64,000 nucleotides of DNA from the NCBI GenBank assembly GCA_033763655.1, contig JANRKD010000007.1, positions 20,796-84,795 of the forward strand. Direction: 5' to 3'. This document shows, in pieces, positions 1-64,000 of this stretch (position 1 is the stretch's first letter; each line of letters opens with the position of its first letter). Made by a program: the position numbers and the translations under genes. This DNA is from Alphaproteobacteria bacterium (GTDB lineage Bacteria > Pseudomonadota > Alphaproteobacteria > Rickettsiales > UBA3002). Under the pieces are notes generated by a model. It was not told the origin of the DNA. It worked only from the letters and a program-made list of their open reading frames with translations, and searched no databases.

Positions 1-643
1 TACTCTTGAAGCTGGCATAGGGATCAAGCGACGTCGCGTAGATATCGTCGATCGGGTCGAGCAGACGCTCGCGCTCGACCAGCGCCTGACCGGCCGCGAT
101 CCCGAGGGTCAGCCAGATGTCGTTGGAGACATACGTCACCGGGCTGGTGAAAATATCCGCCACCATGCCGGTCGTGTCGCGCAGGTTCGACGGGCCAAAC
201 AGCGGCAGCACGATATACGGGCCCGAGCCAACGCCCCAGACGGCGAGCGTCTGGCCGAAATCCTCGCTATGCGGCGCAATGCCTGCCTCGGCGGCCACAT
301 CATGCATCCCCGCCAGACCGACGGTGGAGTTGATGATAAAGCGCCAGAAGCTCCTCATCCCTTGCGTGAAATCGCCCTGCAGGAAGCCGTTCACCATGCT
401 GATGGGCTCATACAGGTTGTCCGACATGTTGCCGATGCGGGTGCGCACCGGGGTCGGGGTAATGTAGCGGTAGCCCTGCGCCACCGGGCGAATCAGCACC
501 GTGTCGAGCCCGTGGTTAATCGAGAACATCGCGCGGTTGTAGCCTTCCAGCGGATCCTCGTCGTTTGCTTGTGTGCTGCAGGCGGCTGTCAAGGCCAGTG
601 CGGCAAAGAGGGGGAGGAATGTTTTTATCACAGGGTGCGTCAT
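1..643 (-). CDS. mlaA: VacJ/MlaA family lipoprotein (C-terminus runs off the window edge)
   Basis: Hand translation, not in the ORF track: MTHPVIKTFLPLFAALALTAAC lipobox, then DPLEGYNRAMF...PVAQGYRY and TSLDPYASFK, all MlaA hallmarks. Confidence 0.9.
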   Translation of the reverse strand, partial: MTHPVIKTFLPLFAALALTAACSTQANDEDPLEGYNRAMFSINHGLDTVLIRPVAQGYRYITPTPVRTRIGNMSDNLYEPISMVNGFLQGDFTQGMRSFWRFIINSTVGLAGMHDVAAEAGIAPHSEDFGQTLAVWGVGSGPYIVLPLFGPSNLRDTTGMVADIFTSPVTYVSNDIWLTLGIAAGQALVERERLLDPIDDIYATSLDPYASFKS

Positions 644-961
644 AAAGGGGCTTTCTGCAAATCCGTTAGGTTCCGTAAGCTCACTTCGCAAGCCTGCGGG
701 AATTAGGTTACATGCGGTTACCGGTTTCTCCTAGTCTATCGCATTTCTTCATTCTAATGACAAACAATAAAGAATTCCCTAAAATCACCGGGGAGGATTT
801 CGCAGGCCGCATAAGCATTCTGTCATCGACAGCGGGAACTATGGCGCAAATGCCGGGTTTGCTGCAGATGCACCGGGTGCCGCACGGCCCGCTACCCCAT
901 CGCGGGGTCACTGGTTTTTTTCGGCCTGTTGCACATTTATCACAGGAGTTGCTTGGATTCC

Positions 962-1879
962 ATGGCGCGCCCCTTACCCCCCGTACTGGCTTCAACCACC
1001 GCACTCCTGCAACAACTGCGCGAGCTGTATGGCAAAACCCCACGCACCGTTTCGTTCGAGTTCTTTCCACCGCAATCGGTGGCGGCGGAAACCCGGCTCT
1101 GGCAGGTCATCGACACCCTCGCCCCCCTCAACCCCGGCTTCGTTTCCGTGACGTATGGCGCGGGCGGCACCACACGCACACGCACCCACGCCACGGTGAT
1201 GCGCATCAAGCGCGAAACCCGGCTGGTGCCGGCGGCGCACCTCACCTGCATCAACGCCAGCCGCGACGAGATTGACGCCATCGCCCGTGATTACTGGGCA
1301 GCGGGGGTGCGCAACCTCGTCGCTCTGCGCGGCGACCTGCCGCCAGGCAGCGTGCGCACCCATCTTGAGGATGGCTACCTCTATGCCGATGCGCTGGTGG
1401 CCGGGCTGAAAAAAATCGCCGATTTCAACATTTCCGTCGCCGCCTACCCCGAATCCCACCCCGAAGCCCGCTCGGCCGACGACGACATCGACCACCTCAA
1501 GCGCAAACTCGATGCCGGTGCCAGCCGCGCCATCACGCAGTTTTTCTTCGATGTTGATGTCTATTTGCGCTTTGTCGAGCGCTGTCGGGCGCGCGGCATC
1601 CACACCGAAATCATCCCCGGCATTCTGCCCGTCACCAATGTCGGCCAGTTGAAAAAATTCGCCGCCCAGTGCGGCACCCATGTGCCCGCATGGCTGGCCA
1701 GCCTGTTCGACGGGCTGGACGAAAATCCCGAATTGCGCCACTCCATCGCCGCCATGGTCGCCGCCGAACAATGCCGCATGCTGATGCTCGCGGGCGTCGA
1801 TAACTTTCATTTTTATACCCTGAACCGCGCCGACCTGACGCAGGCTATTTGCCATATTCTGGGGGTGCGCGCCACCTGA
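962..1879 (+). CDS. metF: 5,10-methylenetetrahydrofolate reductase
   Basis: VSFEFFPP, SVTYGAGG, AHLTC, ALRGD, AAYPE.HP, ITQFFFD, HFYTLN motifs; ATG 962 follows AGGAG. Confidence 0.96.
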   Translation: MARPLPPVLASTTALLQQLRELYGKTPRTVSFEFFPPQSVAAETRLWQVIDTLAPLNPGFVSVTYGAGGTTRTRTHATVMRIKRETRLVPAAHLTCINASRDEIDAIARDYWAAGVRNLVALRGDLPPGSVRTHLEDGYLYADALVAGLKKIADFNISVAAYPESHPEARSADDDIDHLKRKLDAGASRAITQFFFDVDVYLRFVERCRARGIHTEIIPGILPVTNVGQLKKFAAQCGTHVPAWLASLFDGLDENPELRHSIAAMVAAEQCRMLMLAGVDNFHFYTLNRADLTQAICHILGVRAT

Positions 1880-1902
1880 GCGAAAGGCGGGCCAGCCACT
1901 CC

Positions 1903-2589
1903 CTACTGATCTTCCCCCTTGATCAGCTTCACCACCACCCGGCGGTTGAGATCCTGATTGACGGGAATTGGCGTACCGGCCGCATCGCGGTTGGGGGCCT
2001 TGGGCATCGTCCCCCCAAGGCCGATGACTTTCAGTTTTTGCGGCGGGAACCCTTCCGCGACGAGAAAGCGCACCACATTGGCGGCGCGGGCGGCGGAGAG
2101 TTCCCAGTTGCTCGGATAGTGCGCTGAATTGACCACCGAATCGTCGGTATGGCCTTCGACCTCGATGGTAATATCGGCCTTGGCCAACGGCTTGACCTGC
2201 TGGCCGAGCAGGGTGAGCATCGGCACCGCTTCGGGGGTGAATTTGGCGCCGCCCGGAACAAAAAATGCCCCCGATGACAATTCGACATTAATCCCCTGCG
2301 GTGTGGTGCTGGTGGCGATGAATTTATCGAACCCGCTGGCACCCAGCGACATCGCCAGATGTTTTTTGACTTTTTCATACGGGTCTTCAATCGGCACGGC
2401 GTCGTTGTAGAACCCTTTCACGCGCAGCGCCTCGGCCACCACTTTGAACTGTTTCATGTCGGGTGAGGAAAGTGCGAACAGCAGCACGAAAAAGCTCATC
2501 AGCAGCACGCTCATATCGGCGAACGTAATCAGCCAGCCTTCGTCTTCGGGCTCTTCATGTTTCCGGCGCTTGAGCGGCGGCCCATTCAT
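1903..2589 (-). CDS. motB: Flagellar stator MotB/PomB-type protein
   Basis: WLITFADMSVLLMSFFVLL TM segment with the conserved Asp; OmpA-like VEGHTDD, SNWELSAARA and NRRV motifs. Confidence 0.9.
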   Translation of the reverse strand: MNGPPLKRRKHEEPEDEGWLITFADMSVLLMSFFVLLFALSSPDMKQFKVVAEALRVKGFYNDAVPIEDPYEKVKKHLAMSLGASGFDKFIATSTTPQGINVELSSGAFFVPGGAKFTPEAVPMLTLLGQQVKPLAKADITIEVEGHTDDSVVNSAHYPSNWELSAARAANVVRFLVAEGFPPQKLKVIGLGGTMPKAPNRDAAGTPIPVNQDLNRRVVVKLIKGEDQ

Positions 2590-3503
2590 TGCGTTGCCGC
2601 CTCCCGGGCGGCGGCGACGGCCGCTTTCGCCCCGCGCAGCTGCTTGTCGATATTAAAATGGTGCTGCGGTTCGAGGAACGAGTTGAGGCGATCCTGCATG
2701 AAACGCGGTGTTTTTTTCTCCGCCAGCATAATCAGCCCTTCGACCACCATCAGGTTGCGGAAGCGCTCGGTTTCCTCCTTCTGCATCAGCTTGTTGGCAG
2801 CGGGGATAAACACCAGCCGCGCAAAGAACACACCATAAAGTGTCGCCACCAGCGCCAGCGACATGCCGCCGCCAATGACGGCGGGCAGGTTTTTCGCGCC
2901 ACTGCCCATCTGGTTCAAAATCGCAATCAGGCCGACCAGCGTGCCGATCATGCCGAAGCTCGGCGCGCTCGCCCCCATGTTGCGCAGCACCGGCACCGCT
3001 GCCGTTTTATGCTCGAAGTCCGATTCCACCGCCGTCACCATCATGGTGCGCAATTCGGCGGGGGTGTGGTTGGTGATGACCAGCTCCATGCAATACCGCA
3101 GGATGGGATCGTTCACCGCCACGCCCTTGATTTCGTTTTCAAGCGCCGGCAGCCCACGTTGCTGCACCAGGTAGCTCCATTTAATCAGCCGCATGATTTC
3201 GGTGTTGAGGCCCTCGCGCGTTGATTTAGGCTTCTTCACCATCCAGACGATGGCTTTGAACGCGGTGATTACATCGTTGCTGTGATAGCCCATAAAAGCG
3301 GCGGCAATCGCCCCGCCGAACACAATCAGGAAGGCGTGCCAGTCGAGGTAAATCATGGGGTTGCTGGTTGCCAGCGCCACCGCCCCGATGACCAGTAACA
3401 GGCCGAAAATAACCCCAAGCAACGATGAAAGCGACATGGCACTCCTTGGCCGTAATATGGCGATAACGCCTTCAACCATACCCGAAATTTTCTGCCGCGC
3501 CAC
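2586..3503 (-). CDS. motA: Flagellar stator MotA/PomA-type protein (true start possibly near 3437)
   Basis: LIVFGG, GLPALE, APSFGMIGTLVGLI and ALVATLYG motifs; overlaps the motB start. Confidence 0.9.
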   Translation of the reverse strand: MARQKISGMVEGVIAILRPRSAMSLSSLLGVIFGLLLVIGAVALATSNPMIYLDWHAFLIVFGGAIAAAFMGYHSNDVITAFKAIVWMVKKPKSTREGLNTEIMRLIKWSYLVQQRGLPALENEIKGVAVNDPILRYCMELVITNHTPAELRTMMVTAVESDFEHKTAAVPVLRNMGASAPSFGMIGTLVGLIAILNQMGSGAKNLPAVIGGGMSLALVATLYGVFFARLVFIPAANKLMQKEETERFRNLMVVEGLIMLAEKKTPRFMQDRLNSFLEPQHHFNIDKQLRGAKAAVAAAREAATQ

Positions 3504-3586
3504 AAAAAGCCGGCATCGCGCCCTTTTCCCGTGAAATTTTTACGCACTGTGTTTATGCTGCGTGCACCTCATTTTATGGACCGACC

Positions 3587-4315
3587 ATGCGCCCCATCAT
3601 TGGCTTTACCCTCGATTACGAAGAAGGCGGCCCCACCGCCTACAGCAAATACCCCTGGTATGGCCTGCGCGATAACTACACCGCCTCGGTCGCCCGCCAC
3701 GGCGCGGTGCCCATCGCCCTGCCGCACGAGGTCGAGGCGGTCGACGCCTATCTCGACCTCATGCACGGTCTGGTCATCACCGGCGGCAATTTCGATGTGC
3801 CTCCCGAAATGTATGGTGAAAAAACCAGCAGCGCCACCGTCACCACCAAGCCGCGCCGCAGTCAGTTCGAGTGGGCGGTCACACACGGCGCCCTCGCGCG
3901 CGGCCTGCCCATCCTCGGCATTTGCGGTGGCCAGCAGTTGCTCAACGTCATCCTCGGTGGCAGCCTCATCCAGCATATTCCCGACAGCGTGAAACACCCG
4001 CTCGCGCACGAGCAGCCCAACCCCCGCCACGAGGCCGGGCACGAGGTGGCGATTGTCGCGGGCACGCTGCTTTCGGGCATCGTCGGCAGCGCCACGCTGG
4101 CCGTCAACAGCGCCCACCATCAGGCCGTTGGCAAAACCGCCGAGGGTGTCATCGTCAATGCCCGCGCAGGCGACGGCGTCATCGAGGGTATCGAATATCC
4201 GGCGCATCCGTTCTGCCTCGGCGTGCAGTGGCATCCTGAATTTTCCATCTCACGCGCCGACGACAAAATCTTCGCCGCCTTTGTCGCCGCCGCCAGGATT
4301 TATGGGCAACGCTAA
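3587..4315 (+). CDS. Peptidase C26 / gamma-glutamyl-GABA hydrolase family glutamine amidotransferase
   Basis: GLVITGG.FDV, ILGICGGQQ, VNSAHHQAV and GVQWHPE catalytic triad motifs. Confidence 0.9.
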   Translation: MRPIIGFTLDYEEGGPTAYSKYPWYGLRDNYTASVARHGAVPIALPHEVEAVDAYLDLMHGLVITGGNFDVPPEMYGEKTSSATVTTKPRRSQFEWAVTHGALARGLPILGICGGQQLLNVILGGSLIQHIPDSVKHPLAHEQPNPRHEAGHEVAIVAGTLLSGIVGSATLAVNSAHHQAVGKTAEGVIVNARAGDGVIEGIEYPAHPFCLGVQWHPEFSISRADDKIFAAFVAAARIYGQR

Positions 4316-4351
4316 ACGACAACGCAGGCACTCCAAAAGGTGGACAGGCTC

Positions 4352-4472
4352 CGGTTTCATTCTTTGGAGATGAATGCTAGGAGTTGGTGGCGCGAGGGCG
4401 TGCGCGTAGCAGCGCTACGTAATCGACCGAGTGGCGACAACGACAACGCAGGCGCTCCAAAGAATGAAACCG
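4352..4472. repeat. Palindromic MITE/RPE-like element with perfect 18-bp inverted repeats
   Basis: CGGTTTCATTCTTTGGAG (4352-4369) and CTCCAAAGAATGAAACCG (4455-4472); inner hairpin CGTAGC-agc-GCTACG at 4405-4419. Confidence 0.75.
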
Positions 4473-5195
4473 CAACGTATTGCAAAAATGATGGCGGCGG
4501 CCGGGCTATGCTCCCGCCGCGAGGCCGAACGCTGGATCGAAGAGGGTCGCGTCATGGTCAACGGCGAAACCCTCACCACCCCGGCGACACTGGTTGGGGC
4601 GGGAGATGACGTCATCGTCGATGGAAAACGCATCGCGGGTGCTGCGCCAATTCCGCGCCTTTTTGTCTATCACAAACCTGCGGGGCTCGTCACCAGCCAC
4701 CGCGACGAAGAAGGCCGCGCCACCGTGTTCGACCATTTACCGCGCGATTTGCCCCGGGTTATTTCCGTTGGGCGGCTCGATCTCGATAGCGAAGGCCTGC
4801 TGCTGCTTACCACCAGCGGCGCCCTCGCCCGCGCCATGGAGCTGCCTTCGGGCGCGCAGGCACGCACCTACCGCGTGCGTATTCGCGGCACGCCGATGGA
4901 GACCCATTACCAGCAGCTTGAACGCGGTGTGACCATCGACGGCGTGCATTATCAGCCGATTGACGCCGTACCCGACCGCGCCAAAGAAGGGCGCAACCAA
5001 TGGCTGACCCTCACCTTGCACGAGGGGAAAAACCGTGAAATCCGCCGCATTTTCGAGCATTTCGATATACCTGTCAGCCGCCTGATTCGCATCCAGTATG
5101 GGAACTTCCATCTCGATGACCTCGCCCCCGGAGAAGTCGCCGAGGTGCCGCGCGCATATGTCGAAGAATTGATGGAGAAGTTGGGAGTCGCCTAG
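4464..5195 (+). CDS. rluB: 23S rRNA pseudouridine synthase (RluB/RsuA family)
   Basis: S4 domain RIAKMMAAAGLCSRREAE, catalytic GRLD, EGKNREIRR. Confidence 0.9.
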   Translation: MKPQRIAKMMAAAGLCSRREAERWIEEGRVMVNGETLTTPATLVGAGDDVIVDGKRIAGAAPIPRLFVYHKPAGLVTSHRDEEGRATVFDHLPRDLPRVISVGRLDLDSEGLLLLTTSGALARAMELPSGAQARTYRVRIRGTPMETHYQQLERGVTIDGVHYQPIDAVPDRAKEGRNQWLTLTLHEGKNREIRRIFEHFDIPVSRLIRIQYGNFHLDDLAPGEVAEVPRAYVEELMEKLGVA

Positions 5196-5198
5196 ATT

Positions 5199-5306
5199 TC
5201 GTCATTGCGAAGAGCGAAGCGACGTGGCAATCCAGACACATAGAAAATCTTGCGGCGCAGACGCGCTGCGCTGGATCGTCGCGACCTAAAGGCCTCGCGA
5301 GTACGA
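5199..5306. repeat. GTCATTGCGA...GCAATCC-type intergenic palindromic repeat (RPE-7-like)
   Basis: GTCATTGCGAAGAGCGAAGCGACGTGGCAATCCAG ... CTGGATCGTCGCG ... CCTCGCGA; ATCCAG/CTGGAT inner arms. Family assignment is from memory of the consensus. Confidence 0.7.
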
Positions 5307-5310
5307 GGGA

Positions 5311-5871
5311 ATGATGCGCATTATCGCCGGACAATTCAAAGGCCGCAAGCTCCTCACCCCCGAGGACACCTCTATCCGCCCGACTTCAGACCGCACCCGC
5401 GAATCCATCTTCAACCTGCTCATGCACGGACAGTATGCGGGCGAAAACATCGTCGGCCAGCCGGTGCTCGACCTGTGCTGCGGCACCGGTGCGCTCGGGC
5501 TTGAGGCGTTGTCGCGCGGCGCGCGGATTGCCACCTTTGTCGATAAAAATAAAACCGCGCTCGCGCTGGCGCGGCAAAACGCCCTGCATTGCGGCGTCAC
5601 CCAGCAATGTTTTTTCATTCAGGGCGATGCGGCGAGCCTGCCCCCGGCACGCGAGGCCGTTGCGCTCGTGCTGATAGATGCGCCCTACGCCACGCCGCTG
5701 CTTGCCCCCGCTTACGAAGCACTCCGGCGCGGCGGCTGGCTCGCGCCCCATGCGCTCATCGTCGCCGAGCAGGAACGTGGCGCGAACGTACCCACCCTTA
5801 ACGGCGCCGAACTGATCGACGAACGCCAGTATGGCAAACCGAAAGTGCTGGTGTATCGGGTCGCGCCCTAA
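5311..5871 (+). CDS. rsmD: 16S rRNA m2G966 methyltransferase
   Basis: MRIIAGQFKGRKL, RPTSDRTRESIFN, LDLCCGTGALGLEALSRGA, DAPY. Confidence 0.95.
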   Translation: MMRIIAGQFKGRKLLTPEDTSIRPTSDRTRESIFNLLMHGQYAGENIVGQPVLDLCCGTGALGLEALSRGARIATFVDKNKTALALARQNALHCGVTQQCFFIQGDAASLPPAREAVALVLIDAPYATPLLAPAYEALRRGGWLAPHALIVAEQERGANVPTLNGAELIDERQYGKPKVLVYRVAP

Positions 5872-6719
5872 ACTCCGCGCCCCTTGCCCTTGCCCGCCGC
5901 CTGCATGGCATTTTCGACAAATTTTCCGGCGAGGTTCAGCCCCTGTTGGCCAAGGCGCTTAATGGTTTCTTTCGCTTCCTCATAGACGGCGAGCTGCCCC
6001 GTCACATAGTGCAGGTGCGACTGTTCGAGCTTTTTCTTTTCGTTGTTCAGCCCTTTTTCGATCTGCGCGATCATCGCCAGCGCTTCCTGTTTTTCGCGCG
6101 CGGTGAGATTCTTTTTCGCCAGCATGGCCTGAATCCGCTCGCGCAGATCGTCGTGCTCGACATGCATCATTTCGGCCATTGCCTGCGCCGTCGTGATTTT
6201 CCCCGCCGCCAGTTGCGTCATAATGTGCTCGACCTGGTCAAGGTCGGTGACCGTACTGTCGATGGTATCGACGCGCGTCTGAAAATTAAGGTCGGCGACC
6301 TGCGCGAACAGCGCCGCAAAAAACACCATATAATCGCGGTAGAGGCCGAGCAATTGCTGGCGGACGGCGGCGGGCGGCATTTTTACAAAGCTCGCGCCCG
6401 CCTCACCTTGTTTGACCATCGCCGTGCTCGCCGATTTCTCGGTGGCGCGGTTGATAAGGCCGACCGGTTTATCCTGAATTTGGCGTAGCTGGCCCAAATC
6501 GTAGGTCAGGTTCTCGACCGAAAGGCGGCTGTTTTTGGCATAAATATCGGCCTCCCCGGAGGTCAGCGCCCGCACCGCGTCATGGAAATGTTCGATACGT
6601 GGCCGCCAGTCGCCCTCGTGCAGGCGAATGCTCCATTCGCCCTCGATAGCCAGCAGTTGGTTATATTTGCCGTGCATTAACTCGATGATTGCGGCTTGCT
6701 CTGCCCCGTCGAATGCCAT
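5868..6719 (-). CDS. Hypothetical alpha-helical/coiled-coil protein (283 aa)
   Basis: The 3' part of ORF 5868..7373 from MAFDGAEQ has natural composition and fills the gap between rsmD and hemW. The upstream part is the antisense shadow of hemW. Confidence 0.8.
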   Translation of the reverse strand: MAFDGAEQAAIIELMHGKYNQLLAIEGEWSIRLHEGDWRPRIEHFHDAVRALTSGEADIYAKNSRLSVENLTYDLGQLRQIQDKPVGLINRATEKSASTAMVKQGEAGASFVKMPPAAVRQQLLGLYRDYMVFFAALFAQVADLNFQTRVDTIDSTVTDLDQVEHIMTQLAAGKITTAQAMAEMMHVEHDDLRERIQAMLAKKNLTAREKQEALAMIAQIEKGLNNEKKKLEQSHLHYVTGQLAVYEEAKETIKRLGQQGLNLAGKFVENAMQAAGKGKGRGV

Positions 6720-6761
6720 ACTGCGTGACTCGTAATTGGTGATGCGTAATTTGGGTATATA

Positions 6762-7991
6762 ATGCCACGACAACAAAACCAAGCAGAGGATAATGCGCGC
6801 GACATCCCATCGCCGCTGCGCACCGGCGTCGCCCTTTATGTGCATTGGCCATTTTGCAAAAAGAAATGCCCGTACTGCGATTTCAACTCGCATGTGCGCG
6901 AGGGGGTGGATCACGCAGCGTGGCAGGCGGCATTGCTGCGCGAACTGGGCTACTGGCATGCGCGCATGCCTGATAAAACCATTACCAGCATCTTTTTTGG
7001 CGGCGGCACGCCGTCGCTGATGGCGCCTGCCACGGCCGGTGCGATTATCGCGGCGGCGGATAGGCTCTGGGGGCTTGCTGCCGAGTGCGAAATCACGCTC
7101 GAAGCCAACCCGACCTCGGTCGAGGCGGATAATTTTGCGGCGCTGGCGGCAGCGGGCGTTAATCGCCTGTCGCTCGGCGTGCAGTCGTTCAGACCGGAAT
7201 CTCTTGCCTTTCTCGGACGCGAGCATTCGGTGCGCGAGGCGCATCACGCTATCGCGCTGGCCGCCGCCAACTTTGCGCGCTATTCGTTCGACCTCATCTA
7301 TGCGCTGCCGGGTCAGACCGTCGAGGCGTGGGAGGCCGAACTGCGCGAAGCCTTGTCCTACGCACGCGGCCATCTTTCACTGTACCAACTGACGATCGAA
7401 GAAAACACCGCCTTTCATCATGCCTACCATGTTGGCAAGTCCTTCACCCTGCCCGAAGATTCGCTGGCTGCCGCGCTTTATACCCGCACCCAATCGCTGA
7501 TGGAAGCGGCGGGCATGCCGGCCTATGAAATCAGCAACCATGCAGCAGCAGGGCAGGAAAGCCGCCACAACCTTGCCTACTGGCAGGGGGATTCCTATGT
7601 CGGTATCGGCCCGGGCGCGCATGGTCGGGTGGATATCGGCGATGCCCGTCACGCCACCCGCGCCATAAAATCGCCCGAGCGCTGGCTGGAGCAGACTCTC
7701 CGCATCGGGCACGGGGTCGAGGAAGATCTCACCCTCACCACCGCCGAACGCGCCGAGGAAGCGCTTCTCATGGGACTGCGCCTGCCACGGCAGGGCGTCG
7801 ATCTCTCCCGCCTGCGGCCCGATGTGGCGCACTACCTCACCACCCTCTGGGCGGATGGACGGGCGGCGCATCTGGTGGCGCAAGGGCTGCTGCTGTCATC
7901 GTCGGAGGGGGCGGCACGCCTCACCCATCTGCGCCCCACCGCCCGTGGCCAATTGCTGCTTAACCATGTGATTGAGCATCTGCTGGGGTAA
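6762..7991 (+). CDS. hemW: Radical SAM heme chaperone HemW (HemN-like)
   Basis: YVHWPFCKKKCPYCDFN, FGGGTPS, EANP, YEISN, HNLAYW, GIGPGAH. Confidence 0.93.
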   Translation: MPRQQNQAEDNARDIPSPLRTGVALYVHWPFCKKKCPYCDFNSHVREGVDHAAWQAALLRELGYWHARMPDKTITSIFFGGGTPSLMAPATAGAIIAAADRLWGLAAECEITLEANPTSVEADNFAALAAAGVNRLSLGVQSFRPESLAFLGREHSVREAHHAIALAAANFARYSFDLIYALPGQTVEAWEAELREALSYARGHLSLYQLTIEENTAFHHAYHVGKSFTLPEDSLAAALYTRTQSLMEAAGMPAYEISNHAAAGQESRHNLAYWQGDSYVGIGPGAHGRVDIGDARHATRAIKSPERWLEQTLRIGHGVEEDLTLTTAERAEEALLMGLRLPRQGVDLSRLRPDVAHYLTTLWADGRAAHLVAQGLLLSSSEGAARLTHLRPTARGQLLLNHVIEHLLG

Positions 7992-8046
7992 TCTGGGGGT
8001 GCAACTAACACTTCACCCTCCGGACGCAATCCGCTAGGCCGTAGGG

Positions 8047-9309
8047 ATGCATGTGTTTCCACCGCTTCGTTTTCTGCTGATTGGCCTGCTCGGATTCTTT
8101 TCCGGCCTGCCGCTGGCGCTCACCGCCTCGACCCTCACCGCCTGGCTGGCGGATGCGCAAGTCACCCGCGCGGGCATTGGCCTGTTCGCCGCCATTGCCA
8201 CCCCCTATGCCTTTAAATTCCTCTGGGCACCGCTGCTCGACGGGCTGCGCCTGCCTTGGCTCACCGCACGGTTCGGGCGACGGCGCAGCTGGCTGCTAGT
8301 CATCCAGACTCTGCTGGCGCTGGCGCTGGCCGCGATGGCCCTCACCGACCCCACCGCCCATGCCTGGATGACCGCGCTCGTCGGCATCGGCATCGCCACG
8401 CTTTCAGCCACACAAGACACGCTGATCGACGCCTACCGCGTCGAACGCCTGCCCAAAGAGGAACAGGGAAGCGGCGCCGCCTGGGCGACGTTCGGCTACC
8501 GCATCGGCATGCTGGTGTCGGGCGCGGGCGCGCTCTACCTTGCCGACCATGTCGGGTGGCGCACCACCTACCTACTGATGGCGGCGCTGATGGGATCATC
8601 TGTCCTGCTCACCTTGCGGATGTACGAACGCGCCGCCGCCGCACAGGTAGCTACATCCCCCGGGGTGCGGGGATTGGGGGCAATTCCTCCGTTCATCCGC
8701 GCCTTTGTCGTTGCCCCGTTCCGCGATTTCATGACGCGGCCCCTCTGGGTGCAGGTACTGGCGTTCGTGGTGCTCTATAAGCTCGGCGATGCGTTTATGG
8801 GGGTCATGTTCAACCCCTTCCTGCTCGACCTTGGCTTCAGCAAAACCGCCATCGCCAAAGTGGTAAAACTCTACGGGCTGGCGGCTACATTGCTTGGAAC
8901 GTTTGCGGGTGGCTGGCTGGTGGCGCGCGCGGGCATGTTTCGCGCCCTGCTGCTTTCGGGCCTCATGCATATGCTCACCAACCTGTTACTGGTGGTGCAG
9001 GCGCGCCTTGGAGCGGATGTCCATTTTCTTACCTACAGCATCAGTCTTGAAAACTTCACGGGCGGGATGAGCACCGCCGCCTTCATTGCCTATTTAAGCG
9101 CGCTCTGCCGCCTTAACTACACTGCAACACAATACGCCCTGCTTTCGTCGCTCGCCGCCTTTGGCCGCACCTGGCTATCGACTCCCTCGGGCGCGCTGGC
9201 CGAAGCGGTTGGTTGGGAAGTGTTTTTTGCCATCGCCAGCCTGATGGCGCTGCCCGGCCTGCTACTGCTGGTCTGGATCGAACGACGGGGGAGGAGAAAC
9301 ACATCTTGA
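8047..9309 (+). CDS. ampG: AmpG muropeptide MFS permease
   Basis: GFFSGLPLAL, KFLWAPLLD, GRRRSW, SATQD..ID.YR, YTATQYALLSS. Confidence 0.93.
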   Translation: MHVFPPLRFLLIGLLGFFSGLPLALTASTLTAWLADAQVTRAGIGLFAAIATPYAFKFLWAPLLDGLRLPWLTARFGRRRSWLLVIQTLLALALAAMALTDPTAHAWMTALVGIGIATLSATQDTLIDAYRVERLPKEEQGSGAAWATFGYRIGMLVSGAGALYLADHVGWRTTYLLMAALMGSSVLLTLRMYERAAAAQVATSPGVRGLGAIPPFIRAFVVAPFRDFMTRPLWVQVLAFVVLYKLGDAFMGVMFNPFLLDLGFSKTAIAKVVKLYGLAATLLGTFAGGWLVARAGMFRALLLSGLMHMLTNLLLVVQARLGADVHFLTYSISLENFTGGMSTAAFIAYLSALCRLNYTATQYALLSSLAAFGRTWLSTPSGALAEAVGWEVFFAIASLMALPGLLLLVWIERRGRRNTS

Positions 9310-9365
9310 CAGTTATGCTAATCTTAGTCATCTTATCGTGAGTCTTGATAAGATGACTAAGATTA
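9306..9365 (+). promoter_or_regulatory. Probable promoter (-35 TTGACA at 9306) next to a perfect 19-bp inverted repeat, a candidate operator
   Basis: TAATCTTAGTCATCTTATC (9319-9337), 9-nt spacer, GATAAGATGACTAAGATTA (9347-9365); ends 15 bp before the ATPase ATG. Confidence 0.65.
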
Positions 9366-9380
9366 ATAAGGTTTCTATAA

Positions 9381-10586
9381 ATGGAGCGCAGCACAAACCC
9401 TTTTTCTCCCGGCGCAGGCAGCCCCCCGCCCGAACTTGCGGGACGCGAATCGATTCTGGAAGACGCCTTGGTAGCGCTCGAACGCGTTAAGAATGGTCGG
9501 GCAGAAAAAAGCATGATGCTCGTTGGCTTGCGGGGTGTCGGCAAGACCGTTTTGTTGACTGAAATCCAAAGGTTGGCTAGAAATTCGGAATACCGCATTG
9601 CCTTCATCGAGGCGGTTGAGCGGCGACAGAAAAAATTGCTGGTTGAGCTGTTGATTCCCCCGCTTCGGAGCATTCTTTTTGATCTGGATCGCGGCGAAAT
9701 GATTAGCGAAAAAGCAAAGAGAGCGCTGCGTGTATTTAAAAGTTTCGTAGGCGCTTTGAAGTTGCGCGTCGGTGATTTAGAGTTTCATGTGAATGCCGAT
9801 GCCGAAACCGGCGAAGCGGACAGCGGAGATCTTGAGGCGGATCTGTCCACCTTGTTTGTTGCCATTGGCGAAGCCGCTAAAGATAGAAAAACAGCCGTCG
9901 CCATAATCATTGATGAGCTGCAATATTTAGATGACCGTGAGTTAAGCGCCATGATTATGGCGGTGCATCGTGTTTCACAGCGCTCGTTGCCGCTTATTCT
10001 GATTGGTGCCGGATTGCCTCAACTTCGTGCTAAAGCGGGTAATTCCAAATCTTATGCCGAAAGGCTGTTTTCTTACCCGCAAGTGGGGGCGCTTACAGAA
10101 CGGGATGCGAATTTTGCGTTGCAAGCCCCCGTTAAACAATTGGGGGTACGATTCACGGACGAGGCATTGAAAGCAATCTACGCCAAGACCAAGGGTTACC
10201 CTTATTTTATTCAGGAGTGGGGGAAGCATGCGTGGAATGTTGCCGACCATTCTGTCATTACAGAGGAAGACGTGCTTCGGGCGAATATCCTTGCCGTTCA
10301 CAGTCTGGATGAAAGTTTTTTTCGTGTTCGATTTGATCGCCTGACCCCGACAGAAAAAAAATATGTGCGCGCCTTGGCTGAACTTGGCACCGAACCTCAG
10401 CGTTCGGGAGAAATCGCCAGATTGCTTGGTAAGCCGGTGGAAAAGGTGGCGCCATTAAGGGGCCAATTAATTAACAAAGGCATGATTTATAGTCCGGCGC
10501 ATGGGGATACCGCATTTACCGTACCGATGTTTGAAGAATTCTTAATACGTGAAATTCCGACCTTCCAAACAGACGATGAATACTGA
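9381..10586 (+). CDS. AAA/STAND-like P-loop ATPase with a C-terminal winged helix
   Basis: NPF.PG...P..LAGRE N-terminus, Walker A GLRGVGKT, Walker B IIIDELQ, GYPYFIQ, and an HTH-like SGEIARLLGK...LRGQLINKGMI; visibly more AT-rich than its neighbours. Confidence 0.85.
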   Translation: MERSTNPFSPGAGSPPPELAGRESILEDALVALERVKNGRAEKSMMLVGLRGVGKTVLLTEIQRLARNSEYRIAFIEAVERRQKKLLVELLIPPLRSILFDLDRGEMISEKAKRALRVFKSFVGALKLRVGDLEFHVNADAETGEADSGDLEADLSTLFVAIGEAAKDRKTAVAIIIDELQYLDDRELSAMIMAVHRVSQRSLPLILIGAGLPQLRAKAGNSKSYAERLFSYPQVGALTERDANFALQAPVKQLGVRFTDEALKAIYAKTKGYPYFIQEWGKHAWNVADHSVITEEDVLRANILAVHSLDESFFRVRFDRLTPTEKKYVRALAELGTEPQRSGEIARLLGKPVEKVAPLRGQLINKGMIYSPAHGDTAFTVPMFEEFLIREIPTFQTDDEY

Positions 10587-10681
10587 CTCTGTCTGCACCA
10601 TCCATTTTATCTATCACCCCCTATTTACAGCATTCCTCCGTTTCGCTATGAGAGGTGCATTGTCGTTCTCAGGGAGTTTTT

Positions 10682-10816
10682 ATGACGCGCACCACCATCC
10701 TGCTGCTTGCTGCCACCCTCACGTTGCTGGCCGCCTGCGAAACCGTCGAGGGCCTGGGCCGCGATACGCAAAAACTCGGCAACAACATCACTGGCGCCGC
10801 CAAGAGCACGAAGTAG
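10682..10816 (+). CDS. Entericidin EcnA/B family lipoprotein (44 aa)
   Basis: Hand translation MTRTTILLLAATLTLLAACETVEGLGRDTQKLGNNITGAAKSTK*; lipobox LAAC and the C.TVEG.G.D signature; RBS AGGGAG. Missed by the ORF track. Confidence 0.9.
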   Translation: MTRTTILLLAATLTLLAACETVEGLGRDTQKLGNNITGAAKSTK

Positions 10817-10830
10817 CCGCCGCGCGGCGG

Positions 10831-10885
10831 GGCACTGTGGGGGCAGGCACTGTGGGGGCACAATACATCATCGTGCCCCCAGCGC
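10831..10885. repeat. Short REP-like repeat/hairpin between convergent genes
   Basis: GGCACTGTGGGGGCA twice in tandem, then TGGGGGCAC...GTGCCCCCA inverted arms. Confidence 0.5.
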
Positions 10886-10921
10886 ATCTTGCTCCTTGAG
10901 GCCGACCCAAAGCCGGGAAAA

Positions 10922-12028
10922 CTACTCCCAGATTGCCACGGGCGGCAGCGACATCAGGATAGCCTCGGCATTGCCGCCAGTCATCAGGCCAAAGCGTGTG
11001 CCGCGATCATAAAGCAAATTATACTCTGCATAGCGTCCACGCTTGACCAGTTGGTGATGGCGCTGCTCCTGCGTCCATGGCTCAAACATATGGCGGCGGA
11101 TAATCGCGGGGTAAATATGGGCAAACGCCCGCCCCACCGCCTGCGTGAAGGCAAAGCTTTGCTGCCAGTCAAGCCCCGCGTTCGCGGCCACTTCCATGCC
11201 GCGCGCCGTGGCTTCCTTGCCGACCCCGCCTTTGCCGAACTGACCGGAAGTGATGGGCGCGCGTTCACCCCCAAGGGTATTGAGGCCGAAATAATCATAG
11301 AAAATGCCACCGACGCCGCGCGCGACATTACGGTGGGGAATGAAGAAATACTCGTCGCACCAGTCTTTGAAGGCGGGATAAAATAGCGCCTGCTCCGCAC
11401 GATCGCCTTCCGGCGATTGCTTCGCGCCGCTTCGCGGGCTCATGGCTGTGCTCGCCCGACTCACCGAATCCGCTTCGTCGCACGCCGCTTTGAAGGCGGC
11501 ATGAAAATCGGCCGTGTCCTCGGCCACTTCAAACATCGGGTTCAAATCCCCGCCGCCGCCGAACCACAGGCGCGCGGGCGCGTCACCGACACAAATCATG
11601 CGCGTGTTAAAATGCGCGGCGGGCACCAGCGGCGAGGCCATATGCGCCACCAGCGAAATGCCCGACGCCCAGAAGCGCGGATTCTCCGTCGCGCCGGGAA
11701 TTTCTTTTCTGAACTGCTCGGAAAACTCGCCCTCCACGGTCGAGATATTGACTCCGACTTTCTCGAACACGCGGCCTTTCATCAGCGACATTTCGCCGCT
11801 GCCCCCTCCTTCGCGCGTCCACGCGGTGCGGGTGAAGGTGCCTGCCGGTGCGTCGCTGCCGGTCAGATCGGTTTCAATCGCCTCGAACGCGCCGCAAATC
11901 TGATCGCGCAAGCTGCGAAACCACGCTGCGGCGGTGGCTTTCTTTTCATCGAGCGTCCATTCGACCGCCGGTATTTCCATGACATCGCTCATTCGTTGGG
12001 CATTTTGACTACGCATTACCATCTCCAT
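10922..12028 (-). CDS. hemF: Oxygen-dependent coproporphyrinogen III oxidase with two in-frame insertions
   Basis: [70 protein letters not shown]. Confidence 0.95.
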
Positions 12029-12474
12029 TCGTTTTGCCGACAGGCTTCGGCGACCAGTATGCCTGCGCTCATCGCCAGGTTAAGGGAACGCATGCCTTCA
12101 CGCATCGGGATGGTGAGGGTAGCGTCCATCTGCTTATATAACGCGCGCGGGGTACCCGCCGATTCGCTGCCCAGCACCACATAATCGTCCGGGGCATACT
12201 GCATCTCGGTATAGCACGTCGTGCCGTCGGTTTCGAGTAGCAATAGCCGCCCGGGGCGGCCTTGACGCGCATCAAGAAACGCCTGCCAATTCACATGGCG
12301 CACCATCTGCACCTTATGGATATAATCCATCCCCACTCGCCGCAGTTTAGCCGCATCCATCGGAAAGCCGCACGGCTCGACGACATGAACCGTCGCCCCG
12401 AGGCACGCCGATAGCCGCAGCATCGCGCCGAGATTTTGCGGAATGTCGGGCTGGTAAAGCACAAGGTTGAGCAT
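12016..12474 (-). CDS. trmL: tRNA (cytidine/uridine-2'-O)-methyltransferase TrmL
   Basis: [36 protein letters not shown]. Confidence 0.93.
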
Positions 12475-12620
12475 CGCGGGGCCATCGTGGGGCGTGGTGG
12501 TGCGCTGTCTATAGGCTGCGGCGCGCCGTCTGGCCAGCGCGGTTATTTTCGGCTTTGTGATAATTGCCACACGCGGCGGGCTTCATCCCCGGCGCGGCGC
12601 GACCGATTGCCGCTAGCGGC

Positions 12621-12649
12621 TTGACAGGCTTTCGTGCAACGGGTAGCTG
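12621..12649 (+). promoter_or_regulatory. Candidate sigma70 promoter of petABC
   Basis: TTGACA (12621), 17 nt, TAGCTG (12644). Confidence 0.45.
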
Positions 12650-12691
12650 CAAAATGAACTCTCTCACTGCGCCGATACGTTTCGAGGTTTT

Positions 12692-13246
12692 ATGAGCAAC
12701 CCACCATCGTCTTCCCACGCCGCCGTTCCTGCGGTGGACAGCGCCCCGCGCCGCGATTTCCTGCTGCTGACCGCGCAGGCGATGGGGGCGGTCGGCGCCG
12801 CTGCCCTTGTCTGGCCGTTTGTCGATAGCATGAACCCGAGCGCCGACGTCCTGGCACTCGCCAGCACCGAAATCGACATCGGCGCCATTGCTGAAGGTCA
12901 GGAAATCAAGGTGGTCTGGCGCGGCAAGCCGGTATTTATCCGCCACCGCACGGCAAAAGACATCGACGAAGCCAACGCCGTCAATATTGCCGAGCTGCGC
13001 GACCCGGAAACCGACGGTGCGCGCGTGAAAAAGGGCCACGAAAAATGGCTGATTATGGTCGGCGTCTGCACCCATCTGGGCTGCGTGCCGCTGGGCGGCG
13101 GTCAGGGCGATTATAACGGCTGGTTCTGCCCGTGCCACGGCTCGCACTACGATTCCGCAGGCCGCATTCGCAAAGGCCCGGCGCCCAAAAATCTGGTTGT
13201 CCCGCCTTACGAATTCGTATCGGATACCAGAGTCAAAATCGGATAA
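12692..13246 (+). CDS. petA: Ubiquinol-cytochrome c reductase Rieske Fe-S subunit
   Basis: Tat RRDFL, CTHLGC, CPCHGS. Confidence 0.97.
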
Positions 13247-13293
13247 GCATTACAATCAGAACCGCGCGTCTGATTCACTACGGAGACTAAACC

Positions 13294-14739
13294 ATGGCCC
13301 ACGCACCACAGGAAGAAAAGCCCGGCGTTATCGGTTGGATTGAATACCGTTTGCCGATTTTTTCGATGCTCAGCAACGCGCTGGTCGTCTACCCGACGCC
13401 GCGCAACCTGAACTATTTCTGGAATTTCGGCTCGATTGCGGGCATCATGCTTGTCGCCCAGATTCTCACCGGCATTTTCCTTGCCATGCACTACGCCGCC
13501 TCGACTGCGCTGGCCTTCGATTCGGTCGAGCATATCATGCGCAACGTCAATTACGGCTGGCTGATGCGTTACATGCACGCCGTCGGCGCCTCGATGTTCT
13601 TCATGGTCACCTTCATTCACCTCTTCCGCGGCCTCTATTACGGCTCCTACAAACGCCCGCGCGAGCTGCTCTGGTTCATCGGCGTCATTATCCTGCTCAT
13701 CATGATGGCCACCGCCTTCATGGGCTATGTGTTGCCCTGGGGGCAGATGAGTTTCTGGGGGGCGACGGTGATTACCAACCTGTTTTCGGCCTTCCCGCTT
13801 ATCGGCGATTCCATTGTTTCGTGGCTGTGGGGCGGTTTTTCGGTCGATAACCCAACGCTCAACCGCTTTTTCGCACTGCATTTCCTGCTGCCGTTCGTGC
13901 TGGTCGGCGTGGTGATGGTGCATCTGATGGCGCTGCACCAGCATGGCTCCAGCAACCCGACGGGAATCGACGTCAAGGGCCCGCAGGATCAGATTCCGTT
14001 CCACCCCTATTACACCAGCAAGGATTTCTTCGGTTTCGGCGTCTTTTTCCTGGTGTTTGCGGCGTTTCTTTTCTTCGCGCCGAACTATCTCGGCCACCCG
14101 GATAACTACATCCCCGCCGATCCGCTGGTGACGCCCAAACATATCGTGCCCGAATGGTATTTCCTGCCGTTTTACGCCATTTTACGCGCAATCACTTTCG
14201 ATATTCCGCTCTGGATTCCGGGTATGGGCCTGCTCGGCCTCACCTTCGCGCTGCGCCAGGGTGATCTCATGCGGGCGCTGGTTGGCGGCTCGAAAATCGG
14301 TAGCGTGCTGGTCTCCTTCCTGCCGAAAAAGCGGCTGGGCGGCGCAAGCACCCTCACCCTGCTGGTGCTGGGCGGCCTGCTGACCATCATGGGTTTTGGC
14401 GGCGGCTTTATCGCCTCGAAACTTGGCGGGGTGCTGGCGATGTTTGGCTCAATCGGCATTCTGTTCGCCCTGCCCTGGCTCGATACCAGTCCGGTGCGCT
14501 CGGCCAATTACCGCCCGCTTTACCAGTGGTTCTTCTGGCTGTTTGCGGTCAACGCGGTGGTGCTCGGCTATTGCGGCAGCCAACCGCCCGAAGGCATCTT
14601 CCCGCTGCTGTCGCTGGTCTGCACGGTCTATTATTTCGCGCATTTCCTGATTGTGATGCCCATTCTTGGCCGCATCGAGAAAACGCGCCCGCTGCCGCAA
14701 TCCATCGCGGTCTGCGTCACCCAGAAACCTGCCCGCTAG
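13294..14739 (+). CDS. petB: Cytochrome b of the bc1 complex, with a large internal insertion
   Basis: [53 protein letters not shown]. Confidence 0.97.
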
Positions 14740-14750
14740 GAGTCCTGCCC

Positions 14751-15512
14751 ATGAAAACTTCGTTTCGTTTCGTGTGTGTCGCGCTGGCCCTGATGGCAGC
14801 CCCCGCCTTTGCTTCGGGCAGCAAAGCGGCGCCCAAACGCGTGGACTGGACGTTCGACGGCGTCTTTGGCCGGGTCGATACTCCGTCTATCCAGCGCGGG
14901 TTTCAGGTCTATAAGGAAGTCTGCTCGGCCTGCCACGGCCTCAAGCGCGTTTCCTTCCGCCAGCTTGAGGCGATTGGTTTTTCGGCAGCGGAAGTGAAAT
15001 CGCTCGCTGCAAGCTACACAGTAAAAGACGGCCCGAACGACGCGGGCGACATGTTCGAGCGCCCCGGCCGGCCGTCGGATTATCTCCCAAGCCCCTACGC
15101 CAACGATAACGCAGGCCGCGCCGCCAATAACGGCGCCCTGCCGCCCGACCAGAGCCTGATCATCAAAGCGCGTGAGGACGGGGCGAACTACATTTATTCC
15201 CTGCTCACCGGCTACGGTTCTCCGGTGCCGGAAGATGTCGTCCTGCCCGCCGGGGCCAGCTACAACCCGTATTTCGACGGCCATATCATCAAGATGATGC
15301 CGCCGCTGCGCGAGGATAGCGTCACCTACCAGGACGGCACCGCCGCCACCCTCGAACAGCAGGCCTATGACATTGTGAACTTCCTGCAATGGGCGGCGGA
15401 ACCGGAAATGGAGCAGCGCAAGAGCATGGGCATCCATGTCATGCTGTTTCTGGGCATCATGACGCTCTTCTTCTACCTCGTCAAAAAGCGCATCTGGAGC
15501 AACCTGCACTAG
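14751..15512 (+). CDS. petC: Cytochrome c1
   Basis: Signal peptide, RGFQVYKEVCSACH, NNGALPP, FL.WAAEP, C-terminal TM helix. Confidence 0.96.
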   Translation: MKTSFRFVCVALALMAAPAFASGSKAAPKRVDWTFDGVFGRVDTPSIQRGFQVYKEVCSACHGLKRVSFRQLEAIGFSAAEVKSLAASYTVKDGPNDAGDMFERPGRPSDYLPSPYANDNAGRAANNGALPPDQSLIIKAREDGANYIYSLLTGYGSPVPEDVVLPAGASYNPYFDGHIIKMMPPLREDSVTYQDGTAATLEQQAYDIVNFLQWAAEPEMEQRKSMGIHVMLFLGIMTLFFYLVKKRIWSNLH

Positions 15513-15527
15513 GTGCAGCGCGCCGGC

Positions 15528-16310
15528 ATGGAGTTTTTTAACGCCGCTTTTCTTGGTATCGTCGAGGGGATGACGGAGTTTTTGCCGGTGTCCTCGACCG
15601 GGCACCTGATTCTTTTTGTCGATCTGCTGAACTTCAGGGCGCCGGACGGCCACGTCTTCGAGGTGGTCATCCAACTCGGTGCCATCCTTGCCATTGTCGC
15701 GCTCTACTGGCGGAAATTATGGGACGTGCTGCGGCATCCGTTTGCGCCCTCCGCGCAGCATTTCGTGCGCAACGTGCTGCTCGCCTTCCTGCCTGCGGCA
15801 ATTATCGGCTTCTTCGCACATGACCTGATTAAAACCGCCCTCTTCAATCCCACCGTTGTCGCTGTCGCGCTGATTCTCGGCGGTATTGCCATCCTCGTCA
15901 TCGAGCGGATGAAACCGGTGGCGGTCATCGCCCGCACCGAAGACATGGGCATAAAAACCGCGCTCGCCATTGGTTTTATGCAATGCCTAGCGATGGTGCC
16001 GGGGGTTTCGCGCTCGGGGGCGACCATCATGGGTGCGCTGCTGATGAAGGTCGAGCGCAAAGCGGCGGCGGAGTTTTCGTTTTTTCTCGCCATCCCGACC
16101 ATGCTGGCCGCCACTTCCTACGATCTCTACAAAGCCCGCGACACCCTCAGTGCCGATGGGCTGGGCCTCATCGCGGTCGGGTTTGCGGTATCGTTCGTCG
16201 TGGCGCTGCTGGTGGTGCGCTGGCTGGTGCGCTTCGTACAGAATCACGGGTTTGGCGTGTTCGCGTGGTATCGGATTGCGCTGGGTGCCGCGATATTGCT
16301 GCTCGCCTGA
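15528..16310 (+). CDS. uppP: Undecaprenyl-diphosphate phosphatase
   Basis: GIVEGMTEFLPVSSTGHL, IQLGAILA, PGVSRSGATI, AEFSFFLAIP. Confidence 0.96.
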   Translation: MEFFNAAFLGIVEGMTEFLPVSSTGHLILFVDLLNFRAPDGHVFEVVIQLGAILAIVALYWRKLWDVLRHPFAPSAQHFVRNVLLAFLPAAIIGFFAHDLIKTALFNPTVVAVALILGGIAILVIERMKPVAVIARTEDMGIKTALAIGFMQCLAMVPGVSRSGATIMGALLMKVERKAAAEFSFFLAIPTMLAATSYDLYKARDTLSADGLGLIAVGFAVSFVVALLVVRWLVRFVQNHGFGVFAWYRIALGAAILLLA

Positions 16311-16328
16311 GCGAAAGACCCCGCGCGC

Positions 16329-17867
16329 CTACCGCCGCCGCAACTGCGCCAGCGTGCCGGGTTCATAGGCTTTGAACAGCAGCACGCCGATGCCAAACAC
16401 CGCCATGCCGGTGGCAATCAGCGCCGACAGGCCGATGACATTCGCCACCATCCCCTGCCCGGCCTCGCCCATGAACGGCCCCTGCGCGAGGGCAAGCGCT
16501 GCCGCCATGAAGGCGCTGGCAGCGAGCATTTTCAGCAGGCGGATTTTCAGGAGTGCATCGGGCGCAAAGACCCCGCGCCGGTGGAGAATCCACGCCATCA
16601 GCGCCAGATTCACCCACCCGGCGATGCTGGTGGCCATCGCCATCCCCACCTGCGCAAAAACCCGGCTCAGGGTGAGGTTGAAAAACAGATTCACCGCAAC
16701 ACAGATCAACGCAATCTTGAACGGCGTTTTCGTATCGTGGTTGGCATAGAACCCCGGCGCGAAAATTTTCACCGCGAGAAACGCCGGTAATCCGACGGTG
16801 AATGCCATCAGGGTCGGCACCACCGCGCGCATATCCTCGGGCGTAAACGCCCCGTGCTGGTAAAGTACGCGGATGACCGGCTCGGCAATCACCAGCAGCG
16901 CGGCGGTGGCAGGCAGGCCGAACAGCAGCACCAGTTCGAGCGCGCGGTTCATGCTCGTGCGTGCGCCGTCGAGGTTGCCGCTGCGGATTTGCTTGCTCAA
17001 CATCGGCAGCAGCACGGTGCCCACCGCGACACCAATCATGCCAATCGGCAATTCGGTGATGCGGTCGGCATAATAGAGGTACGACACCGCGCCCGGGATG
17101 TGGCTGGCGATGATGACATCAATCAGCAGATTAAGCTGCTGCACGCCCGAACCGAGTGCCGCCGGTGCCATCAGCAGCAGCATGGTTTTTACCCGCGCGG
17201 TCAGGCGGGGCGGCATCAGCGGCGGCATCATATCCGCCCGCAGGCAGGCCAGCACCAGCCAGCCAAGCTGCACCATCCCGGCGAGAAACACCGCGTAGCT
17301 GAGGGCATGCGCGGGGGTCGGGCTGAGGTTGCTGAGCCAGAGCATGCCGCCGATCATGCACAGGTTGAGCAGAATCGGGCTGGCGGCGGGGGCGGCAAAT
17401 TTACCCATGGAGTTCAGAATACCGCCCAGCAACGACACCAACGAAATAAACAGGATATAGGGAAACGTGATTTGCGAAAGGGCGACGGTGAGGTCGAATT
17501 TTTCCGGCGTATCGGTGAAGCCGGGCGCAAACAGCGGCGCAATCCACGGCATAAAGACAATGAACACCGCGTTGAGCACCAGCAATACCAGTAGCAACAC
17601 GCTCATCACTTCACCGGCGAATTTGATTGCAGCGTCGCGGCCATCACCGGTGAGGATGCTTGAAAAACTCGGGATAAACGCCGCGTTGAAGGCTCCTTCG
17701 GCAAACAGGCGGCGGAAAAAATTGGGCAGCTTGAAAGCGACAAAAAACGCATCCGACAGCATGCCCGCGCCGAGCAGGTTGGCCATCAGCACATCGCGCA
17801 CAAAGCCGCTGATGCGCGAAAGAAAGGTGAAAAAACCGATGGTCAGGGTGGATTTGACGAGTGACAT
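16329..17867 (-). CDS. murJ: Lipid II flippase MurJ
   Basis: SRISGFVRD, AFKLPNFFRRLFAEGA, LYYADRITELP, FYA..DTKTP. Confidence 0.96.
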   Translation of the reverse strand: MSLVKSTLTIGFFTFLSRISGFVRDVLMANLLGAGMLSDAFFVAFKLPNFFRRLFAEGAFNAAFIPSFSSILTGDGRDAAIKFAGEVMSVLLLVLLVLNAVFIVFMPWIAPLFAPGFTDTPEKFDLTVALSQITFPYILFISLVSLLGGILNSMGKFAAPAASPILLNLCMIGGMLWLSNLSPTPAHALSYAVFLAGMVQLGWLVLACLRADMMPPLMPPRLTARVKTMLLLMAPAALGSGVQQLNLLIDVIIASHIPGAVSYLYYADRITELPIGMIGVAVGTVLLPMLSKQIRSGNLDGARTSMNRALELVLLFGLPATAALLVIAEPVIRVLYQHGAFTPEDMRAVVPTLMAFTVGLPAFLAVKIFAPGFYANHDTKTPFKIALICVAVNLFFNLTLSRVFAQVGMAMATSIAGWVNLALMAWILHRRGVFAPDALLKIRLLKMLAASAFMAAALALAQGPFMGEAGQGMVANVIGLSALIATGMAVFGIGVLLFKAYEPGTLAQLRRR

Positions 17868-17928
17868 GAACGCGCGCGCCCTTATAGAGTAGGCGTCCAC
17901 CATGCCACCTTCCATGAGCCGACGCAAC

Positions 17929-18867
17929 ATGCACCTCATCCGCTCCCTGCCCGCATTGTCCGATGCCATGACCGCGATCGCCATCGGCAATTTCGACGGG
18001 CTGCATCGCGGGCATCAGGCAGTGATTGACACCATGCACGCGGCGGCGGCGGCACGGGGGCTGGTGCCCGGCGTGCTCACCTTCGAGCCGCACCCGCGCC
18101 GCTTCTTCGCCCCGGCCAGCGCGCCCTTCCGGCTGCTACGCCTGGCCGATAAACTGGCCGGGCTGCGCGCGCTTGGGGTGGCGCGCGTCGCCATGCCGCG
18201 CTTTACCCGCGCCTTTGCCGACATGCCTGCCGAAACTTTCCTCGACCAGGTGCTGGGCCGACAGCTTGGCGCCAAAATCGTCGTCACCGGCGAGAATTTC
18301 GCATTCGGCGCGGGGCGGCGGGGTGATCGCGCCACGCTCGTAGCCTGGGGGGCGGCCCATGGCGTTGAAATCCTCACCGTACCGCCGGTGCGGATTGACG
18401 GCGAAATCTGTTCTTCAAGCACCATCCGCGCGGCGGTGGCGGCGGGCGATGTCGGCCGCGCCGCGCAATGGCTCGGCCACCCATACCGGCTCAGCGGGCG
18501 CGTGGTGCATGGCGCTGGGCGCGGACGCAGCATCGGCTTTCCCACGGCCAATATTCTGCTACCGCCCGACCTGCTCACCCCCGCTTACGGCGTTTATGCG
18601 GTACAGGCCCATACCGATAATGCAACCTATGCGGGCGTTGCTAATTTTGGCATTCGCCCGACGGTAACTGTGGATAGTGTGGCGAGCCTTGAGGTACATC
18701 TCTTTGATACTCTGCAGGAAATATACGGGGAAAAACTGACGATCTCGCTTGTGCATAAGATTCGCGACGAGCAGAAGTTCGAAAATCTCGCCGCCCTCAC
18801 CGCACAAATCGCCCAGGACTGCGCCACCGCGCGCGACCTGCTTGCCCGCCACGCGCCCACCTCCTGA
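17929..18867 (+). CDS. ribF: Riboflavin kinase / FAD synthetase
   Basis: IGNFDGLHRGHQ, TFEPHP, SSSTIR, GFPTAN, G.RPT, EVHLFD, IRDEQKF. Confidence 0.95.
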   Translation: MHLIRSLPALSDAMTAIAIGNFDGLHRGHQAVIDTMHAAAAARGLVPGVLTFEPHPRRFFAPASAPFRLLRLADKLAGLRALGVARVAMPRFTRAFADMPAETFLDQVLGRQLGAKIVVTGENFAFGAGRRGDRATLVAWGAAHGVEILTVPPVRIDGEICSSSTIRAAVAAGDVGRAAQWLGHPYRLSGRVVHGAGRGRSIGFPTANILLPPDLLTPAYGVYAVQAHTDNATYAGVANFGIRPTVTVDSVASLEVHLFDTLQEIYGEKLTISLVHKIRDEQKFENLAALTAQIAQDCATARDLLARHAPTS

Positions 18868-18880
18868 AAGAGAGCCGCCG

Positions 18881-19390
18881 ATGCCGTCTGAAAATCCCGT
18901 CACCCCTGCCCAGCGTCGCCGCCGCCTGCAAGGACTGCTGGCCGTTGCCCTCACCGTATTCCTAATCGATCAGGGCAGCAAATACTGGCTGATTCATGTG
19001 CTCGATGTCCCGGCCCACGCGCCGATGCATCTCACCCGCTATTTCGCCCTGCTGATGGCCTGGAATACCGGCGTCAGTTTCAGCATGTTCGCGCATAGCG
19101 CATCGTGGATGCCGTCCCTGCTCACCGCCGCCGCTCTGCTGATTTCCGCCCTGCTGGTGCGGCTGTGCCTGCACAGCCCCCATCGCTTCGCCCGCCTCGG
19201 CTATGCGCTGGTGATTGGCGGCGCGCTCGGCAACGCGTTCGACCGTCTGCGTTTTGGCGCGGTCGCCGATTTCTTCTACTTCCATATCGGCACGCTGGGC
19301 TGGCCCGCGTTCAACGTCGCCGATATGGCGATTGTCAGCGGGGTCGGCCTGCTTTTATTTTCCACGGTACAACACCCAGCGCGTCCTTGA
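18881..19390 (+). CDS. lspA: Lipoprotein signal peptidase
   Basis: DQGSK, WNTGVSF, GGALGNAFDR, V.DF, FNVAD. Confidence 0.95.
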   Translation: MPSENPVTPAQRRRRLQGLLAVALTVFLIDQGSKYWLIHVLDVPAHAPMHLTRYFALLMAWNTGVSFSMFAHSASWMPSLLTAAALLISALLVRLCLHSPHRFARLGYALVIGGALGNAFDRLRFGAVADFFYFHIGTLGWPAFNVADMAIVSGVGLLLFSTVQHPARP

Positions 19391-19421
19391 AATTCTGAAC
19401 CGAAGGTGTAGGTTGCTGCGC

Positions 19422-20027
19422 ATGAATCCCCTGTTGAAACGTTGCGTTGTCCTGTTGCCGCTGCTGCTCGCCGCCTGCGAGGATGGTGCCGTACGCAATA
19501 CGCTCGGCCTCAACCGCCCCGCGCCGGACGAGTTTACCGTTGTTTCGCGCCCGCCATTGTCGCTACCGCCCGAGTTCACCCTGCGCCCGCCGCGCCCGGG
19601 CGAAGCACCGCGTGGCATCGCGACCGATGAACAGGCCCGCGCGCTGCTGACCGGCAAACCCGCCACCCAAACCCGCGACGCCGAGGCGCTCGACGCCCCG
19701 GCGACGGATACGGCGGTGGCCCCGGTATTGCGCAACGATACGCTGAGCGAAGGCGCCAACCGCCTGCTCACACGGGCAGGCGCCACCACGGCAGATGAAT
19801 CCATCCGCAGCAAACTGACCGAAGATGCCGCCACCCCGCCCGACACCAGCACGGCCACTTCGCTGGTCGATGCACTGAACGGGGCGGAAAAAAACGAACC
19901 CACCGTTGACGCCGCCAAAGAAGCCGAGCGCCTGCGCAGCAACAAAGATGCAGGCAAACCCGTCACCGAGGGCGCCGTGCCCGAGGAAAAACCCAAAAAA
20001 CGCTCGCTGATTGACCGAATCTTCTAG
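19422..20027 (+). CDS. DUF3035 family lipoprotein
   Basis: LLAAC lipobox, APDEFTVV.RPPLS.PP.F.L.PP.PG motif; conserved position after lspA. Confidence 0.85.
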   Translation: MNPLLKRCVVLLPLLLAACEDGAVRNTLGLNRPAPDEFTVVSRPPLSLPPEFTLRPPRPGEAPRGIATDEQARALLTGKPATQTRDAEALDAPATDTAVAPVLRNDTLSEGANRLLTRAGATTADESIRSKLTEDAATPPDTSTATSLVDALNGAEKNEPTVDAAKEAERLRSNKDAGKPVTEGAVPEEKPKKRSLIDRIF

Positions 20028-20045
20028 GCACCCCCATAGGCATTG

Positions 20046-21458
20046 ATGCTGAAACGCTATTTCATCCCCCTCGTTCTTGTGCTGGCCGCCGCGGCGGCGG
20101 TGATTTATTTCTACGGCGGGCGCACCACCCGCACCCGCGACATGCGCATTCTGGTGCCGGTCGAACGCTTCAGCCTCAGCAACGGCCTCACCGTGGTCGT
20201 CATGCCCAACCACCGCATCCCGATTGTCACCCACCTGCTGGTGGTCAAAGCCGGCAGCGCCGATGATCCGCAGGGCAAATCGGGCCTTGCCCATTACCTC
20301 GAACATCTGCTGTTCACCGGCACCGAAAATTTCCCCGAGGGGGCGTATGACCGCGCCATTGCCCGCGTCGGCGGCGCGCAGAACGCCTTTACCACCCGCG
20401 ACTACACCCTCTATTACGCCACCGTGGATAAAAAACATCTGGCGCGCGTCATGACCATGGAGGCCGACCGCCTCGCCAACCTCGCCTTCGATGCCCCCCG
20501 CGCCGCGCGCGAACTGAAAATCATCACCGAAGAGCGCGCCATGCGTGTCGATACCAACCCGGCGGCGCAATGGCAGGAACAGCTCGACGCGCTGACCTTC
20601 CTCAACCATCCCTACCGTCGGCCCGTCATTGGCTGGGCCGAGGATATGGCTGGCTTCACCGCCGAGGATGCGCGCGACTTTTTCACCGCCAATTACCGTC
20701 CCGGTAACATGGTGCTGCTCGTCGCAGGGGATACCACCGCCCGCGAAGTGCGCCGCCTCGCCCAACGCTATTACGGCGGCCTGCCTGCCGGAGATGTCGC
20801 CGCCCGTAACTGGCCAAACGACCCCCCGGCGCGGCTTACCCGGCGCGGTAACATGCGCGACGCGCGCGTCAACGAGCCACGCCTGTTGCGCCAATATGCG
20901 GCACCGGGCGTGCGGGTCGGCGCCACCGGTCAGGCCCTGCCGCTTTCGGTCTTTGCGCACTATCTGGGCGGCGGCGATGCCAGCGTGCTCTACACCGCAC
21001 TGGTGCGCGAACAGAAACTGGCCAGCAGCGTGCGCGTCGATTACGATCCCATCCGCCTCGGCCCCGGTCTGTTTCGCATCCATGCCATCCCGGCAAGCGG
21101 GGTGAGCCTGCCGCAACTCGAAGCGGCGCTCGACCGCACCCTCGCGCAGGTGCTCGCCACCCCGCCCGACACGGCGGCAATTGCCCGCGCTAAAACCCTG
21201 CTGACAGCCGAAATCACTTTCGCGCAGGATGGGCTTGAGTCCCTCGCCAACGTCATGGCCGGGCTTTACGCCATCGGGCTGGATGAGCAGTTTTTCTACG
21301 ATTGGGCCGACAATGTCGCAGCGGTGGACGATGCCGCCGTGCTCGCCGCCGCCCGGGCGCTCATCACCCCTGACGGCGGGGTCACCGGCACCCTGTTGCC
21401 CGCCCCGGTCACCCCTGTTGCCGCCCCCCCGCTGATGGAGGCTACCGATGCGCCCTGA
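20046..21458 (+). CDS. M16 family zinc peptidase, catalytic subunit
   Basis: LSNGL, GLAHYLEHLLF inverted zinc motif, NAFT..D.T.Y, HPY..PVIGW. Confidence 0.92.
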   Translation: MLKRYFIPLVLVLAAAAAVIYFYGGRTTRTRDMRILVPVERFSLSNGLTVVVMPNHRIPIVTHLLVVKAGSADDPQGKSGLAHYLEHLLFTGTENFPEGAYDRAIARVGGAQNAFTTRDYTLYYATVDKKHLARVMTMEADRLANLAFDAPRAARELKIITEERAMRVDTNPAAQWQEQLDALTFLNHPYRRPVIGWAEDMAGFTAEDARDFFTANYRPGNMVLLVAGDTTAREVRRLAQRYYGGLPAGDVAARNWPNDPPARLTRRGNMRDARVNEPRLLRQYAAPGVRVGATGQALPLSVFAHYLGGGDASVLYTALVREQKLASSVRVDYDPIRLGPGLFRIHAIPASGVSLPQLEAALDRTLAQVLATPPDTAAIARAKTLLTAEITFAQDGLESLANVMAGLYAIGLDEQFFYDWADNVAAVDDAAVLAAARALITPDGGVTGTLLPAPVTPVAAPPLMEATDAP

Positions 21459-22800
21459 CCTGCTTTCGTACCGCCCGGCGCGGCGGATATTCCTGCCGTT
21501 GCTGGCGGCGCTGCTGTTTGCACCGCCCTCGCTGGCCGCCGTACGCGTTGAAACCACCGGCCTTGGGCATGGGGTCAAGGCCTGGTACGCCCGCAACGAA
21601 ACCGTGCCGGTGGTCGATGTCATCCTCAGTTTCGAAGGCGCCGGCAGCGCCAGCGATGCCGAGGGCAAAGCCGGACGGGCCGCCTTTGCTGCCGCCCTGC
21701 TCACCGAAGGCGCCGGCAACCTCGATAGCGCCGCCTTCCGCCGCGCGCTCGAGGAAAACGCCATCCAGATCGACGCTTCGATTGATGAAGACCGCCTGAA
21801 AATCCACATCTACTGCCTGCGCGACCACGCCGTGCGGGCGGGCGAACTGCTGGCCCTCGCCCTCGGTCAGCCTACCCTCGCCGATGCCGACCAGCAGCGC
21901 ATGAAGGCCGACATTGCCTCGCTCATCGCCCGGCTTAACGAACAACCCGGCTACCGCGCGCAACGGCTGCTTAACGCGCATGCCTTCAAAGGCCACCCCT
22001 ACGCCAACGCCCCTTACGGCACACCCGAGAGCGTCGCCGCCCTCGACGCGCAGGACGTGCGCAACTACCTTGGCACCTATGTCACACGCGGCAATCTCCT
22101 CATCGCCGCAGCGGGCGATGTCGATGCCGGCCTGCTCGACGCCATGCTTTCTCCGGTGGTGGATGCCCTCGCCGGCAACGACGCCGGTGCCGTCGCCGCC
22201 ACCCCGGCCCGCATGCTCGGCGCGGGGGAAACCTTGCACCAGCCCATGCCCGTGCCGCAGACGACCATCCTCTTTGCCGCACCTGCTTTCGCGCGCGAGG
22301 ACGCACGTTTTTACGCCGCCACCCTGCTCAATCACATCCTCGGCGGCAACGCCCTGCTCTCGCGTCTGGGCGAGCAGGTGCGCCAGCAGCAGGGGCTGGT
22401 CTATTCCATCGACACCGATCTGGACGTTAAGCGCGGCGCTTCCCTGCTCAGCGGGTCGCTCGCCACCCGCAACGCCCGGACGCCGGAGGCAATCGCGGCG
22501 GTAAAAGCCGTCCTTGGCGACCTGCACGCACGCGGCGTCACCTCGGAGGAATGCGCCGATGCCAAAAGCTACGTCATCAGCGCCTATGCCCGCAAACTCG
22601 ACAGCAGCCGCGCGGTGAGTGAAGCCCTACTCGGCATGCGCATCCATCATCTGGGCAGCGATTACCTCGAAAAGCGCGAGGGGATTTTCAAGCAGGTCTC
22701 CTGCCGCGATATCAACGCCGTAGCGGCGGAATTGCTGGCCCCATCGCGCTTCCTGTTTGCGGTGGTCGGCGGCGATACCGACCCACAGGCGGCGAAATAA
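21448..22800 (+). CDS. M16 family peptidase, non-catalytic subunit
   Basis: M16-type sequence without HxxEH; LNHILGG...SRL...VR...GLVY R/Y pair. Confidence 0.9.
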   Translation: MRPDLLSYRPARRIFLPLLAALLFAPPSLAAVRVETTGLGHGVKAWYARNETVPVVDVILSFEGAGSASDAEGKAGRAAFAAALLTEGAGNLDSAAFRRALEENAIQIDASIDEDRLKIHIYCLRDHAVRAGELLALALGQPTLADADQQRMKADIASLIARLNEQPGYRAQRLLNAHAFKGHPYANAPYGTPESVAALDAQDVRNYLGTYVTRGNLLIAAAGDVDAGLLDAMLSPVVDALAGNDAGAVAATPARMLGAGETLHQPMPVPQTTILFAAPAFAREDARFYAATLLNHILGGNALLSRLGEQVRQQQGLVYSIDTDLDVKRGASLLSGSLATRNARTPEAIAAVKAVLGDLHARGVTSEECADAKSYVISAYARKLDSSRAVSEALLGMRIHHLGSDYLEKREGIFKQVSCRDINAVAAELLAPSRFLFAVVGGDTDPQAAK

Positions 22801-22836
22801 CCGGCGCTTCCCTGCCGCCACACCCCTAAGGCACCC

Positions 22837-24678
22837 ATGGCCACAGCTTCCACCATCCGCCGTCTGCCCGCGACCCTCATCAACCGGATTGCCGCAGGCG
22901 AAGTCATCGAGCGCCCGGCATCGGTGGTCAAGGAGCTGGTCGAAAACGCCATCGATGCCGGGGCAAGCGACATCGAGGTGACGCTCGAACAGGGCGGCAT
23001 CAGCCTCATCCGCGTGCGCGACAACGGGCGCGGCATGGGGCCGCACGACCTGCCCCTCGCCCTCGAACGCCACGCCACCAGCAAACTGCCCGACGACGAT
23101 TTGCTCGCCATCCATTTCATGGGGTTTCGTGGCGAGGCGCTGCCTGCGATCGGCTCCATCTCGCGCACCCGCATCAGCAGCCGCGCGCAGGGGGCGGAGG
23201 AAGCCTTCAGCCTCAGCGTCGAGGCGGGGGTGCTCGGCGACATCGTGCCGGCGGCCTTAAGCACCGGCACCCTCATCGAAGTGCGCGACCTGTTTTACGC
23301 CATTCCCGCGCGGCTGAAATTCCTGAAATCCGTGCGCAGCGAAATCAACGCCGTGGTGGACATTCTCGAACGCCTCGCCATGGCCCATCCCGATATTCGT
23401 TTCCGCCTGACGCATGAGGGCCGCCTGCTGCGCGACTTCCCCGCTTTGACGATGGACTGGATCAGCGCCGCCCCGGCCCGGCTCGAAAAAATCCTTGGGG
23501 CGGGCTTTGCCGCCAACACCGCGCCGGTGGAAATGCAGCGCGAGGGCATTCGCGTCACCGGCTTTGCGGGCCTGCCGACGTTTCACCGCAGCACCAGTCA
23601 GGCGCAGTATCTTTTCGTCAACCGCCGCCCGGTGCGCGACCGGCTGCTGCTGGGCGTCATCCGCGCCGCCTACCAGGATTACCTCGCGCGTGACCGCCAC
23701 CCCGTCGCCGTGCTCTTTATCGAGCTGCCCGGCACGCAGGTCGATGTCAACGTCCACCCCGCCAAATCCGAAGTGCGTTTCCGCGATGCCCAACTGGTGC
23801 GCGGGCTGATGTTAAGCGCCGTACGCGCCGCCATCGGCACCACCGCGCAACGCGCCGCCACCACCGTAGCCGATCAGGCGCTGGCGGCGTTTAAGTATGG
23901 GTTGATTGAGAGGGACCTTGTCCCCCACGCTGCGCTGCCCCCTGCCGCGAGCGGTTCGCCCGGAGGGCTACACACGGCTTATTCCAGCCATGCATTTGCT
24001 GCACCCACCGCCCCACTTTGGGGCCGTGACTACTTACCTCCGCAGCACCGCAGCGAAGCCACCCTCCACCAGCCCCTGCCGCCCGCCGCGATGGCCGAGT
24101 ATCCACTTGGCGCAGCGGTGGCCCAGCTTCACCACACCTACATTGTCGCCCAGACGCAAGGCGGGCTGGTGCTGGTCGATCAGCACGCCGCGCACGAGCG
24201 CCTGATGTACGAGACATTCAAGGCCGCGATGGCGTCAGGCGGGGTGCCGCGCCAGCTCCTGCTCCTGCCCGAACCGGTCGAGCTGACCGATGCGCAGGCC
24301 GACCGCCTGATGGGCCGCGCGGCAGAGTGGGCGCAGCTTGGCCTCGTGCTCGAACGGTTCGGCGACGCCAGCGTGCTGGTGCGTGAAGTGCCCGCCCTGC
24401 TCGGGGATACGGACATCGCCGGTCTCGTGCGCGATCTGGCTGACAACCTCGCTTTTTACGATGATGGGCTGGCACTGGCCGATGCGCTCGAAGCCATCCT
24501 CAGCACGATGGCCTGCCACGGTTCCGTGCGCGCCGGGCGGCCAATGAATCTTAACGAAATGAACGCCCTGCTGCGGCAGATGGAGGCCACCCCGTTCTCC
24601 GGCCAGTGCAACCATGGCCGCCCGACCTATGTCGCCCTCGCCAAAGCCGATATCGAAAAGCTGTTCGGGCGGCGTTAG
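22837..24678 (+). CDS. mutL: DNA mismatch repair protein MutL
   Basis: IAAGEVIERPASVVKELVEN, GFRGEAL, DQHAAHER endonuclease motif, ACH, CNHGRPT. Confidence 0.97.
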   Translation: MATASTIRRLPATLINRIAAGEVIERPASVVKELVENAIDAGASDIEVTLEQGGISLIRVRDNGRGMGPHDLPLALERHATSKLPDDDLLAIHFMGFRGEALPAIGSISRTRISSRAQGAEEAFSLSVEAGVLGDIVPAALSTGTLIEVRDLFYAIPARLKFLKSVRSEINAVVDILERLAMAHPDIRFRLTHEGRLLRDFPALTMDWISAAPARLEKILGAGFAANTAPVEMQREGIRVTGFAGLPTFHRSTSQAQYLFVNRRPVRDRLLLGVIRAAYQDYLARDRHPVAVLFIELPGTQVDVNVHPAKSEVRFRDAQLVRGLMLSAVRAAIGTTAQRAATTVADQALAAFKYGLIERDLVPHAALPPAASGSPGGLHTAYSSHAFAAPTAPLWGRDYLPPQHRSEATLHQPLPPAAMAEYPLGAAVAQLHHTYIVAQTQGGLVLVDQHAAHERLMYETFKAAMASGGVPRQLLLLPEPVELTDAQADRLMGRAAEWAQLGLVLERFGDASVLVREVPALLGDTDIAGLVRDLADNLAFYDDGLALADALEAILSTMACHGSVRAGRPMNLNEMNALLRQMEATPFSGQCNHGRPTYVALAKADIEKLFGRR

Positions 24679-24730
24679 GCGCGGGGGAAGTCGTCAGCCT
24701 CTCTTTTTTGGACAACCTCGTCGATCAGGC

Positions 24731-24836
24731 CCTCTCCCCAGCCCTCTCCCGTGTCACGCCGTCTTTTTCAAACAAGACAGACCCCGTCATTCGACGGGGT
24801 GACAAGTGGGGATAGGGCGCTGTTGGGGTGACAAGC
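24731..24836. repeat. Cluster of degenerate REP/RPE-like palindrome remnants between convergent mutL and purH
   Basis: CCTCTCCCCAGCCCTCTCCCG, TGTCACGCCGTC..., hairpin ACCCCGTC-attc-GACGGGGT followed by GACAAG; GGGGTGACAAG occurs twice. Confidence 0.6.
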
Positions 24837-24886
24837 GGTGAGGCTTGGGGAGTACCGGCGACTGGCTATCGGCCATTGGCGGCTAC

Positions 24887-26452
24887 TCAATGCCTGAAAT
24901 GCCGCTGGCCGGTGAACAGCATGGCGATGCCGTGTGCGTTTGCGGCGTCGATCACCTCGGCGTCACGCAGCGAGCCACCGGGCTGGATAATGAGCGAAAT
25001 CCCCGCTTCCGCCGCCCGTTCGACATTATCAGCAAACGGGAAAAACGCATCCGACGCCAGCACGGCGCCGCGCGGGTCATGCCCATGGGCGCGGGCTTTC
25101 TCAACCGCGATGCGCACGGCATCCACCCGGCTCATCTGCCCGGCACCTACCCCGATGGTCGCACCGTTTTTCACCAGCACAATCGCGTTCGATTTCACAT
25201 GCTGCACCACCTGCCACGCCAGTTGTGCATCGCGCATCTGCGCCGCGCCCGCCGGTGCGCCGGTCACCTGTTTCCAATCCGCCGCCGGGACGCTGCGTTC
25301 GTCCTTCTGCTGCACCAGATAGCCACCGCCGATGGCCTGCACCAGCCAGTGGCAAAGCGGCGAGACATGGGTCTCAGGCGTCGCCAGCAGCAGGCGCAGG
25401 TTCTTTTTCGCCGCCAGCGCCGCCAGCGCGTCGGGCGTGAACCCGGGAGCGGCAATCACCTCAAGAAACAGGCCGCCGATAGCTTCAACCAGCGCCGCAT
25501 CCACCACACAGTTGACCGCCAGAATGCCGCCAAAGGCGCTTACCGGGTCGCCTGCCAGCGCCGCCAGAAAGGCCTGCGTCGCATCCGCCGCACTGGCTAC
25601 GCCGCAGGGGTTGGCATGTTTGATCAGCACGGCGGCAGGCGTTTCAAACCCGCTCACCATCGCCCAGGCCGCATCGGCATCGGCGAGGTTGTTGTAGCTC
25701 AGCTCCTTGCCCTGTAATTGGGTGGCGTTGGCGATGCCGCCCCTAGCATCGAGCCGCCGGTAGAGCGCCGCCGCCTGATGCGGGTTCTCGCCGTAGCGCA
25801 GCGTCTGGGCAAGGCCCGCATCCAGCAGGTAGGCCGGAAAACCCCCGTCGGCGCCGGGGGCATCACCCGCCACCACGCCCGAAAGCCAGCTCGATATCAG
25901 CGCATCATAAGCGGCACAGCGGGCGAAGGCCTTGGCGGCAAAGCGCCGCCGCGCCGCCTGTGGCACGGCATTCGCGTTGCCGCGCATCAGCGTTTCCACC
26001 GCCGCATAATCGGCGACATCGACAATCACCGTCACGCTCGCATGGTTTTTCGCCGCCGCGCGAATCATCGCCGGGCCGCCGATATCGATATTCTCGACCA
26101 GATGGTCATACTCTGCCGTCTGGTTCAGCGTCGCCTCGAACGGGTAGAGGTTGACCACCAGCAAATCGATCATGCCGATGCCGTGCGCCTGCGCGGCCTC
26201 CATATGCGCCGCATCGTCGCGTCGCGCCAGCAAGCCGCCATGCACACGCGGATGCAGGGTTTTCAACCGCCCGTCCATCATCTCGGGGAACTCCGTCACT
26301 GCGCTGACATCGCGCACCGGGATACCCTGCTGCCGCAGGAGTTCGGCGGTGCCGCCGGTGGAAAGCAGCTCCACCCCCTGCGCCACCAGAAACTGCGCGA
26401 ACGGCAGCAGGCCGGTTTTATCGGAAACGGAAATCAATGCACGGCGAATCAT
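24887..26452 (-). CDS. purH: Bifunctional AICAR transformylase / IMP cyclohydrolase
   Basis: RALISVSDK, STGGT, KTLHP, IDIGGP, RYGENPHQ, KHANPCG, ASDAFFPF, RHFRH. Confidence 0.98.
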   Translation of the reverse strand: MIRRALISVSDKTGLLPFAQFLVAQGVELLSTGGTAELLRQQGIPVRDVSAVTEFPEMMDGRLKTLHPRVHGGLLARRDDAAHMEAAQAHGIGMIDLLVVNLYPFEATLNQTAEYDHLVENIDIGGPAMIRAAAKNHASVTVIVDVADYAAVETLMRGNANAVPQAARRRFAAKAFARCAAYDALISSWLSGVVAGDAPGADGGFPAYLLDAGLAQTLRYGENPHQAAALYRRLDARGGIANATQLQGKELSYNNLADADAAWAMVSGFETPAAVLIKHANPCGVASAADATQAFLAALAGDPVSAFGGILAVNCVVDAALVEAIGGLFLEVIAAPGFTPDALAALAAKKNLRLLLATPETHVSPLCHWLVQAIGGGYLVQQKDERSVPAADWKQVTGAPAGAAQMRDAQLAWQVVQHVKSNAIVLVKNGATIGVGAGQMSRVDAVRIAVEKARAHGHDPRGAVLASDAFFPFADNVERAAEAGISLIIQPGGSLRDAEVIDAANAHGIAMLFTGQRHFRH

Positions 26453-26495
26453 GGTTTTTCCTTATCGTGGGGTGAAGCTCTCTCGCATCGGTGCC

Positions 26496-28376
26496 TCAGG
26501 CCGCCGCCGCGTCGGGCCGGTAATCGGTCACCAGACGCTGCAGCAACCGTCGCAGCGAGGCCTTGTCGCCCGCGCGCGCCGCATGGATAATATCGCCCAG
26601 CGCCGCCAGAATGGCGAGGCGGTCGGGCATGCGGGCGCGCGCCAGGCGAATGGCGGCATGCGTCGTTTCCATCAGGTTTTCGCCGTCATGGAACAGTTCC
26701 TCGAACAGTTTTTCGCCGGGACGCAAGCCCGTAAAAGCAATCGCAATATCTTCGTAGGGCCGCAATCCGGCGAGGCGAATCATCTGGCAGGCGAGGTCCT
26801 CGATGCGCACCGGCTCGCCCATATCAAGCACGAAAATCGGTGCGCGGTCGTCGGTCGTTTCGCCCAGCACCGCCGCCTGCAACACCAGCTGCACCGCTTC
26901 GGAAATGCTCATGAAATAGCGCACCATATCCTTGTGCGTCACCGTGACCGGGCCGCCGCGCGCAATCTGTTTCTGAAACAGCGGCACCACCGACCCCGTC
27001 GAGTTGAGGACGTTGCCAAACCGCACCGTGGTGAAGCGGGTCGGCGCGCCGTCATGCGCCAGCATCTGCCCGTAGATTTCCGCGGCGCGCTTGCTCGCGC
27101 CCATCACGCTCAGCGGGTTGACTGCCTTGTCGGTCGAAATCTGCACCATCGCCGCCACCCGGTGGGCCACGCACGCATCCGCCACCTGTTTGCTGCCGAG
27201 GATATTGGTCAGCACGGCCTGATCGGGGTTTATCTCCGACAGCGGCACATGCTTGATGGCGGCGGCGTGGAACACCAGCTCGGGCTTGAAATCGGCAAAA
27301 ACCTGCGCCAGCTGGTCGCCGTCGCGCACATCGCCGATAATCGCCCGGCGCGGCAGCTGCGGCATGTCCTGCCCCAGCTCCTGATCGATGAGGTAAAGCT
27401 GGTATTCGCTGATGTCAAACAGGAGGATTTCTAACGGCGCGCTGGCAGCAATCTGGCGCACCAGCTCGCTGCCGATGGAGCCACCCGCCCCCGTCACCAG
27501 CACCCGCTTGCCTTGCACAAACGCTTGCATCGCCGGGCGATCGAGCTGCGTTTGCGGCCGGCCAAGAATATCCTCCACCGCCACCGGACGGATGTCATAC
27601 ACGCGGTCGCCCGCCTTCAATTCCGAAAGCGACGGCAGTCGCGCAAGGGTGATACCGGCCGCTTCGGCAACCGCCAGCAGGTTCTTGTAAACCTGCGCCT
27701 TCAGCCCCGGATCGGTGAGAATAATGCGCTCGACCACCTTGCCTTTCTGCGCCAGCTTTTTCAGAATATAGCTGGTTTCGGCAAGGCCGCCATACACCCG
27801 CACATGGTGGATTTCGCGGCCATGCTGACGGCGGTCATCATCGACCAGCCCAACCGGCAGGTAAGGAAAATCGACGCTGCGTTCGGACTCGCGAATGAAC
27901 ATCTCCGCCTGCGGCCCGGCGCCGACCAGCAGCACCGGAATGCGGCGGCTGCCGCGCCCCATCAGCCGGTCGATCAGGGCGCGGTCATGAGCCAGTCGCC
28001 ACAGCACCCGCCCCGCCATCAGGCACAGCATCAGCGTCATCCAGTGAATAAACGGCACCGAGCGCGGCATCCCCTCCAGGCGCGTCAGGCCGAACATGCC
28101 GACATAAAACACCAGCAGCGCCAGCGTGCCCGCCTTGGCGAGGGTCACCAGATCGTTGAGCGCCGTGTAGCGCCAGACATGGCGGTAGGTGCGGTAATAG
28201 AGCAGCGTCACCAACAGCGTGCCGGTGAAGGCGACCAGCCCCTCAAACAGAAACGACTCGGCATAGGCAAGCGTGCGCCCGCCCAGACGCAGATACAGCG
28301 CCAGCACAAAACTCACTCCCGCCATCAGTGCATCATGCAGCACCGCCAGAACATTTTGTGAAATTCTATAGCGCAT
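26496..28376 (-). CDS. Membrane-bound nucleoside-diphosphate sugar dehydratase (CapD/PglF/WbpM family)
   Basis: N-terminal TM helices, GAGGSIGSE, HAAAIKHVP, ISTDKAV, MGASK, VRFGNV..S.GSV, GLRPGEKL.EEL. Confidence 0.93.
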   Translation of the reverse strand: MRYRISQNVLAVLHDALMAGVSFVLALYLRLGGRTLAYAESFLFEGLVAFTGTLLVTLLYYRTYRHVWRYTALNDLVTLAKAGTLALLVFYVGMFGLTRLEGMPRSVPFIHWMTLMLCLMAGRVLWRLAHDRALIDRLMGRGSRRIPVLLVGAGPQAEMFIRESERSVDFPYLPVGLVDDDRRQHGREIHHVRVYGGLAETSYILKKLAQKGKVVERIILTDPGLKAQVYKNLLAVAEAAGITLARLPSLSELKAGDRVYDIRPVAVEDILGRPQTQLDRPAMQAFVQGKRVLVTGAGGSIGSELVRQIAASAPLEILLFDISEYQLYLIDQELGQDMPQLPRRAIIGDVRDGDQLAQVFADFKPELVFHAAAIKHVPLSEINPDQAVLTNILGSKQVADACVAHRVAAMVQISTDKAVNPLSVMGASKRAAEIYGQMLAHDGAPTRFTTVRFGNVLNSTGSVVPLFQKQIARGGPVTVTHKDMVRYFMSISEAVQLVLQAAVLGETTDDRAPIFVLDMGEPVRIEDLACQMIRLAGLRPYEDIAIAFTGLRPGEKLFEELFHDGENLMETTHAAIRLARARMPDRLAILAALGDIIHAARAGDKASLRRLLQRLVTDYRPDAAAA

Positions 28377-29094
28377 ACCGCTCCGTGTTTTTTGCTTCGT
28401 TCCTGTGCCCATAGACCACCAGTGCACCATAAATCAACAGGCTGAGCAACGCCCCGGCCCACGCCCCGTGCGTCGCCGCCGCCAGCATCAGCCAGCCGGT
28501 GATCAGCGCCAGCGGTGCGCGTAATGCCGCCACTGCCATATTGCCCGACGCCGCCATCAGTGCCGCCAGCAGGCTGCTGGCCACCAGCGCACTGTCGAGT
28601 GCGACGAAAGCGGGCGCGCCAAACACCAGCGGTGTCAGCAGCAGCGGCAGCAACACGAGAAGAAACCCGCCGCTCGCTGGCTCAAGGGGGGTGGGGATAT
28701 ATTTCGCCAGCCACAGCATCCCGGCCAGCGCTGCCAGCGCCAGCGCCTGCCAGGCGGGGGCGGGCAACAGCCCCGGCGGGAAGCTCTGGGTTGAAACCGC
28801 GAGCAGGGCCGCCAGCAACAATGCCCCGGTGCGCAAGGGCGTCGGCCCCCGGTAGTGGCGCCGCGCAAAAAATAATTCCGAAAAGAGTACCAGCGTCGCC
28901 GCCACCAGCATGGCCGGTGCGGCGGCCACCACTGTCAGGAAGCCAAGCAGCGGCAGCACGATACCGGGTGCCGCCAGTAGCAGCGGCGCGGCGCCCCATC
29001 GCCGCGTCAGGCGTTGCGCCAGCTGCGTCAGGCCGTAAACTACCAGCCAGGTCGAAAAGCATAGCACCAGAATGTAAGCCGTCATCATGGCCAC
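28366..29094 (-). CDS. Polytopic membrane protein, probably a degenerate MraY/WecA (glycosyltransferase family 4) homologue
   Basis: Highly hydrophobic and overlaps the CapD-type gene; C-terminal PLALITGWLML...GAWAGAL resembles GT4 proteins, but the Asp motifs are missing. Confidence 0.6.
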   Translation of the reverse strand: MAMMTAYILVLCFSTWLVVYGLTQLAQRLTRRWGAAPLLLAAPGIVLPLLGFLTVVAAAPAMLVAATLVLFSELFFARRHYRGPTPLRTGALLLAALLAVSTQSFPPGLLPAPAWQALALAALAGMLWLAKYIPTPLEPASGGFLLVLLPLLLTPLVFGAPAFVALDSALVASSLLAALMAASGNMAVAALRAPLALITGWLMLAAATHGAWAGALLSLLIYGALVVYGHRNEAKNTERYAL

Positions 29095-29155
29095 AACTTA
29101 GCGGGCCGGGCGCCGCTTGTCATGCGGGATGTCGCCTTCCCTCCCCCAACCGCGC

Positions 29156-32100
29156 CTAAAGGCTCGTAATCGCCTGCACCTGCCGGAGGGCGACAATCAG
29201 CATCGGGTAATCGAACGTCGCCTGCGCGCGCAAATCGGCAATAAACGCATCGTAACGGGCAAGGGCGCCGCGATGCGCATCGAGCCAGGCGGCGGCGGCA
29301 TCCGCCTGCTTGCCGTAATGCGCCAGCGTGACCAGCGTCAGCCGTCGTTGCGCCTGATAGAACTCGACCGCCAGCGACTTCACCGCCAGCTGCTGCCAGT
29401 AATTCTCGGCGGGCAGATCCTGCGCGCTGGCCCGCAGCCAGCCCAGCTTCAACACCGCCCCCAGCTCGAAATAGACGCGCCCGACATTGGCCAGCGGCAA
29501 TTTGCTTTCACGCGCGGCATCGACAATATCGCACGCCGCCGTCAGGATATCGAGCATCGCCATGCGCTGGGCGAGGGCTTCGGGCACCTGCAGCGCCTGC
29601 AACCGCTCGACCGTCTGGGCGAAGGCGCGCCGGGCGCTTTCACTCATCATGTTTTGCGCATCGCGCACAATCTGCGCGACCGCCGGGGCATAACGCGCCA
29701 TCACCTCGTCCATCACCATCGGCTGAGGCACATGTTGCAGGAACCAACGGCAGCTATGCTCGATGAACTGATTGACGAGCACAAATAACTGCGATTGCAC
29801 GCTGGCCGGGACACCGCCGCCCAGCGCCTCAATATCACGCCACACATCGCGCAAGCCGAACGCATCGCGGGTAGCGATATAGGCCTGCGCCACATCCGCC
29901 GCCGACAGGCCGGTCGCGCGCATCAGCGACGACGCCATGGCAAAGCCGGTACGGTTGATAATTGAATTGGTAATCATCGTCGCGACGATGGGGCGGCGCA
30001 ACCGGTGCGCCTTGATATCGACGCTGTAATCCTTCTGCATGGCTTTGGGGAAATAGCGCAGCAGATCGGCCTCGAAATACGGCGCATCGAGCAATGGCGA
30101 TTCGGTCAGGTCGCGGTAAAACGCCATTTTGGCATAGGCCAGCAGCACCGCGATTTCCGGGCGCGTCAGCCCCTGTTTGGTGCTGCGCAACTCAGCCAGC
30201 TGCTTGCTATCGGGCAGGTATTCCACCGCACGGTTGAGGAAATTTTCGCTCTCCAACTGCATCATCAGCTGGCTGGCTGGCTCAAGCAGGCTGACGCCCT
30301 GCCCCTGTGCAATCGAGATCGCCTGTGTCTGCAGGCGGTTATCGACCAGCACCAGCTCGGCGACTTCTTCCGTCATTTTTTTCAGCACCCCGTCGCGCGC
30401 TTTCATGGTGATGCGTTTGGCCGCCATCGCCGCCCCGAACGCAATCTTGATATTGACCTCGTGGTCGGAGCAATCCACCCCGCCGGAATTGTCGATAGCG
30501 TCGGTATTGATGCGTCCGCCTTTGCGCGCATATTCAATCCGCCCGCGCTGGGTGAAGCCGAGATTGCCGCCCTCGCCCACAATGGCGCAGCGCAGCTCGT
30601 GGCCGTCAATGCGCACGTTGTTGTTACCCCGGTCACCGACCTGCTCGTGCGTTTCCGTTGCCGCCTTGACATAGGTGCCGATGCCGCCGTTCCATAACAG
30701 CTCAACCGGCGCCTTGAGAATGCTGCGGATCAGCTCGTCGGGCGTGGCGGATTTGACGTCCACCCCAAGGGCAGCGCGCATTTCCGCCGTCAGTGCAATC
30801 GACTTGGCCGAACGCTCGAACACCCCGCCGCCCTTGCTGATGAGCGTGGCATTGTAATCGTTCCAGCCCGAACGCGGCAGCGCGAACAGCCGCGCCCGCT
30901 CGACATAACTGGTCGCGGCGTCGGGCGTCGGGTCGATGAAAATATGGCGGTGGTTGAACGCCGCCACCAGCCGCATGTTCTTGCTCAGCAGGGCACCGTT
31001 GCCAAAGACATCGCCCGACATGTCGCCGATGCCAATCGCGGTGAAAGTCTCCTGACCGATGTCTTTGCCCATTTCGCGGAAATGGCGCTCAACCGCCACC
31101 CAGCCGCCGCGTGCGGTAATCGCCATCGCCTTGTGGTCATAACCCACCGAGCCACCCGAGGCGAACGCATCGCCGAGCCAGAAGCCGTATTCGGCGGAAA
31201 TGCCGTTGGCGATGTCGGAGAACGTCGCGGTGCCTTTATCGGCGGCAACCACGAGGTAGGGGTCGTCGTCGTCGTGGCGCACCACATCCGTCGGCGGCAC
31301 CAATTTGCCGTTCACGATGTTATCGGTAAGGTCGAGCAGACCGTGCAGGAAAATCCTGTAGCAGGCAATGCCCTCGGCCTGTAGCGCCTCGCGCTCGGCA
31401 GGCACTTTGCGCAGGATAAATCCGCCCTTCGCCCCCTGCGGCACGATGACGGCGTTTTTCACCATCTGCGCCTTGACCAGCCCCAGCACTTCGGTGCGGA
31501 AATCTTCGGGCCGATCGCTCCAGCGCAGGCCGCCGCGCGCCACCGCACCGCCGCGCAGGTGGATGCCTTCGACCCGCATGCTGGTGACAAAAATCTCGGC
31601 ATACGGCACCGGCAGCGGCATCTCGGGAATCAGCGACGAGCGGAACTTAATCGACAGATACGCCTTGGGCGCACCGTTTTCCTGCTGGTAAAAATTGGTG
31701 CGCAGCGAGGCGGCGATTAAGGCAGCGATGCGACGGATAATGCGGTCTTCGCCAAGGTTGGTGACCACTTCAAGCGCGGCCTCCAGTTCGACGCTCAGGC
31801 GGTCGAACACCGCCGCGCGGTCTTTACATGCGGGGTCGAAACGCGCATGGAACATCGCCACCAGCGTGCGTGCCAGCCCGGCATGGGTGCCCAGCGCCGC
31901 CGCGATTAATTGCTGGCTGTAGTGGAAATTGAGCTGCTGCAGATAGCGGCTGTAAGCGCGCAGAATCGACACATCGCGCGCCGATAGACCCGCCGAGAAT
32001 ACCAGCGCATTGAGCGCGTCATTATCGACCGTACCGCGCCAAATATCGCCCATCGCCGCTTCGATGCGTGCCTGATGTTCGGCGAGGTTCAACTGTTCCA

Positions 32101-33898
32101 GCCCGGCAATGCGCAAGGTAAAATTGCGCAACAGCACCGGCGCAAGCGGCGCATGCGGCGTAATGACATACGGAGTGGCATCCATCACCGTGCAGCCCAT
32201 ATGTTCAAGCAGCGGGATAATCGCCGACAATTCCGAATGCAAATCCCGGGTGAAGCATTTCAGGTGCAGGTAATGATCCGGCGCGCATGACAGCGCCAAA
32301 GCAATCCCGTCGCCGCGCAGGCATTCAAGCACGCGGTCGATGTCGCCGGCGGCGGTCGCCGCGCTGTGGCTGTTGGTATAGGCGGGCGGGAACGCATCGG
32401 CGAAACTTTGCGCCAGCGCTTCGCCGTCGCCGTTGCGGTAACGGGCAACCATCGCGTCGCGCAGGCTGTCAGCCCAGATATTGGCCCGTTCGGCGATGTG
32501 GCGTTCAAGCGCCGCCTCATCCACTTTCGCCAGGGCGGCGGGCGTCGTTTCGGTGAGGATATGCAGTCGCGCCAGCGGCGAGTCGGTCAGTTGCGTATAG
32601 AAACTGCTGGTGCGCCCGCCGCAGGCCTGCTCGACAATGCGCAGGATTTCCGTGCGCAAATCGGTCGAGAAGCGCTCGCGCGGAACATACACCATCGAGC
32701 TGACGAACCGCGCGAACGGATCGGGGCGCATGAACAGCTTCACCTGCGGTTTGGCATCGAGCGAGACAATCCCCATCGCGGTCTGGAAGAGCCGGTCTTC
32801 ATCCATCTGGAACAGCTCGTCGCGCGGCATGAATTCGAGGATGGTCTTAAGCGTTTTGCCGGAATGCCCCTGCGGGTCGAATCCGGCGCGCGCAATCACC
32901 CGTGCGGCTTTGCGGCGGATAAATGGAATGTTCTGCGTTTCGCGGTAATAGACGGTCGAGGTGAACAGGCCGATCATACGGGTTTCGCCGATACATTTGC
33001 CTTTCGCATCGAAACGTCTGAGGATTACCAGATCCATCGGCGTGTGGCGGTGTACCAGCGACGATTCCGAGGCCTTAAGAACGCTGAGCGCTTCTTGCGT
33101 GGTCGCCGTCGTCGCGCGTTCGATGGCCCGCTCGTCGCGCGCATCGAGGCGGTAAATGCCCAGCGCCGTCGCCGCATCATGGATGAATTTCCCGCCCTTA
33201 AGACGGTAATCCGCAAGGCCAAGGAACACAAAATGGTTGCCCGCAAGCCAGAGCAGCAAATCGCGTATCTCTGCCGATTCCGCCTGACTGAGGCCCGCTT
33301 TGCTGCCGGTGAACTGTTCAGCCAGCACCAGCACGCGGTCGCGCATGCTCGCCCAGTCCGCAACCGCCGCCGCCACATGCCGCAACGCCTGCGCCACCTG
33401 CCGATTCAGTTCCTGCGTGCTAAACTCCGCCGGCAACGGCGATAATTCGACATAAATCAGCGATTCGCGTTTGGCGTTTTTAGCGCCGGATACAAGGTCG
33501 CCTTTGCGGTCGCGCGCGCTAGTGAAGATCGGGTGCAGCACCCGGTGAACCGACAACCCGAGCGAGGAAAACAGCGCTGAAAGCGAATCCACCAGAAACG
33601 GCATGTCGTCGTTGAGCACAATAATTTGTGTGCGGCCCACGGCGTTCCCCGCCTCCTCGACCTTACAGGCGGCAATCTGGATTTTTGGCCCGGCCTTCGG
33701 ACGGGCAGCATAAAATTTTTCACAGACGAGCGCGATGGCGGCAGCGCGTTCGGGGCTGACCTCCTCGAGGTCATGAATGGTCGAGAGCGCGTAAAATTTC
33801 TGCACAAATTCGCGCGTCTTTTTCGCCGTCGTTTTCGGTAACGCCGCAAGGATTTTTGCCAATAACTGCGCGTGCAGCGAGGAGTAATTCGGTGCCAT
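29156..33898 (-). CDS. Large NAD-specific glutamate dehydrogenase
   Basis: 1580 aa; DDMPFLVDS, ARGGLRWSDR, KAQMVKNAVIVP.GAKGGF, YLVVAADKGTA, GIGDMSGDVFGNG, DCSDHEVNIKI. Confidence 0.97.
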   Translation of the reverse strand: MAPNYSSLHAQLLAKILAALPKTTAKKTREFVQKFYALSTIHDLEEVSPERAAAIALVCEKFYAARPKAGPKIQIAACKVEEAGNAVGRTQIIVLNDDMPFLVDSLSALFSSLGLSVHRVLHPIFTSARDRKGDLVSGAKNAKRESLIYVELSPLPAEFSTQELNRQVAQALRHVAAAVADWASMRDRVLVLAEQFTGSKAGLSQAESAEIRDLLLWLAGNHFVFLGLADYRLKGGKFIHDAATALGIYRLDARDERAIERATTATTQEALSVLKASESSLVHRHTPMDLVILRRFDAKGKCIGETRMIGLFTSTVYYRETQNIPFIRRKAARVIARAGFDPQGHSGKTLKTILEFMPRDELFQMDEDRLFQTAMGIVSLDAKPQVKLFMRPDPFARFVSSMVYVPRERFSTDLRTEILRIVEQACGGRTSSFYTQLTDSPLARLHILTETTPAALAKVDEAALERHIAERANIWADSLRDAMVARYRNGDGEALAQSFADAFPPAYTNSHSAATAAGDIDRVLECLRGDGIALALSCAPDHYLHLKCFTRDLHSELSAIIPLLEHMGCTVMDATPYVITPHAPLAPVLLRNFTLRIAGLEQLNLAEHQARIEAAMGDIWRGTVDNDALNALVFSAGLSARDVSILRAYSRYLQQLNFHYSQQLIAAALGTHAGLARTLVAMFHARFDPACKDRAAVFDRLSVELEAALEVVTNLGEDRIIRRIAALIAASLRTNFYQQENGAPKAYLSIKFRSSLIPEMPLPVPYAEIFVTSMRVEGIHLRGGAVARGGLRWSDRPEDFRTEVLGLVKAQMVKNAVIVPQGAKGGFILRKVPAEREALQAEGIACYRIFLHGLLDLTDNIVNGKLVPPTDVVRHDDDDPYLVVAADKGTATFSDIANGISAEYGFWLGDAFASGGSVGYDHKAMAITARGGWVAVERHFREMGKDIGQETFTAIGIGDMSGDVFGNGALLSKNMRLVAAFNHRHIFIDPTPDAATSYVERARLFALPRSGWNDYNATLISKGGGVFERSAKSIALTAEMRAALGVDVKSATPDELIRSILKAPVELLWNGGIGTYVKAATETHEQVGDRGNNNVRIDGHELRCAIVGEGGNLGFTQRGRIEYARKGGRINTDAIDNSGGVDCSDHEVNIKIAFGAAMAAKRITMKARDGVLKKMTEEVAELVLVDNRLQTQAISIAQGQGVSLLEPASQLMMQLESENFLNRAVEYLPDSKQLAELRSTKQGLTRPEIAVLLAYAKMAFYRDLTESPLLDAPYFEADLLRYFPKAMQKDYSVDIKAHRLRRPIVATMITNSIINRTGFAMASSLMRATGLSAADVAQAYIATRDAFGLRDVWRDIEALGGGVPASVQSQLFVLVNQFIEHSCRWFLQHVPQPMVMDEVMARYAPAVAQIVRDAQNMMSESARRAFAQTVERLQALQVPEALAQRMAMLDILTAACDIVDAARESKLPLANVGRVYFELGAVLKLGWLRASAQDLPAENYWQQLAVKSLAVEFYQAQRRLTLVTLAHYGKQADAAAAWLDAHRGALARYDAFIADLRAQATFDYPMLIVALRQVQAITSL

Positions 33899-33984
33899 AA
33901 CTGTCCTTGTTTTTGAAGCTGTCTGCTCAATAGCAACTTGACAGCAAAGGGGAAGTAAAAAGCATTGTGCAGCGCGGCAACGGG

Positions 33985-34905
33985 CTAGACGGCATCCCAG
34001 AAATGGGCGGCGAGGTTGATGCCGTAGAGCTTCTGCGCGGCGCGCAGGCCGGTGGGCGAGGTGACGTTGATTTCCGTCAGGTAATCACCGATGAGGTCGA
34101 TTCCCGCCAGCATCAGCCCCTGCGTTTTCAGGAACGGGCCGAGCGCATCACAGATGGTCTGTTGCCGCGCCGTCAGTTCGCGGGCCACCGCCTGCCCGCC
34201 CACGCGCATATTGGCGCGGATAGAGCCGCCCTCGGGCGTGCGGCCAAACGCCGCTTTCACCTCTCCGTTGATCAACAGCACGCGCGTATCGGCATCGCGC
34301 ACTTCGGGGCGGAATTGCTGCCACATCAGCGGCTCGCGCGAGGATTCGCTCCATTGTTCGAGCAGGGTTTCGAGGTTGCGGTCGCCGCGCGCCAGCTTGA
34401 ACACGCTGCGCCCGCCGAAACCGTAAAGCGGCTTGGCGACAATCGCTTCGTGGGCAGCGGCAAACGCCGCGATTTCCGCCGGGTCGCGGCTGATGAGGGT
34501 GGGCGGCATGAACGCCGCAAAACCCAGCACCGAGAGTTTTTCCGGCGCACCACGCACCCCGGCAGGGTCGTTCCACACCCGCACGTCGCCCGCCAGCCGT
34601 TCGAGCAGGTGGGTCGCGGTGATATACGCCATGTCGAACGGCGGGTCCTGCCGCATCAGCACCACGTCCATTCCGTGCAGCGCGGTCGCCTGCGCCGCGC
34701 CGAGCGTCCAGACCGTATCCGCCGCGAAGTCAAGACGGATGGGCGCCAGCGGCGCGCGCAGTTCGCCGTTGACCCAACTGAGCTGCGCCGCTTCGTAGAA
34801 AAACACGGCGTGGCCGCGCGCCTGCGCCTCTTCGATCAGCATGAAGCTGGTGTCGCTCGCCGGCTTAAGCCGCGACGGGTGATCCATCTGGACGGCGATT
34901 TTCAC
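33985..34905 (-). CDS. gshB: Glutathione synthetase
   Basis: KIAVQMD, MRQDPPFD, KPLYG.GG, RANM..GG, EINVTSPTG; GTG start at 34905. Confidence 0.95.
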   Translation of the reverse strand: MKIAVQMDHPSRLKPASDTSFMLIEEAQARGHAVFFYEAAQLSWVNGELRAPLAPIRLDFAADTVWTLGAAQATALHGMDVVLMRQDPPFDMAYITATHLLERLAGDVRVWNDPAGVRGAPEKLSVLGFAAFMPPTLISRDPAEIAAFAAAHEAIVAKPLYGFGGRSVFKLARGDRNLETLLEQWSESSREPLMWQQFRPEVRDADTRVLLINGEVKAAFGRTPEGGSIRANMRVGGQAVARELTARQQTICDALGPFLKTQGLMLAGIDLIGDYLTEINVTSPTGLRAAQKLYGINLAAHFWDAV

Positions 34906-34909
34906 GCGG

Positions 34910-35668
34910 TTACTGCCCCGCCGGCGCGGCAATCGGCGCGCTCGAAATCGAACCGCTGCCATAGACCGGCCCGGTATAAACCTCGCCTTGCGGTGGGGTG
35001 CGACCCGCCGCCGCCCCCGGGGCAACTGACGGCGCGGGCGCGGGCGACGCAGCAGCATTCGGCACGGCGGAACTATCCTGCGTCGGGTGTTCGACCTCCG
35101 TATTCATCTGCAAATGGCTGATGACGCGCTTCACGCCGCGCGTGGTGCGGGCAATGGTGAGCGCGAGGTCAAGCTCGGCTTTGTCTTTCACCCGGCCAAT
35201 CAGGTAAGCCGTGCCGTTCTGCACATCCATCGAGTAGTTGATGACCCAGACGCCCTTGGTAATGAACAGGCGGCTTTCGAGGTTGCGCTTGATTAACATG
35301 TCGTTGGCCTTGTCGAAAAAGCCCGCCTCGGGATCAACCACCAGCTCGTTGATAATTTCCTCGACCCCTTTGGCCTTCCACGCCAGCGCCACGGCTTTGT
35401 GCGCCTGTTCTTCGTTTTTCACTGTCCCGGTGAGCATAACCCGCCCGAAACGCACGTTGAACGTCACATGGCCGAGCAGTTCGGTTTCTTCAACCTCGAC
35501 AAACCGCGCCGTCAAATCGCCATAAATCACGTTGTCATCAACCGTGCGGCCAATCGAGCGATTCTGTGCCACCGCCACCCCGGTATTGGTTCCAGCCGAA
35601 AGCAGGACGGCGCCGCAGCCGCCAAGCAGCAGCAGGCAGGTCAAGGGAAAAAGCACAGGGTAACGCAT
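34910..35668 (-). CDS. BON-domain lipoprotein (DolP/YraP-like)
   Basis: LGGC lipobox, RSIG..VDD, two BON repeats (GRVMLTG...GVEEIINEL; GTAYLIG...GVKRV). Confidence 0.88.
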   Translation of the reverse strand: MRYPVLFPLTCLLLLGGCGAVLLSAGTNTGVAVAQNRSIGRTVDDNVIYGDLTARFVEVEETELLGHVTFNVRFGRVMLTGTVKNEEQAHKAVALAWKAKGVEEIINELVVDPEAGFFDKANDMLIKRNLESRLFITKGVWVINYSMDVQNGTAYLIGRVKDKAELDLALTIARTTRGVKRVISHLQMNTEVEHPTQDSSAVPNAAASPAPAPSVAPGAAAGRTPPQGEVYTGPVYGSGSISSAPIAAPAGQ

Positions 35669-35681
35669 AGAATCTCCAACA

Positions 35682-36062
35682 TCAGGCAGGTAAGGAAAAC
35701 GCATGGGGCACATGCTTCGGCCAGCTATACCATGCGATAAGCACCGCGTCGAACCGAACCTCAAAATCCGCATACCCGGAATGGCTGACAAGGAAATATT
35801 GTGCTGCGCGCACCACACGCGACTGGTTTTCGGCATGGATGGCAGCGGCAGCGGCAGCATGGGTCGGGCGCGCCTTCACCTCGATGATGGCCAGGGTGCG
35901 GCCCCGGCGCATGATGAGATCAATTTCCCCCACCGGGGTTTTGTAGCGCCGGGCAAGCAGGCGGTAGCCCTTCAGTTGTAACCACAGCGCCGCCGCATAT
36001 TCCGCGCGCAGGCCCCGGCGGTGGGTGCGCCGTCGCCGTTGTTGCCGCCGGGTGTGATTCAT
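35682..36062 (-). CDS. yraN: YraN family (UPF0102) nuclease-like protein
   Basis: G.RAE..A...L..KGY, GEIDLI, EVKAR, RFD. Confidence 0.92.
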   Translation of the reverse strand: MNHTRRQQRRRRTHRRGLRAEYAAALWLQLKGYRLLARRYKTPVGEIDLIMRRGRTLAIIEVKARPTHAAAAAAIHAENQSRVVRAAQYFLVSHSGYADFEVRFDAVLIAWYSWPKHVPHAFSLPA

Positions 36063-36925
36063 GGCGCATCCTTAAGCTGCAACGCCCGCGCATAGACTTC
36101 GCGCCGGGGGCGGCCCGCCTGCCGGCTGACTTCGGCGACCGCCTCTTTCAGACTGCCCTGCGTCATCGCCGCGCGCAACGCGACATCAAGCGCGGCGTCA
36201 TCGAATCCGCAGGCGGGGGCGGCACCGGCCACCACAATCACGCATTCGCCGCGCGGCGGGTGGGCGGCAAAATGGGCGATAATTTCTTCGAGGGAGCCGC
36301 GCACGCATTCTTCGTACAGCTTGGTCAATTCGCGTGCGACCGCCGCCGCGCGGTTGCCCAGTTGCCGGTGCAGGGCCGAAAGCGTGTCGGCGAGGCGGTG
36401 CGGCGCTTCGTAAAACACCAGCGTCGCCGGTAGCGTGGCCAGCGCGTGGATGGCATCGCGCCGCGCCCCGGCTTTGTTCGGCAGGAACCCGGCATAAAAA
36501 AACTGGTCGGCGGGCAGCCCGGCGATGCTGATCGCGCTAAGCAACGCGCTCGCCCCGGGAATCGGCGTCACCCGGATGCCGGCGGCAATCGCGGCGCGCA
36601 CCAGCCGCGCACCCGGGTCGGAAAGCAGCGGTGTCCCGGCGTCGCTGATCAGGGCAATGCGCGCGCCTTCCTGCAACTGCGCCAGCAGCGTCGCCGTCGC
36701 GGATGCCTCGTTATGCGCATGGCAGGCCAGAAGCGGCACCTTGATGCCATAATGCGCCAGCAGGCCGCCGCTGACCCGCGTATCCTCGCAGGCGATGCGA
36801 TCGACACTGCCCAGCACTTCGAGCGCACGCAGGGTAATATCCTTCCGATTGCCAATCGGGGTAGCCACCAGAAATAATTCTCCGCGACGCGGTTGGCTTT
36901 GTTCGTTACTTTTGCTAGAAGACAT
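36059..36925 (-). CDS. rsmI: 16S rRNA C1402 2'-O-methyltransferase
   Basis: LVATPIGN..DITLRA, ACEDTR, SDAGTPL.SDPG, YEAPHR, RELTKLYEE, RGE. Confidence 0.95.
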   Translation of the reverse strand: MSSSKSNEQSQPRRGELFLVATPIGNRKDITLRALEVLGSVDRIACEDTRVSGGLLAHYGIKVPLLACHAHNEASATATLLAQLQEGARIALISDAGTPLLSDPGARLVRAAIAAGIRVTPIPGASALLSAISIAGLPADQFFYAGFLPNKAGARRDAIHALATLPATLVFYEAPHRLADTLSALHRQLGNRAAAVARELTKLYEECVRGSLEEIIAHFAAHPPRGECVIVVAGAAPACGFDDAALDVALRAAMTQGSLKEAVAEVSRQAGRPRREVYARALQLKDAP

Positions 36926-36968
36926 AGATTGCGACCCTGCTGTGGTATCCACCGTCATAGAGGCACCG

Positions 36969-38210
36969 ATGATGAATCGCGAGCGTTTTTGGAAATACGC
37001 CCTGCCCTGCCTGCTGACGGCGGCCCTGCTCGGCGGCTGCATGGCACCACCCGCGCCCGCACCCGGCATCCATCGCGGGCCGGTTCTGTCGCGCCCTGTT
37101 GTGACCCCGCCACCTTCCAACAGCGCACGCGCCATCGCCACGGCCGACAGCGCCACCGCCACCCCGCAAAAAACCGTGCGCATCGGACTGCTGGTGCCCC
37201 TCACCGGCCGCGAGGCCGAACTGGGCCGCGCCCTGCGCGACGCCGCTGCCGTCTCGTTGTTCGATAAATACACCCGCCTCTCCGCGCGCCAGCAGGGCGT
37301 GCGTGTCGAGCTGTTGCCGCGCGATACGGGCGACACGCCGCAGCAGGCCGCCGAGGCAATGGAGCACGCCCTTGCCGACGGTGCCGCGTTCATCATCGGG
37401 CCGTTATTTGCTGAAGCGACCAGCGCCGCCGCCCCGCGCGCACGGGCGAAAGACATCAGCGTGCTCAGCCTCTCCAACACCCGCACCCAGGCCAGCCCCG
37501 GCACCTACATGTTCGGATTTTCCCCGGCCGAACAGGCCGAGCGCGTGGTCAGTTATGCCATCGCCGCCGGTAAACCGCGTATTGCGGTACTGGCGCCGGG
37601 CGACGCGTTAGGCAACATCGTGCTCACCGCCGCGCGCAATGCCGCCCGGCATCAGGGGTTCGAACTGGCCGCCGAGGCGACCTACCTGCCTCAGGGTGCC
37701 GATATTGAAGGTGCGCTCAATCGCCTGATGCCGCCGGGAACTGCCCCTGCTTTCGATGCGCTCCTGATTCCCGAAGGCGGCCCGGCGCTCGACACTCTCC
37801 TGCGCGGGCTGAGTGCGCGCGGCGTCACCCCGGGCAGCATGCAATTTCTCGGGACGGGCCTGTGGGACGATGCCGAGCTGCTGCAACGGGTTGCGCTCGA
37901 CAAAGCATGGGTGGCGTCAAGCCCGCCCGAACTCACCGGCGCCTTCGACCGCCGCTTCCGGGAAACCTATGGCTACACGGCACCGCGTATTGCCAGCCTC
38001 GCCTACGATGCGGTAGCGCTCGCCGTCACCCTCGCCACTTCGGGCCGTCCTTTCGATGCCGCCACCCTGACCCAGAAGGCAGGGTTTTCCGGGCCGACCA
38101 ACGGCATTTTCCGCCTGCGCGCCAACGGGCTGGTACAGCGCGGCCTTGCGGTGATGGAAGTGCATGGCCGCAGCCTGCGGGTCATTTCCCCCGCCCCCGC
38201 CGGTTTTTAG
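36969..38210 (+). CDS. LppC/LpoA-like penicillin-binding protein activator lipoprotein
   Basis: LGGC lipobox, IGLLVPLTG, IIGPLF, LGTGLW, LAYDAV, GF.G..GIFR; divergent from rsmI as usual. Confidence 0.87.
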   Translation: MMNRERFWKYALPCLLTAALLGGCMAPPAPAPGIHRGPVLSRPVVTPPPSNSARAIATADSATATPQKTVRIGLLVPLTGREAELGRALRDAAAVSLFDKYTRLSARQQGVRVELLPRDTGDTPQQAAEAMEHALADGAAFIIGPLFAEATSAAAPRARAKDISVLSLSNTRTQASPGTYMFGFSPAEQAERVVSYAIAAGKPRIAVLAPGDALGNIVLTAARNAARHQGFELAAEATYLPQGADIEGALNRLMPPGTAPAFDALLIPEGGPALDTLLRGLSARGVTPGSMQFLGTGLWDDAELLQRVALDKAWVASSPPELTGAFDRRFRETYGYTAPRIASLAYDAVALAVTLATSGRPFDAATLTQKAGFSGPTNGIFRLRANGLVQRGLAVMEVHGRSLRVISPAPAGF

Positions 38211-38241
38211 GAACGGCCATCTTCGCGCATGGCTGTCGCCG

Positions 38242-39186
38242 CTACATTCCACCGCCGAGGCGACGGAGGATTTCATCGAGTTGCGACAGCGAATCGTAGC
38301 TGATAATCACCTCGCCCGCCTGCGCGCCGCGCGTGTCGATGCTGACGCGCAACCCGAGCGAATCGGCCAGCATATTTTCGAGCTGCTGCACGTCGTCGCT
38401 TTTTTCGCTGCCGCTGCGACGTAGCCCCTGTGGCCGCTGCTTGGGCAGCGAAACCACCGTCGTCACCGTGTCGTTTCTTTCGTCCGGCGTCACACCTTTG
38501 GCACGCTCTTCAGCCTGCCGCACCGAAAGGCCGATTTCGACAATCTGCTGCGCCAGCAATTCAGGGTCAGCCGCCATCAGCAGCGCGCGCGCATGGCCCA
38601 TGGTCAGCTCGCCCGAATCAATGCGTTTCTTGATGCCTTCAGGTAATTTCAGCAGGCGCAGCAGATTGGCAATATGGCTGCGGCTCTTACCGACCATCGG
38701 CGCCAGTTTTTCCTGCGTGTAGCCGAATTCATCCATCAACCGCTGGTAGCCCGCCGCTTCTTCGAGCGGGTTTAAGTCGCTGCGCTGGATGTTTTCAATC
38801 AGCGCCAGTTCGAGGGCCTGCGCGTCGTTCGCCTCGCGGAGAATGACCGGCACCATCGCCAGCGCCGCACGCTGGGCCGCCCGCCAGCGCCGCTCGCCGG
38901 CGATAATTTCATAAAGGCCCACCCCGAGCATCCGCACCACGATCGGCTGCATCAGCCCATGCTTGGTGATGGAAGCCGCCAGCTCCGAAAGCGCCGCGTC
39001 ATCAAAATGGCGGCGCGGCTGGTATTTGCCCGGTTGCAGCTGGCCGAGCGGCAGATGCATGACATCGCGCGCGCCGCCCGTGTCGCCATTAAGGCGCACC
39101 GGGGTGATTTCGGCGAGCACCGCCTCCCCCATCAGCGAGGAAAGCCCGCGGCCAAGGCCTTTGGATTTGGTTGCATTGTTTGACAT
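38242..39186 (-). CDS. parB: Chromosome partitioning protein ParB
   Basis: GLGRGL, QPR..F, IAGERRWRA, ENIQR.DL, HTH, LTMGHARAL. Confidence 0.97.
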   Translation of the reverse strand: MSNNATKSKGLGRGLSSLMGEAVLAEITPVRLNGDTGGARDVMHLPLGQLQPGKYQPRRHFDDAALSELAASITKHGLMQPIVVRMLGVGLYEIIAGERRWRAAQRAALAMVPVILREANDAQALELALIENIQRSDLNPLEEAAGYQRLMDEFGYTQEKLAPMVGKSRSHIANLLRLLKLPEGIKKRIDSGELTMGHARALLMAADPELLAQQIVEIGLSVRQAEERAKGVTPDERNDTVTTVVSLPKQRPQGLRRSGSEKSDDVQQLENMLADSLGLRVSIDTRGAQAGEVIISYDSLSQLDEILRRLGGGM

Positions 39187-39225
39187 GGTTTTTCTCCCGG
39201 CGAATAAAAATGAATGGATAACTGC

Positions 39226-40014
39226 TTAGGCTGCCGTGCGGGCGGCAAACTGTTTCTCGCGCTGGATCACTTCGCGCGCGAGCTGAAGATAGGCCTGGCT
39301 ACCCGGGCATTTCAGATCATAGACCAGCGCCGGTTTGCCGTGACTTGGCGCTTCCGACATCCGCACATTGCGGGGGATGACTGTCTTATACACCTCGGCG
39401 CCGAGGAAGCCGCGCACATCCTCCTCGATCTGTTCGGTGAGTTTGTTGCGGCGGTCATACATGGTCAGCACCACGCCATGGATGGTGAGGGCGGGATTGA
39501 GGTTGCCCTGCACCCGCTTGATGGTTTTCAGCAGATGGGCGAGGCCCTCAAGAGCATAGAACTCGCATTGCAGCGGGATGAGCACCGCATCGCTGGCCGT
39601 CAGGGCGTTGAGCGTCAGCAGCCCGAGCGAAGGCGGGCAGTCGATAATGGCGTAATCCCAGTGGCGCGGCATCGAGGCCAGCGCCTGTTTTAATTGAAAT
39701 TCCCTTTTATCCATGGTTACAAGCTCAATCTCGGCCCCGGTGAGGTCGATGGTCGCCGGCGCCACCGAAAGCCGTGGAATGGCCGTTTTAACCGCCGCCT
39801 GTTCAAGCGACGTATTTCCGATGAGCACATCGTAGCTGGTGCGCACCCGTTTGCTCTGGTCGATCCCCAGCCCGGTCGAGGCATTGCCCTGCGGGTCGAG
39901 GTCGATCACCAGCACCTGTTTGCCAATCGCCGCCAGCGCCGTCGCCATATTGACCGCGGTGGTGGTTTTGCCCACCCCGCCTTTTTGGTTTACCACCGAG
40001 ATAATGCGCGTCAT
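39226..40014 (-). CDS. parA: Chromosome partitioning ATPase ParA
   Basis: NQKGGVGKTT, DLDPQGNA, DCPPSLG, QCEFYALEG, SEAPSHG. Confidence 0.97.
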   Translation of the reverse strand: MTRIISVVNQKGGVGKTTTAVNMATALAAIGKQVLVIDLDPQGNASTGLGIDQSKRVRTSYDVLIGNTSLEQAAVKTAIPRLSVAPATIDLTGAEIELVTMDKREFQLKQALASMPRHWDYAIIDCPPSLGLLTLNALTASDAVLIPLQCEFYALEGLAHLLKTIKRVQGNLNPALTIHGVVLTMYDRRNKLTEQIEEDVRGFLGAEVYKTVIPRNVRMSEAPSHGKPALVYDLKCPGSQAYLQLAREVIQREKQFAARTAA

Positions 40015-40038
40015 AAGGACCTGCCTGTTGCTTATTGC

Positions 40039-40659
40039 TTAGTCGTCTTCGCGGATGCGATTTAGTTCCGTTATCGTAATTAACGAGGATTCAGCATTGG
40101 TTTTGCTTGGTTTCAGCCCCTGCGAAAACCGCCAGTGCCGCCGGGCCTCTGCCAGCTCGTCGGCATAATTGGCGCCTTTGGGGAAAATCCCTGTCCCGCC
40201 AGGTTGCAGCAGCCGGTGGGCCATGGGCAGCAACTGCGCCAGCGGTGCCAGCGCCCGCGCCGTCACCACATCGTAACGGCGGGTGAGTTTCGCCAGATCC
40301 ATCGCTTCCACCGTTACATTCGAAAGCCCGAGCAGGCGCTTCGCTTCTTTAAGGAAAGCCGCCTTACGTTGATCCTGCTCCACCAGCGTTACTTTCAGAT
40401 CCGGGCGGGCAAGGGCGATCACCATCCCCGGCAATCCGGCGCCGCTCCCGAGATCGACCAGCGAAGCCGCCCCGGAAGGAATCAGCTCAACTATCTGGGA
40501 ACTATCATCAATATGGCGCGACCACACTTGCGATTCCGTCGCCGGGCCGATTAAATTAATCGCGCGGTTCCATTTCAGCAACAACGCGACATAATCCGTC
40601 AAGGGCGAAAATGTTTCACGTGAAACATTTTGTAGCGGCGATGTGGTCGATGCGGTCAT
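40039..40659 (-). CDS. rsmG: 16S rRNA m7G527 methyltransferase
   Basis: WN..INL, RHIDDS, DLGSGAGLPG, TARA, KG. Confidence 0.95.
   Translation of the reverse strand: MTASTTSPLQNVSRETFSPLTDYVALLLKWNRAINLIGPATESQVWSRHIDDSSQIVELIPSGAASLVDLGSGAGLPGMVIALARPDLKVTLVEQDQRKAAFLKEAKRLLGLSNVTVEAMDLAKLTRRYDVVTARALAPLAQLLPMAHRLLQPGGTGIFPKGANYADELAEARRHWRFSQGLKPSKTNAESSLITITELNRIREDD
40612..40627. promoter_or_regulatory. parS site 1 (inside the rsmG 5' end)
   Basis: Exact TGTTTCACGTGAAACA. Confidence 0.93.
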
Positions 40660-40712
40660 GCGTCATGGCTTAGAGCAACCAACAAAACCTGTCCAGAGCG
40701 AAATAGAGAAAT

Positions 40713-40728
40713 TGTTTCACGTGAAACA
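40713..40728. promoter_or_regulatory. parS site 2 (intergenic, mnmG-rsmG)
   Basis: Exact TGTTTCACGTGAAACA within a 28-bp perfect palindrome at 40707-40734. Confidence 0.95.
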
Positions 40729-40739
40729 ATTTCTAATAA

Positions 40740-42599
40740 TCAAGCGACTTGTTGGCGTCTTTTCATGTGGGTCATGAGGGCGACGATGGCCGCAGGGGTC
40801 ACGCCGGGGATACGGCTGGCCGCACCCAGCGTCGGCGGTTTGGCGAGTTTAAGCTTCTGGCGGATTTCATTCGAGAGTGAACCGACCGAATCATAGTCCA
40901 GCCCGTCGGGTAGGCGTAATTGTTCATCCAGCCTGAAAAGATCAATATCGGCCTGTTGCCGCGCCAGGTAGGAGCGGTAGACCGAGTCAATCTCAATTTG
41001 CTCGCGAATATCGGCGCGAAATGTTGTTAATTGCGGCCAAATATCGGCAAGCTGCTCGAAGGTTATTTCCGGGTAAGCCAGCAAATCCAGAATGGAGCGT
41101 TTGACCCCATCCTGATTAATCTTCAACCCCAGCGCCACCGCTTTGTTGGGCGAAATTGTTTCACGTGAAACAATTTGCCGCGCGTCGTCGAGCAGCCGAT
41201 GTTTCACGTGAAACATTTCGGCGCGGGGAGGGCGGATACAGCCTAGCGCCAACCCCAGCGGGGTCAGGCGCAGATCGGCATTATCCGGGCGCAGGCTCAG
41301 GCGGTATTCCGAGCGCGAGGTAAACATGCGGTAAGGCTCCTGCGTGCCGAGCGTGGTCAGATCATCAATCATTACCCCGATATAGCCTTGCGAACGATCC
41401 ATCGTGAACGGCGCGCGGCCAAGGGCGGCGAGGGCGGCATTCAGACCCGCCATCAGCCCCTGGCCCCCAGCTTCTTCGTATCCGGTGGTGCCGTTAATCT
41501 GTCCGGCGAGGTAGAGGCCCGCGACTTTTTTCGCCTCAAGCGTCGGCTTCAATTCACGCGGGTCCACATAATCATATTCAATAGCATAGCCGGGACGAAT
41601 GATACGCGCGTTCTCAAGCCCGGGAATGGTGGCAATCAGCGCCCGCTGCACCTCTTCCGGGAGTGAGGTCGAGATGCCGTTCGGGTAGACCGTGCTGTCG
41701 TTGAGTCCTTCGGGTTCAAGGAAAATCTGATGGCGCGGGCGATCCGAAAACCGGGTAATTTTATCCTCAATCGACGGGCAGTAACGTGGCCCGCTGGATT
41801 GAATCTGCCCCGAATACATCGGCGAGCGATGCAGATTCTCGCGGATGATTGCGTGCGTCTTTTCCGTGGTATGGGTGATGTAGCAGGTAATTTGCGGCAC
41901 CGTCACGTTTTCGGTCAGGTAGGAAAACGGCACCGGCGGATGATCGCCGGGTTGCGGGGTTAAATGCTGCCATTGAATCGTCGTGCCATCAAGCCGGGCA
42001 GGGGTGCCGGTTTTGAGGCGGCCCATGGTAAGGCCGAGCGCGCGGATGGATTCCGCCAGCGCCACTGACGGTTTCTCGCCGACCCGGCCAGCCGGGGTCT
42101 GCTGCTCGCCGCAATGGATGAGGCCGTTCAGGAACGTGCCGGTGGTCAGCACCACTGAAGTCGTGGTATAATGGCGGCCCGAGGCCCCAAGCACCGCCTT
42201 CACCCGGCCGTTTTCCATGAGAATATCGTCTGCCGCGTCTTCGATGATGGTCAGGGTTTCATAAGTCGCCAGCAGGGCCTGCACCGCCGCGCGGTAGAGG
42301 GTGCGGTCGGCCTGCGCGCGCGGGCCACGCACCGCCGGTCCTTTGCTGGCGTTGAGCATTTTATAGTGGATGCCGGCGCGGTCAATCGCCTGCCCCATGA
42401 TGCCGTCGAGCGCGTCGATTTCGCGCACCAGCGTGCCTTTGGCAATGCCGCCAATCGCCGGGTTGCACGACATTTCACCGATGCTGGCCGCTTTGTGGGT
42501 CAACAGGCAGGCGCGGGCGCCAAGGCGTGCGGCGGCAGCGGCGGCTTCCGTGCCCGCATGCCCGCCGCCAATCACGATGACATCAAAATCCAGCGTCAT
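40740..42599 (-). CDS. mnmG: tRNA uridine-5-carboxymethylaminomethyl modification enzyme MnmG
   Basis: [51 protein letters not shown]; real start MTLDFD at 42599. Confidence 0.98.
41157..41172. promoter_or_regulatory. parS site 3 (inside mnmG, encodes VSRET)
   Basis: Exact TGTTTCACGTGAAACA. Confidence 0.92.
41200..41215. promoter_or_regulatory. parS site 4 (inside mnmG, encodes FHVK)
   Basis: Exact TGTTTCACGTGAAACA. Confidence 0.92.
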
Positions 42600-42627
42600 A
42601 AATCCCTTGGTGTTTGCCTGCGAAAAA

Positions 42628-42643
42628 TGTTTCACGTGAAACA
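42628..42643. promoter_or_regulatory. parS site 5 (intergenic, mnmE-mnmG)
   Basis: Exact TGTTTCACGTGAAACA. Confidence 0.93.
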
Positions 42644-42663
42644 TTGCGGGCGTTTGTTTCTTG

Positions 42664-44004
42664 CTATTTGCCGATGCAGAATCTCGAAAAAACGAGGTCC
42701 AATACATCATCGACCCAGATTTTGCCAGTCATTTTGCCAATGGCTGCCGCCGCCATCCGCAAATCCTCACAGGCAAGCTCCAGCGCCCCTTCGGCCCGAA
42801 ACCGTACAAGAGCCTGCAACGCCTCGGTAAGCGCCGCACGGTGGCGGGCACGGGTAATCAGCGGTGAGGCGACTTTATCCATCCGTTGCTCAATCATCGC
42901 CTGCAATGCTGCCAGAAATGCCTCCATCCCGGCCCCGGTCCGGGTTGAAACCGGCAACGCGGAAAAGGGCAGGACGGGCAGGGGGGCAAGGTCGGATTTG
43001 GTGGCCAGCACCAGGGTATTATTATCCATCTGCGCTTTTAATTCACTGCTTGATTCCGCTATCGTAGTGACCTCGCACAGCCGCAATGTAATCTCCGCAT
43101 GCCGGGCACGCAGCAAGGCCCGGCGCATACCTTCCGCCTCGATCTGCGGGGCATGGGCACGCAGCCCCGCCGTATCGACGAGGGTGACCGCATACCCGGC
43201 AATTTCCATCGGCACTTCGATCAGGTCGCGGGTGGTGCCCGCCTCAGCCGAGACAATCGCCGCTTCGCGCTTTGCCAACGCATTAAGAAGGCTTGATTTT
43301 CCGGCATTCGGTGGGCCGAGAATGACAATCTCCAGCCCTTCGCGGATTTTCTCGCCCACCCCGCCATCATCCAGCAAGGCCGCCAGCTCGCGGCGGAGTG
43401 CCTCCACCCGCTGCGTCGCCTCGCGCAGCACCGCGTCGGGGATCTCTTCTTCGGGGAAATCGATATAGGCTTCCATCAAGGCCAGCGGTTCAAGGATCGC
43501 CTGCCGCAACCCCTCGACCCGCGCGCTGAGCGTACCTCCCAACTGACGCATCGCCTGCGCGTGCTGCGAAGCGGTTTCCGCCTCGATTAAATCGGCGAGG
43601 CCCTCCGCCTGCGCTAAATCGAGCTTGTCGTTGCGAAAGGCGCGGCGGGCAAACTCGCCCGCTTCCGCCATCCGTAGTCCCGGGCAGGCGGCCAGCGCCT
43701 CCAGCAGCAACCGGATCACCGCGCGGCTACCATGGGTATGCAGCTCGACCACTTCCTCGCCGGTGAAGGAATGAGGGGCCGGAAAATAGAGGGCGAGGGC
43801 GGTGTCGATAATGCGTGATGCGTGATGCGTGATGCGTGATTCGAGTTTCACCAGCGTCGCCACCCTTGGTTTCAGCTTTTTCTCCACCCCGAGAAAACCC
43901 AGCGCCTGCCGTGCCGCCGGCCCGCTGAGGCGAAAAACGGCAACCCCTGCCCGCCCGGGAGCGGAAGCAAGGGCATAGATGGTGGAAGCGGGCATATGGT
44001 TCAT
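42664..44004 (-). CDS. mnmE: tRNA modification GTPase MnmE
   Basis: [45 protein letters not shown]. Confidence 0.97.
43811..43838. repeat. Heptamer tandem repeat (ATGCGTG)x4 inside mnmE
   Basis: Directly visible; translates on the minus strand as part of [12 protein letters not shown]. Confidence 0.9.
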
Positions 44005-44061
44005 GGGGGTGGGATGTAAGCGGATTGCAAGCGAAAGGCAAGCCGGGCGTCACGGGCCGCG

Positions 44062-45099
44062 TCAGGCGGTGCGCCGGGTATCCATCGCAAACCCCGCCAC
44101 CTCCATCAACCCGTGGGCGATGCGGGTGAGAGAGGCCTCGCCATAGCGTTTGGAATCCAGCTCCAGCCCTTGCAGTTTGGCCAGCGCAGTGGCACAGGCA
44201 CTTGTGTTCCAGCGGGTGGCATGGGCCTTCAGCAGCGGCTTCGCCTTAAAAAAAACGGGGGGCCGCAGCCCCTCAATCGCCGCGTCGAGGCTCATACCGG
44301 CTTCACGCCGGATGGCCAGCGCCTCCAGCCGCCCGAGATAGCGCATGACGCTGCGCACCAGCAGCAGGCCGTGATTGCCCTCCATCAGCAACCGGTCGGA
44401 CAGGCGGCACAGCGCCACCCGGTCACCCGAGGCGACGGCGTAGTTAAGCTCGTCGAAGCTTTTGTCGTTATTTTCGCCGACACTCGCCAGCACATCGTCG
44501 AGCGACACTTCCTCGACCTCGTCGCCGACATAAAGCGAGAGTTTCTCGATCTCGTTCAGGATAATCTGGCGATCCCCCGAAAGCTGGGAAGCCAGCAGGC
44601 GGGTGGCCTCGGTGCCGGCGCGCAGGCCATACCCGCGCAACGTATCGCGAATGAATTGCTCAAGCCCCGAGCCTTCGTCCTTGTAGCAGGCAATGGCCGC
44701 GACCTCGGGAGATTTTTCTGCCCAGAGGCGCAGTTTATCCGTGGCCGCCAGCGATTCGGTGACATAGACAATCAGGAAATTCTCAGGTGCGCGGCAGGCG
44801 AGGGCAGCCTCAAGGCCAGGCACCACGGCAGCGCCTGCGCCCGACACCAGCACCACGCGCTTAGGTGCCATCAGCGACATGGCGGCCAGTTCATCGGCCA
44901 GCAAGGCCCCGTCCTCGGCGAGCTGTTCGGCGGAAAACTCCACCCGCGCCATCGCGTCGGCATGTTTGCCCAGCCAGCTTTCCGCGAGGCCGGCGGCGCG
45001 CTGGCGCACCTGTCCGGCGTCCGTACCATAAAGCAGGGCGGCGCTCATCCGCTGCGGCGCACGGAGGAATCCGTCAATTTCGCGGGCGGAGAGTTTCAT
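44062..45099 (-). CDS. holA: DNA polymerase III delta subunit
   Basis: LLYG.D.G, CY.DE, EIEKL.LY, RPPVFFK; follows lptE. Confidence 0.9.
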   Translation of the reverse strand: MKLSAREIDGFLRAPQRMSAALLYGTDAGQVRQRAAGLAESWLGKHADAMARVEFSAEQLAEDGALLADELAAMSLMAPKRVVLVSGAGAAVVPGLEAALACRAPENFLIVYVTESLAATDKLRLWAEKSPEVAAIACYKDEGSGLEQFIRDTLRGYGLRAGTEATRLLASQLSGDRQIILNEIEKLSLYVGDEVEEVSLDDVLASVGENNDKSFDELNYAVASGDRVALCRLSDRLLMEGNHGLLLVRSVMRYLGRLEALAIRREAGMSLDAAIEGLRPPVFFKAKPLLKAHATRWNTSACATALAKLQGLELDSKRYGEASLTRIAHGLMEVAGFAMDTRRTA

Positions 45100-45730
45100 A
45101 ATCGTATACGGGCTGGAGGACGGGCAGTTTTTCAGACGGCGGCGGTTCAATGGCGCTGGCTTTGGGGTTGTTGAGCACCGGCAACAAGGTCGCCAGCCGC
45201 AACTTATAATCTTCGGCCAGTTCGCGGATGCCGCGTTTGCGGGCGTCTTCGATCGAGACATACGAGGCGAAATCGGCGGTCGGTGAGCTGTTATAGCTGC
45301 TGACGCGCCGGATGCTGCCGCTGGCGACCGGCTTGCCGTCGCTCAGGCGCGTGACGCTGTAGGAGCTGGTATAGACCAGATCGCCACGGCTGGCCGTACC
45401 ATCGGGGTTGACGAACAGAGCGACGTCGCTTTCAAAGAAAGTGATGGTGAGCGCAAAAAGCTTTTCGGATGCCAGCCCCTGCGGGTTCGAGCTATCCTCG
45501 ATTTCGCTCTTGAGCAGCTCGATATAACGGCGCGGGATAATGCTCGACCCCGCGACCGTTACGGCACTGCCCGTGACCCCAACCCGCACGGACGATAAAT
45601 CGACCGACAACGTATCGCGGTAATACTGCCCATGCAGCGGGGTAAAACCGCACCCGGCCAGCACCAGCAGGCCACCCAGCAGCGCGACGGCGCGGGCGGA
45701 CAGACAAAGCGCGGTGATTGCCCGGCTCAT
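45074..45730 (-). CDS. lptE: LPS assembly lipoprotein LptE
   Basis: [11 protein letters not shown] lipobox motif; lies between leuS and holA. Confidence 0.85.
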
Positions 45731-48405
45731 GCCGCGACCAGATTGACAATGCGGTTAGGCACCACAATCGCCTTTTTCAGCGATTTGCCGCTCATCGCAC
45801 TCACCACGCCGGGATGGGCGAGGGCAAAGGCTTTTGTTTCGTCCTCGGGCAGGTCGCGGGCGAGGGTGAGGGTAGCGCGCAGCTTGCCGTTCACCTGCAC
45901 CGCGACCGTCACGGTTTCATCTTCCAGCAGCGCCGGATCGGCCTTCGGCCAGGGGCGCGCCGCCACCAGATCCGTATGGCCTAACACCGCCCAGAGCTCC
46001 TCGGCCAGATGCGGCAGCAGGGGGGCCATCAGATGAATGGCGGCCGCGATAGCCTCGCCGGTCACCCGCTGCCCGTCAGTCGTGTCGCCACGCGGGTCGG
46101 CCAGGGTTTTTTCGAGCGCATTCGTCAGTTCGCGAATTCGCGCCACCGCTTTGTTGAAATGAAACTGCTCGTAATCGTTTGTCACTGCCTGAATGGTTTT
46201 ATGCGTCAGCCTGTGCAAAGCGGCGATGTCCCCGGCGCAAACCGTAGCGGCGGCGGCAGTGGGTGCAGGGCGCGCCGCCATATCCGCCACCAGCCGGTAG
46301 AGCCGCTGGATGTAGCGCCATGCCCCTTCGATCCCCGCATCCGTCCATTCGAGGCCGCGCTCGGGCGGCGAATCGCTCATCATGAACAGGCGGGCCGTAT
46401 CGGCGCCGTAGCCCTCGATGATGTTGCGCGGATCAACCACGTTCTTTTTGGATTTACTCATTTTTTCCGAACGCCCGATGGAAACCGGCTCGCCCGTTTC
46501 CAGCCGCCAATCGCCCGCCGCATCCTTCACCACGTCGGCAGGGTAGACCCATTCGCCTTTTGCATCCCTGAACGTCGCATGGGCGACCATGCCCTGCGTC
46601 ATCAGCCCGGCAAACGGTTCAGTGACGGGAAGGATGCCGCATTGGTTGAGGGCGCGGGTGAAAAACCGGGCATACAGCAGATGCAGCACGGCGTGCTCGA
46701 TGCCGCCGATATATTGCTGCACCGGCAGCCAGCGCGCCGCTTCGGCGGTGATGCCTCCTGCGCCGCCGCCCGAGGCATAACAGGCGAAATACCAGCTTGA
46801 TTCGAAAAACGTGTCGAACGTATCGGTCTCGCGCTGCGCCGGTTTGCCACAGGCGGGACAGGCCACCTGTTTCCAGGTAGGGTGGCGGGCGAGGGGATTG
46901 CCCGGCGCGTCGAAGGTTACGTCCTCGGGCAGGGTGACGGGTAAATCCGCTTCCGGCACCGGCACCGCACCGCAATCCGCACAATGGATGATGGGAATCG
47001 GGCAGCCCCAGTAACGCTGGCGGCTGATGCCCCAATCGCGCAGGCGGTAATTGGTTTTGCGCGTACCAACGCCGAGCTTCTCCAGCTCCGCAATGGCTTT
47101 TTCCTTCGCGGCGGCGACGCTCAGGCCGTTGAACAGCGGCGAGTTAACGAGGATGCCATCTTCCGTGAACGGCAGGCTGTCGGTAGCGTTCGGTGCGCTT
47201 GCAACCACCGGCCGAATCGGCAGGCCGTATTTCGTCGCAAACTCGAAATCGCGCGCGTCATGCGCCGGACAGCCGAACACCGCGCCGGTGCCATAATCCA
47301 TCAGCACGAAATTGGCAACATAGACCGGCACCGTATCACCGGTGAAAGGGTTAATCGCGCGCAGGCCGGTGTCGTAGCCTTTTTTCTCCGCTTTTTCAAT
47401 TGCTTCCTCGGAAGTGCCGAGCGCGTTGCATTCTGCGATAAACCGCTCAAGTCCCAAGGCGGTTAATTTCGCTTTGTTGGCCACCAGTTTTTTGGCCAGC
47501 GGATGGTCGGAAGCAATAGCGACAAAGCTCATGCCATAGAACGTGTCGGGCCGGGTGGTGTAGATTTCCAGCGGCGCGTACGTCACAGCGGGCGCCCCGT
47601 TCAGATTATGTTTGACAATATCGTCCGGGTCGTCGCTCTCGACAATTTGCAACGTCACCGTCGCGCCGCTGGATTTGCCGATCCAGCGCTCCTGCATAAT
47701 GCGCACCTTGTCGGGCCAGCGGTCGAGGGTTTCAAGCCCCTGCAGCAAATCTTCGGCATAATCGGTGATTTTCAGGAACCACTGGTTCAGCGTGCGCCGC
47801 TCGACCGGCGCGCCGGAGCGCCAGCCGCGCCCATCGACCACCTGCTCGTTGGCCAGCACGGTGTTATCGACCGGGTCCCAGTTGACGGTGGCCTGCTTGC
47901 GGTAAGCGATGCCGCGCTTCAGGAATTCGAGGAAAAACCGTTGCTCATGTTGGTAATATTCGGGCAGGCAGGTGGTCACTTCGCGCGACCAGTCATAGCT
48001 CAGGCCAATGGATTTAAGCTGCTCGCGCATGGTGGCGATGTTCGAAAGCGTCCAGGCGGCGGGGTGGACGCGGCGCTCGATGGCGGCGTTTTCAGCCGGC
48101 AGGCCGAACGCATCCCAGCCCATCGGGTAAAGCACGTTGTAGCCCAGCGCCCGGCGGAACCGCGCCGTGACATCGCCCAGCGTGTAGTTGCGCACATGCC
48201 CCATATGGATATTACCCGAAGGGTAGGGGAACATTTCGAGCACGAAGTAATCCGGCTTTTCGTTTTTCTCCGGGGTGGTAAATACGCCCGCCTGCGCCCA
48301 GGCCACCTGCCATTTTGCCTCGGCCTCGCGCGCGTTGTAGCGCAAGGGGGCGGCGGGCGACGCGGGCCGGGAATCGGGAGATTCTGTATCGTTAGTGCTG
48401 GCCAT
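45727..48405 (-). CDS. leuS: Leucine--tRNA ligase
   Basis: [53 protein letters not shown]. Confidence 0.98.
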
Positions 48406-48488
48406 AATTAATCTGCTTGGTGATTACTGATAAAATTCGAGCGGCCTTTTACCTGACCGCCCCCTCAATTCCCGGCGCGCGCCATTCC

Positions 48489-49037
48489 CTAATATCCTAA
48501 CTGCTTGACGCGCAACTCGCGGGCGCGGGTGAGGACGGTATCTTCGAGCTTACGGCCCAATTTGGCATCGGTCGGCGCATCGGCCCATTCGCCGGTTTTG
48601 CTTTTCTGCTGGCGGAACGTCGAGATTTTGAGGCTGTCGGCGCGCAACTGGCGGTCGAGAATCAGCACGTTGACCTTGAAGCGTTCGCCCGGGGTTTCGG
48701 GGTCTTCGTACCAGTCGGTGAGGATGGTGCCGCCGAACGGATCCGCCGCCGTCATCGGCAGGAACGACAGGGTATCGAGCGTGGCACGCCACAGGAAGCT
48801 GTTGACGCCCAGCGGGTTTTTGCCTGTGTCTTTGTCTTTTTCGCCCGCGTTGCCGCCGATGGTCAGCCCTTCATCGCCCGTCAGTTTGCCTCGGCGCTCC
48901 TTGCGGCGATCTTTTTCGTCTTTGGGGTAGCTGGTGGTGGTTTCCTCGGTCGTCGGGCCAAGACCGCAGGCGGAAAGCCCGATCAGCGCCGCACTCAGGA
49001 GCAGAAAGCTGCGGGCAAACGATGAAATGGAAGTCAT
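48489..49037 (-). CDS. DUF3576 family lipoprotein
   Basis: LSAC lipobox, GVNSFLWRATLDTLSFLP...DPFGG.I.TDWY, ERFK, LTRAR. Confidence 0.88.
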   Translation of the reverse strand: MTSISSFARSFLLLSAALIGLSACGLGPTTEETTTSYPKDEKDRRKERRGKLTGDEGLTIGGNAGEKDKDTGKNPLGVNSFLWRATLDTLSFLPMTAADPFGGTILTDWYEDPETPGERFKVNVLILDRQLRADSLKISTFRQQKSKTGEWADAPTDAKLGRKLEDTVLTRARELRVKQLGY

Positions 49038-49124
49038 GGCGTTACCGTTTCGTGGTGGATGAATGAAACGCACACTAGCGAACCGCCCGCAGTTTGCAAG
49101 AGGGGCAAAGCGCCGCCTGTTCAC

Positions 49125-49155
49125 AAAAAAGGGCGGCTCTTGCGAACCGCCCTTT
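49125..49155 (-). terminator. Rho-independent terminator of the porin gene
   Basis: AAAGGGCGG/CCGCCCTTT stem with a U6 tail on the minus strand, just after the porin stop. Confidence 0.85.
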
Positions 49156-49178
49156 CCGTAGAGTTTTAAGCGTAATGC

Positions 49179-50303
49179 TTAGAACGCAACCTGCGTACCG
49201 AGAATGAATACGGTACCGCTGTTGTCGTCAGCCGAAACGCCCGGGACGCTGAAATCGTAGAACGATACTTCAGCATAGGGGGTCAGGCCGGCAGCGAGTT
49301 TGTACTCAGCACCGAGAACAACGTTGGTAAAGTCGTTGTTTTCCAGTTCCGAATCAAGGTAGGTCGCCGAAACAGCAACCGGGCCAGCAGCATAGGCGCC
49401 GCCGAGGGTCCAGTAGTCACCGTTGACTTCCAGATCACCGCCCGTTGCGGTACCCGAACGGTTCCAGTCACCATACGAACCAGCAACGCTGAAGCCTTTG
49501 TAACCGGCGAGAGCGCCGAGGTTCCAGGCGTTGATGTTTTTCGCACCAAGACCCGAAGTGCCGGCAGTGCCTTCACCTTTACCGAACTCGTAGGTACCCG
49601 AAGCAGCCAGTTTGATGCCGCTGAAGGTGCCTTCGTAGCCCAGACCCAGATCCACCACATCGCTTACGCTTGCGGTCTCGCTACGCGAGAGGGTTTGGCC
49701 ACGACCGTCGATTTGCGGGGTGTAGCTGACGCCACCCTGGAAGCCCATGACTTTCGGGGTGTAGTAGCTGACTTTGGTTGCGTTGTAAGTGGTTTCATCA
49801 CCGAATGCGGTGGTGCTGCCATGTTCACCCGGCAGTTTTGCCGTGCTGATGAATTGGGTAGCGTTGGTGCCAGCTACAAAGTTTACCCACGAACCATTGA
49901 TACCACCGGTAGCGGATGCAACGGTCGAAGCATCGATACGCATCGTCGAAGCAACCGACTTGTTGCCACCGAGTTCAACGCGACCGAATTTGCTGTCGAG
50001 GTAGGTGAAGGTACGCGAAGCGTTGCTACCTTGGTTGTTGACGTCGTTCGTCGTATCTGCTTCCAGATCGATTTCCGCGCCGTAGCCCAGGCCGCCATCG
50101 GTTTTACCGTCAACTTTGATGGTGATTTCGTTGTCGTTACGGAAACCGGTGCTGCGGGTAGTTGCGTCTTTATCGTCGCTCACCCAGCCAGCTTGGAAAT
50201 CCGAAAAACCACCAAGGGTTACTTTCGGGGTTTCAGCCGAAGCTGCCGTTGCAAGCAATGCCACAGCGACGAGCCCGGTTGTACCAAGAAGAATTTTTTT
50301 CAT
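49179..50303 (-). CDS. Outer-membrane porin
   Basis: MKKILLGTT signal peptide, G.TDGGL.YG, FGRVELG, YYTP..GFQ.G.SY, C-terminal Phe. Confidence 0.9.
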   Translation of the reverse strand: MKKILLGTTGLVAVALLATAASAETPKVTLGGFSDFQAGWVSDDKDATTRSTGFRNDNEITIKVDGKTDGGLGYGAEIDLEADTTNDVNNQGSNASRTFTYLDSKFGRVELGGNKSVASTMRIDASTVASATGGINGSWVNFVAGTNATQFISTAKLPGEHGSTTAFGDETTYNATKVSYYTPKVMGFQGGVSYTPQIDGRGQTLSRSETASVSDVVDLGLGYEGTFSGIKLAASGTYEFGKGEGTAGTSGLGAKNINAWNLGALAGYKGFSVAGSYGDWNRSGTATGGDLEVNGDYWTLGGAYAAGPVAVSATYLDSELENNDFTNVVLGAEYKLAAGLTPYAEVSFYDFSVPGVSADDNSGTVFILGTQVAF

Positions 50304-50582
50304 GATCAGTTCCTTCTTTAATGAAAATAAAATGTGACAATAAGCAGACTGCCCATCATCACCCGAATGAACAGGGGACACACCATTGATGCGACCACTG
50401 TTCCACGGGCCCATTTATTAGCCTGCCCGCCCCGCCAAGCAAGCAGCCCCAAGCTTTTTATCGCCCCGACCCCCCCTTTAAGTCCGTTCTGTTGCAGTTA
50501 TGTCACAAGTGCGGCATTGGCCGAACCCTGGGCAAAGGAAAGGCTGGACTCGCCGGTTAAGCCCCTGTATTTCAGTAAAACT

Positions 50583-51413
50583 ATGAACGATTCCCACACG
50601 CATGGCAGTCTTGCCACACGGCTTGCAGCCCTGCAACAGGGGCTGGCCGCGCCATCCCCTGTTGATTATTTACGCGCAGGCGCGCCTGATGGGGGCCTTG
50701 CCCCCAAGCCCCTGCCGCTCGCGGCTCGCCCGGGGGGCTTCGCATCGCCCCATCCTACGACACAGCTGGCCGCGCCATCCCCTGTTGATTATTTACGCGC
50801 AGGCGCGCCTGATGGGGGCCTTGCCCACCCCATCCTCATCGGTGCCAGCAAAACCCAGCCGGTGGCGCTGCTGGAAGAGGCCATCACCCTCGGCCTCACC
50901 GATTTTGGCGAAAACCGGGTGCAGGAAGCCGCCGCCAAATGGCCCGCCCTGCGCGCGAAATACCCGAACCTGCGGCTCCACCTCATCGGCCCGCTGCAAT
51001 CGAACAAGGCCGCCGAAGCGGTGGCGCTGTTCGATGTCATTCACAGCATCGACCGGGTTAAAATTGCCGAAGCCGTGGCCGCCGCCTGCCGGAAACAAGG
51101 CCGCCACCCCGCCCTGCTGATTCAGGTGAATACCGGCGAGGAGCCGCAGAAAGCCGGGGTGCCCCCGCGCGACGTCGCGGCGTTGTTGGCCCATTGTCGC
51201 ACGCTCGGGCTACCGGTTGTCGGACTGATGTGCGTGCCGCCGGAGGGCGAAAACCCCGCGCCGCATTTTGCCCTGATGAAAAAAATGGCGGCGCAGCTTG
51301 GGCTTTGCGAACTCAGCATGGGCATGAGCAGCGATTATGAAACCGCCCTGCGCCTGGGCAGCACCATGATCCGTGTAGGCACCGCGCTGTTTGGAGCAAG
51401 GGACGGGCACTAA
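50583..51413 (+). CDS. yggS: PLP homeostasis protein YggS with a repeat-derived N-terminal insertion
   Basis: ASKT, FGENRVQE, HLIGPLQSNK, GLMC.PP, LSMGMS.D, RVGTALFG.R. Confidence 0.93.
   Translation: MNDSHTHGSLATRLAALQQGLAAPSPVDYLRAGAPDGGLAPKPLPLAARPGGFASPHPTTQLAAPSPVDYLRAGAPDGGLAHPILIGASKTQPVALLEEAITLGLTDFGENRVQEAAAKWPALRAKYPNLRLHLIGPLQSNKAAEAVALFDVIHSIDRVKIAEAVAAACRKQGRHPALLIQVNTGEEPQKAGVPPRDVAALLAHCRTLGLPVVGLMCVPPEGENPAPHFALMKKMAAQLGLCELSMGMSSDYETALRLGSTMIRVGTALFGARDGH
50642..50826 (+). repeat. 62-bp exact direct repeat (50642-50703 and 50765-50826) around a palindromic element inside yggS
   Basis: GCTGGCCGCGCCATCCCCTG...GATGGGGGCCTTGCCC twice, offset 123 bp (in frame). Confidence 0.92.
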
Positions 51414-51435
51414 CGCATTTTCTATCTGAGCGCGG

Positions 51436-52026
51436 TTACAGGATTTTGCTCACACTCACTTCGCGTAAATAAGGCAGCAGGCTGGCTTTCTGGTAAGAAT
51501 CATGCGCCGAAGCGGCGGAGGCGCCGTATAAATCGAGAATGGTATTTTCTGCGCCGGAGGCCACCGGGCTGGAAATATCGGCGGGCGGCACGAGGGCAGC
51601 CAGTTGAATCGGGGCCTCTGCCGCCGCGCCCGCATCCGCGACCGCCTGCACTCCGGCCTGCGCCAGCCGGGTCGGCGAATCGTCGGTCAGGGCTGCATAG
51701 ACGGCCTCGGTGGGGCTATGGCCGTTTTCTTCCTCGAAAAGAATACCCGCAAGACTCGCCACCAGCCCAATCGGCCCACCAAACAGCGCCCCGCCCGCCA
51801 GCCGCGAGGCCGCCGACGCCGTGTGTCCGGTCGCATGGCTGAATAAATCGGAAATAATCGGGATGTGGTTCAGCGGGTTAATGGCATCGAACACATCGCG
51901 GAAGCTAAGCCCGTCCGGGCCGAAAAAATCACCCGGCGTATCCGCTGCCAGGGCGCGAGCCTCCTCATCGTTGGCGCGGGCGAAGGCTTTGAAATCGGGA
52001 ACGGTGGTAATCGGGGTCAGGCTCAT
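51436..52026 (-). CDS. Hypothetical protein (F.D..D..NPL.HIP motif seen in other alphaproteobacteria)
   Basis: GLSFRDVFDAINPLNHIPIIS and GGALFGGPIG motifs, recalled from memory; function unknown. Confidence 0.75.
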   Translation of the reverse strand: MSLTPITTVPDFKAFARANDEEARALAADTPGDFFGPDGLSFRDVFDAINPLNHIPIISDLFSHATGHTASAASRLAGGALFGGPIGLVASLAGILFEEENGHSPTEAVYAALTDDSPTRLAQAGVQAVADAGAAAEAPIQLAALVPPADISSPVASGAENTILDLYGASAASAHDSYQKASLLPYLREVSVSKIL

Positions 52027-52137
52027 GGCTCAAGATGCGATGCAAGCACTGTGCCATCGCCGCAGCCCACAGCGCCCCAACCCCATCTGTCCCCCGCGCA
52101 TTGATTGCGGGAGCCTACCTTAGATTCTCGCCGGGGT

Positions 52138-53835
52138 TTACCCCGCCCGCACGCGGCGCAGGAAGTCATCGACCTCAAGGTTGAGTTTTTCGGCCTGCTT
52201 TGAAAGTTCCTTGGAGGCTTCAAGCATCTGCTCGGAAGCGGATCCGGCATAAGTGGAAGCCTCCTGCACATCTTCGAGATTGTTGGCGATGGATTGCGTG
52301 CTGACGGCCGCTTTTTGCATGCTTCTTGAGATTTCATCCGTCGTGGCCGATTGCTCTTCGACAGCGGAAGCGACGCCCGAAGTAGCCTCCGAAATGGAAC
52401 TGACCGAACCGCCAATATCTTTCAGCACGCCGATAATATCCTGAGCGGCTTTGCGCATTTCCCCCATGACATGCTGAATATCGTCGGTTGTTTTGTTGGT
52501 CTGGTTGGCGAGGTTTTTCACTTCGCTTGCGACCACCGCAAACCCCCTGCCGGCTTCACCGGCGCGTGCCGATTCAATCGTCGCGTTGAGCGCGAGCAGG
52601 TTGATTTGCCCGGCGACATGGGCGATCATCTCCATCGCGGCGGCGACCCTGTCCATTGCCGCGTTCAATGCATTGGCGATGGCGTCGGCATTGCGCGCCT
52701 TATCCTGCGACGCATGAACCATCTGCGAGGTTTTTTGAATCTGTGCGGAGATTTCCTTTACCGTCGCGGAAAGCTCCTCAGATGCTGCCGCGACAGATTG
52801 CACATTGGCTGTGGTGCTGGCTGCCGCGCCGCTCGCATTCGTGGCTTTATCGGCGCTCACGCGCGCGGTGCCGACCAGCCCTTCGGCAGTTTGCGCCAGT
52901 TCCGTCGCGGCGGAGGCAACCGTATCGACAATCGCCTTGACGCTTTGTTCGAAATCATCGGCCATGCGGTTGCGGGAATCTTCCTTGTCGCGCTCGATCT
53001 CAGCTTTCTCATAATCCGCAAAAGCGAGCTTGTTCTGCAAGGCGCTGATCCGGGTAAGAAGAAATTGAAACTCATCCGTCCCTTGATTAATTAACGTCTT
53101 GTAATTGCCGTTAGCGATCGAGGTGAGCGTTTCGTCCATATGCTCGATCCGGCCGAGTAGCGATGCATTGGCGTTTCTGGTGACAACATAGGCAAAGCCT
53201 ATGGAGAGCAGCAGTAAAGCGAACTCCACCGCCATTGCCTGGTTTGCGTAGTGCGCACCCTTATGCTCGAAATAGACAGCTACCCCCATATTGATGATAT
53301 ACATGGCGCAAAGGGAGACCGCCAACATTTTGATTTTATTAATTATTTTGCTTAGCCAACGCTGTGTCGCCGCCCGTGGACTGCGGTCAACCACCTGACC
53401 GTGTTCGATAGCGAGCGATCCCGCCTTGCCATCGATGAATTGCTTGTAAATAGCACCCACCGCTTTCGTCGTCGCGGAATCGGGCTTGTTTCTTATCGAC
53501 AAAAACCCTATCATCCGTCCGTTTTCAAAAAGCGGCATGGCGTTGGCCTGCACCCAGTAATGGTCGCCGGTTTTGGTACGGTTCTTTACATAGCCGCTCC
53601 AGGGCAACCCGGCCTTGAGGTCTTTCCATAAATCGGCAAAGGCTTCTGGCGGCATATCGCAGTGCCGCACGATATTGTGCGGCTGCCCCAGCAACTCTTC
53701 CTTTGTGAAGCCGGAAATATCGATAAAATCCTTGTTCGCCAAGCGTATTTTACCTTTTTCATCGGTAATCGAGACAATCATCGTGCCTTCGGGCATCACC
53801 ACTTCGCGCCCTGTAACCGGTCCGTTATCGCGCAT
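52138..53835 (-). CDS. PAS-domain aerotaxis-type methyl-accepting chemotaxis protein (Aer-like)
   Basis: [37 protein letters not shown]; two TM helices; [28 protein letters not shown]. Confidence 0.92.
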
Positions 53836-54094
53836 AGAAGCCTCCTGAATTTTTACGTTATGCTCTCCGATTATTGTGTAGGAGCGTGAGATGCCGGTTG
53901 TGGAAACGCCGCCTGATTTTGCAATCAGGCTATATCAGACAGTTGGGGTTTGCATCTGAAATTTACTATAACCCCCTACCTTTTATACTCCTTCTGAGTC
54001 ATTTTCCTCCCGCCTGCGGGAGAGGACCGGGGCGAGCAAAGGCGAGTGGCGCCCGCTCCATCACCCCATAACGGAGCGACATTGCCGGGCCTGA

Positions 54095-54502
54095 CTATCG
54101 GTTGGACACTGCCGCAGCGAGAGCTTCCGCCGAATGCAGCACGGCCTGCGCCTGCGTGCGTTCGTCCGGGGTTTCGGCCTGACTGAAGGCAAGGCGCGCC
54201 GCCGCGAGGGCTTCCTGCGCCTCGACAGCGGAAATATCGGCCAGATCCTGCAGATGGTCGGAAATCACCGTGCATTGCGTAGGCGTGACATCGGCATAGC
54301 CGGTCGCAGCGAAAAAATGGCGGCGCGTGCCGTCCGTCAACGCGACGTCAATCACTCCGGGACGAATCATCGAGAACACATTGCTGTGGCCAGACAGCAC
54401 GCCGAAATCCCCCTCGACCCCGGGAATCTGGACGCTGGTCACGGGCGCATCCACCAGCACGGCGGCCGGTGAAATAATCCGAAGGTGGAATGCGGCGGCC
54501 AT
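54095..54502 (-). CDS. atpC: ATP synthase F1 epsilon subunit
   Basis: IISP, PG.EGDFGVL.GH, RPG; last gene of the F1 operon. Confidence 0.93.
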   Translation of the reverse strand: MAAAFHLRIISPAAVLVDAPVTSVQIPGVEGDFGVLSGHSNVFSMIRPGVIDVALTDGTRRHFFAATGYADVTPTQCTVISDHLQDLADISAVEAQEALAAARLAFSQAETPDERTQAQAVLHSAEALAAAVSNR

Positions 54503-54504
54503 CG

Positions 54505-55962
<1,458 letters not shown>

Positions 55963-55966
55963 CTAA

Positions 55967-56839
55967 TTAAATAGCTTCAGCGCCCGAGATGATCTCGATG
56001 AGCTCTTTGGTGATGTTGGCCTGACGGGTGCGGTTGTATTTCAGCGTCAGTTTTTTAATCATTTCGCCGGCGTTTTTGGTGGCGTTTTCCATCGCGTTCA
56101 TCTGCGCGCCGTAGAAGCCCGCATTGTTTTCGAGCAGGGCGCTGAAAATCTGCATGGTGAAATTGCGCGGCAGCAGGTCGGCGAGGATTTCTTCCTCGGA
56201 CGGCTCGTATTCGTAGGACGCCGCCGCGCCCGGATTTTCAACCTCCGGCACTGAAAGTGGCATCAGCTGCTGGAAGGTCACCACCTGCGAAATCACCGAT
56301 TTGAACTGGTTATAGACCATGGTTACACGATCCAGCCCCTGGGTTCGCATCGCGGCAAAAATTTCCTGCGCGATGTCGTCGGCCATGCGGTAGCCGGTGC
56401 CCTTGGCAACATCAATGCGGCTGCCGAGAATGAGGGACTTGAATTCGCCCGACAGCCAGTCGCGCCCCTTGCGGCCAACCGTATAGATTTTTACCGTTTT
56501 GCCTGCCGCCTGCAGCTCGCGGATGCGCTTTTTTGCCGCCCGCACCACCGAGGAGTTGAACGCCCCCGAAAGGCCACGATCCGCCGTCACCACCACCAAC
56601 AGCTCGACCGTGTCTTTGCCCGTACCGGCCAGCAACACCGGCAGGCCCGATTGCCCACGCGTCCCCGCCGCCAGCCGCGTGACCATGCTCTCCATCGCCG
56701 TCGCATACGGGCGTGCCGACTCGGCCGCCTGCCGCGCGCGGTTCAGCTTCGCCGCCGCCACAACCTTCATGGCCTTGGTGATCTTCTGCGTCGACTTCAC
56801 GCTTTTGATGCGGACTTTGAGGTCCTTCAACGATGGCAT
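55967..56839 (-). CDS. atpG: ATP synthase F1 gamma subunit
   Basis: KITKAMK, DRGL.G, RQA.IT.EL.EIISGA. Confidence 0.98.
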   Translation of the reverse strand: MPSLKDLKVRIKSVKSTQKITKAMKVVAAAKLNRARQAAESARPYATAMESMVTRLAAGTRGQSGLPVLLAGTGKDTVELLVVVTADRGLSGAFNSSVVRAAKKRIRELQAAGKTVKIYTVGRKGRDWLSGEFKSLILGSRIDVAKGTGYRMADDIAQEIFAAMRTQGLDRVTMVYNQFKSVISQVVTFQQLMPLSVPEVENPGAAASYEYEPSEEEILADLLPRNFTMQIFSALLENNAGFYGAQMNAMENATKNAGEMIKKLTLKYNRTRQANITKELIEIISGAEAI

Positions 56840-56848
56840 GACGGGCCC

Positions 56849-58375
56849 TTAAATAAAGCGGTTTTTGACGGTTTGAATGGCTTCTTTGAGCAACCCTTCA
56901 GTAACATCCGTCAGTTTTTCTTCTTTCCGGATAGTCTCAAGCAGGGTTTTGGCACCGCGCAGATCACGCAGCAAATCGGCCTCGAACGCCCCGATTTTGT
57001 TAATCGCGATTTCGTCGAGATAACCCTTCACGCCCGCGTAAATCACGCAGACTTGTTCTTCCATCTGCAGGGGCGAAAATTGCGCCTGCTTGAGTAGCTC
57101 GGTCAACCGCGCGCCGCGCGCCAGCAGGCGCTGGGTGGCGGCATCGAGGTCGGAGCCGAACTGCGCGAAAGCTTCCATTTCACGGAACTGGGCGAGGTCG
57201 AGCTTAATCGTCCCGGCCACCTGTTTCATCGCCTTCACCTGCGCGCTCGAACCGACGCGGCTCACCGACAGCCCGACATTCACCGCCGGACGCACGCCTT
57301 TGTAAAACAGCTCAGTTTCAAGGAAGATCTGGCCATCCGTAATCGAAATCACGTTGGTCGGGATGTAGGCCGAAACGTCGCCCGCCTGGGTTTCGATGAT
57401 GGGCAGCGCGGTCAGCGAACCGGCGCCTTTGTCGTCGCTCATTTTAGCGGCACGCTCGAGCAAGCGCGAATGGACATAGAACACGTCGCCCGGGTAGGCT
57501 TCGCGTCCTGGTGGGCGGCGCAACAGCAGCGACATCTGGCGGTAGGCCACCGCCTGCTTGGAAAGATCATCGTAAATAATCAGGGCGTGCTGCGCGTTGT
57601 CGCGGAAATACTCACCCATCGCACAGCCGGCATACGGCGCGAGATATTGCAGCGGCGCCGCTTCGGATGCGGTCGCGGCAACCACGATGGTGTATTTCAG
57701 CGCGCCGGTTTCTTCAAGCTTTTTAACTACTTGCGCCACAGTCGAACGCTTTTGGCCAATCGCGACATAGACGCAGAAAAGCTGCCGGGTTTTGTCACCG
57801 CTTTCATGCGCGGCTTTCTGATTGAGAATGGTATCAATCGCAATCGCGGTTTTTCCGGTCTGACGGTCACCGATAATCAATTCACGCTGACCACGGCCAA
57901 TCGGAATCAGGGCATCGATAGATTTAATCCCCGTCTGCACCGGCTCGTGCACCGATTTACGGTAGACAATTCCCGGCGCCTTAACTTCCACGCGGCTGCG
58001 TTGTTTGGCGTTAATCGGGCCCTTGCCATCAATCGGGTTGCCCAGCGGATCGACCACGCGGCCCAGCAATTCGGGGCCGACCGGCACATCGACGATGGTG
58101 CCGGTGCGCTTCACCGAGGCACCTTCCTTGATGGTGGTGTCGGAACCGAAAATCACAACGCCGACCGAATCGGTCTCAAGGTTCAGGGCCATACCTTTAA
58201 TGCCGCCCTCGAACTCGACCATTTCGCCCGCCTGCACATTTTCAAGCCCGTAAATGGTGGCGATGCCATCGCCGACGCTGACCACGCGGCCCACTTCGTC
58301 GAGCGCGGCATTGTCGCTAATGCCGGCAATCTGTGCTTTTAAAATGTCCGAGATTTCTGAAGGACGAATTTCCAT
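56849..58375 (-). CDS. atpA: ATP synthase F1 alpha subunit
   Basis: [27 protein letters not shown]. Confidence 0.99.
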
Positions 58376-58396
58376 GAATAACTCCTGAGAAGAAAC

Positions 58397-58954
58397 TTAA
58401 TGAGTGGCCGCGAGCAATTGCACGCGCATGTTAGCAAGGGCGCCGGCCAGCGTGGCGTCGAGCCGCAGCGAGCCAAGCTCGATACGCACGCCGCCCAGCA
58501 CCGCCGGGTCGTTTTCCAACTTTAGTTGCACCGTTTTGCCGGTAGCCCTGGCCAGCGATTGTGCCAGTTGTTTTTGCGTCGCCGCCGACAGGGTGCGTGC
58601 GCTGGTAATCACCGCCTCGACTTCGCCCTGTTGCTTTGCCAGCAATTCCCGCAATTGCCCGGCAATCACCGGCAGCAGCCCGGCGCGCCCGCCCCGGGCG
58701 ACGGTGGCCACAGCGCGACGGCTCAGTGCATTTGCCTTATCCATCAGCGCCACCAGAATGTCGCTTTTTTTCGCGTGGGAAAGGGTCGGGTTTGCAAGTG
58801 CGTCGCTGAGATTTTTGTTGTTTTCCATCGCTGCCGCCAGCACCGAGAGTTCCGCCACCACGGCGGCGGCGCTTTTTTCGGCAATCGCCAGCGCGAAAAT
58901 CGCCGTCGCATAACGGCGGGAAATCTGCAGCGCATCGGTACGATTCATGCTCAC
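58397..58954 (-). CDS. atpH: ATP synthase F1 delta subunit
   Basis: RRYA.A.F, V.SA..L, DP..LGG, D.TL. Confidence 0.93.
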   Translation of the reverse strand: MSMNRTDALQISRRYATAIFALAIAEKSAAAVVAELSVLAAAMENNKNLSDALANPTLSHAKKSDILVALMDKANALSRRAVATVARGGRAGLLPVIAGQLRELLAKQQGEVEAVITSARTLSAATQKQLAQSLARATGKTVQLKLENDPAVLGGVRIELGSLRLDATLAGALANMRVQLLAATH

Positions 58955-59010
58955 CGGGAGTTACCTTATAAAATCTGTTCGTGGGCGCGGGGACTTTTTC
59001 GCGCGCGGAA

Positions 59011-59038
59011 TCTATAGGCGCTGGCGCGGGGGATGCAA
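59011..59038 (-). promoter_or_regulatory. Candidate sigma70 promoter of atpHAGDC
   Basis: Minus strand TTGCAT, 16 nt, TATAGA. Confidence 0.45.
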
Positions 59039-59108
59039 GTGGTTTTTTGAATCCCCCGGTTAATGCGCTCCCGCCCGGTGCCGCCTGCGGCAAGAGGAAT
59101 GGGCATCC

Positions 59109-59819
59109 TTAGGAAATATCCTGCCCGGCCCAGAGGGGGTTTTTCAATTTCCCGATCATCGCCTTGTGGGCGGCGCGCTCTTCAAGGCTGGGCGAAAACC
59201 GGCGGGCAGGAATATCCGTATGGCCTGAAAACACCAGATCGCCGCCTGCCCCCGTCCCGTTTTCAGCGGGAGAGGACGCTGGAGCGGGTACCGCCAGCAG
59301 GCTGCTCTGGCGCCCGCCCTTCAGTTCGAGATAGACATCGGCCAGCAATTCGGCATCGAGCAGAGCGCCGTGTTTGGTGCGCGCAGCGGTATCGACATTA
59401 AAGCGTTTGCACAACGCATCGAGATTGGCGGGGCTGCCCGGAAACATCCGCCGCGCAATCAGCACCGTATCGGTGGCGCGGGAACTTTCAATCAGCGGCA
59501 GATCGAGCGCATTCAGTTCGGCATTGAGGAATTTCAGGTCGAAACTCGCGTTATGAATAACCAGCGGATCGTCACCGATAAACTCGAGAAATGACCGCGC
59601 CACTGTACGAAACAGGGGTTTATCGCGCAGAAAAACATCGGACAGGCCGTGGATATTTTCGGCTTCGCGCGGCATCGCGCGTTCGGGGTTGAGGTAGCTG
59701 TGAAAATGGTTGCCCGTGCGCACATGGCCTATCATTTCCACGCAGCCGATTTCGACCACACGGTGGCCCGAGGCCGGGTCAAGCCCGGTGGTTTCGGTAT
59801 CGAGCGCGATTTCCCTCAT
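59109..59819 (-). CDS. dnaQ: DNA polymerase III epsilon subunit
   Basis: LDTETTG, HNASFD, LDALC.R, HGALLDAELLA.VY.EL.GG.Q. Confidence 0.96.
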   Translation of the reverse strand: MREIALDTETTGLDPASGHRVVEIGCVEMIGHVRTGNHFHSYLNPERAMPREAENIHGLSDVFLRDKPLFRTVARSFLEFIGDDPLVIHNASFDLKFLNAELNALDLPLIESSRATDTVLIARRMFPGSPANLDALCKRFNVDTAARTKHGALLDAELLADVYLELKGGRQSSLLAVPAPASSPAENGTGAGGDLVFSGHTDIPARRFSPSLEERAAHKAMIGKLKNPLWAGQDIS

Positions 59820-60427
59820 TGCAATCCCCATTGTTGCATCAGCGCCGCCACCCGCCGCCGCATGGCAGCTTTACCCAGCGTCGCCGGAATCACAATATCC
59901 GCCGCATGGTTGCGCACAGCGTCGGGCAACTGGCGGTCGAGCAGGCGCTGCCATTTTTCTTCGGTCATGCCCGTGCGGGCGAAAGCGCGACGGCGACGGT
60001 GGGAAAGCGGCGCATGGACGGCCAGCACCACGTCGCACAGCGCATCGGTATCGGTTTCAAACAACAGCGGCACATCGAGCACCACGGCGCGCAACCGGTT
60101 GCGACGGGCATGGGCGATGCGCGCCTCCTCCTCGGCCCGCACGCGCGGATGCAGGATAGCCTCTAGCACCGCAAGAGTGGCAGGATGGCGGGCGATATGC
60201 TCGGCAAGCGCCCCGCGATTGATGCCCTGCGCGGTGGCGGTGGCGGGAAACGCTGCGCCGATTTCCGCTTGCACCGCCGCATCCGTACGCAGCAGGTGGT
60301 GGACAATCCGGTCAGCGTCGCTATGCAAAATACCATGCCCGCACATCATTCGCGCCAGGGTCGATTTGCCGCTCGCCATGCCGCCGGTGACGCCGATAAT
60401 CAGCGGACGGTGCGGCGCGCCGGGCAC
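59816..60427 (-). CDS. coaE: Dephospho-CoA kinase
   Basis: IGVTGGMASGKST, DAD..VH, LE.ILHP, DVPLLFE. Confidence 0.94.
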   Translation of the reverse strand: MPGAPHRPLIIGVTGGMASGKSTLARMMCGHGILHSDADRIVHHLLRTDAAVQAEIGAAFPATATAQGINRGALAEHIARHPATLAVLEAILHPRVRAEEEARIAHARRNRLRAVVLDVPLLFETDTDALCDVVLAVHAPLSHRRRRAFARTGMTEEKWQRLLDRQLPDAVRNHAADIVIPATLGKAAMRRRVAALMQQWGLQ

Positions 60428-61258
60428 TTAAACCTCCAGCACATGCGCCCGCAAGGCGGGAGTGACAGCAGGCAGCACCCCGTGCCAGGCCTGAAACGCC
60501 GCCTGCGCCTGATACAGCAGCATGCCCAGCCCATCCACCGTGATGTTTCCCCGCGCCCGTGCCGCTTTCAGCAACGGCGTTTCCAACGGGGCATAGACAA
60601 TATCATAGACCGCCGATGTCATCGGCAGGTAAGTAAGGTCGATGTCAAGCGGCGGCTGCTCGGCCATGCCAAGGCTGGTGGTGTTGACGAGCAGGGTGGC
60701 CTCTGCCAGCGCCGCTGCGCGGGATTCCCAATCCGTTGTGCGCAGTGAAAATGCCGCCGCCAGCGCCTGCGCTTTTTCCGCACTACGGTTACAGAGGGTT
60801 ATTTTCTGCGCGCCCGCTTCTTTCAGTGCCACAATCGCCGCCCGCGTCGCCCCACCCGCACCAAGCAGAACGATATTTTGCAAAAACGCGGTGATGTCAC
60901 CCTCCGGTTTACCGGTCAGCCCCGCGCGCAGATGGGTGATAAATCCATACGCATCGGTATTGCTGCCGACGAGTTTTTCCTTCACCCGCGTCACTGTATT
61001 GACGGCGCCGATGCGGGTAGCGACCACATCCACCGCATCAAGATATTCCATCACCGTACATTTATGCGGCACGGTGACGTTAAACCCTGCAGCGCCTTTG
61101 TCGCGCAGGCGCTTGACAATTTGCCGCACCCGCGCGGGCGGGGTGGTGAACAGTTTATAGTCGCCGTTAATCCCGTGCTGCGCCAGCCAGTAGGCGTGGA
61201 TGCGCGGGCTGAGTGAATGCGCGACCGGATACCCGATAAGGCCGGTAAGGGTGGTCAT
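60428..61258 (-). CDS. aroE: Shikimate dehydrogenase
   Basis: HSLSP.IH, NVTVPHK, GAVNT, NTD..G, GAGGA, VNTTSLGM, DGLGML..QA. Confidence 0.96.
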   Translation of the reverse strand: MTTLTGLIGYPVAHSLSPRIHAYWLAQHGINGDYKLFTTPPARVRQIVKRLRDKGAAGFNVTVPHKCTVMEYLDAVDVVATRIGAVNTVTRVKEKLVGSNTDAYGFITHLRAGLTGKPEGDITAFLQNIVLLGAGGATRAAIVALKEAGAQKITLCNRSAEKAQALAAAFSLRTTDWESRAAALAEATLLVNTTSLGMAEQPPLDIDLTYLPMTSAVYDIVYAPLETPLLKAARARGNITVDGLGMLLYQAQAAFQAWHGVLPAVTPALRAHVLEV

Positions 61259-62094
61259 GCGCTCGTACTCCCGTTGCTGCGCCGTTTTTCAATCTGGCGC
61301 TGGCGGTATTGAATCATCAGCGTCGCGGTTTCCTCGACCGATCGGCGGGTGACATCAATTACCGGCCAGCCCTGCGAACGGAACAGTTTTTTAGCGTCAT
61401 CAATTTCCTCGCGCACTTTTTCTTCGTCGATATAATCGGTCTGCATATCCTGATTCATCGCCACCAGCCGCGTGGTGCGGATATCAATCAACCGTTCGCC
61501 GCTGATGGTCAGGCCAACGACCAGCGGTTGTTTCAGGTGGGTCAGGTTTTCCGGCAGCGGGCAGTTAGGAACAAACGGGATATTGGCGGCCTTATATCCC
61601 CGGTAGGCAAGGTAAACACAGGTCGGTGACTTGCTGGTGCGTGAGGGGCCGACAATGACAATATCGGCATTTTCAATTTCCCAGGTCGCCTGCCCGTCAT
61701 CATGTTCGAGGGCATAGTTAATCGCATCAATCCGCGCGAAATAATCTTCCCCCAGTTCATATTGCGCCCCGGCATGGCCGCTGGCTTCCTGATTAAGGTA
61801 ATTCGACATTTCACGAATCACATGGCCCAGAACCGGGATGCAGGGTAGGCCGCGCTTGCCGCAAGCCTGACGTAACGCCTCGCGCATCGTACTTTCCATC
61901 AGGGTGAACATCACCACCCCGGGATAAGTATCAAGGCTTGCAATCATTTTTTCGAGCTGACCCTGCGTGCGCACCAGCGACCAGACATGTTCTTCGGCAT
62001 GTACCGCATCGAACTGGGCAAGACTCGCCCGCGCGACGCTTGAGACGGTTTCCCCGGTCGAATCGGAAACCAGATGCAGGTGAAATTTTTTCAT
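61255..62094 (-). CDS. Kinase/pyrophosphorylase (DUF299, PPDK/PEPS regulatory protein)
   Basis: HLVSDSTGET, HDDG, G.SRTSKSPT..YLA, IDVT.RSVEETA. Confidence 0.94.
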   Translation of the reverse strand: MKKFHLHLVSDSTGETVSSVARASLAQFDAVHAEEHVWSLVRTQGQLEKMIASLDTYPGVVMFTLMESTMREALRQACGKRGLPCIPVLGHVIREMSNYLNQEASGHAGAQYELGEDYFARIDAINYALEHDDGQATWEIENADIVIVGPSRTSKSPTCVYLAYRGYKAANIPFVPNCPLPENLTHLKQPLVVGLTISGERLIDIRTTRLVAMNQDMQTDYIDEEKVREEIDDAKKLFRSQGWPVIDVTRRSVEETATLMIQYRQRQIEKRRSNGSTSA

Positions 62095-62468
62095 GGGACA
62101 AACGGTGTATAAAAGGATGGTTACCCACCCTATATCGCGCAGACCTTCAACTTGCCAGCCTCGTCTTCATGCTTATCCCATGCGCCATCCACCCCCGGAT
62201 AAAAAATGCGCAAGTCCTGTGAATCCTGTGGGAAAAAACCTTATCCCCGTTTTCATGCGGGTCGAAAAATAAATCTGTTTTTCAGGTGTTGCGTCATTTT
62301 CTACACAGCGTTACCACAAGCTATCCGTAACGCTGATTGGCTTAAGAAGCGTCGTGGTAATCCGGTATGGCTTGGTAATTACCGCTGTGCCTGCCCCCTA
62401 CTACTTACTACTAATAAAAAATATTATTCTTATTTAGAATTAGATGAAAAAAGGATAACCCGGTTTCC
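62095..62468. other. Probable chromosomal replication origin oriC
   Basis: Intergenic gap between divergent DUF299 and hemE, the Caulobacter-type origin position; DnaA-box-like GGTGTATAA (62104), TGTGGGAAA (62227), TTATCCCCG (62241), TTCTACACA (62299); CTA repeats then an AT-rich tract at 62398-62452. Confidence 0.85.
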
Positions 62469-63506
62469 ATGACCCAGAAATTACTCATCGCTGCTTTAAA
62501 CGGAGAACTGACCGAACGCATCCCGTTCTGGTTCATGCGTCAGGCGGGCCGTTACCTTCCGGAATATCGGGAGGTGCGCGCCACCACTTCCGGATTTCTC
62601 GATTTATGTTTCACGCCGGAAAAAGCGGCGGAAGTCACATTGCAGCCTTTGCGCCGCTTTCATATGGATGCGGCAATTCTGTTTTCCGACATTCTGGTCA
62701 TCCCTTACGCCCTTGGGGTGGATGTAAAATTTGTCGAGCAGGAAGGCCCGCGCGTGGGCATCACCACTAGTCTGCAGGCGATTGAGGCGCTGAAGCTTTC
62801 GGTAGTTCGGCAGGCGCTTGAACCGGTGGCGCAGACCGTCCGGCTGGTAAAGAAGAAGTTGCCCGAGGGCGCGGCGCTCATCGGTTTTGCCGGCGCACCG
62901 TGGACAGTCGCCTGCTACATGCTGCAGGGAAAATCGGGCAAGGATTTCGAAGCGGCGCGCCTTTTTGCACTGACTCACCCCGCACGGATGGAACAACTCA
63001 TCGACACGCTGGTGATGGCGACGTTTGACTATCTGTGCCTGCAGATTGAAGCCGGGGCTGAAGCGGTACAGATTTTTGATAGCTGGGCTGGGTTGTTACC
63101 CCCGGCGGAATTTGCCAGATGGGTGACCGCACCGACAGCCAAACTGGTGGAAATGCTGCGCAAAAAACATCCCACCATTCCCATTATCGGCTTTGCTAAA
63201 GGGGCCGGAAGTAACCTTGCGGAGTATGCCAAACAAACGGGCGTGCAGGCTATTGGGGCGGATCATTTGATGCCAATTTCAGCCGCTATTACTGCGCGCG
63301 CCACCCCAAAACAGGCCGTGCAGGGCAACCTCGACCCGTTGCTGATAGCCACCGACAAAGACGCCGCGCTTGCTGCCACCGAGGTTATTTTAACCCAACT
63401 GAAAACCACGCCGGCCGTGTTCAATCTCGGGCATGGGTTTATCCCCGCCACGCCGATCGAACATGTTGCCGCCGTTGCTGAGAAGGTACGCGCATGGCGC
63501 CGCTGA
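62469..63506 (+). CDS. hemE: Uroporphyrinogen decarboxylase
   Basis: [49 protein letters not shown]. Confidence 0.97.
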
Positions 63507-64000
63507 ATACCATTTCCCGTCACCACAAAACGGCGATTGTGCTGTTCAATCTCGGCGGGCCCGACAGCCTTGCGGCGGTGCAGCCGTTTTTATTCAACCT
63601 CTTTAACGATCCGGCCATCATCGGCCTGCCACAGCCCTTGCGGCGGCTGCTCGCGACGTTTATTTCCCGTAAGCGCGCGCCGGTCGCCCAGAAAATTTAC
63701 GAAGAAATCGGCGGCAAATCACCGCTGATCGAAAACACGGAAAATCAGGCAAACGCACTGGAGGCCAGCCTTACGGGTCACGGCAACGTGAAGGTGTTTT
63801 ATACCATGCGCTACTGGCACCCGATGGCGGACGCGGTGGTGCAGCAAGTGAAAAACTTCGCGCCCGACCACATTATTTTGTTGCCGCTTTACCCGCACTA
63901 TTCGACGACGACGACCGGGTCATCGTTTAAGGATTGGGACCGCGCTGCCACCCGCGCCGGAATGAAGATTCCCACCCGCCGGATCTGTTGCTACCCGACC
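63494..64000 (+). CDS. hemH: Ferrochelatase (runs off the window edge)
   Basis: Hand translation [26 protein letters not shown]...FL.NLF.D, Y..IGG.SP, MRYWHP, LPLYP.YS.TT. Confidence 0.94.

What the first reader, a model, noticed from the sequence alone, without database searches (positions are those of the whole stretch)
50642..50836. yggS carries an in-frame nested palindromic element plus an exact 62-bp duplication
About 55-60 extra residues precede the PLP-binding ASKT lysine, with LAAPSPVDYLRAGAPDGGLA present twice. The DNA has exact 62-bp direct repeats 123 bp apart and nested arms: GATGGGG/CCCCATC (50688 / 50748), AAGCCCC/GGGGCTT and GCCGC/GCGGC. The identical copies imply a recent event, and the frame is preserved. 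With related copies in mutL, ampG and upstream of ampG, this defines an apparently active RPE-like element family that adds peptide segments to housekeeping proteins in a high-GC alphaproteobacterium. No mobilising enzyme is in the window. Recombination between the repeats would remove 41 codons cleanly.
Basis: partly seen in the sequence, partly recalled or inferred. Interest (0 to 1): 0.72.

Follow-up and report, generated by a model that had tools for sequence, protein, structure and literature searches.

The report
Repeat element duplicated inside yggS
A small hairpin-rich DNA repeat that this bacterial genus carries inside many housekeeping genes sits in frame in yggS, and part of it was later copied again next door, lengthening a floppy surface loop of the protein without touching its core.

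Summary
Observation confirmed. Two exact 62-bp copies (50642-50703, 50765-50826) lie 123 bp apart, in frame in yggS (50583-51413). About 54-55 extra residues precede Lys90.

The DNA spanning the first copy's end (about 50666-50744) belongs to a 60-85-nt multi-hairpin repeat family. This 1.86-Mb genome holds 9 copies, 7 of them inside ORFs: mutL, mutY-like, M20 peptidase, ABC ATPase, priA twice, yggS. A covariance model finds the family in 22 of 23 other genomes of the genus (1-67 hits) and in 0 of 17 outside it. It has no terminal inverted repeats and no target duplications. It carries a GTAG tag beside a covarying hairpin. It is REP/BIME-like and behaves like Rickettsia RPEs. The claimed ampG copies were not found.

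The element in yggS is old, shared with other species. The 62-bp repeat is a separate, young, local event. It copies flank plus the element's 5' half and ends inside hairpin 1. A ~95%-identical strain in soil metagenomes lacks an 81-nt segment that contains the second copy, and a sludge contig carries the second copy. Own-genome copies are only 64-90% alike and no Y1/RAYT gene is present, so "active" is unsupported here. AlphaFold2 models the insert as a low-confidence loop with the barrel intact. New member of a known kind.

The parts
50583..51413 (+). yggS (PLP homeostasis protein, 276 aa) including the stop codon
   Evidence: Open frame. Pfam Ala_racemase_N matches residues 99-273, E 1.3e-19. 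PDB YggS/PipY chains match query 81-274. The N terminus is shared with relatives.
50634..50664 (+). Locus-specific palindrome (14-nt arms, 93% complementary) spanning the junction of the native N-terminal helix coding part and repeat copy 1
   Evidence: the repeat finder pair I5. The G003 orthologue keeps the palindrome with a changed pair (read).
50642..50703 (+). Copy 1 of the exact 62-bp direct repeat: about 24 nt of flank plus the 5' part of the element
   Evidence: Boundaries relative to the element.
50666..50744 (+). In-frame copy of the genus-specific multi-hairpin repeat (short-form subfamily). The core model matches 50687-50744; the 5' extension is about 50666-50686.
   Evidence: nhmmer and the covariance model hit C7 71482-71539, which is window 50687-50744. 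The 5' extension is shared with 8 other short-form copies.
50691..50705 (+). Hairpin 1 (GGGGGCCTTGCCCCC). The 3' end of the 62-bp repeat falls inside its 3' arm.
   Evidence: exact match. The stem covaries in the family: pair 10-16 reads GC in 11 copies and AU in 9.
50709..50730 (+). Conserved core with the inner palindrome GCCGC/GCGGC
   Evidence: 2 matches in the window against 0.01 expected. The core columns are invariant in 24 of 24 aligned copies.
50728..50744 (+). Hairpin 4 (GCCC..GGGC) followed by the 3' terminal motif. This copy reads CTTC where 21 of 24 aligned copies read CTAC (GTAG on the other strand).
   Evidence: Alignment A1. Pair 68-78 reads GC in 10 copies and CG in 8.
50704..50764 (+). 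61-bp spacer between the repeat copies: the rest of the element plus 20 nt
50765..50826 (+). Copy 2 of the exact 62-bp repeat (the young duplicate)
   Evidence: Bridged on both sides by a 211-nt contig of run X1. Missing from the contigs of runs X2, X6 and X9.
50748..50828 (+). 81-nt segment (27 codons) absent from the closest strain seen in public runs. Its ends lie in a 9-nt direct repeat CCCCATCCT (50748-50756 and 50828-50836).
   Evidence: read laying joint 50747|50829, skips 81, 3 nt ambiguous. The 249-aa protein P0002 lacks 27 residues.
50850..50852 (+). Codon of Lys90, the PLP-binding lysine of the GASKT motif
   Evidence: K90 is invariant in 57 of 57 aligned YggS sequences. It aligns to the AVSKT lysine of solved YggS chains.
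23907..23974 (+). Second copy of the same family in the window, in frame in the mutL interdomain linker
   Evidence: nhmmer and the covariance model. The mutL ORF is 22837-24678 with Pfam MutL domains on both sides of the copy.

Best explanation
yggS carries two layers of extra DNA in the connection between its N-terminal helix and the first barrel strand.

**Layer 1 (old).** This is one in-frame copy of a genus-specific, 60-85-nt, multi-hairpin REP/BIME-like repeat. The repeat has no terminal inverted repeats and makes no target duplication. It ends in a GC-rich hairpin followed by CTAC (GTAG on the other strand). It is stop-free in certain frames of either orientation. It therefore survives inside genes wherever it lands in a tolerant loop, adding about 20-30 residues, as Rickettsia RPEs and intragenic GTAG/CGTC REPs do. 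Inferred, not shown: it spread as single-stranded hairpin DNA through a Y1 (RAYT-type) transposase, which this genome no longer has.

**Layer 2 (young).** This is a local, non-tandem duplication. It copies about 24 nt of upstream flank plus the 5' half of that element and places the copy 61 nt downstream, in frame. Its 3' breakpoint lies inside hairpin 1.

My preferred reading, which is inference, is a replication template switch at the hairpin. This would be a 57-nt (19-codon) templated insertion between CAG and GCC-CAC-CCC, with 1 nt and 4 nt of microhomology, so that the visible identity reaches 62 nt.

The result is a 55-residue, probably disordered surface loop. The TIM barrel and the PLP lysine are unchanged. 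The loop length differs between close strains.
For: **Family in this genome**
- nhmmer converges on 9 copies.
- 7 of the 9 lie inside ORFs whose Pfam domains flank them: MutL, HhH-GPD+NUDIX_4, Peptidase_M20, ABC_tran, PriA (2 tandem copies) and YggS.
- The other 2 lie just 3' of ORFs.

**Distribution**
- Covariance model R1 hits G000 (8) and 22 of 23 other genomes of the genus (1-67 hits each). It hits 0 of 17 genomes outside the genus.
- A scan of 185,579 species genomes for the core gave 86 stretches, of which 80 loci were held and scored. Full-length element matches lie in 22 of those 80. All 22 come from MAGs titled Rickettsiales bacterium, Azospirillum or Alphaproteobacteria bacterium.

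**In-frame copies in relatives**
- Of 13 fragments scanned, 9 matched a Pfam family above its cut-off: CPSase_L_D2, Radical_SAM, NAD_synthase, Exonuc_VII_L, CTP_transf_3, Pro_dh, AICARFT_IMPCHas, Fer4_ETF_QO, and a second site in YggS of G003.
- The same priA zinc-finger loop holds a forward copy in G011 and a reverse copy in G003, and none here. That means independent insertions.

**Architecture**
- 0 of 41 copies have a flanking direct repeat of 3 nt or more, and the termini are not inverted repeats.
- CTAC is present in 21 of 24 aligned copies.
- Two pairs covary, GC:11/AU:9 and GC:10/CG:8. 89.9-97.4% of cells are paired, against 40-61% when partners are slid.

**The insertion in yggS is old**
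- The same short-form element sits at the same place, 16 residues after the QQ motif, in G003, G006, the soil strain and two metagenome proteins (P0004, P0005); a third, P0007, keeps only a truncated copy there.

**The duplicate is real and young**
- It is exact over 62 of 62 nt.
- The closest strain is a 5555-nt contig in runs X2 and X6 (a matching 1181-nt contig in X9; two studies in all). It has 21 differences in 470 aligned nt. It lacks 81 nt (50748-50828) and differs from copy 1 at 4 of 62 positions.
- That strain's protein, P0002, is 27 residues shorter. Identity is 29 of 35 in the linker against 188 of 194 in the barrel.
- A 211-nt contig of run X1 runs unbroken through spacer, copy 2 and downstream gene.

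**Protein**
- AlphaFold2 with a 57-row alignment gives mean pLDDT 85.5. The helix is residues 10-22. Residues 23-82 are coil at pLDDT 44-68. Strand 1 is residues 84-88 and the barrel is above 94.
- K90 and the other conserved residues are intact.
Against: - **Folding.** The yggS copy folded alone is not more stable than shuffled sequence (z = -0.69).
- **Mobilising enzyme.**
  - No Y1 transposase was found in G000. A RAYT-like gene (NCBIfam REP_Tyr_transpos, 55.9 bits, below the 80-bit cut-off) occurs in only 2 of 23 sister genomes, G015 and G016.
  - It is not flanked by element copies. Genomes with 67, 40 and 40 hits (G003, G019, G023) lack it. The proposed mobilisation is therefore inference.
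- **Coding-frame test.** 18 of 25 copies have an open frame across the copy plus 120 nt on each side. Random genome positions reach 1515 of 2000, so the test only shows that copies do not avoid genes.
- **ABC-ATPase host.** This host ORF is split into two frames about 60-130 nt upstream of its copy. It may be broken.
- **Polarity of the 81-nt difference is not settled.**
  - The ends lie in a 9-nt direct repeat 80 nt apart, not 81.
  - H-P-I-L-I-G-A-S-K after copy 2 is the native motif of G003, G008, G018 and G020. This fits a deletion in the soil strain as well.
- **G003 junction.** G003 has the same first 10 nt repeated 123 nt apart, with unrelated sequence after them. This hints that the spacer-to-copy-2 junction is older than the exact identity suggests.
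- **Run X1.** The contig is short, has depth 2.7, carries 4 clustered differences at the 5' end of copy 2, and could come from the sample the window was assembled from.
- **Counts and tree.** Model counts per genome are lower bounds, because 118 candidates were scored per genome. The MutL tree has 8 of 16 inner branches unresolved.
Confidence: 0.75

Rival explanations
1. The duplication is old rather than recent. An A-B-A arrangement predates the split from G003-like species. The two copies in this genome are identical because of recent gene conversion, and the soil strain lost the second copy by deletion between the CCCCATCCT repeats.
For: - G003 and metagenome protein P0005 have a third segment after the element that starts with the same 10 nt (or LAA/LAV residues) as the first, at the same 123-nt spacing.
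- The sequence after copy 2 (H-P-I-L-I-G-A-S-K) is the native motif kept in G003, G008, G018 and G020. The soil strain lacks the His.
- The 81-nt difference is bounded by a 9-nt direct repeat.
- The X1 contig has 4 differences in the first 14 nt of copy 2, 0 in the next 48, and 1 in the 149 nt of flank it covers. This looks like a conversion-tract edge.
Against: - Beyond the first 10 nt, the third segment of G003 is not similar to copy A above shuffles (score 20 against 15.7 +/- 2.2, maximum 23). It looks like a decayed reverse-oriented element instead.
- The repeats are 80 nt apart, so a simple repeat-mediated deletion would shift the frame.
- Zero differences in 62 nt, where the linker differs by 4 in 62 between the two strains, needs an extra conversion event.
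Confidence: 0.3
2. The second copy is an assembly artefact of a metagenome-assembled genome, for example two strain alleles stitched together.
For: - The genome is in 28 contigs and its relatives are MAGs.
- No public run holds the whole stretch; the best holds 0.26 of the sampled words.
- Alleles with a full element (soil strain) and with a truncated element (L117/P0007) both exist in nature.
Against: - The spacer-to-copy-2 junction and the junction of copy 2 with the downstream gene both lie inside one 211-nt contig of run X1. That contig differs from the window at 5 positions.
- The arrangement is in frame and keeps the native downstream motif.
- Neither junction could be produced by joining the two known allele types.
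Confidence: 0.05
3. The repeat is kept inside genes because it does something. It might act as an RNA structure (transcript stabiliser, pause or terminator-like signal) or as a useful peptide module, rather than being tolerated selfish DNA.
For: - Hairpin stems covary.
- Two own-genome copies and several copies in relatives sit right at the 3' ends of genes.
- Published GTAG/CGTC REPs are mostly downstream of genes, and many are thought to act as RNA elements (PMC3733652, abstract passage read).
- The encoded peptide is conserved between unrelated host proteins.
Against: - Copies occur in both orientations and in different frames.
- Orthologous sites are empty in most sister species: 15 of 19 mutL genes whose linker was read lack it.
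- The yggS linker evolves about five times faster than the barrel and decays to unrecognisable sequence in sister species.
- The insert is predicted to be disordered.
- No Rfam family matches.
Confidence: 0.12
4. The extra segment is ordinary lineage-specific low-complexity linker sequence, and the similarity between genes is compositional chance rather than a mobile repeat.
For: - The genome is 59% G+C and rich in short GC palindromes. A 15-nt hairpin pattern with 3 mismatches is at chance level in the window (8 found, 5.97 expected).
- The single-copy fold is not significant.
Against: - The 22-nt core occurs twice in the window against 0.01 expected.
- Full-length matches reach E 1e-13 to 1e-19.
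- The same DNA is found in both orientations, in coding and non-coding places, and only within one genus.
Confidence: 0.02

Closest known systems
Rickettsia palindromic elements (RPE), Ogata et al. 2000, as summarised in PMC10969869 and PMC3733652 (passages read)
   Same: - Short palindromic repeats found many times in frame inside unrelated housekeeping genes.
- Each copy adds a conserved peptide in a place the fold tolerates.
- No transposase of their own.
- Copies decay with time.
   Different: - No sequence relationship was tested or is apparent.
- This family is shorter (60-85 nt against about 100-150 bp) and very GC-rich.
- It carries a GTAG-type tag, whereas RPEs end in CGTC (PMC3733652).
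- It lives in a 1.6-2.7-Mb, 59% G+C environmental genus rather than an obligate intracellular one.
GTAG-tagged REPs / BIME-like mosaics and their RAYT (Y1) transposases (Di Nocera et al. 2013, PMC3733652, passages read)
   Same: - A GC-rich hairpin directly next to GTAG, with no terminal inverted repeats and no target duplication.
- Copy number differs greatly between related genomes.
- Intragenic copies, many in replication and repair genes (here mutL, mutY-like, priA, xseA).
- Dimers and head-to-head pairs occur.
   Different: - The unit is a mosaic of 3-4 hairpins around an invariant 21-nt core, not a single 20-40-bp palindrome.
- A RAYT-like gene was found in only 2 of 23 sister genomes and none here.
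- That gene scores below the NCBIfam cut-off and is not flanked by the repeat.
Bacterial MITEs with intragenic in-frame copies (ERIC, Coxiella QMITE, Anabaena MITEs; review PMC10969869, passage read)
   Same: Small non-autonomous repeats that can form in-frame fusions with host ORFs.
   Different: The defining terminal inverted repeats and target-site duplications were tested and not met.
Hairpin-promoted replication slippage / template-switch duplications (general knowledge, recalled; no paper read)
   Same: - A short non-tandem duplicate lies close to its source.
- One breakpoint is inside a hairpin arm.
- Junction microhomology is 1-4 nt.
- The outcome is in frame and polymorphic between strains.
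   Different: The event itself was not observed. The ancestral sequence at the insertion point is inferred from other species.

Membership tests
YggS / PLPBP (PLP homeostasis protein, fold-type III) | Alanine-racemase N-terminal-type TIM barrel domain | tested here: met
   - Pfam PF01168 matches residues 99-273 at 71.2 bits (cut-off 24.1).
- PDB 3r79_A gives E 6.9e-69; E. coli YggS 1w8g_A gives E 1.2e-28.
- The AlphaFold2 model shows an alternating strand/helix barrel at pLDDT above 94.
YggS / PLPBP (PLP homeostasis protein, fold-type III) | PLP-binding lysine in the (A/G)(V/A)SK(T) motif at the end of strand 1 | tested here: met
   K90 in GASKT is invariant in 57 of 57 aligned sequences. It aligns with the AVSKT of the solved chains. 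PLP binding itself was not tested.
Rickettsia palindromic elements (RPE) | Sequence membership in one of the described RPE families | not tested
   No RPE sequence was available from a tool. Rfam holds no match for 50300-51000. This is a resemblance in behaviour only.
Rickettsia palindromic elements (RPE) | Palindromic repeat inserted in frame in many unrelated protein-coding genes | tested here: met
   7 of 9 own-genome copies lie inside ORFs with Pfam-supported hosts. Of 13 fragments from relatives, 9 carry copies inside Pfam-recognised domains.
GTAG-tagged REP | GC-rich imperfect palindrome with the tetranucleotide GTAG at one end | tested here: met
   Hairpin 4 is followed by CTAC in 21 of 24 aligned copies. 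The stem pair covaries, GC:10/CG:8. The yggS copy itself reads CTTC.
GTAG-tagged REP | Short single palindromic unit of 20-40 bp | tested here: not met
   The repeated unit is 56-85 nt with 3-4 hairpins and an invariant core. It resembles a BIME-like mosaic that contains a REP-like module.
GTAG-tagged REP | Association with a RAYT (REP-associated tyrosine transposase) gene | tested here: inconclusive
   - PF01797 gives 0 hits in G000 and hits in 4 of 23 sister genomes.
- A single-copy RAYT-like ORF lies next to dnaK in G015 and G016 only.
- It scores 55.9 bits against the 80-bit cut-off of NF047646.
- No element copies flank it.
MITE | Terminal inverted repeats | tested here: not met
   The first 10 nt and the reverse complement of the last 10 nt of 41 copies are not alike (listed).
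MITE | Target-site duplication flanking each copy | tested here: not met
   2 of 41 copies share 2 nt across the element. 0 of 41 share 3 nt or more.

The most novel reading that the evidence does not exclude
The family is a selfish repeat adapted to life inside genes. It is stop-free in one frame forward and two frames reverse, and it lands repeatedly in the same permissive loops of replication and repair proteins. It would be mobilised by something other than a RAYT, since most genomes with dozens of copies have no Y1 transposase. Even after losing its mobilising enzyme, its hairpins would keep producing templated insertions and deletions. These would make strain-specific disordered loops in essential enzymes, of which the yggS duplication is a caught example.
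Probability: 0.2. Interest if true: 0.65.

Novelty: new member of a known kind. Interest (0 to 1): 0.42.

Why it matters
In-frame palindromic repeats are best known from Rickettsia and from a few REP-rich genomes. Here the same behaviour appears in an uncultured, high-GC environmental alphaproteobacterial genus:
- a well-delimited family, found in 22 of 23 sister genomes and in none of 17 outside the genus;
- repeated hits in mutL, mutY-like, priA, xseA and central metabolic enzymes;
- independent insertions in opposite orientation at one priA loop.

This gives a natural series (empty, occupied, decayed, duplicated sites) for asking how proteins tolerate and recruit inserted segments, and what mobilises REP-like mosaics where no RAYT is present.

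The yggS case adds a small, concrete point. After insertion, the hairpins themselves seem to seed further length changes that differ between strains about 95% identical.

For annotation, such inserts explain over-long housekeeping proteins in these MAGs and should not be called frameshifts or misassemblies.

Tried and rejected
- **Closer strains in metagenome contigs.** A scan with the YggS protein returned 80 loci, the best at 61-64% identity. Only L117 (= P0007) was informative.
- **Public runs.** No run holds the whole stretch; the best share of sampled words is 0.26.
- **Rfam.** A search of 50300-51000 at E <= 1 gave 0 matches.
- **Single-sequence DNA fold of the yggS element.** Not better than shuffles, so it is not used as support.
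- **RNAalifold consensus.** It proposed a long-range AGGGG/CCCCT helix with no covariation. I used the local hairpins instead.
- **G003's third linker segment as a diverged copy of the 62-mer.** Local alignment was not above shuffles beyond the first 10 nt.
- **Simple models of the repeat, each rejected on the sequence.**
  - A tandem duplication of a 123-nt unit: the second spacer is absent.
  - An element with a 62-bp target duplication: the copy-1-to-spacer junction is internal to the element in every family member.
  - Transposition of the 62-mer: it has no other copy in the genome, and no transposase is present.
- **Open frame across each copy plus 120 nt.** The test proved non-discriminating, 18 of 25 against 1515 of 2000 random positions.
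- **'One open frame per orientation'.** Too strong. Among 40 distinct copies the open frames are F1 35, F2 22, F0 12, R0 32, R2 29 and R1 3.
- **Not done.**
  - No complex prediction or fold search was run, because no claim needs them.
  - The window was not scanned exhaustively for other transposase families.
  - Supplementary files of the two papers were not opened.
Full report
**1. The observation**

The window is contig C7:20796-84795 of a 1,858,131-base, 28-contig genome with 59.3% G+C.

- The repeat finder reports two 62-nt copies at 50642-50703 and 50765-50826, 100% identical, 123 nt apart.
- BLAST of the window against the genome gives E = 1.07e-23 for the pair. The 62-mer has no other match longer than 17 nt in the genome.
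- The copies lie in the open frame 50334..51413. The start shared with relatives is the ATG at 50583, giving 276 residues.
- The protein is a YggS/PLPBP:
  - Pfam Ala_racemase_N matches residues 99-273.
  - PDB 3r79_A matches at E 6.9e-69, and E. coli YggS 1w8g_A aligns query 84-274 to chain residues 30-230.
- The lysine of GASKT is residue 90, invariant in 57 of 57 aligned homologues. That is 54 residues later than in E. coli YggS and 55 later than in the shortest form in the genus.
- The stretch 50664-50757 folded alone as DNA is not more stable than shuffles (z = -0.69).

**2. What the DNA around the first copy is**

The 61-nt spacer had partial matches elsewhere in the genome. Extending and iterating with nhmmer gave a family of 9 copies:

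| Location | Context |
|---|---|
| C7 44702-44769 (window 23907-23974) | mutL linker |
| C1 46055-46120 | HhH-GPD+NUDIX_4 (MutY-type) ORF |
| C2 110493-110558 | Peptidase_M20 ORF |
| C28 26923-26992 | ABC_tran frame |
| C18, two tandem copies | priA |
| yggS copy | yggS |
| C18 and C28, one each | Just 3' of a tyrosine-recombinase ORF and an ABC-ATPase ORF |

Hosts were named by Pfam.

- Seven of the nine copies are inside ORFs, in either orientation, without stops.
- One caution: the ABC host is split into two frames about 60-130 nt upstream of its copy.
- The claimed ampG copies are not there.

**3. Anatomy of the family**

This rests on an alignment of 24 copies and on flanks of 41 copies.

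- The long form runs from TGAAGGGG to GCTACGCA. In order it has:
  - a first hairpin;
  - an optional variable hairpin;
  - an invariant core with the inner GCCGC/GCGGC palindrome;
  - a variable-length hairpin followed by CTAC.
- A short-form subfamily lacks the stretch between hairpin 1 and the core. It has a conserved 5' extension after an AT-rich flank. The yggS copy belongs to this subfamily, which occurs at unrelated loci in G000, G003, G005, G013, G015 and G017.
- In yggS the element therefore spans about 50666-50744.
- Two stem positions covary, GC:11/AU:9 and GC:10/CG:8. 89.9-97.4% of cells pair, against 40-61% with slid partners. Related copies can inflate such counts.
- There are no terminal inverted repeats. 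0 of 41 copies have a flanking direct repeat of 3 nt or more.
- CTAC, which is GTAG on the other strand, stands next to the last hairpin in 21 of 24 copies.
- Among 40 distinct copies the stop-free frames are F1 35, F2 22, F0 12, R0 32, R2 29 and R1 3.

**4. Distribution**

- A covariance model finds the family in G000 (8 hits) and in 22 of 23 other genomes of the same genus. Counts run from 1 to 67 hits per genome: G003 67; G016, G019 and G023 40 each; G015 36.
- It finds the family in 0 of 17 genomes of other genera and families of the order. Counts are lower bounds, because 118 candidates were scored per genome and many genomes are fragmented MAGs.
- A scan of one genome per species (185,579 species) for the 21-nt core gave 86 stretches, of which 80 loci were held and scored. 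Full-length matches occur in 22 of those 80. All 22 come from MAGs whose record titles read Rickettsiales bacterium, Azospirillum, or Alphaproteobacteria bacterium.
- The other matches cover the pattern only and come from unrelated GC-rich taxa.

**5. In-frame copies in relatives, and evidence of past mobility**

- Of 13 fragments around copies in sister genomes, 9 matched a Pfam family above its cut-off with the repeat inside the frame. The families were CPSase_L_D2, Radical_SAM, NAD_synthase, Exonuc_VII_L, CTP_transf_3, Pro_dh, AICARFT_IMPCHas, Fer4_ETF_QO and Ala_racemase_N. The last is a second site in G003's yggS.
- Three more fragments are priA by BLASTP to this genome's PriA. At one zinc-finger loop G011 has a forward copy, G003 a reverse copy, and one MAG a forward plus a reverse copy. 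This genome has none there. These are independent insertions into one permissive loop.
- In mutL the copy is present in G000 and its MutL-tree sister G017 (support 92/89). It is also present in G001, and decayed in G001's sister G013. It is absent from the other 15 of the 19 genes whose linker could be read.
- The tree is from one protein, and 8 of its 16 inner branches are unresolved.
- The open-frame test (18 of 25 copies against 1515 of 2000 random positions) shows only that copies do not avoid genes.

**6. Age and activity in this genome**

- Own-genome copies are 64-90% identical, median 74%.
- PF01797 (Y1 transposase) has no hit in G000 and hits in 4 of 23 sister genomes.
- A single-copy RAYT-like ORF next to dnaK occurs only in G015 and G016.
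- That ORF scores 55.9 bits against the 80-bit cut-off of NCBIfam REP_Tyr_transpos and has no element copies beside it.
- 'Active family' is therefore not supported for this genome, and the mobilising enzyme remains inferred.

**7. The yggS linker in relatives**

- Between the conserved SLATRLAALQQ and ILIGASKTQP the genus has anything from 12 to 76 residues.
- The short-form element sits at the same place in G003, G006, the soil strain P0002 and metagenome proteins P0004 and P0005.
- P0007 (= L117) keeps the flank and hairpin-1 part but has lost the core.
- G005 keeps only the 5' part.
- G015, G002 and G013 have a long-form copy 10 residues closer to QQ.
- G008, G018 and G020 have short linkers ending in the native H-P-(I/V)-L motif.
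- The element insertion in yggS is therefore old, and the region is an indel hot spot.

**8. The 62-bp repeat itself**

- It comprises about 24 nt of locus-specific flank, which itself forms a palindrome at 50634-50664, plus the 5' half of the element. It ends inside the 3' arm of hairpin 1.
- The junction of copy 1 with the spacer is the normal interior of the element in every family member. The new junctions are therefore spacer|copy 2 (50764|50765) and copy 2|downstream gene (50826|50827).
- Laying public contigs gave two results.
  - **Soil strain.**
    - A 5555-nt contig in runs X2 and X6 (a matching 1181-nt contig in X9; two studies in all) covers 50450-50747 and then 50829-51000. It skips 81 nt, with 3 nt ambiguous.
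    - It has 13 + 8 differences in 298 + 172 nt, 4 of them within copy 1.
    - Its protein, P0002, is 249 aa, 27 residues shorter. Identity is 29 of 35 in the linker against 188 of 194 in the barrel.
  - **Sludge strain.**
    - A 211-nt contig of run X1 (depth 2.7) runs unbroken over 50730-50940, across both new junctions.
    - It has 5 differences, 4 of them in the first 14 nt of copy 2.
- The arrangement therefore exists outside this assembly and is polymorphic between close strains.
- With 4 of 62 differences between strains in copy 1, zero differences between the two copies argues that they last shared a template after the split from the soil strain.

**9. Mechanism (inference)**

- If the sequence after the duplicate (GCC CAC CCC ATC CTC, A-H-P-I-L) is the native one, as in G003, G008, G018 and G020, then the inserted DNA is 57 nt (19 codons).
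- It would be flanked by 1 nt (G) and 4 nt (GCCC) shared with the target, which extends the visible identity to 62 nt.
- A polymerase stalling in hairpin 1 and switching template fits the breakpoints.
- The rival is an older A-B-A arrangement kept identical by gene conversion, with a deletion in the soil strain between the CCCCATCCT repeats at 50748 and 50828.
  - The rival is supported by the 10-nt repeat at the same 123-nt spacing in G003 and by the clustered X1 differences.
  - It is weakened by the 80-nt (not 81-nt) spacing and by the lack of any further similarity in G003.
- I put the recent-duplication reading at about twice the odds of the rival.

**10. Consequence for the protein**

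- AlphaFold2 (57-row alignment, mean pLDDT 85.5, pTM 0.80) gives helix 10-22 at pLDDT about 95.
- Residues 23-82 are coil at 44-68, with two 4-5-residue helical turns, one in each copy of the duplicated PVDY(L) stretch.
- Strand 1 is residues 84-88, and the barrel is above 94.
- The insert is a surface loop between helix 1 and strand 1. All invariant residues are present.
- Function was not tested.

**11. Comparison with what is known**

- The behaviour matches RPEs. The review PMC10969869 (passage read) describes ten RPE families, 44 integrations in R. conorii genes, and nearly half in frame.
- It also matches the intragenic GTAG/CGTC REPs of Di Nocera et al. 2013 (PMC3733652, passages read). 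That paper notes that many such copies lie in replication and repair genes and that RAYT genes and REP families do not correlate well.
- This family shares the GTAG tag, the lack of TIR and TSD, and the host-gene bias. It differs in being a 3-4-hairpin mosaic with an invariant core.
- It fails the MITE definition.
- Two full-text searches found no description of such a family in this lineage. The lineage has no name I could search for, so this is weak evidence of absence from print.

**12. Verdict**

- It is a new member of a known kind, of moderate interest.

Noticed in passing
window 11330-11560 (hemF ORF 10925-12028, minus strand); G000:C8:57000-57040: The coproporphyrinogen oxidase ORF is 368 aa against a 295-position Pfam profile matched in two stretches. 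It carries an in-frame insert of about 26 residues. 41 nt of that insert (90% identical) recur inside a semialdehyde-dehydrogenase-family ORF on contig C8. This is a second, different small in-frame repeat family.
   Followed up: partly
window 24759-24840 (between mutL and purH): Another repeat family with about 30 partial copies across the genome, several at contig ends (C9, C17, C24). It is probably an intergenic repeat that breaks the assembly.
   Followed up: partly
L027 / G003:C81:4527-5476: G003's yggS carries the linker copy plus a decayed reverse-oriented copy, a second in-frame copy between residues 173 and 174 of the barrel, and a further copy overlapping its stop codon. That makes four element-derived pieces within 1 kb.
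   Followed up: partly
G000:C18:35777-35929 (priA); L203, L210, L053: This genome's priA holds two tandem in-frame copies at one site. In other species a different priA site (the zinc-finger loop) holds forward, reverse or paired copies.
   Followed up: partly
L246 (G015:C27:34552-35130) and G016:C138:382-933: A single-copy RAYT-like Y1 transposase gene lies next to dnaK in two sister genomes only. The two are 83% identical to each other. The gene scores below the NCBIfam cut-off and is not flanked by the repeat.
   Followed up: partly
window 50765-50778: The X1 contig differs from the window at 4 positions within the first 14 nt of copy 2, at none in the next 48, and at 1 in the 149 nt of flank it covers. 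The cause is unexplained: a conversion-tract edge, a different junction, or low-depth error.
   Followed up: no
G000:C28:26520-28198: A twin-ATPase ABC ORF is split into two overlapping frames, between the FQDP and SLNPR motifs, about 60-130 nt upstream of its element copy. This is a frameshift, a sequencing error or a pseudogene.
   Followed up: no
5' flanks of 41 element copies: The 4-6 nt before the element are AT-rich (often TTGAT, TTTAT or GTTA) in a 59% G+C genome. This may reflect a target preference like that of IS200/IS605-type elements.
   Followed up: no
window 13294-14739: The cytochrome b ORF is 481 aa with its C-terminal Pfam domain matched in two stretches. It may hold another insert.
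   Followed up: no
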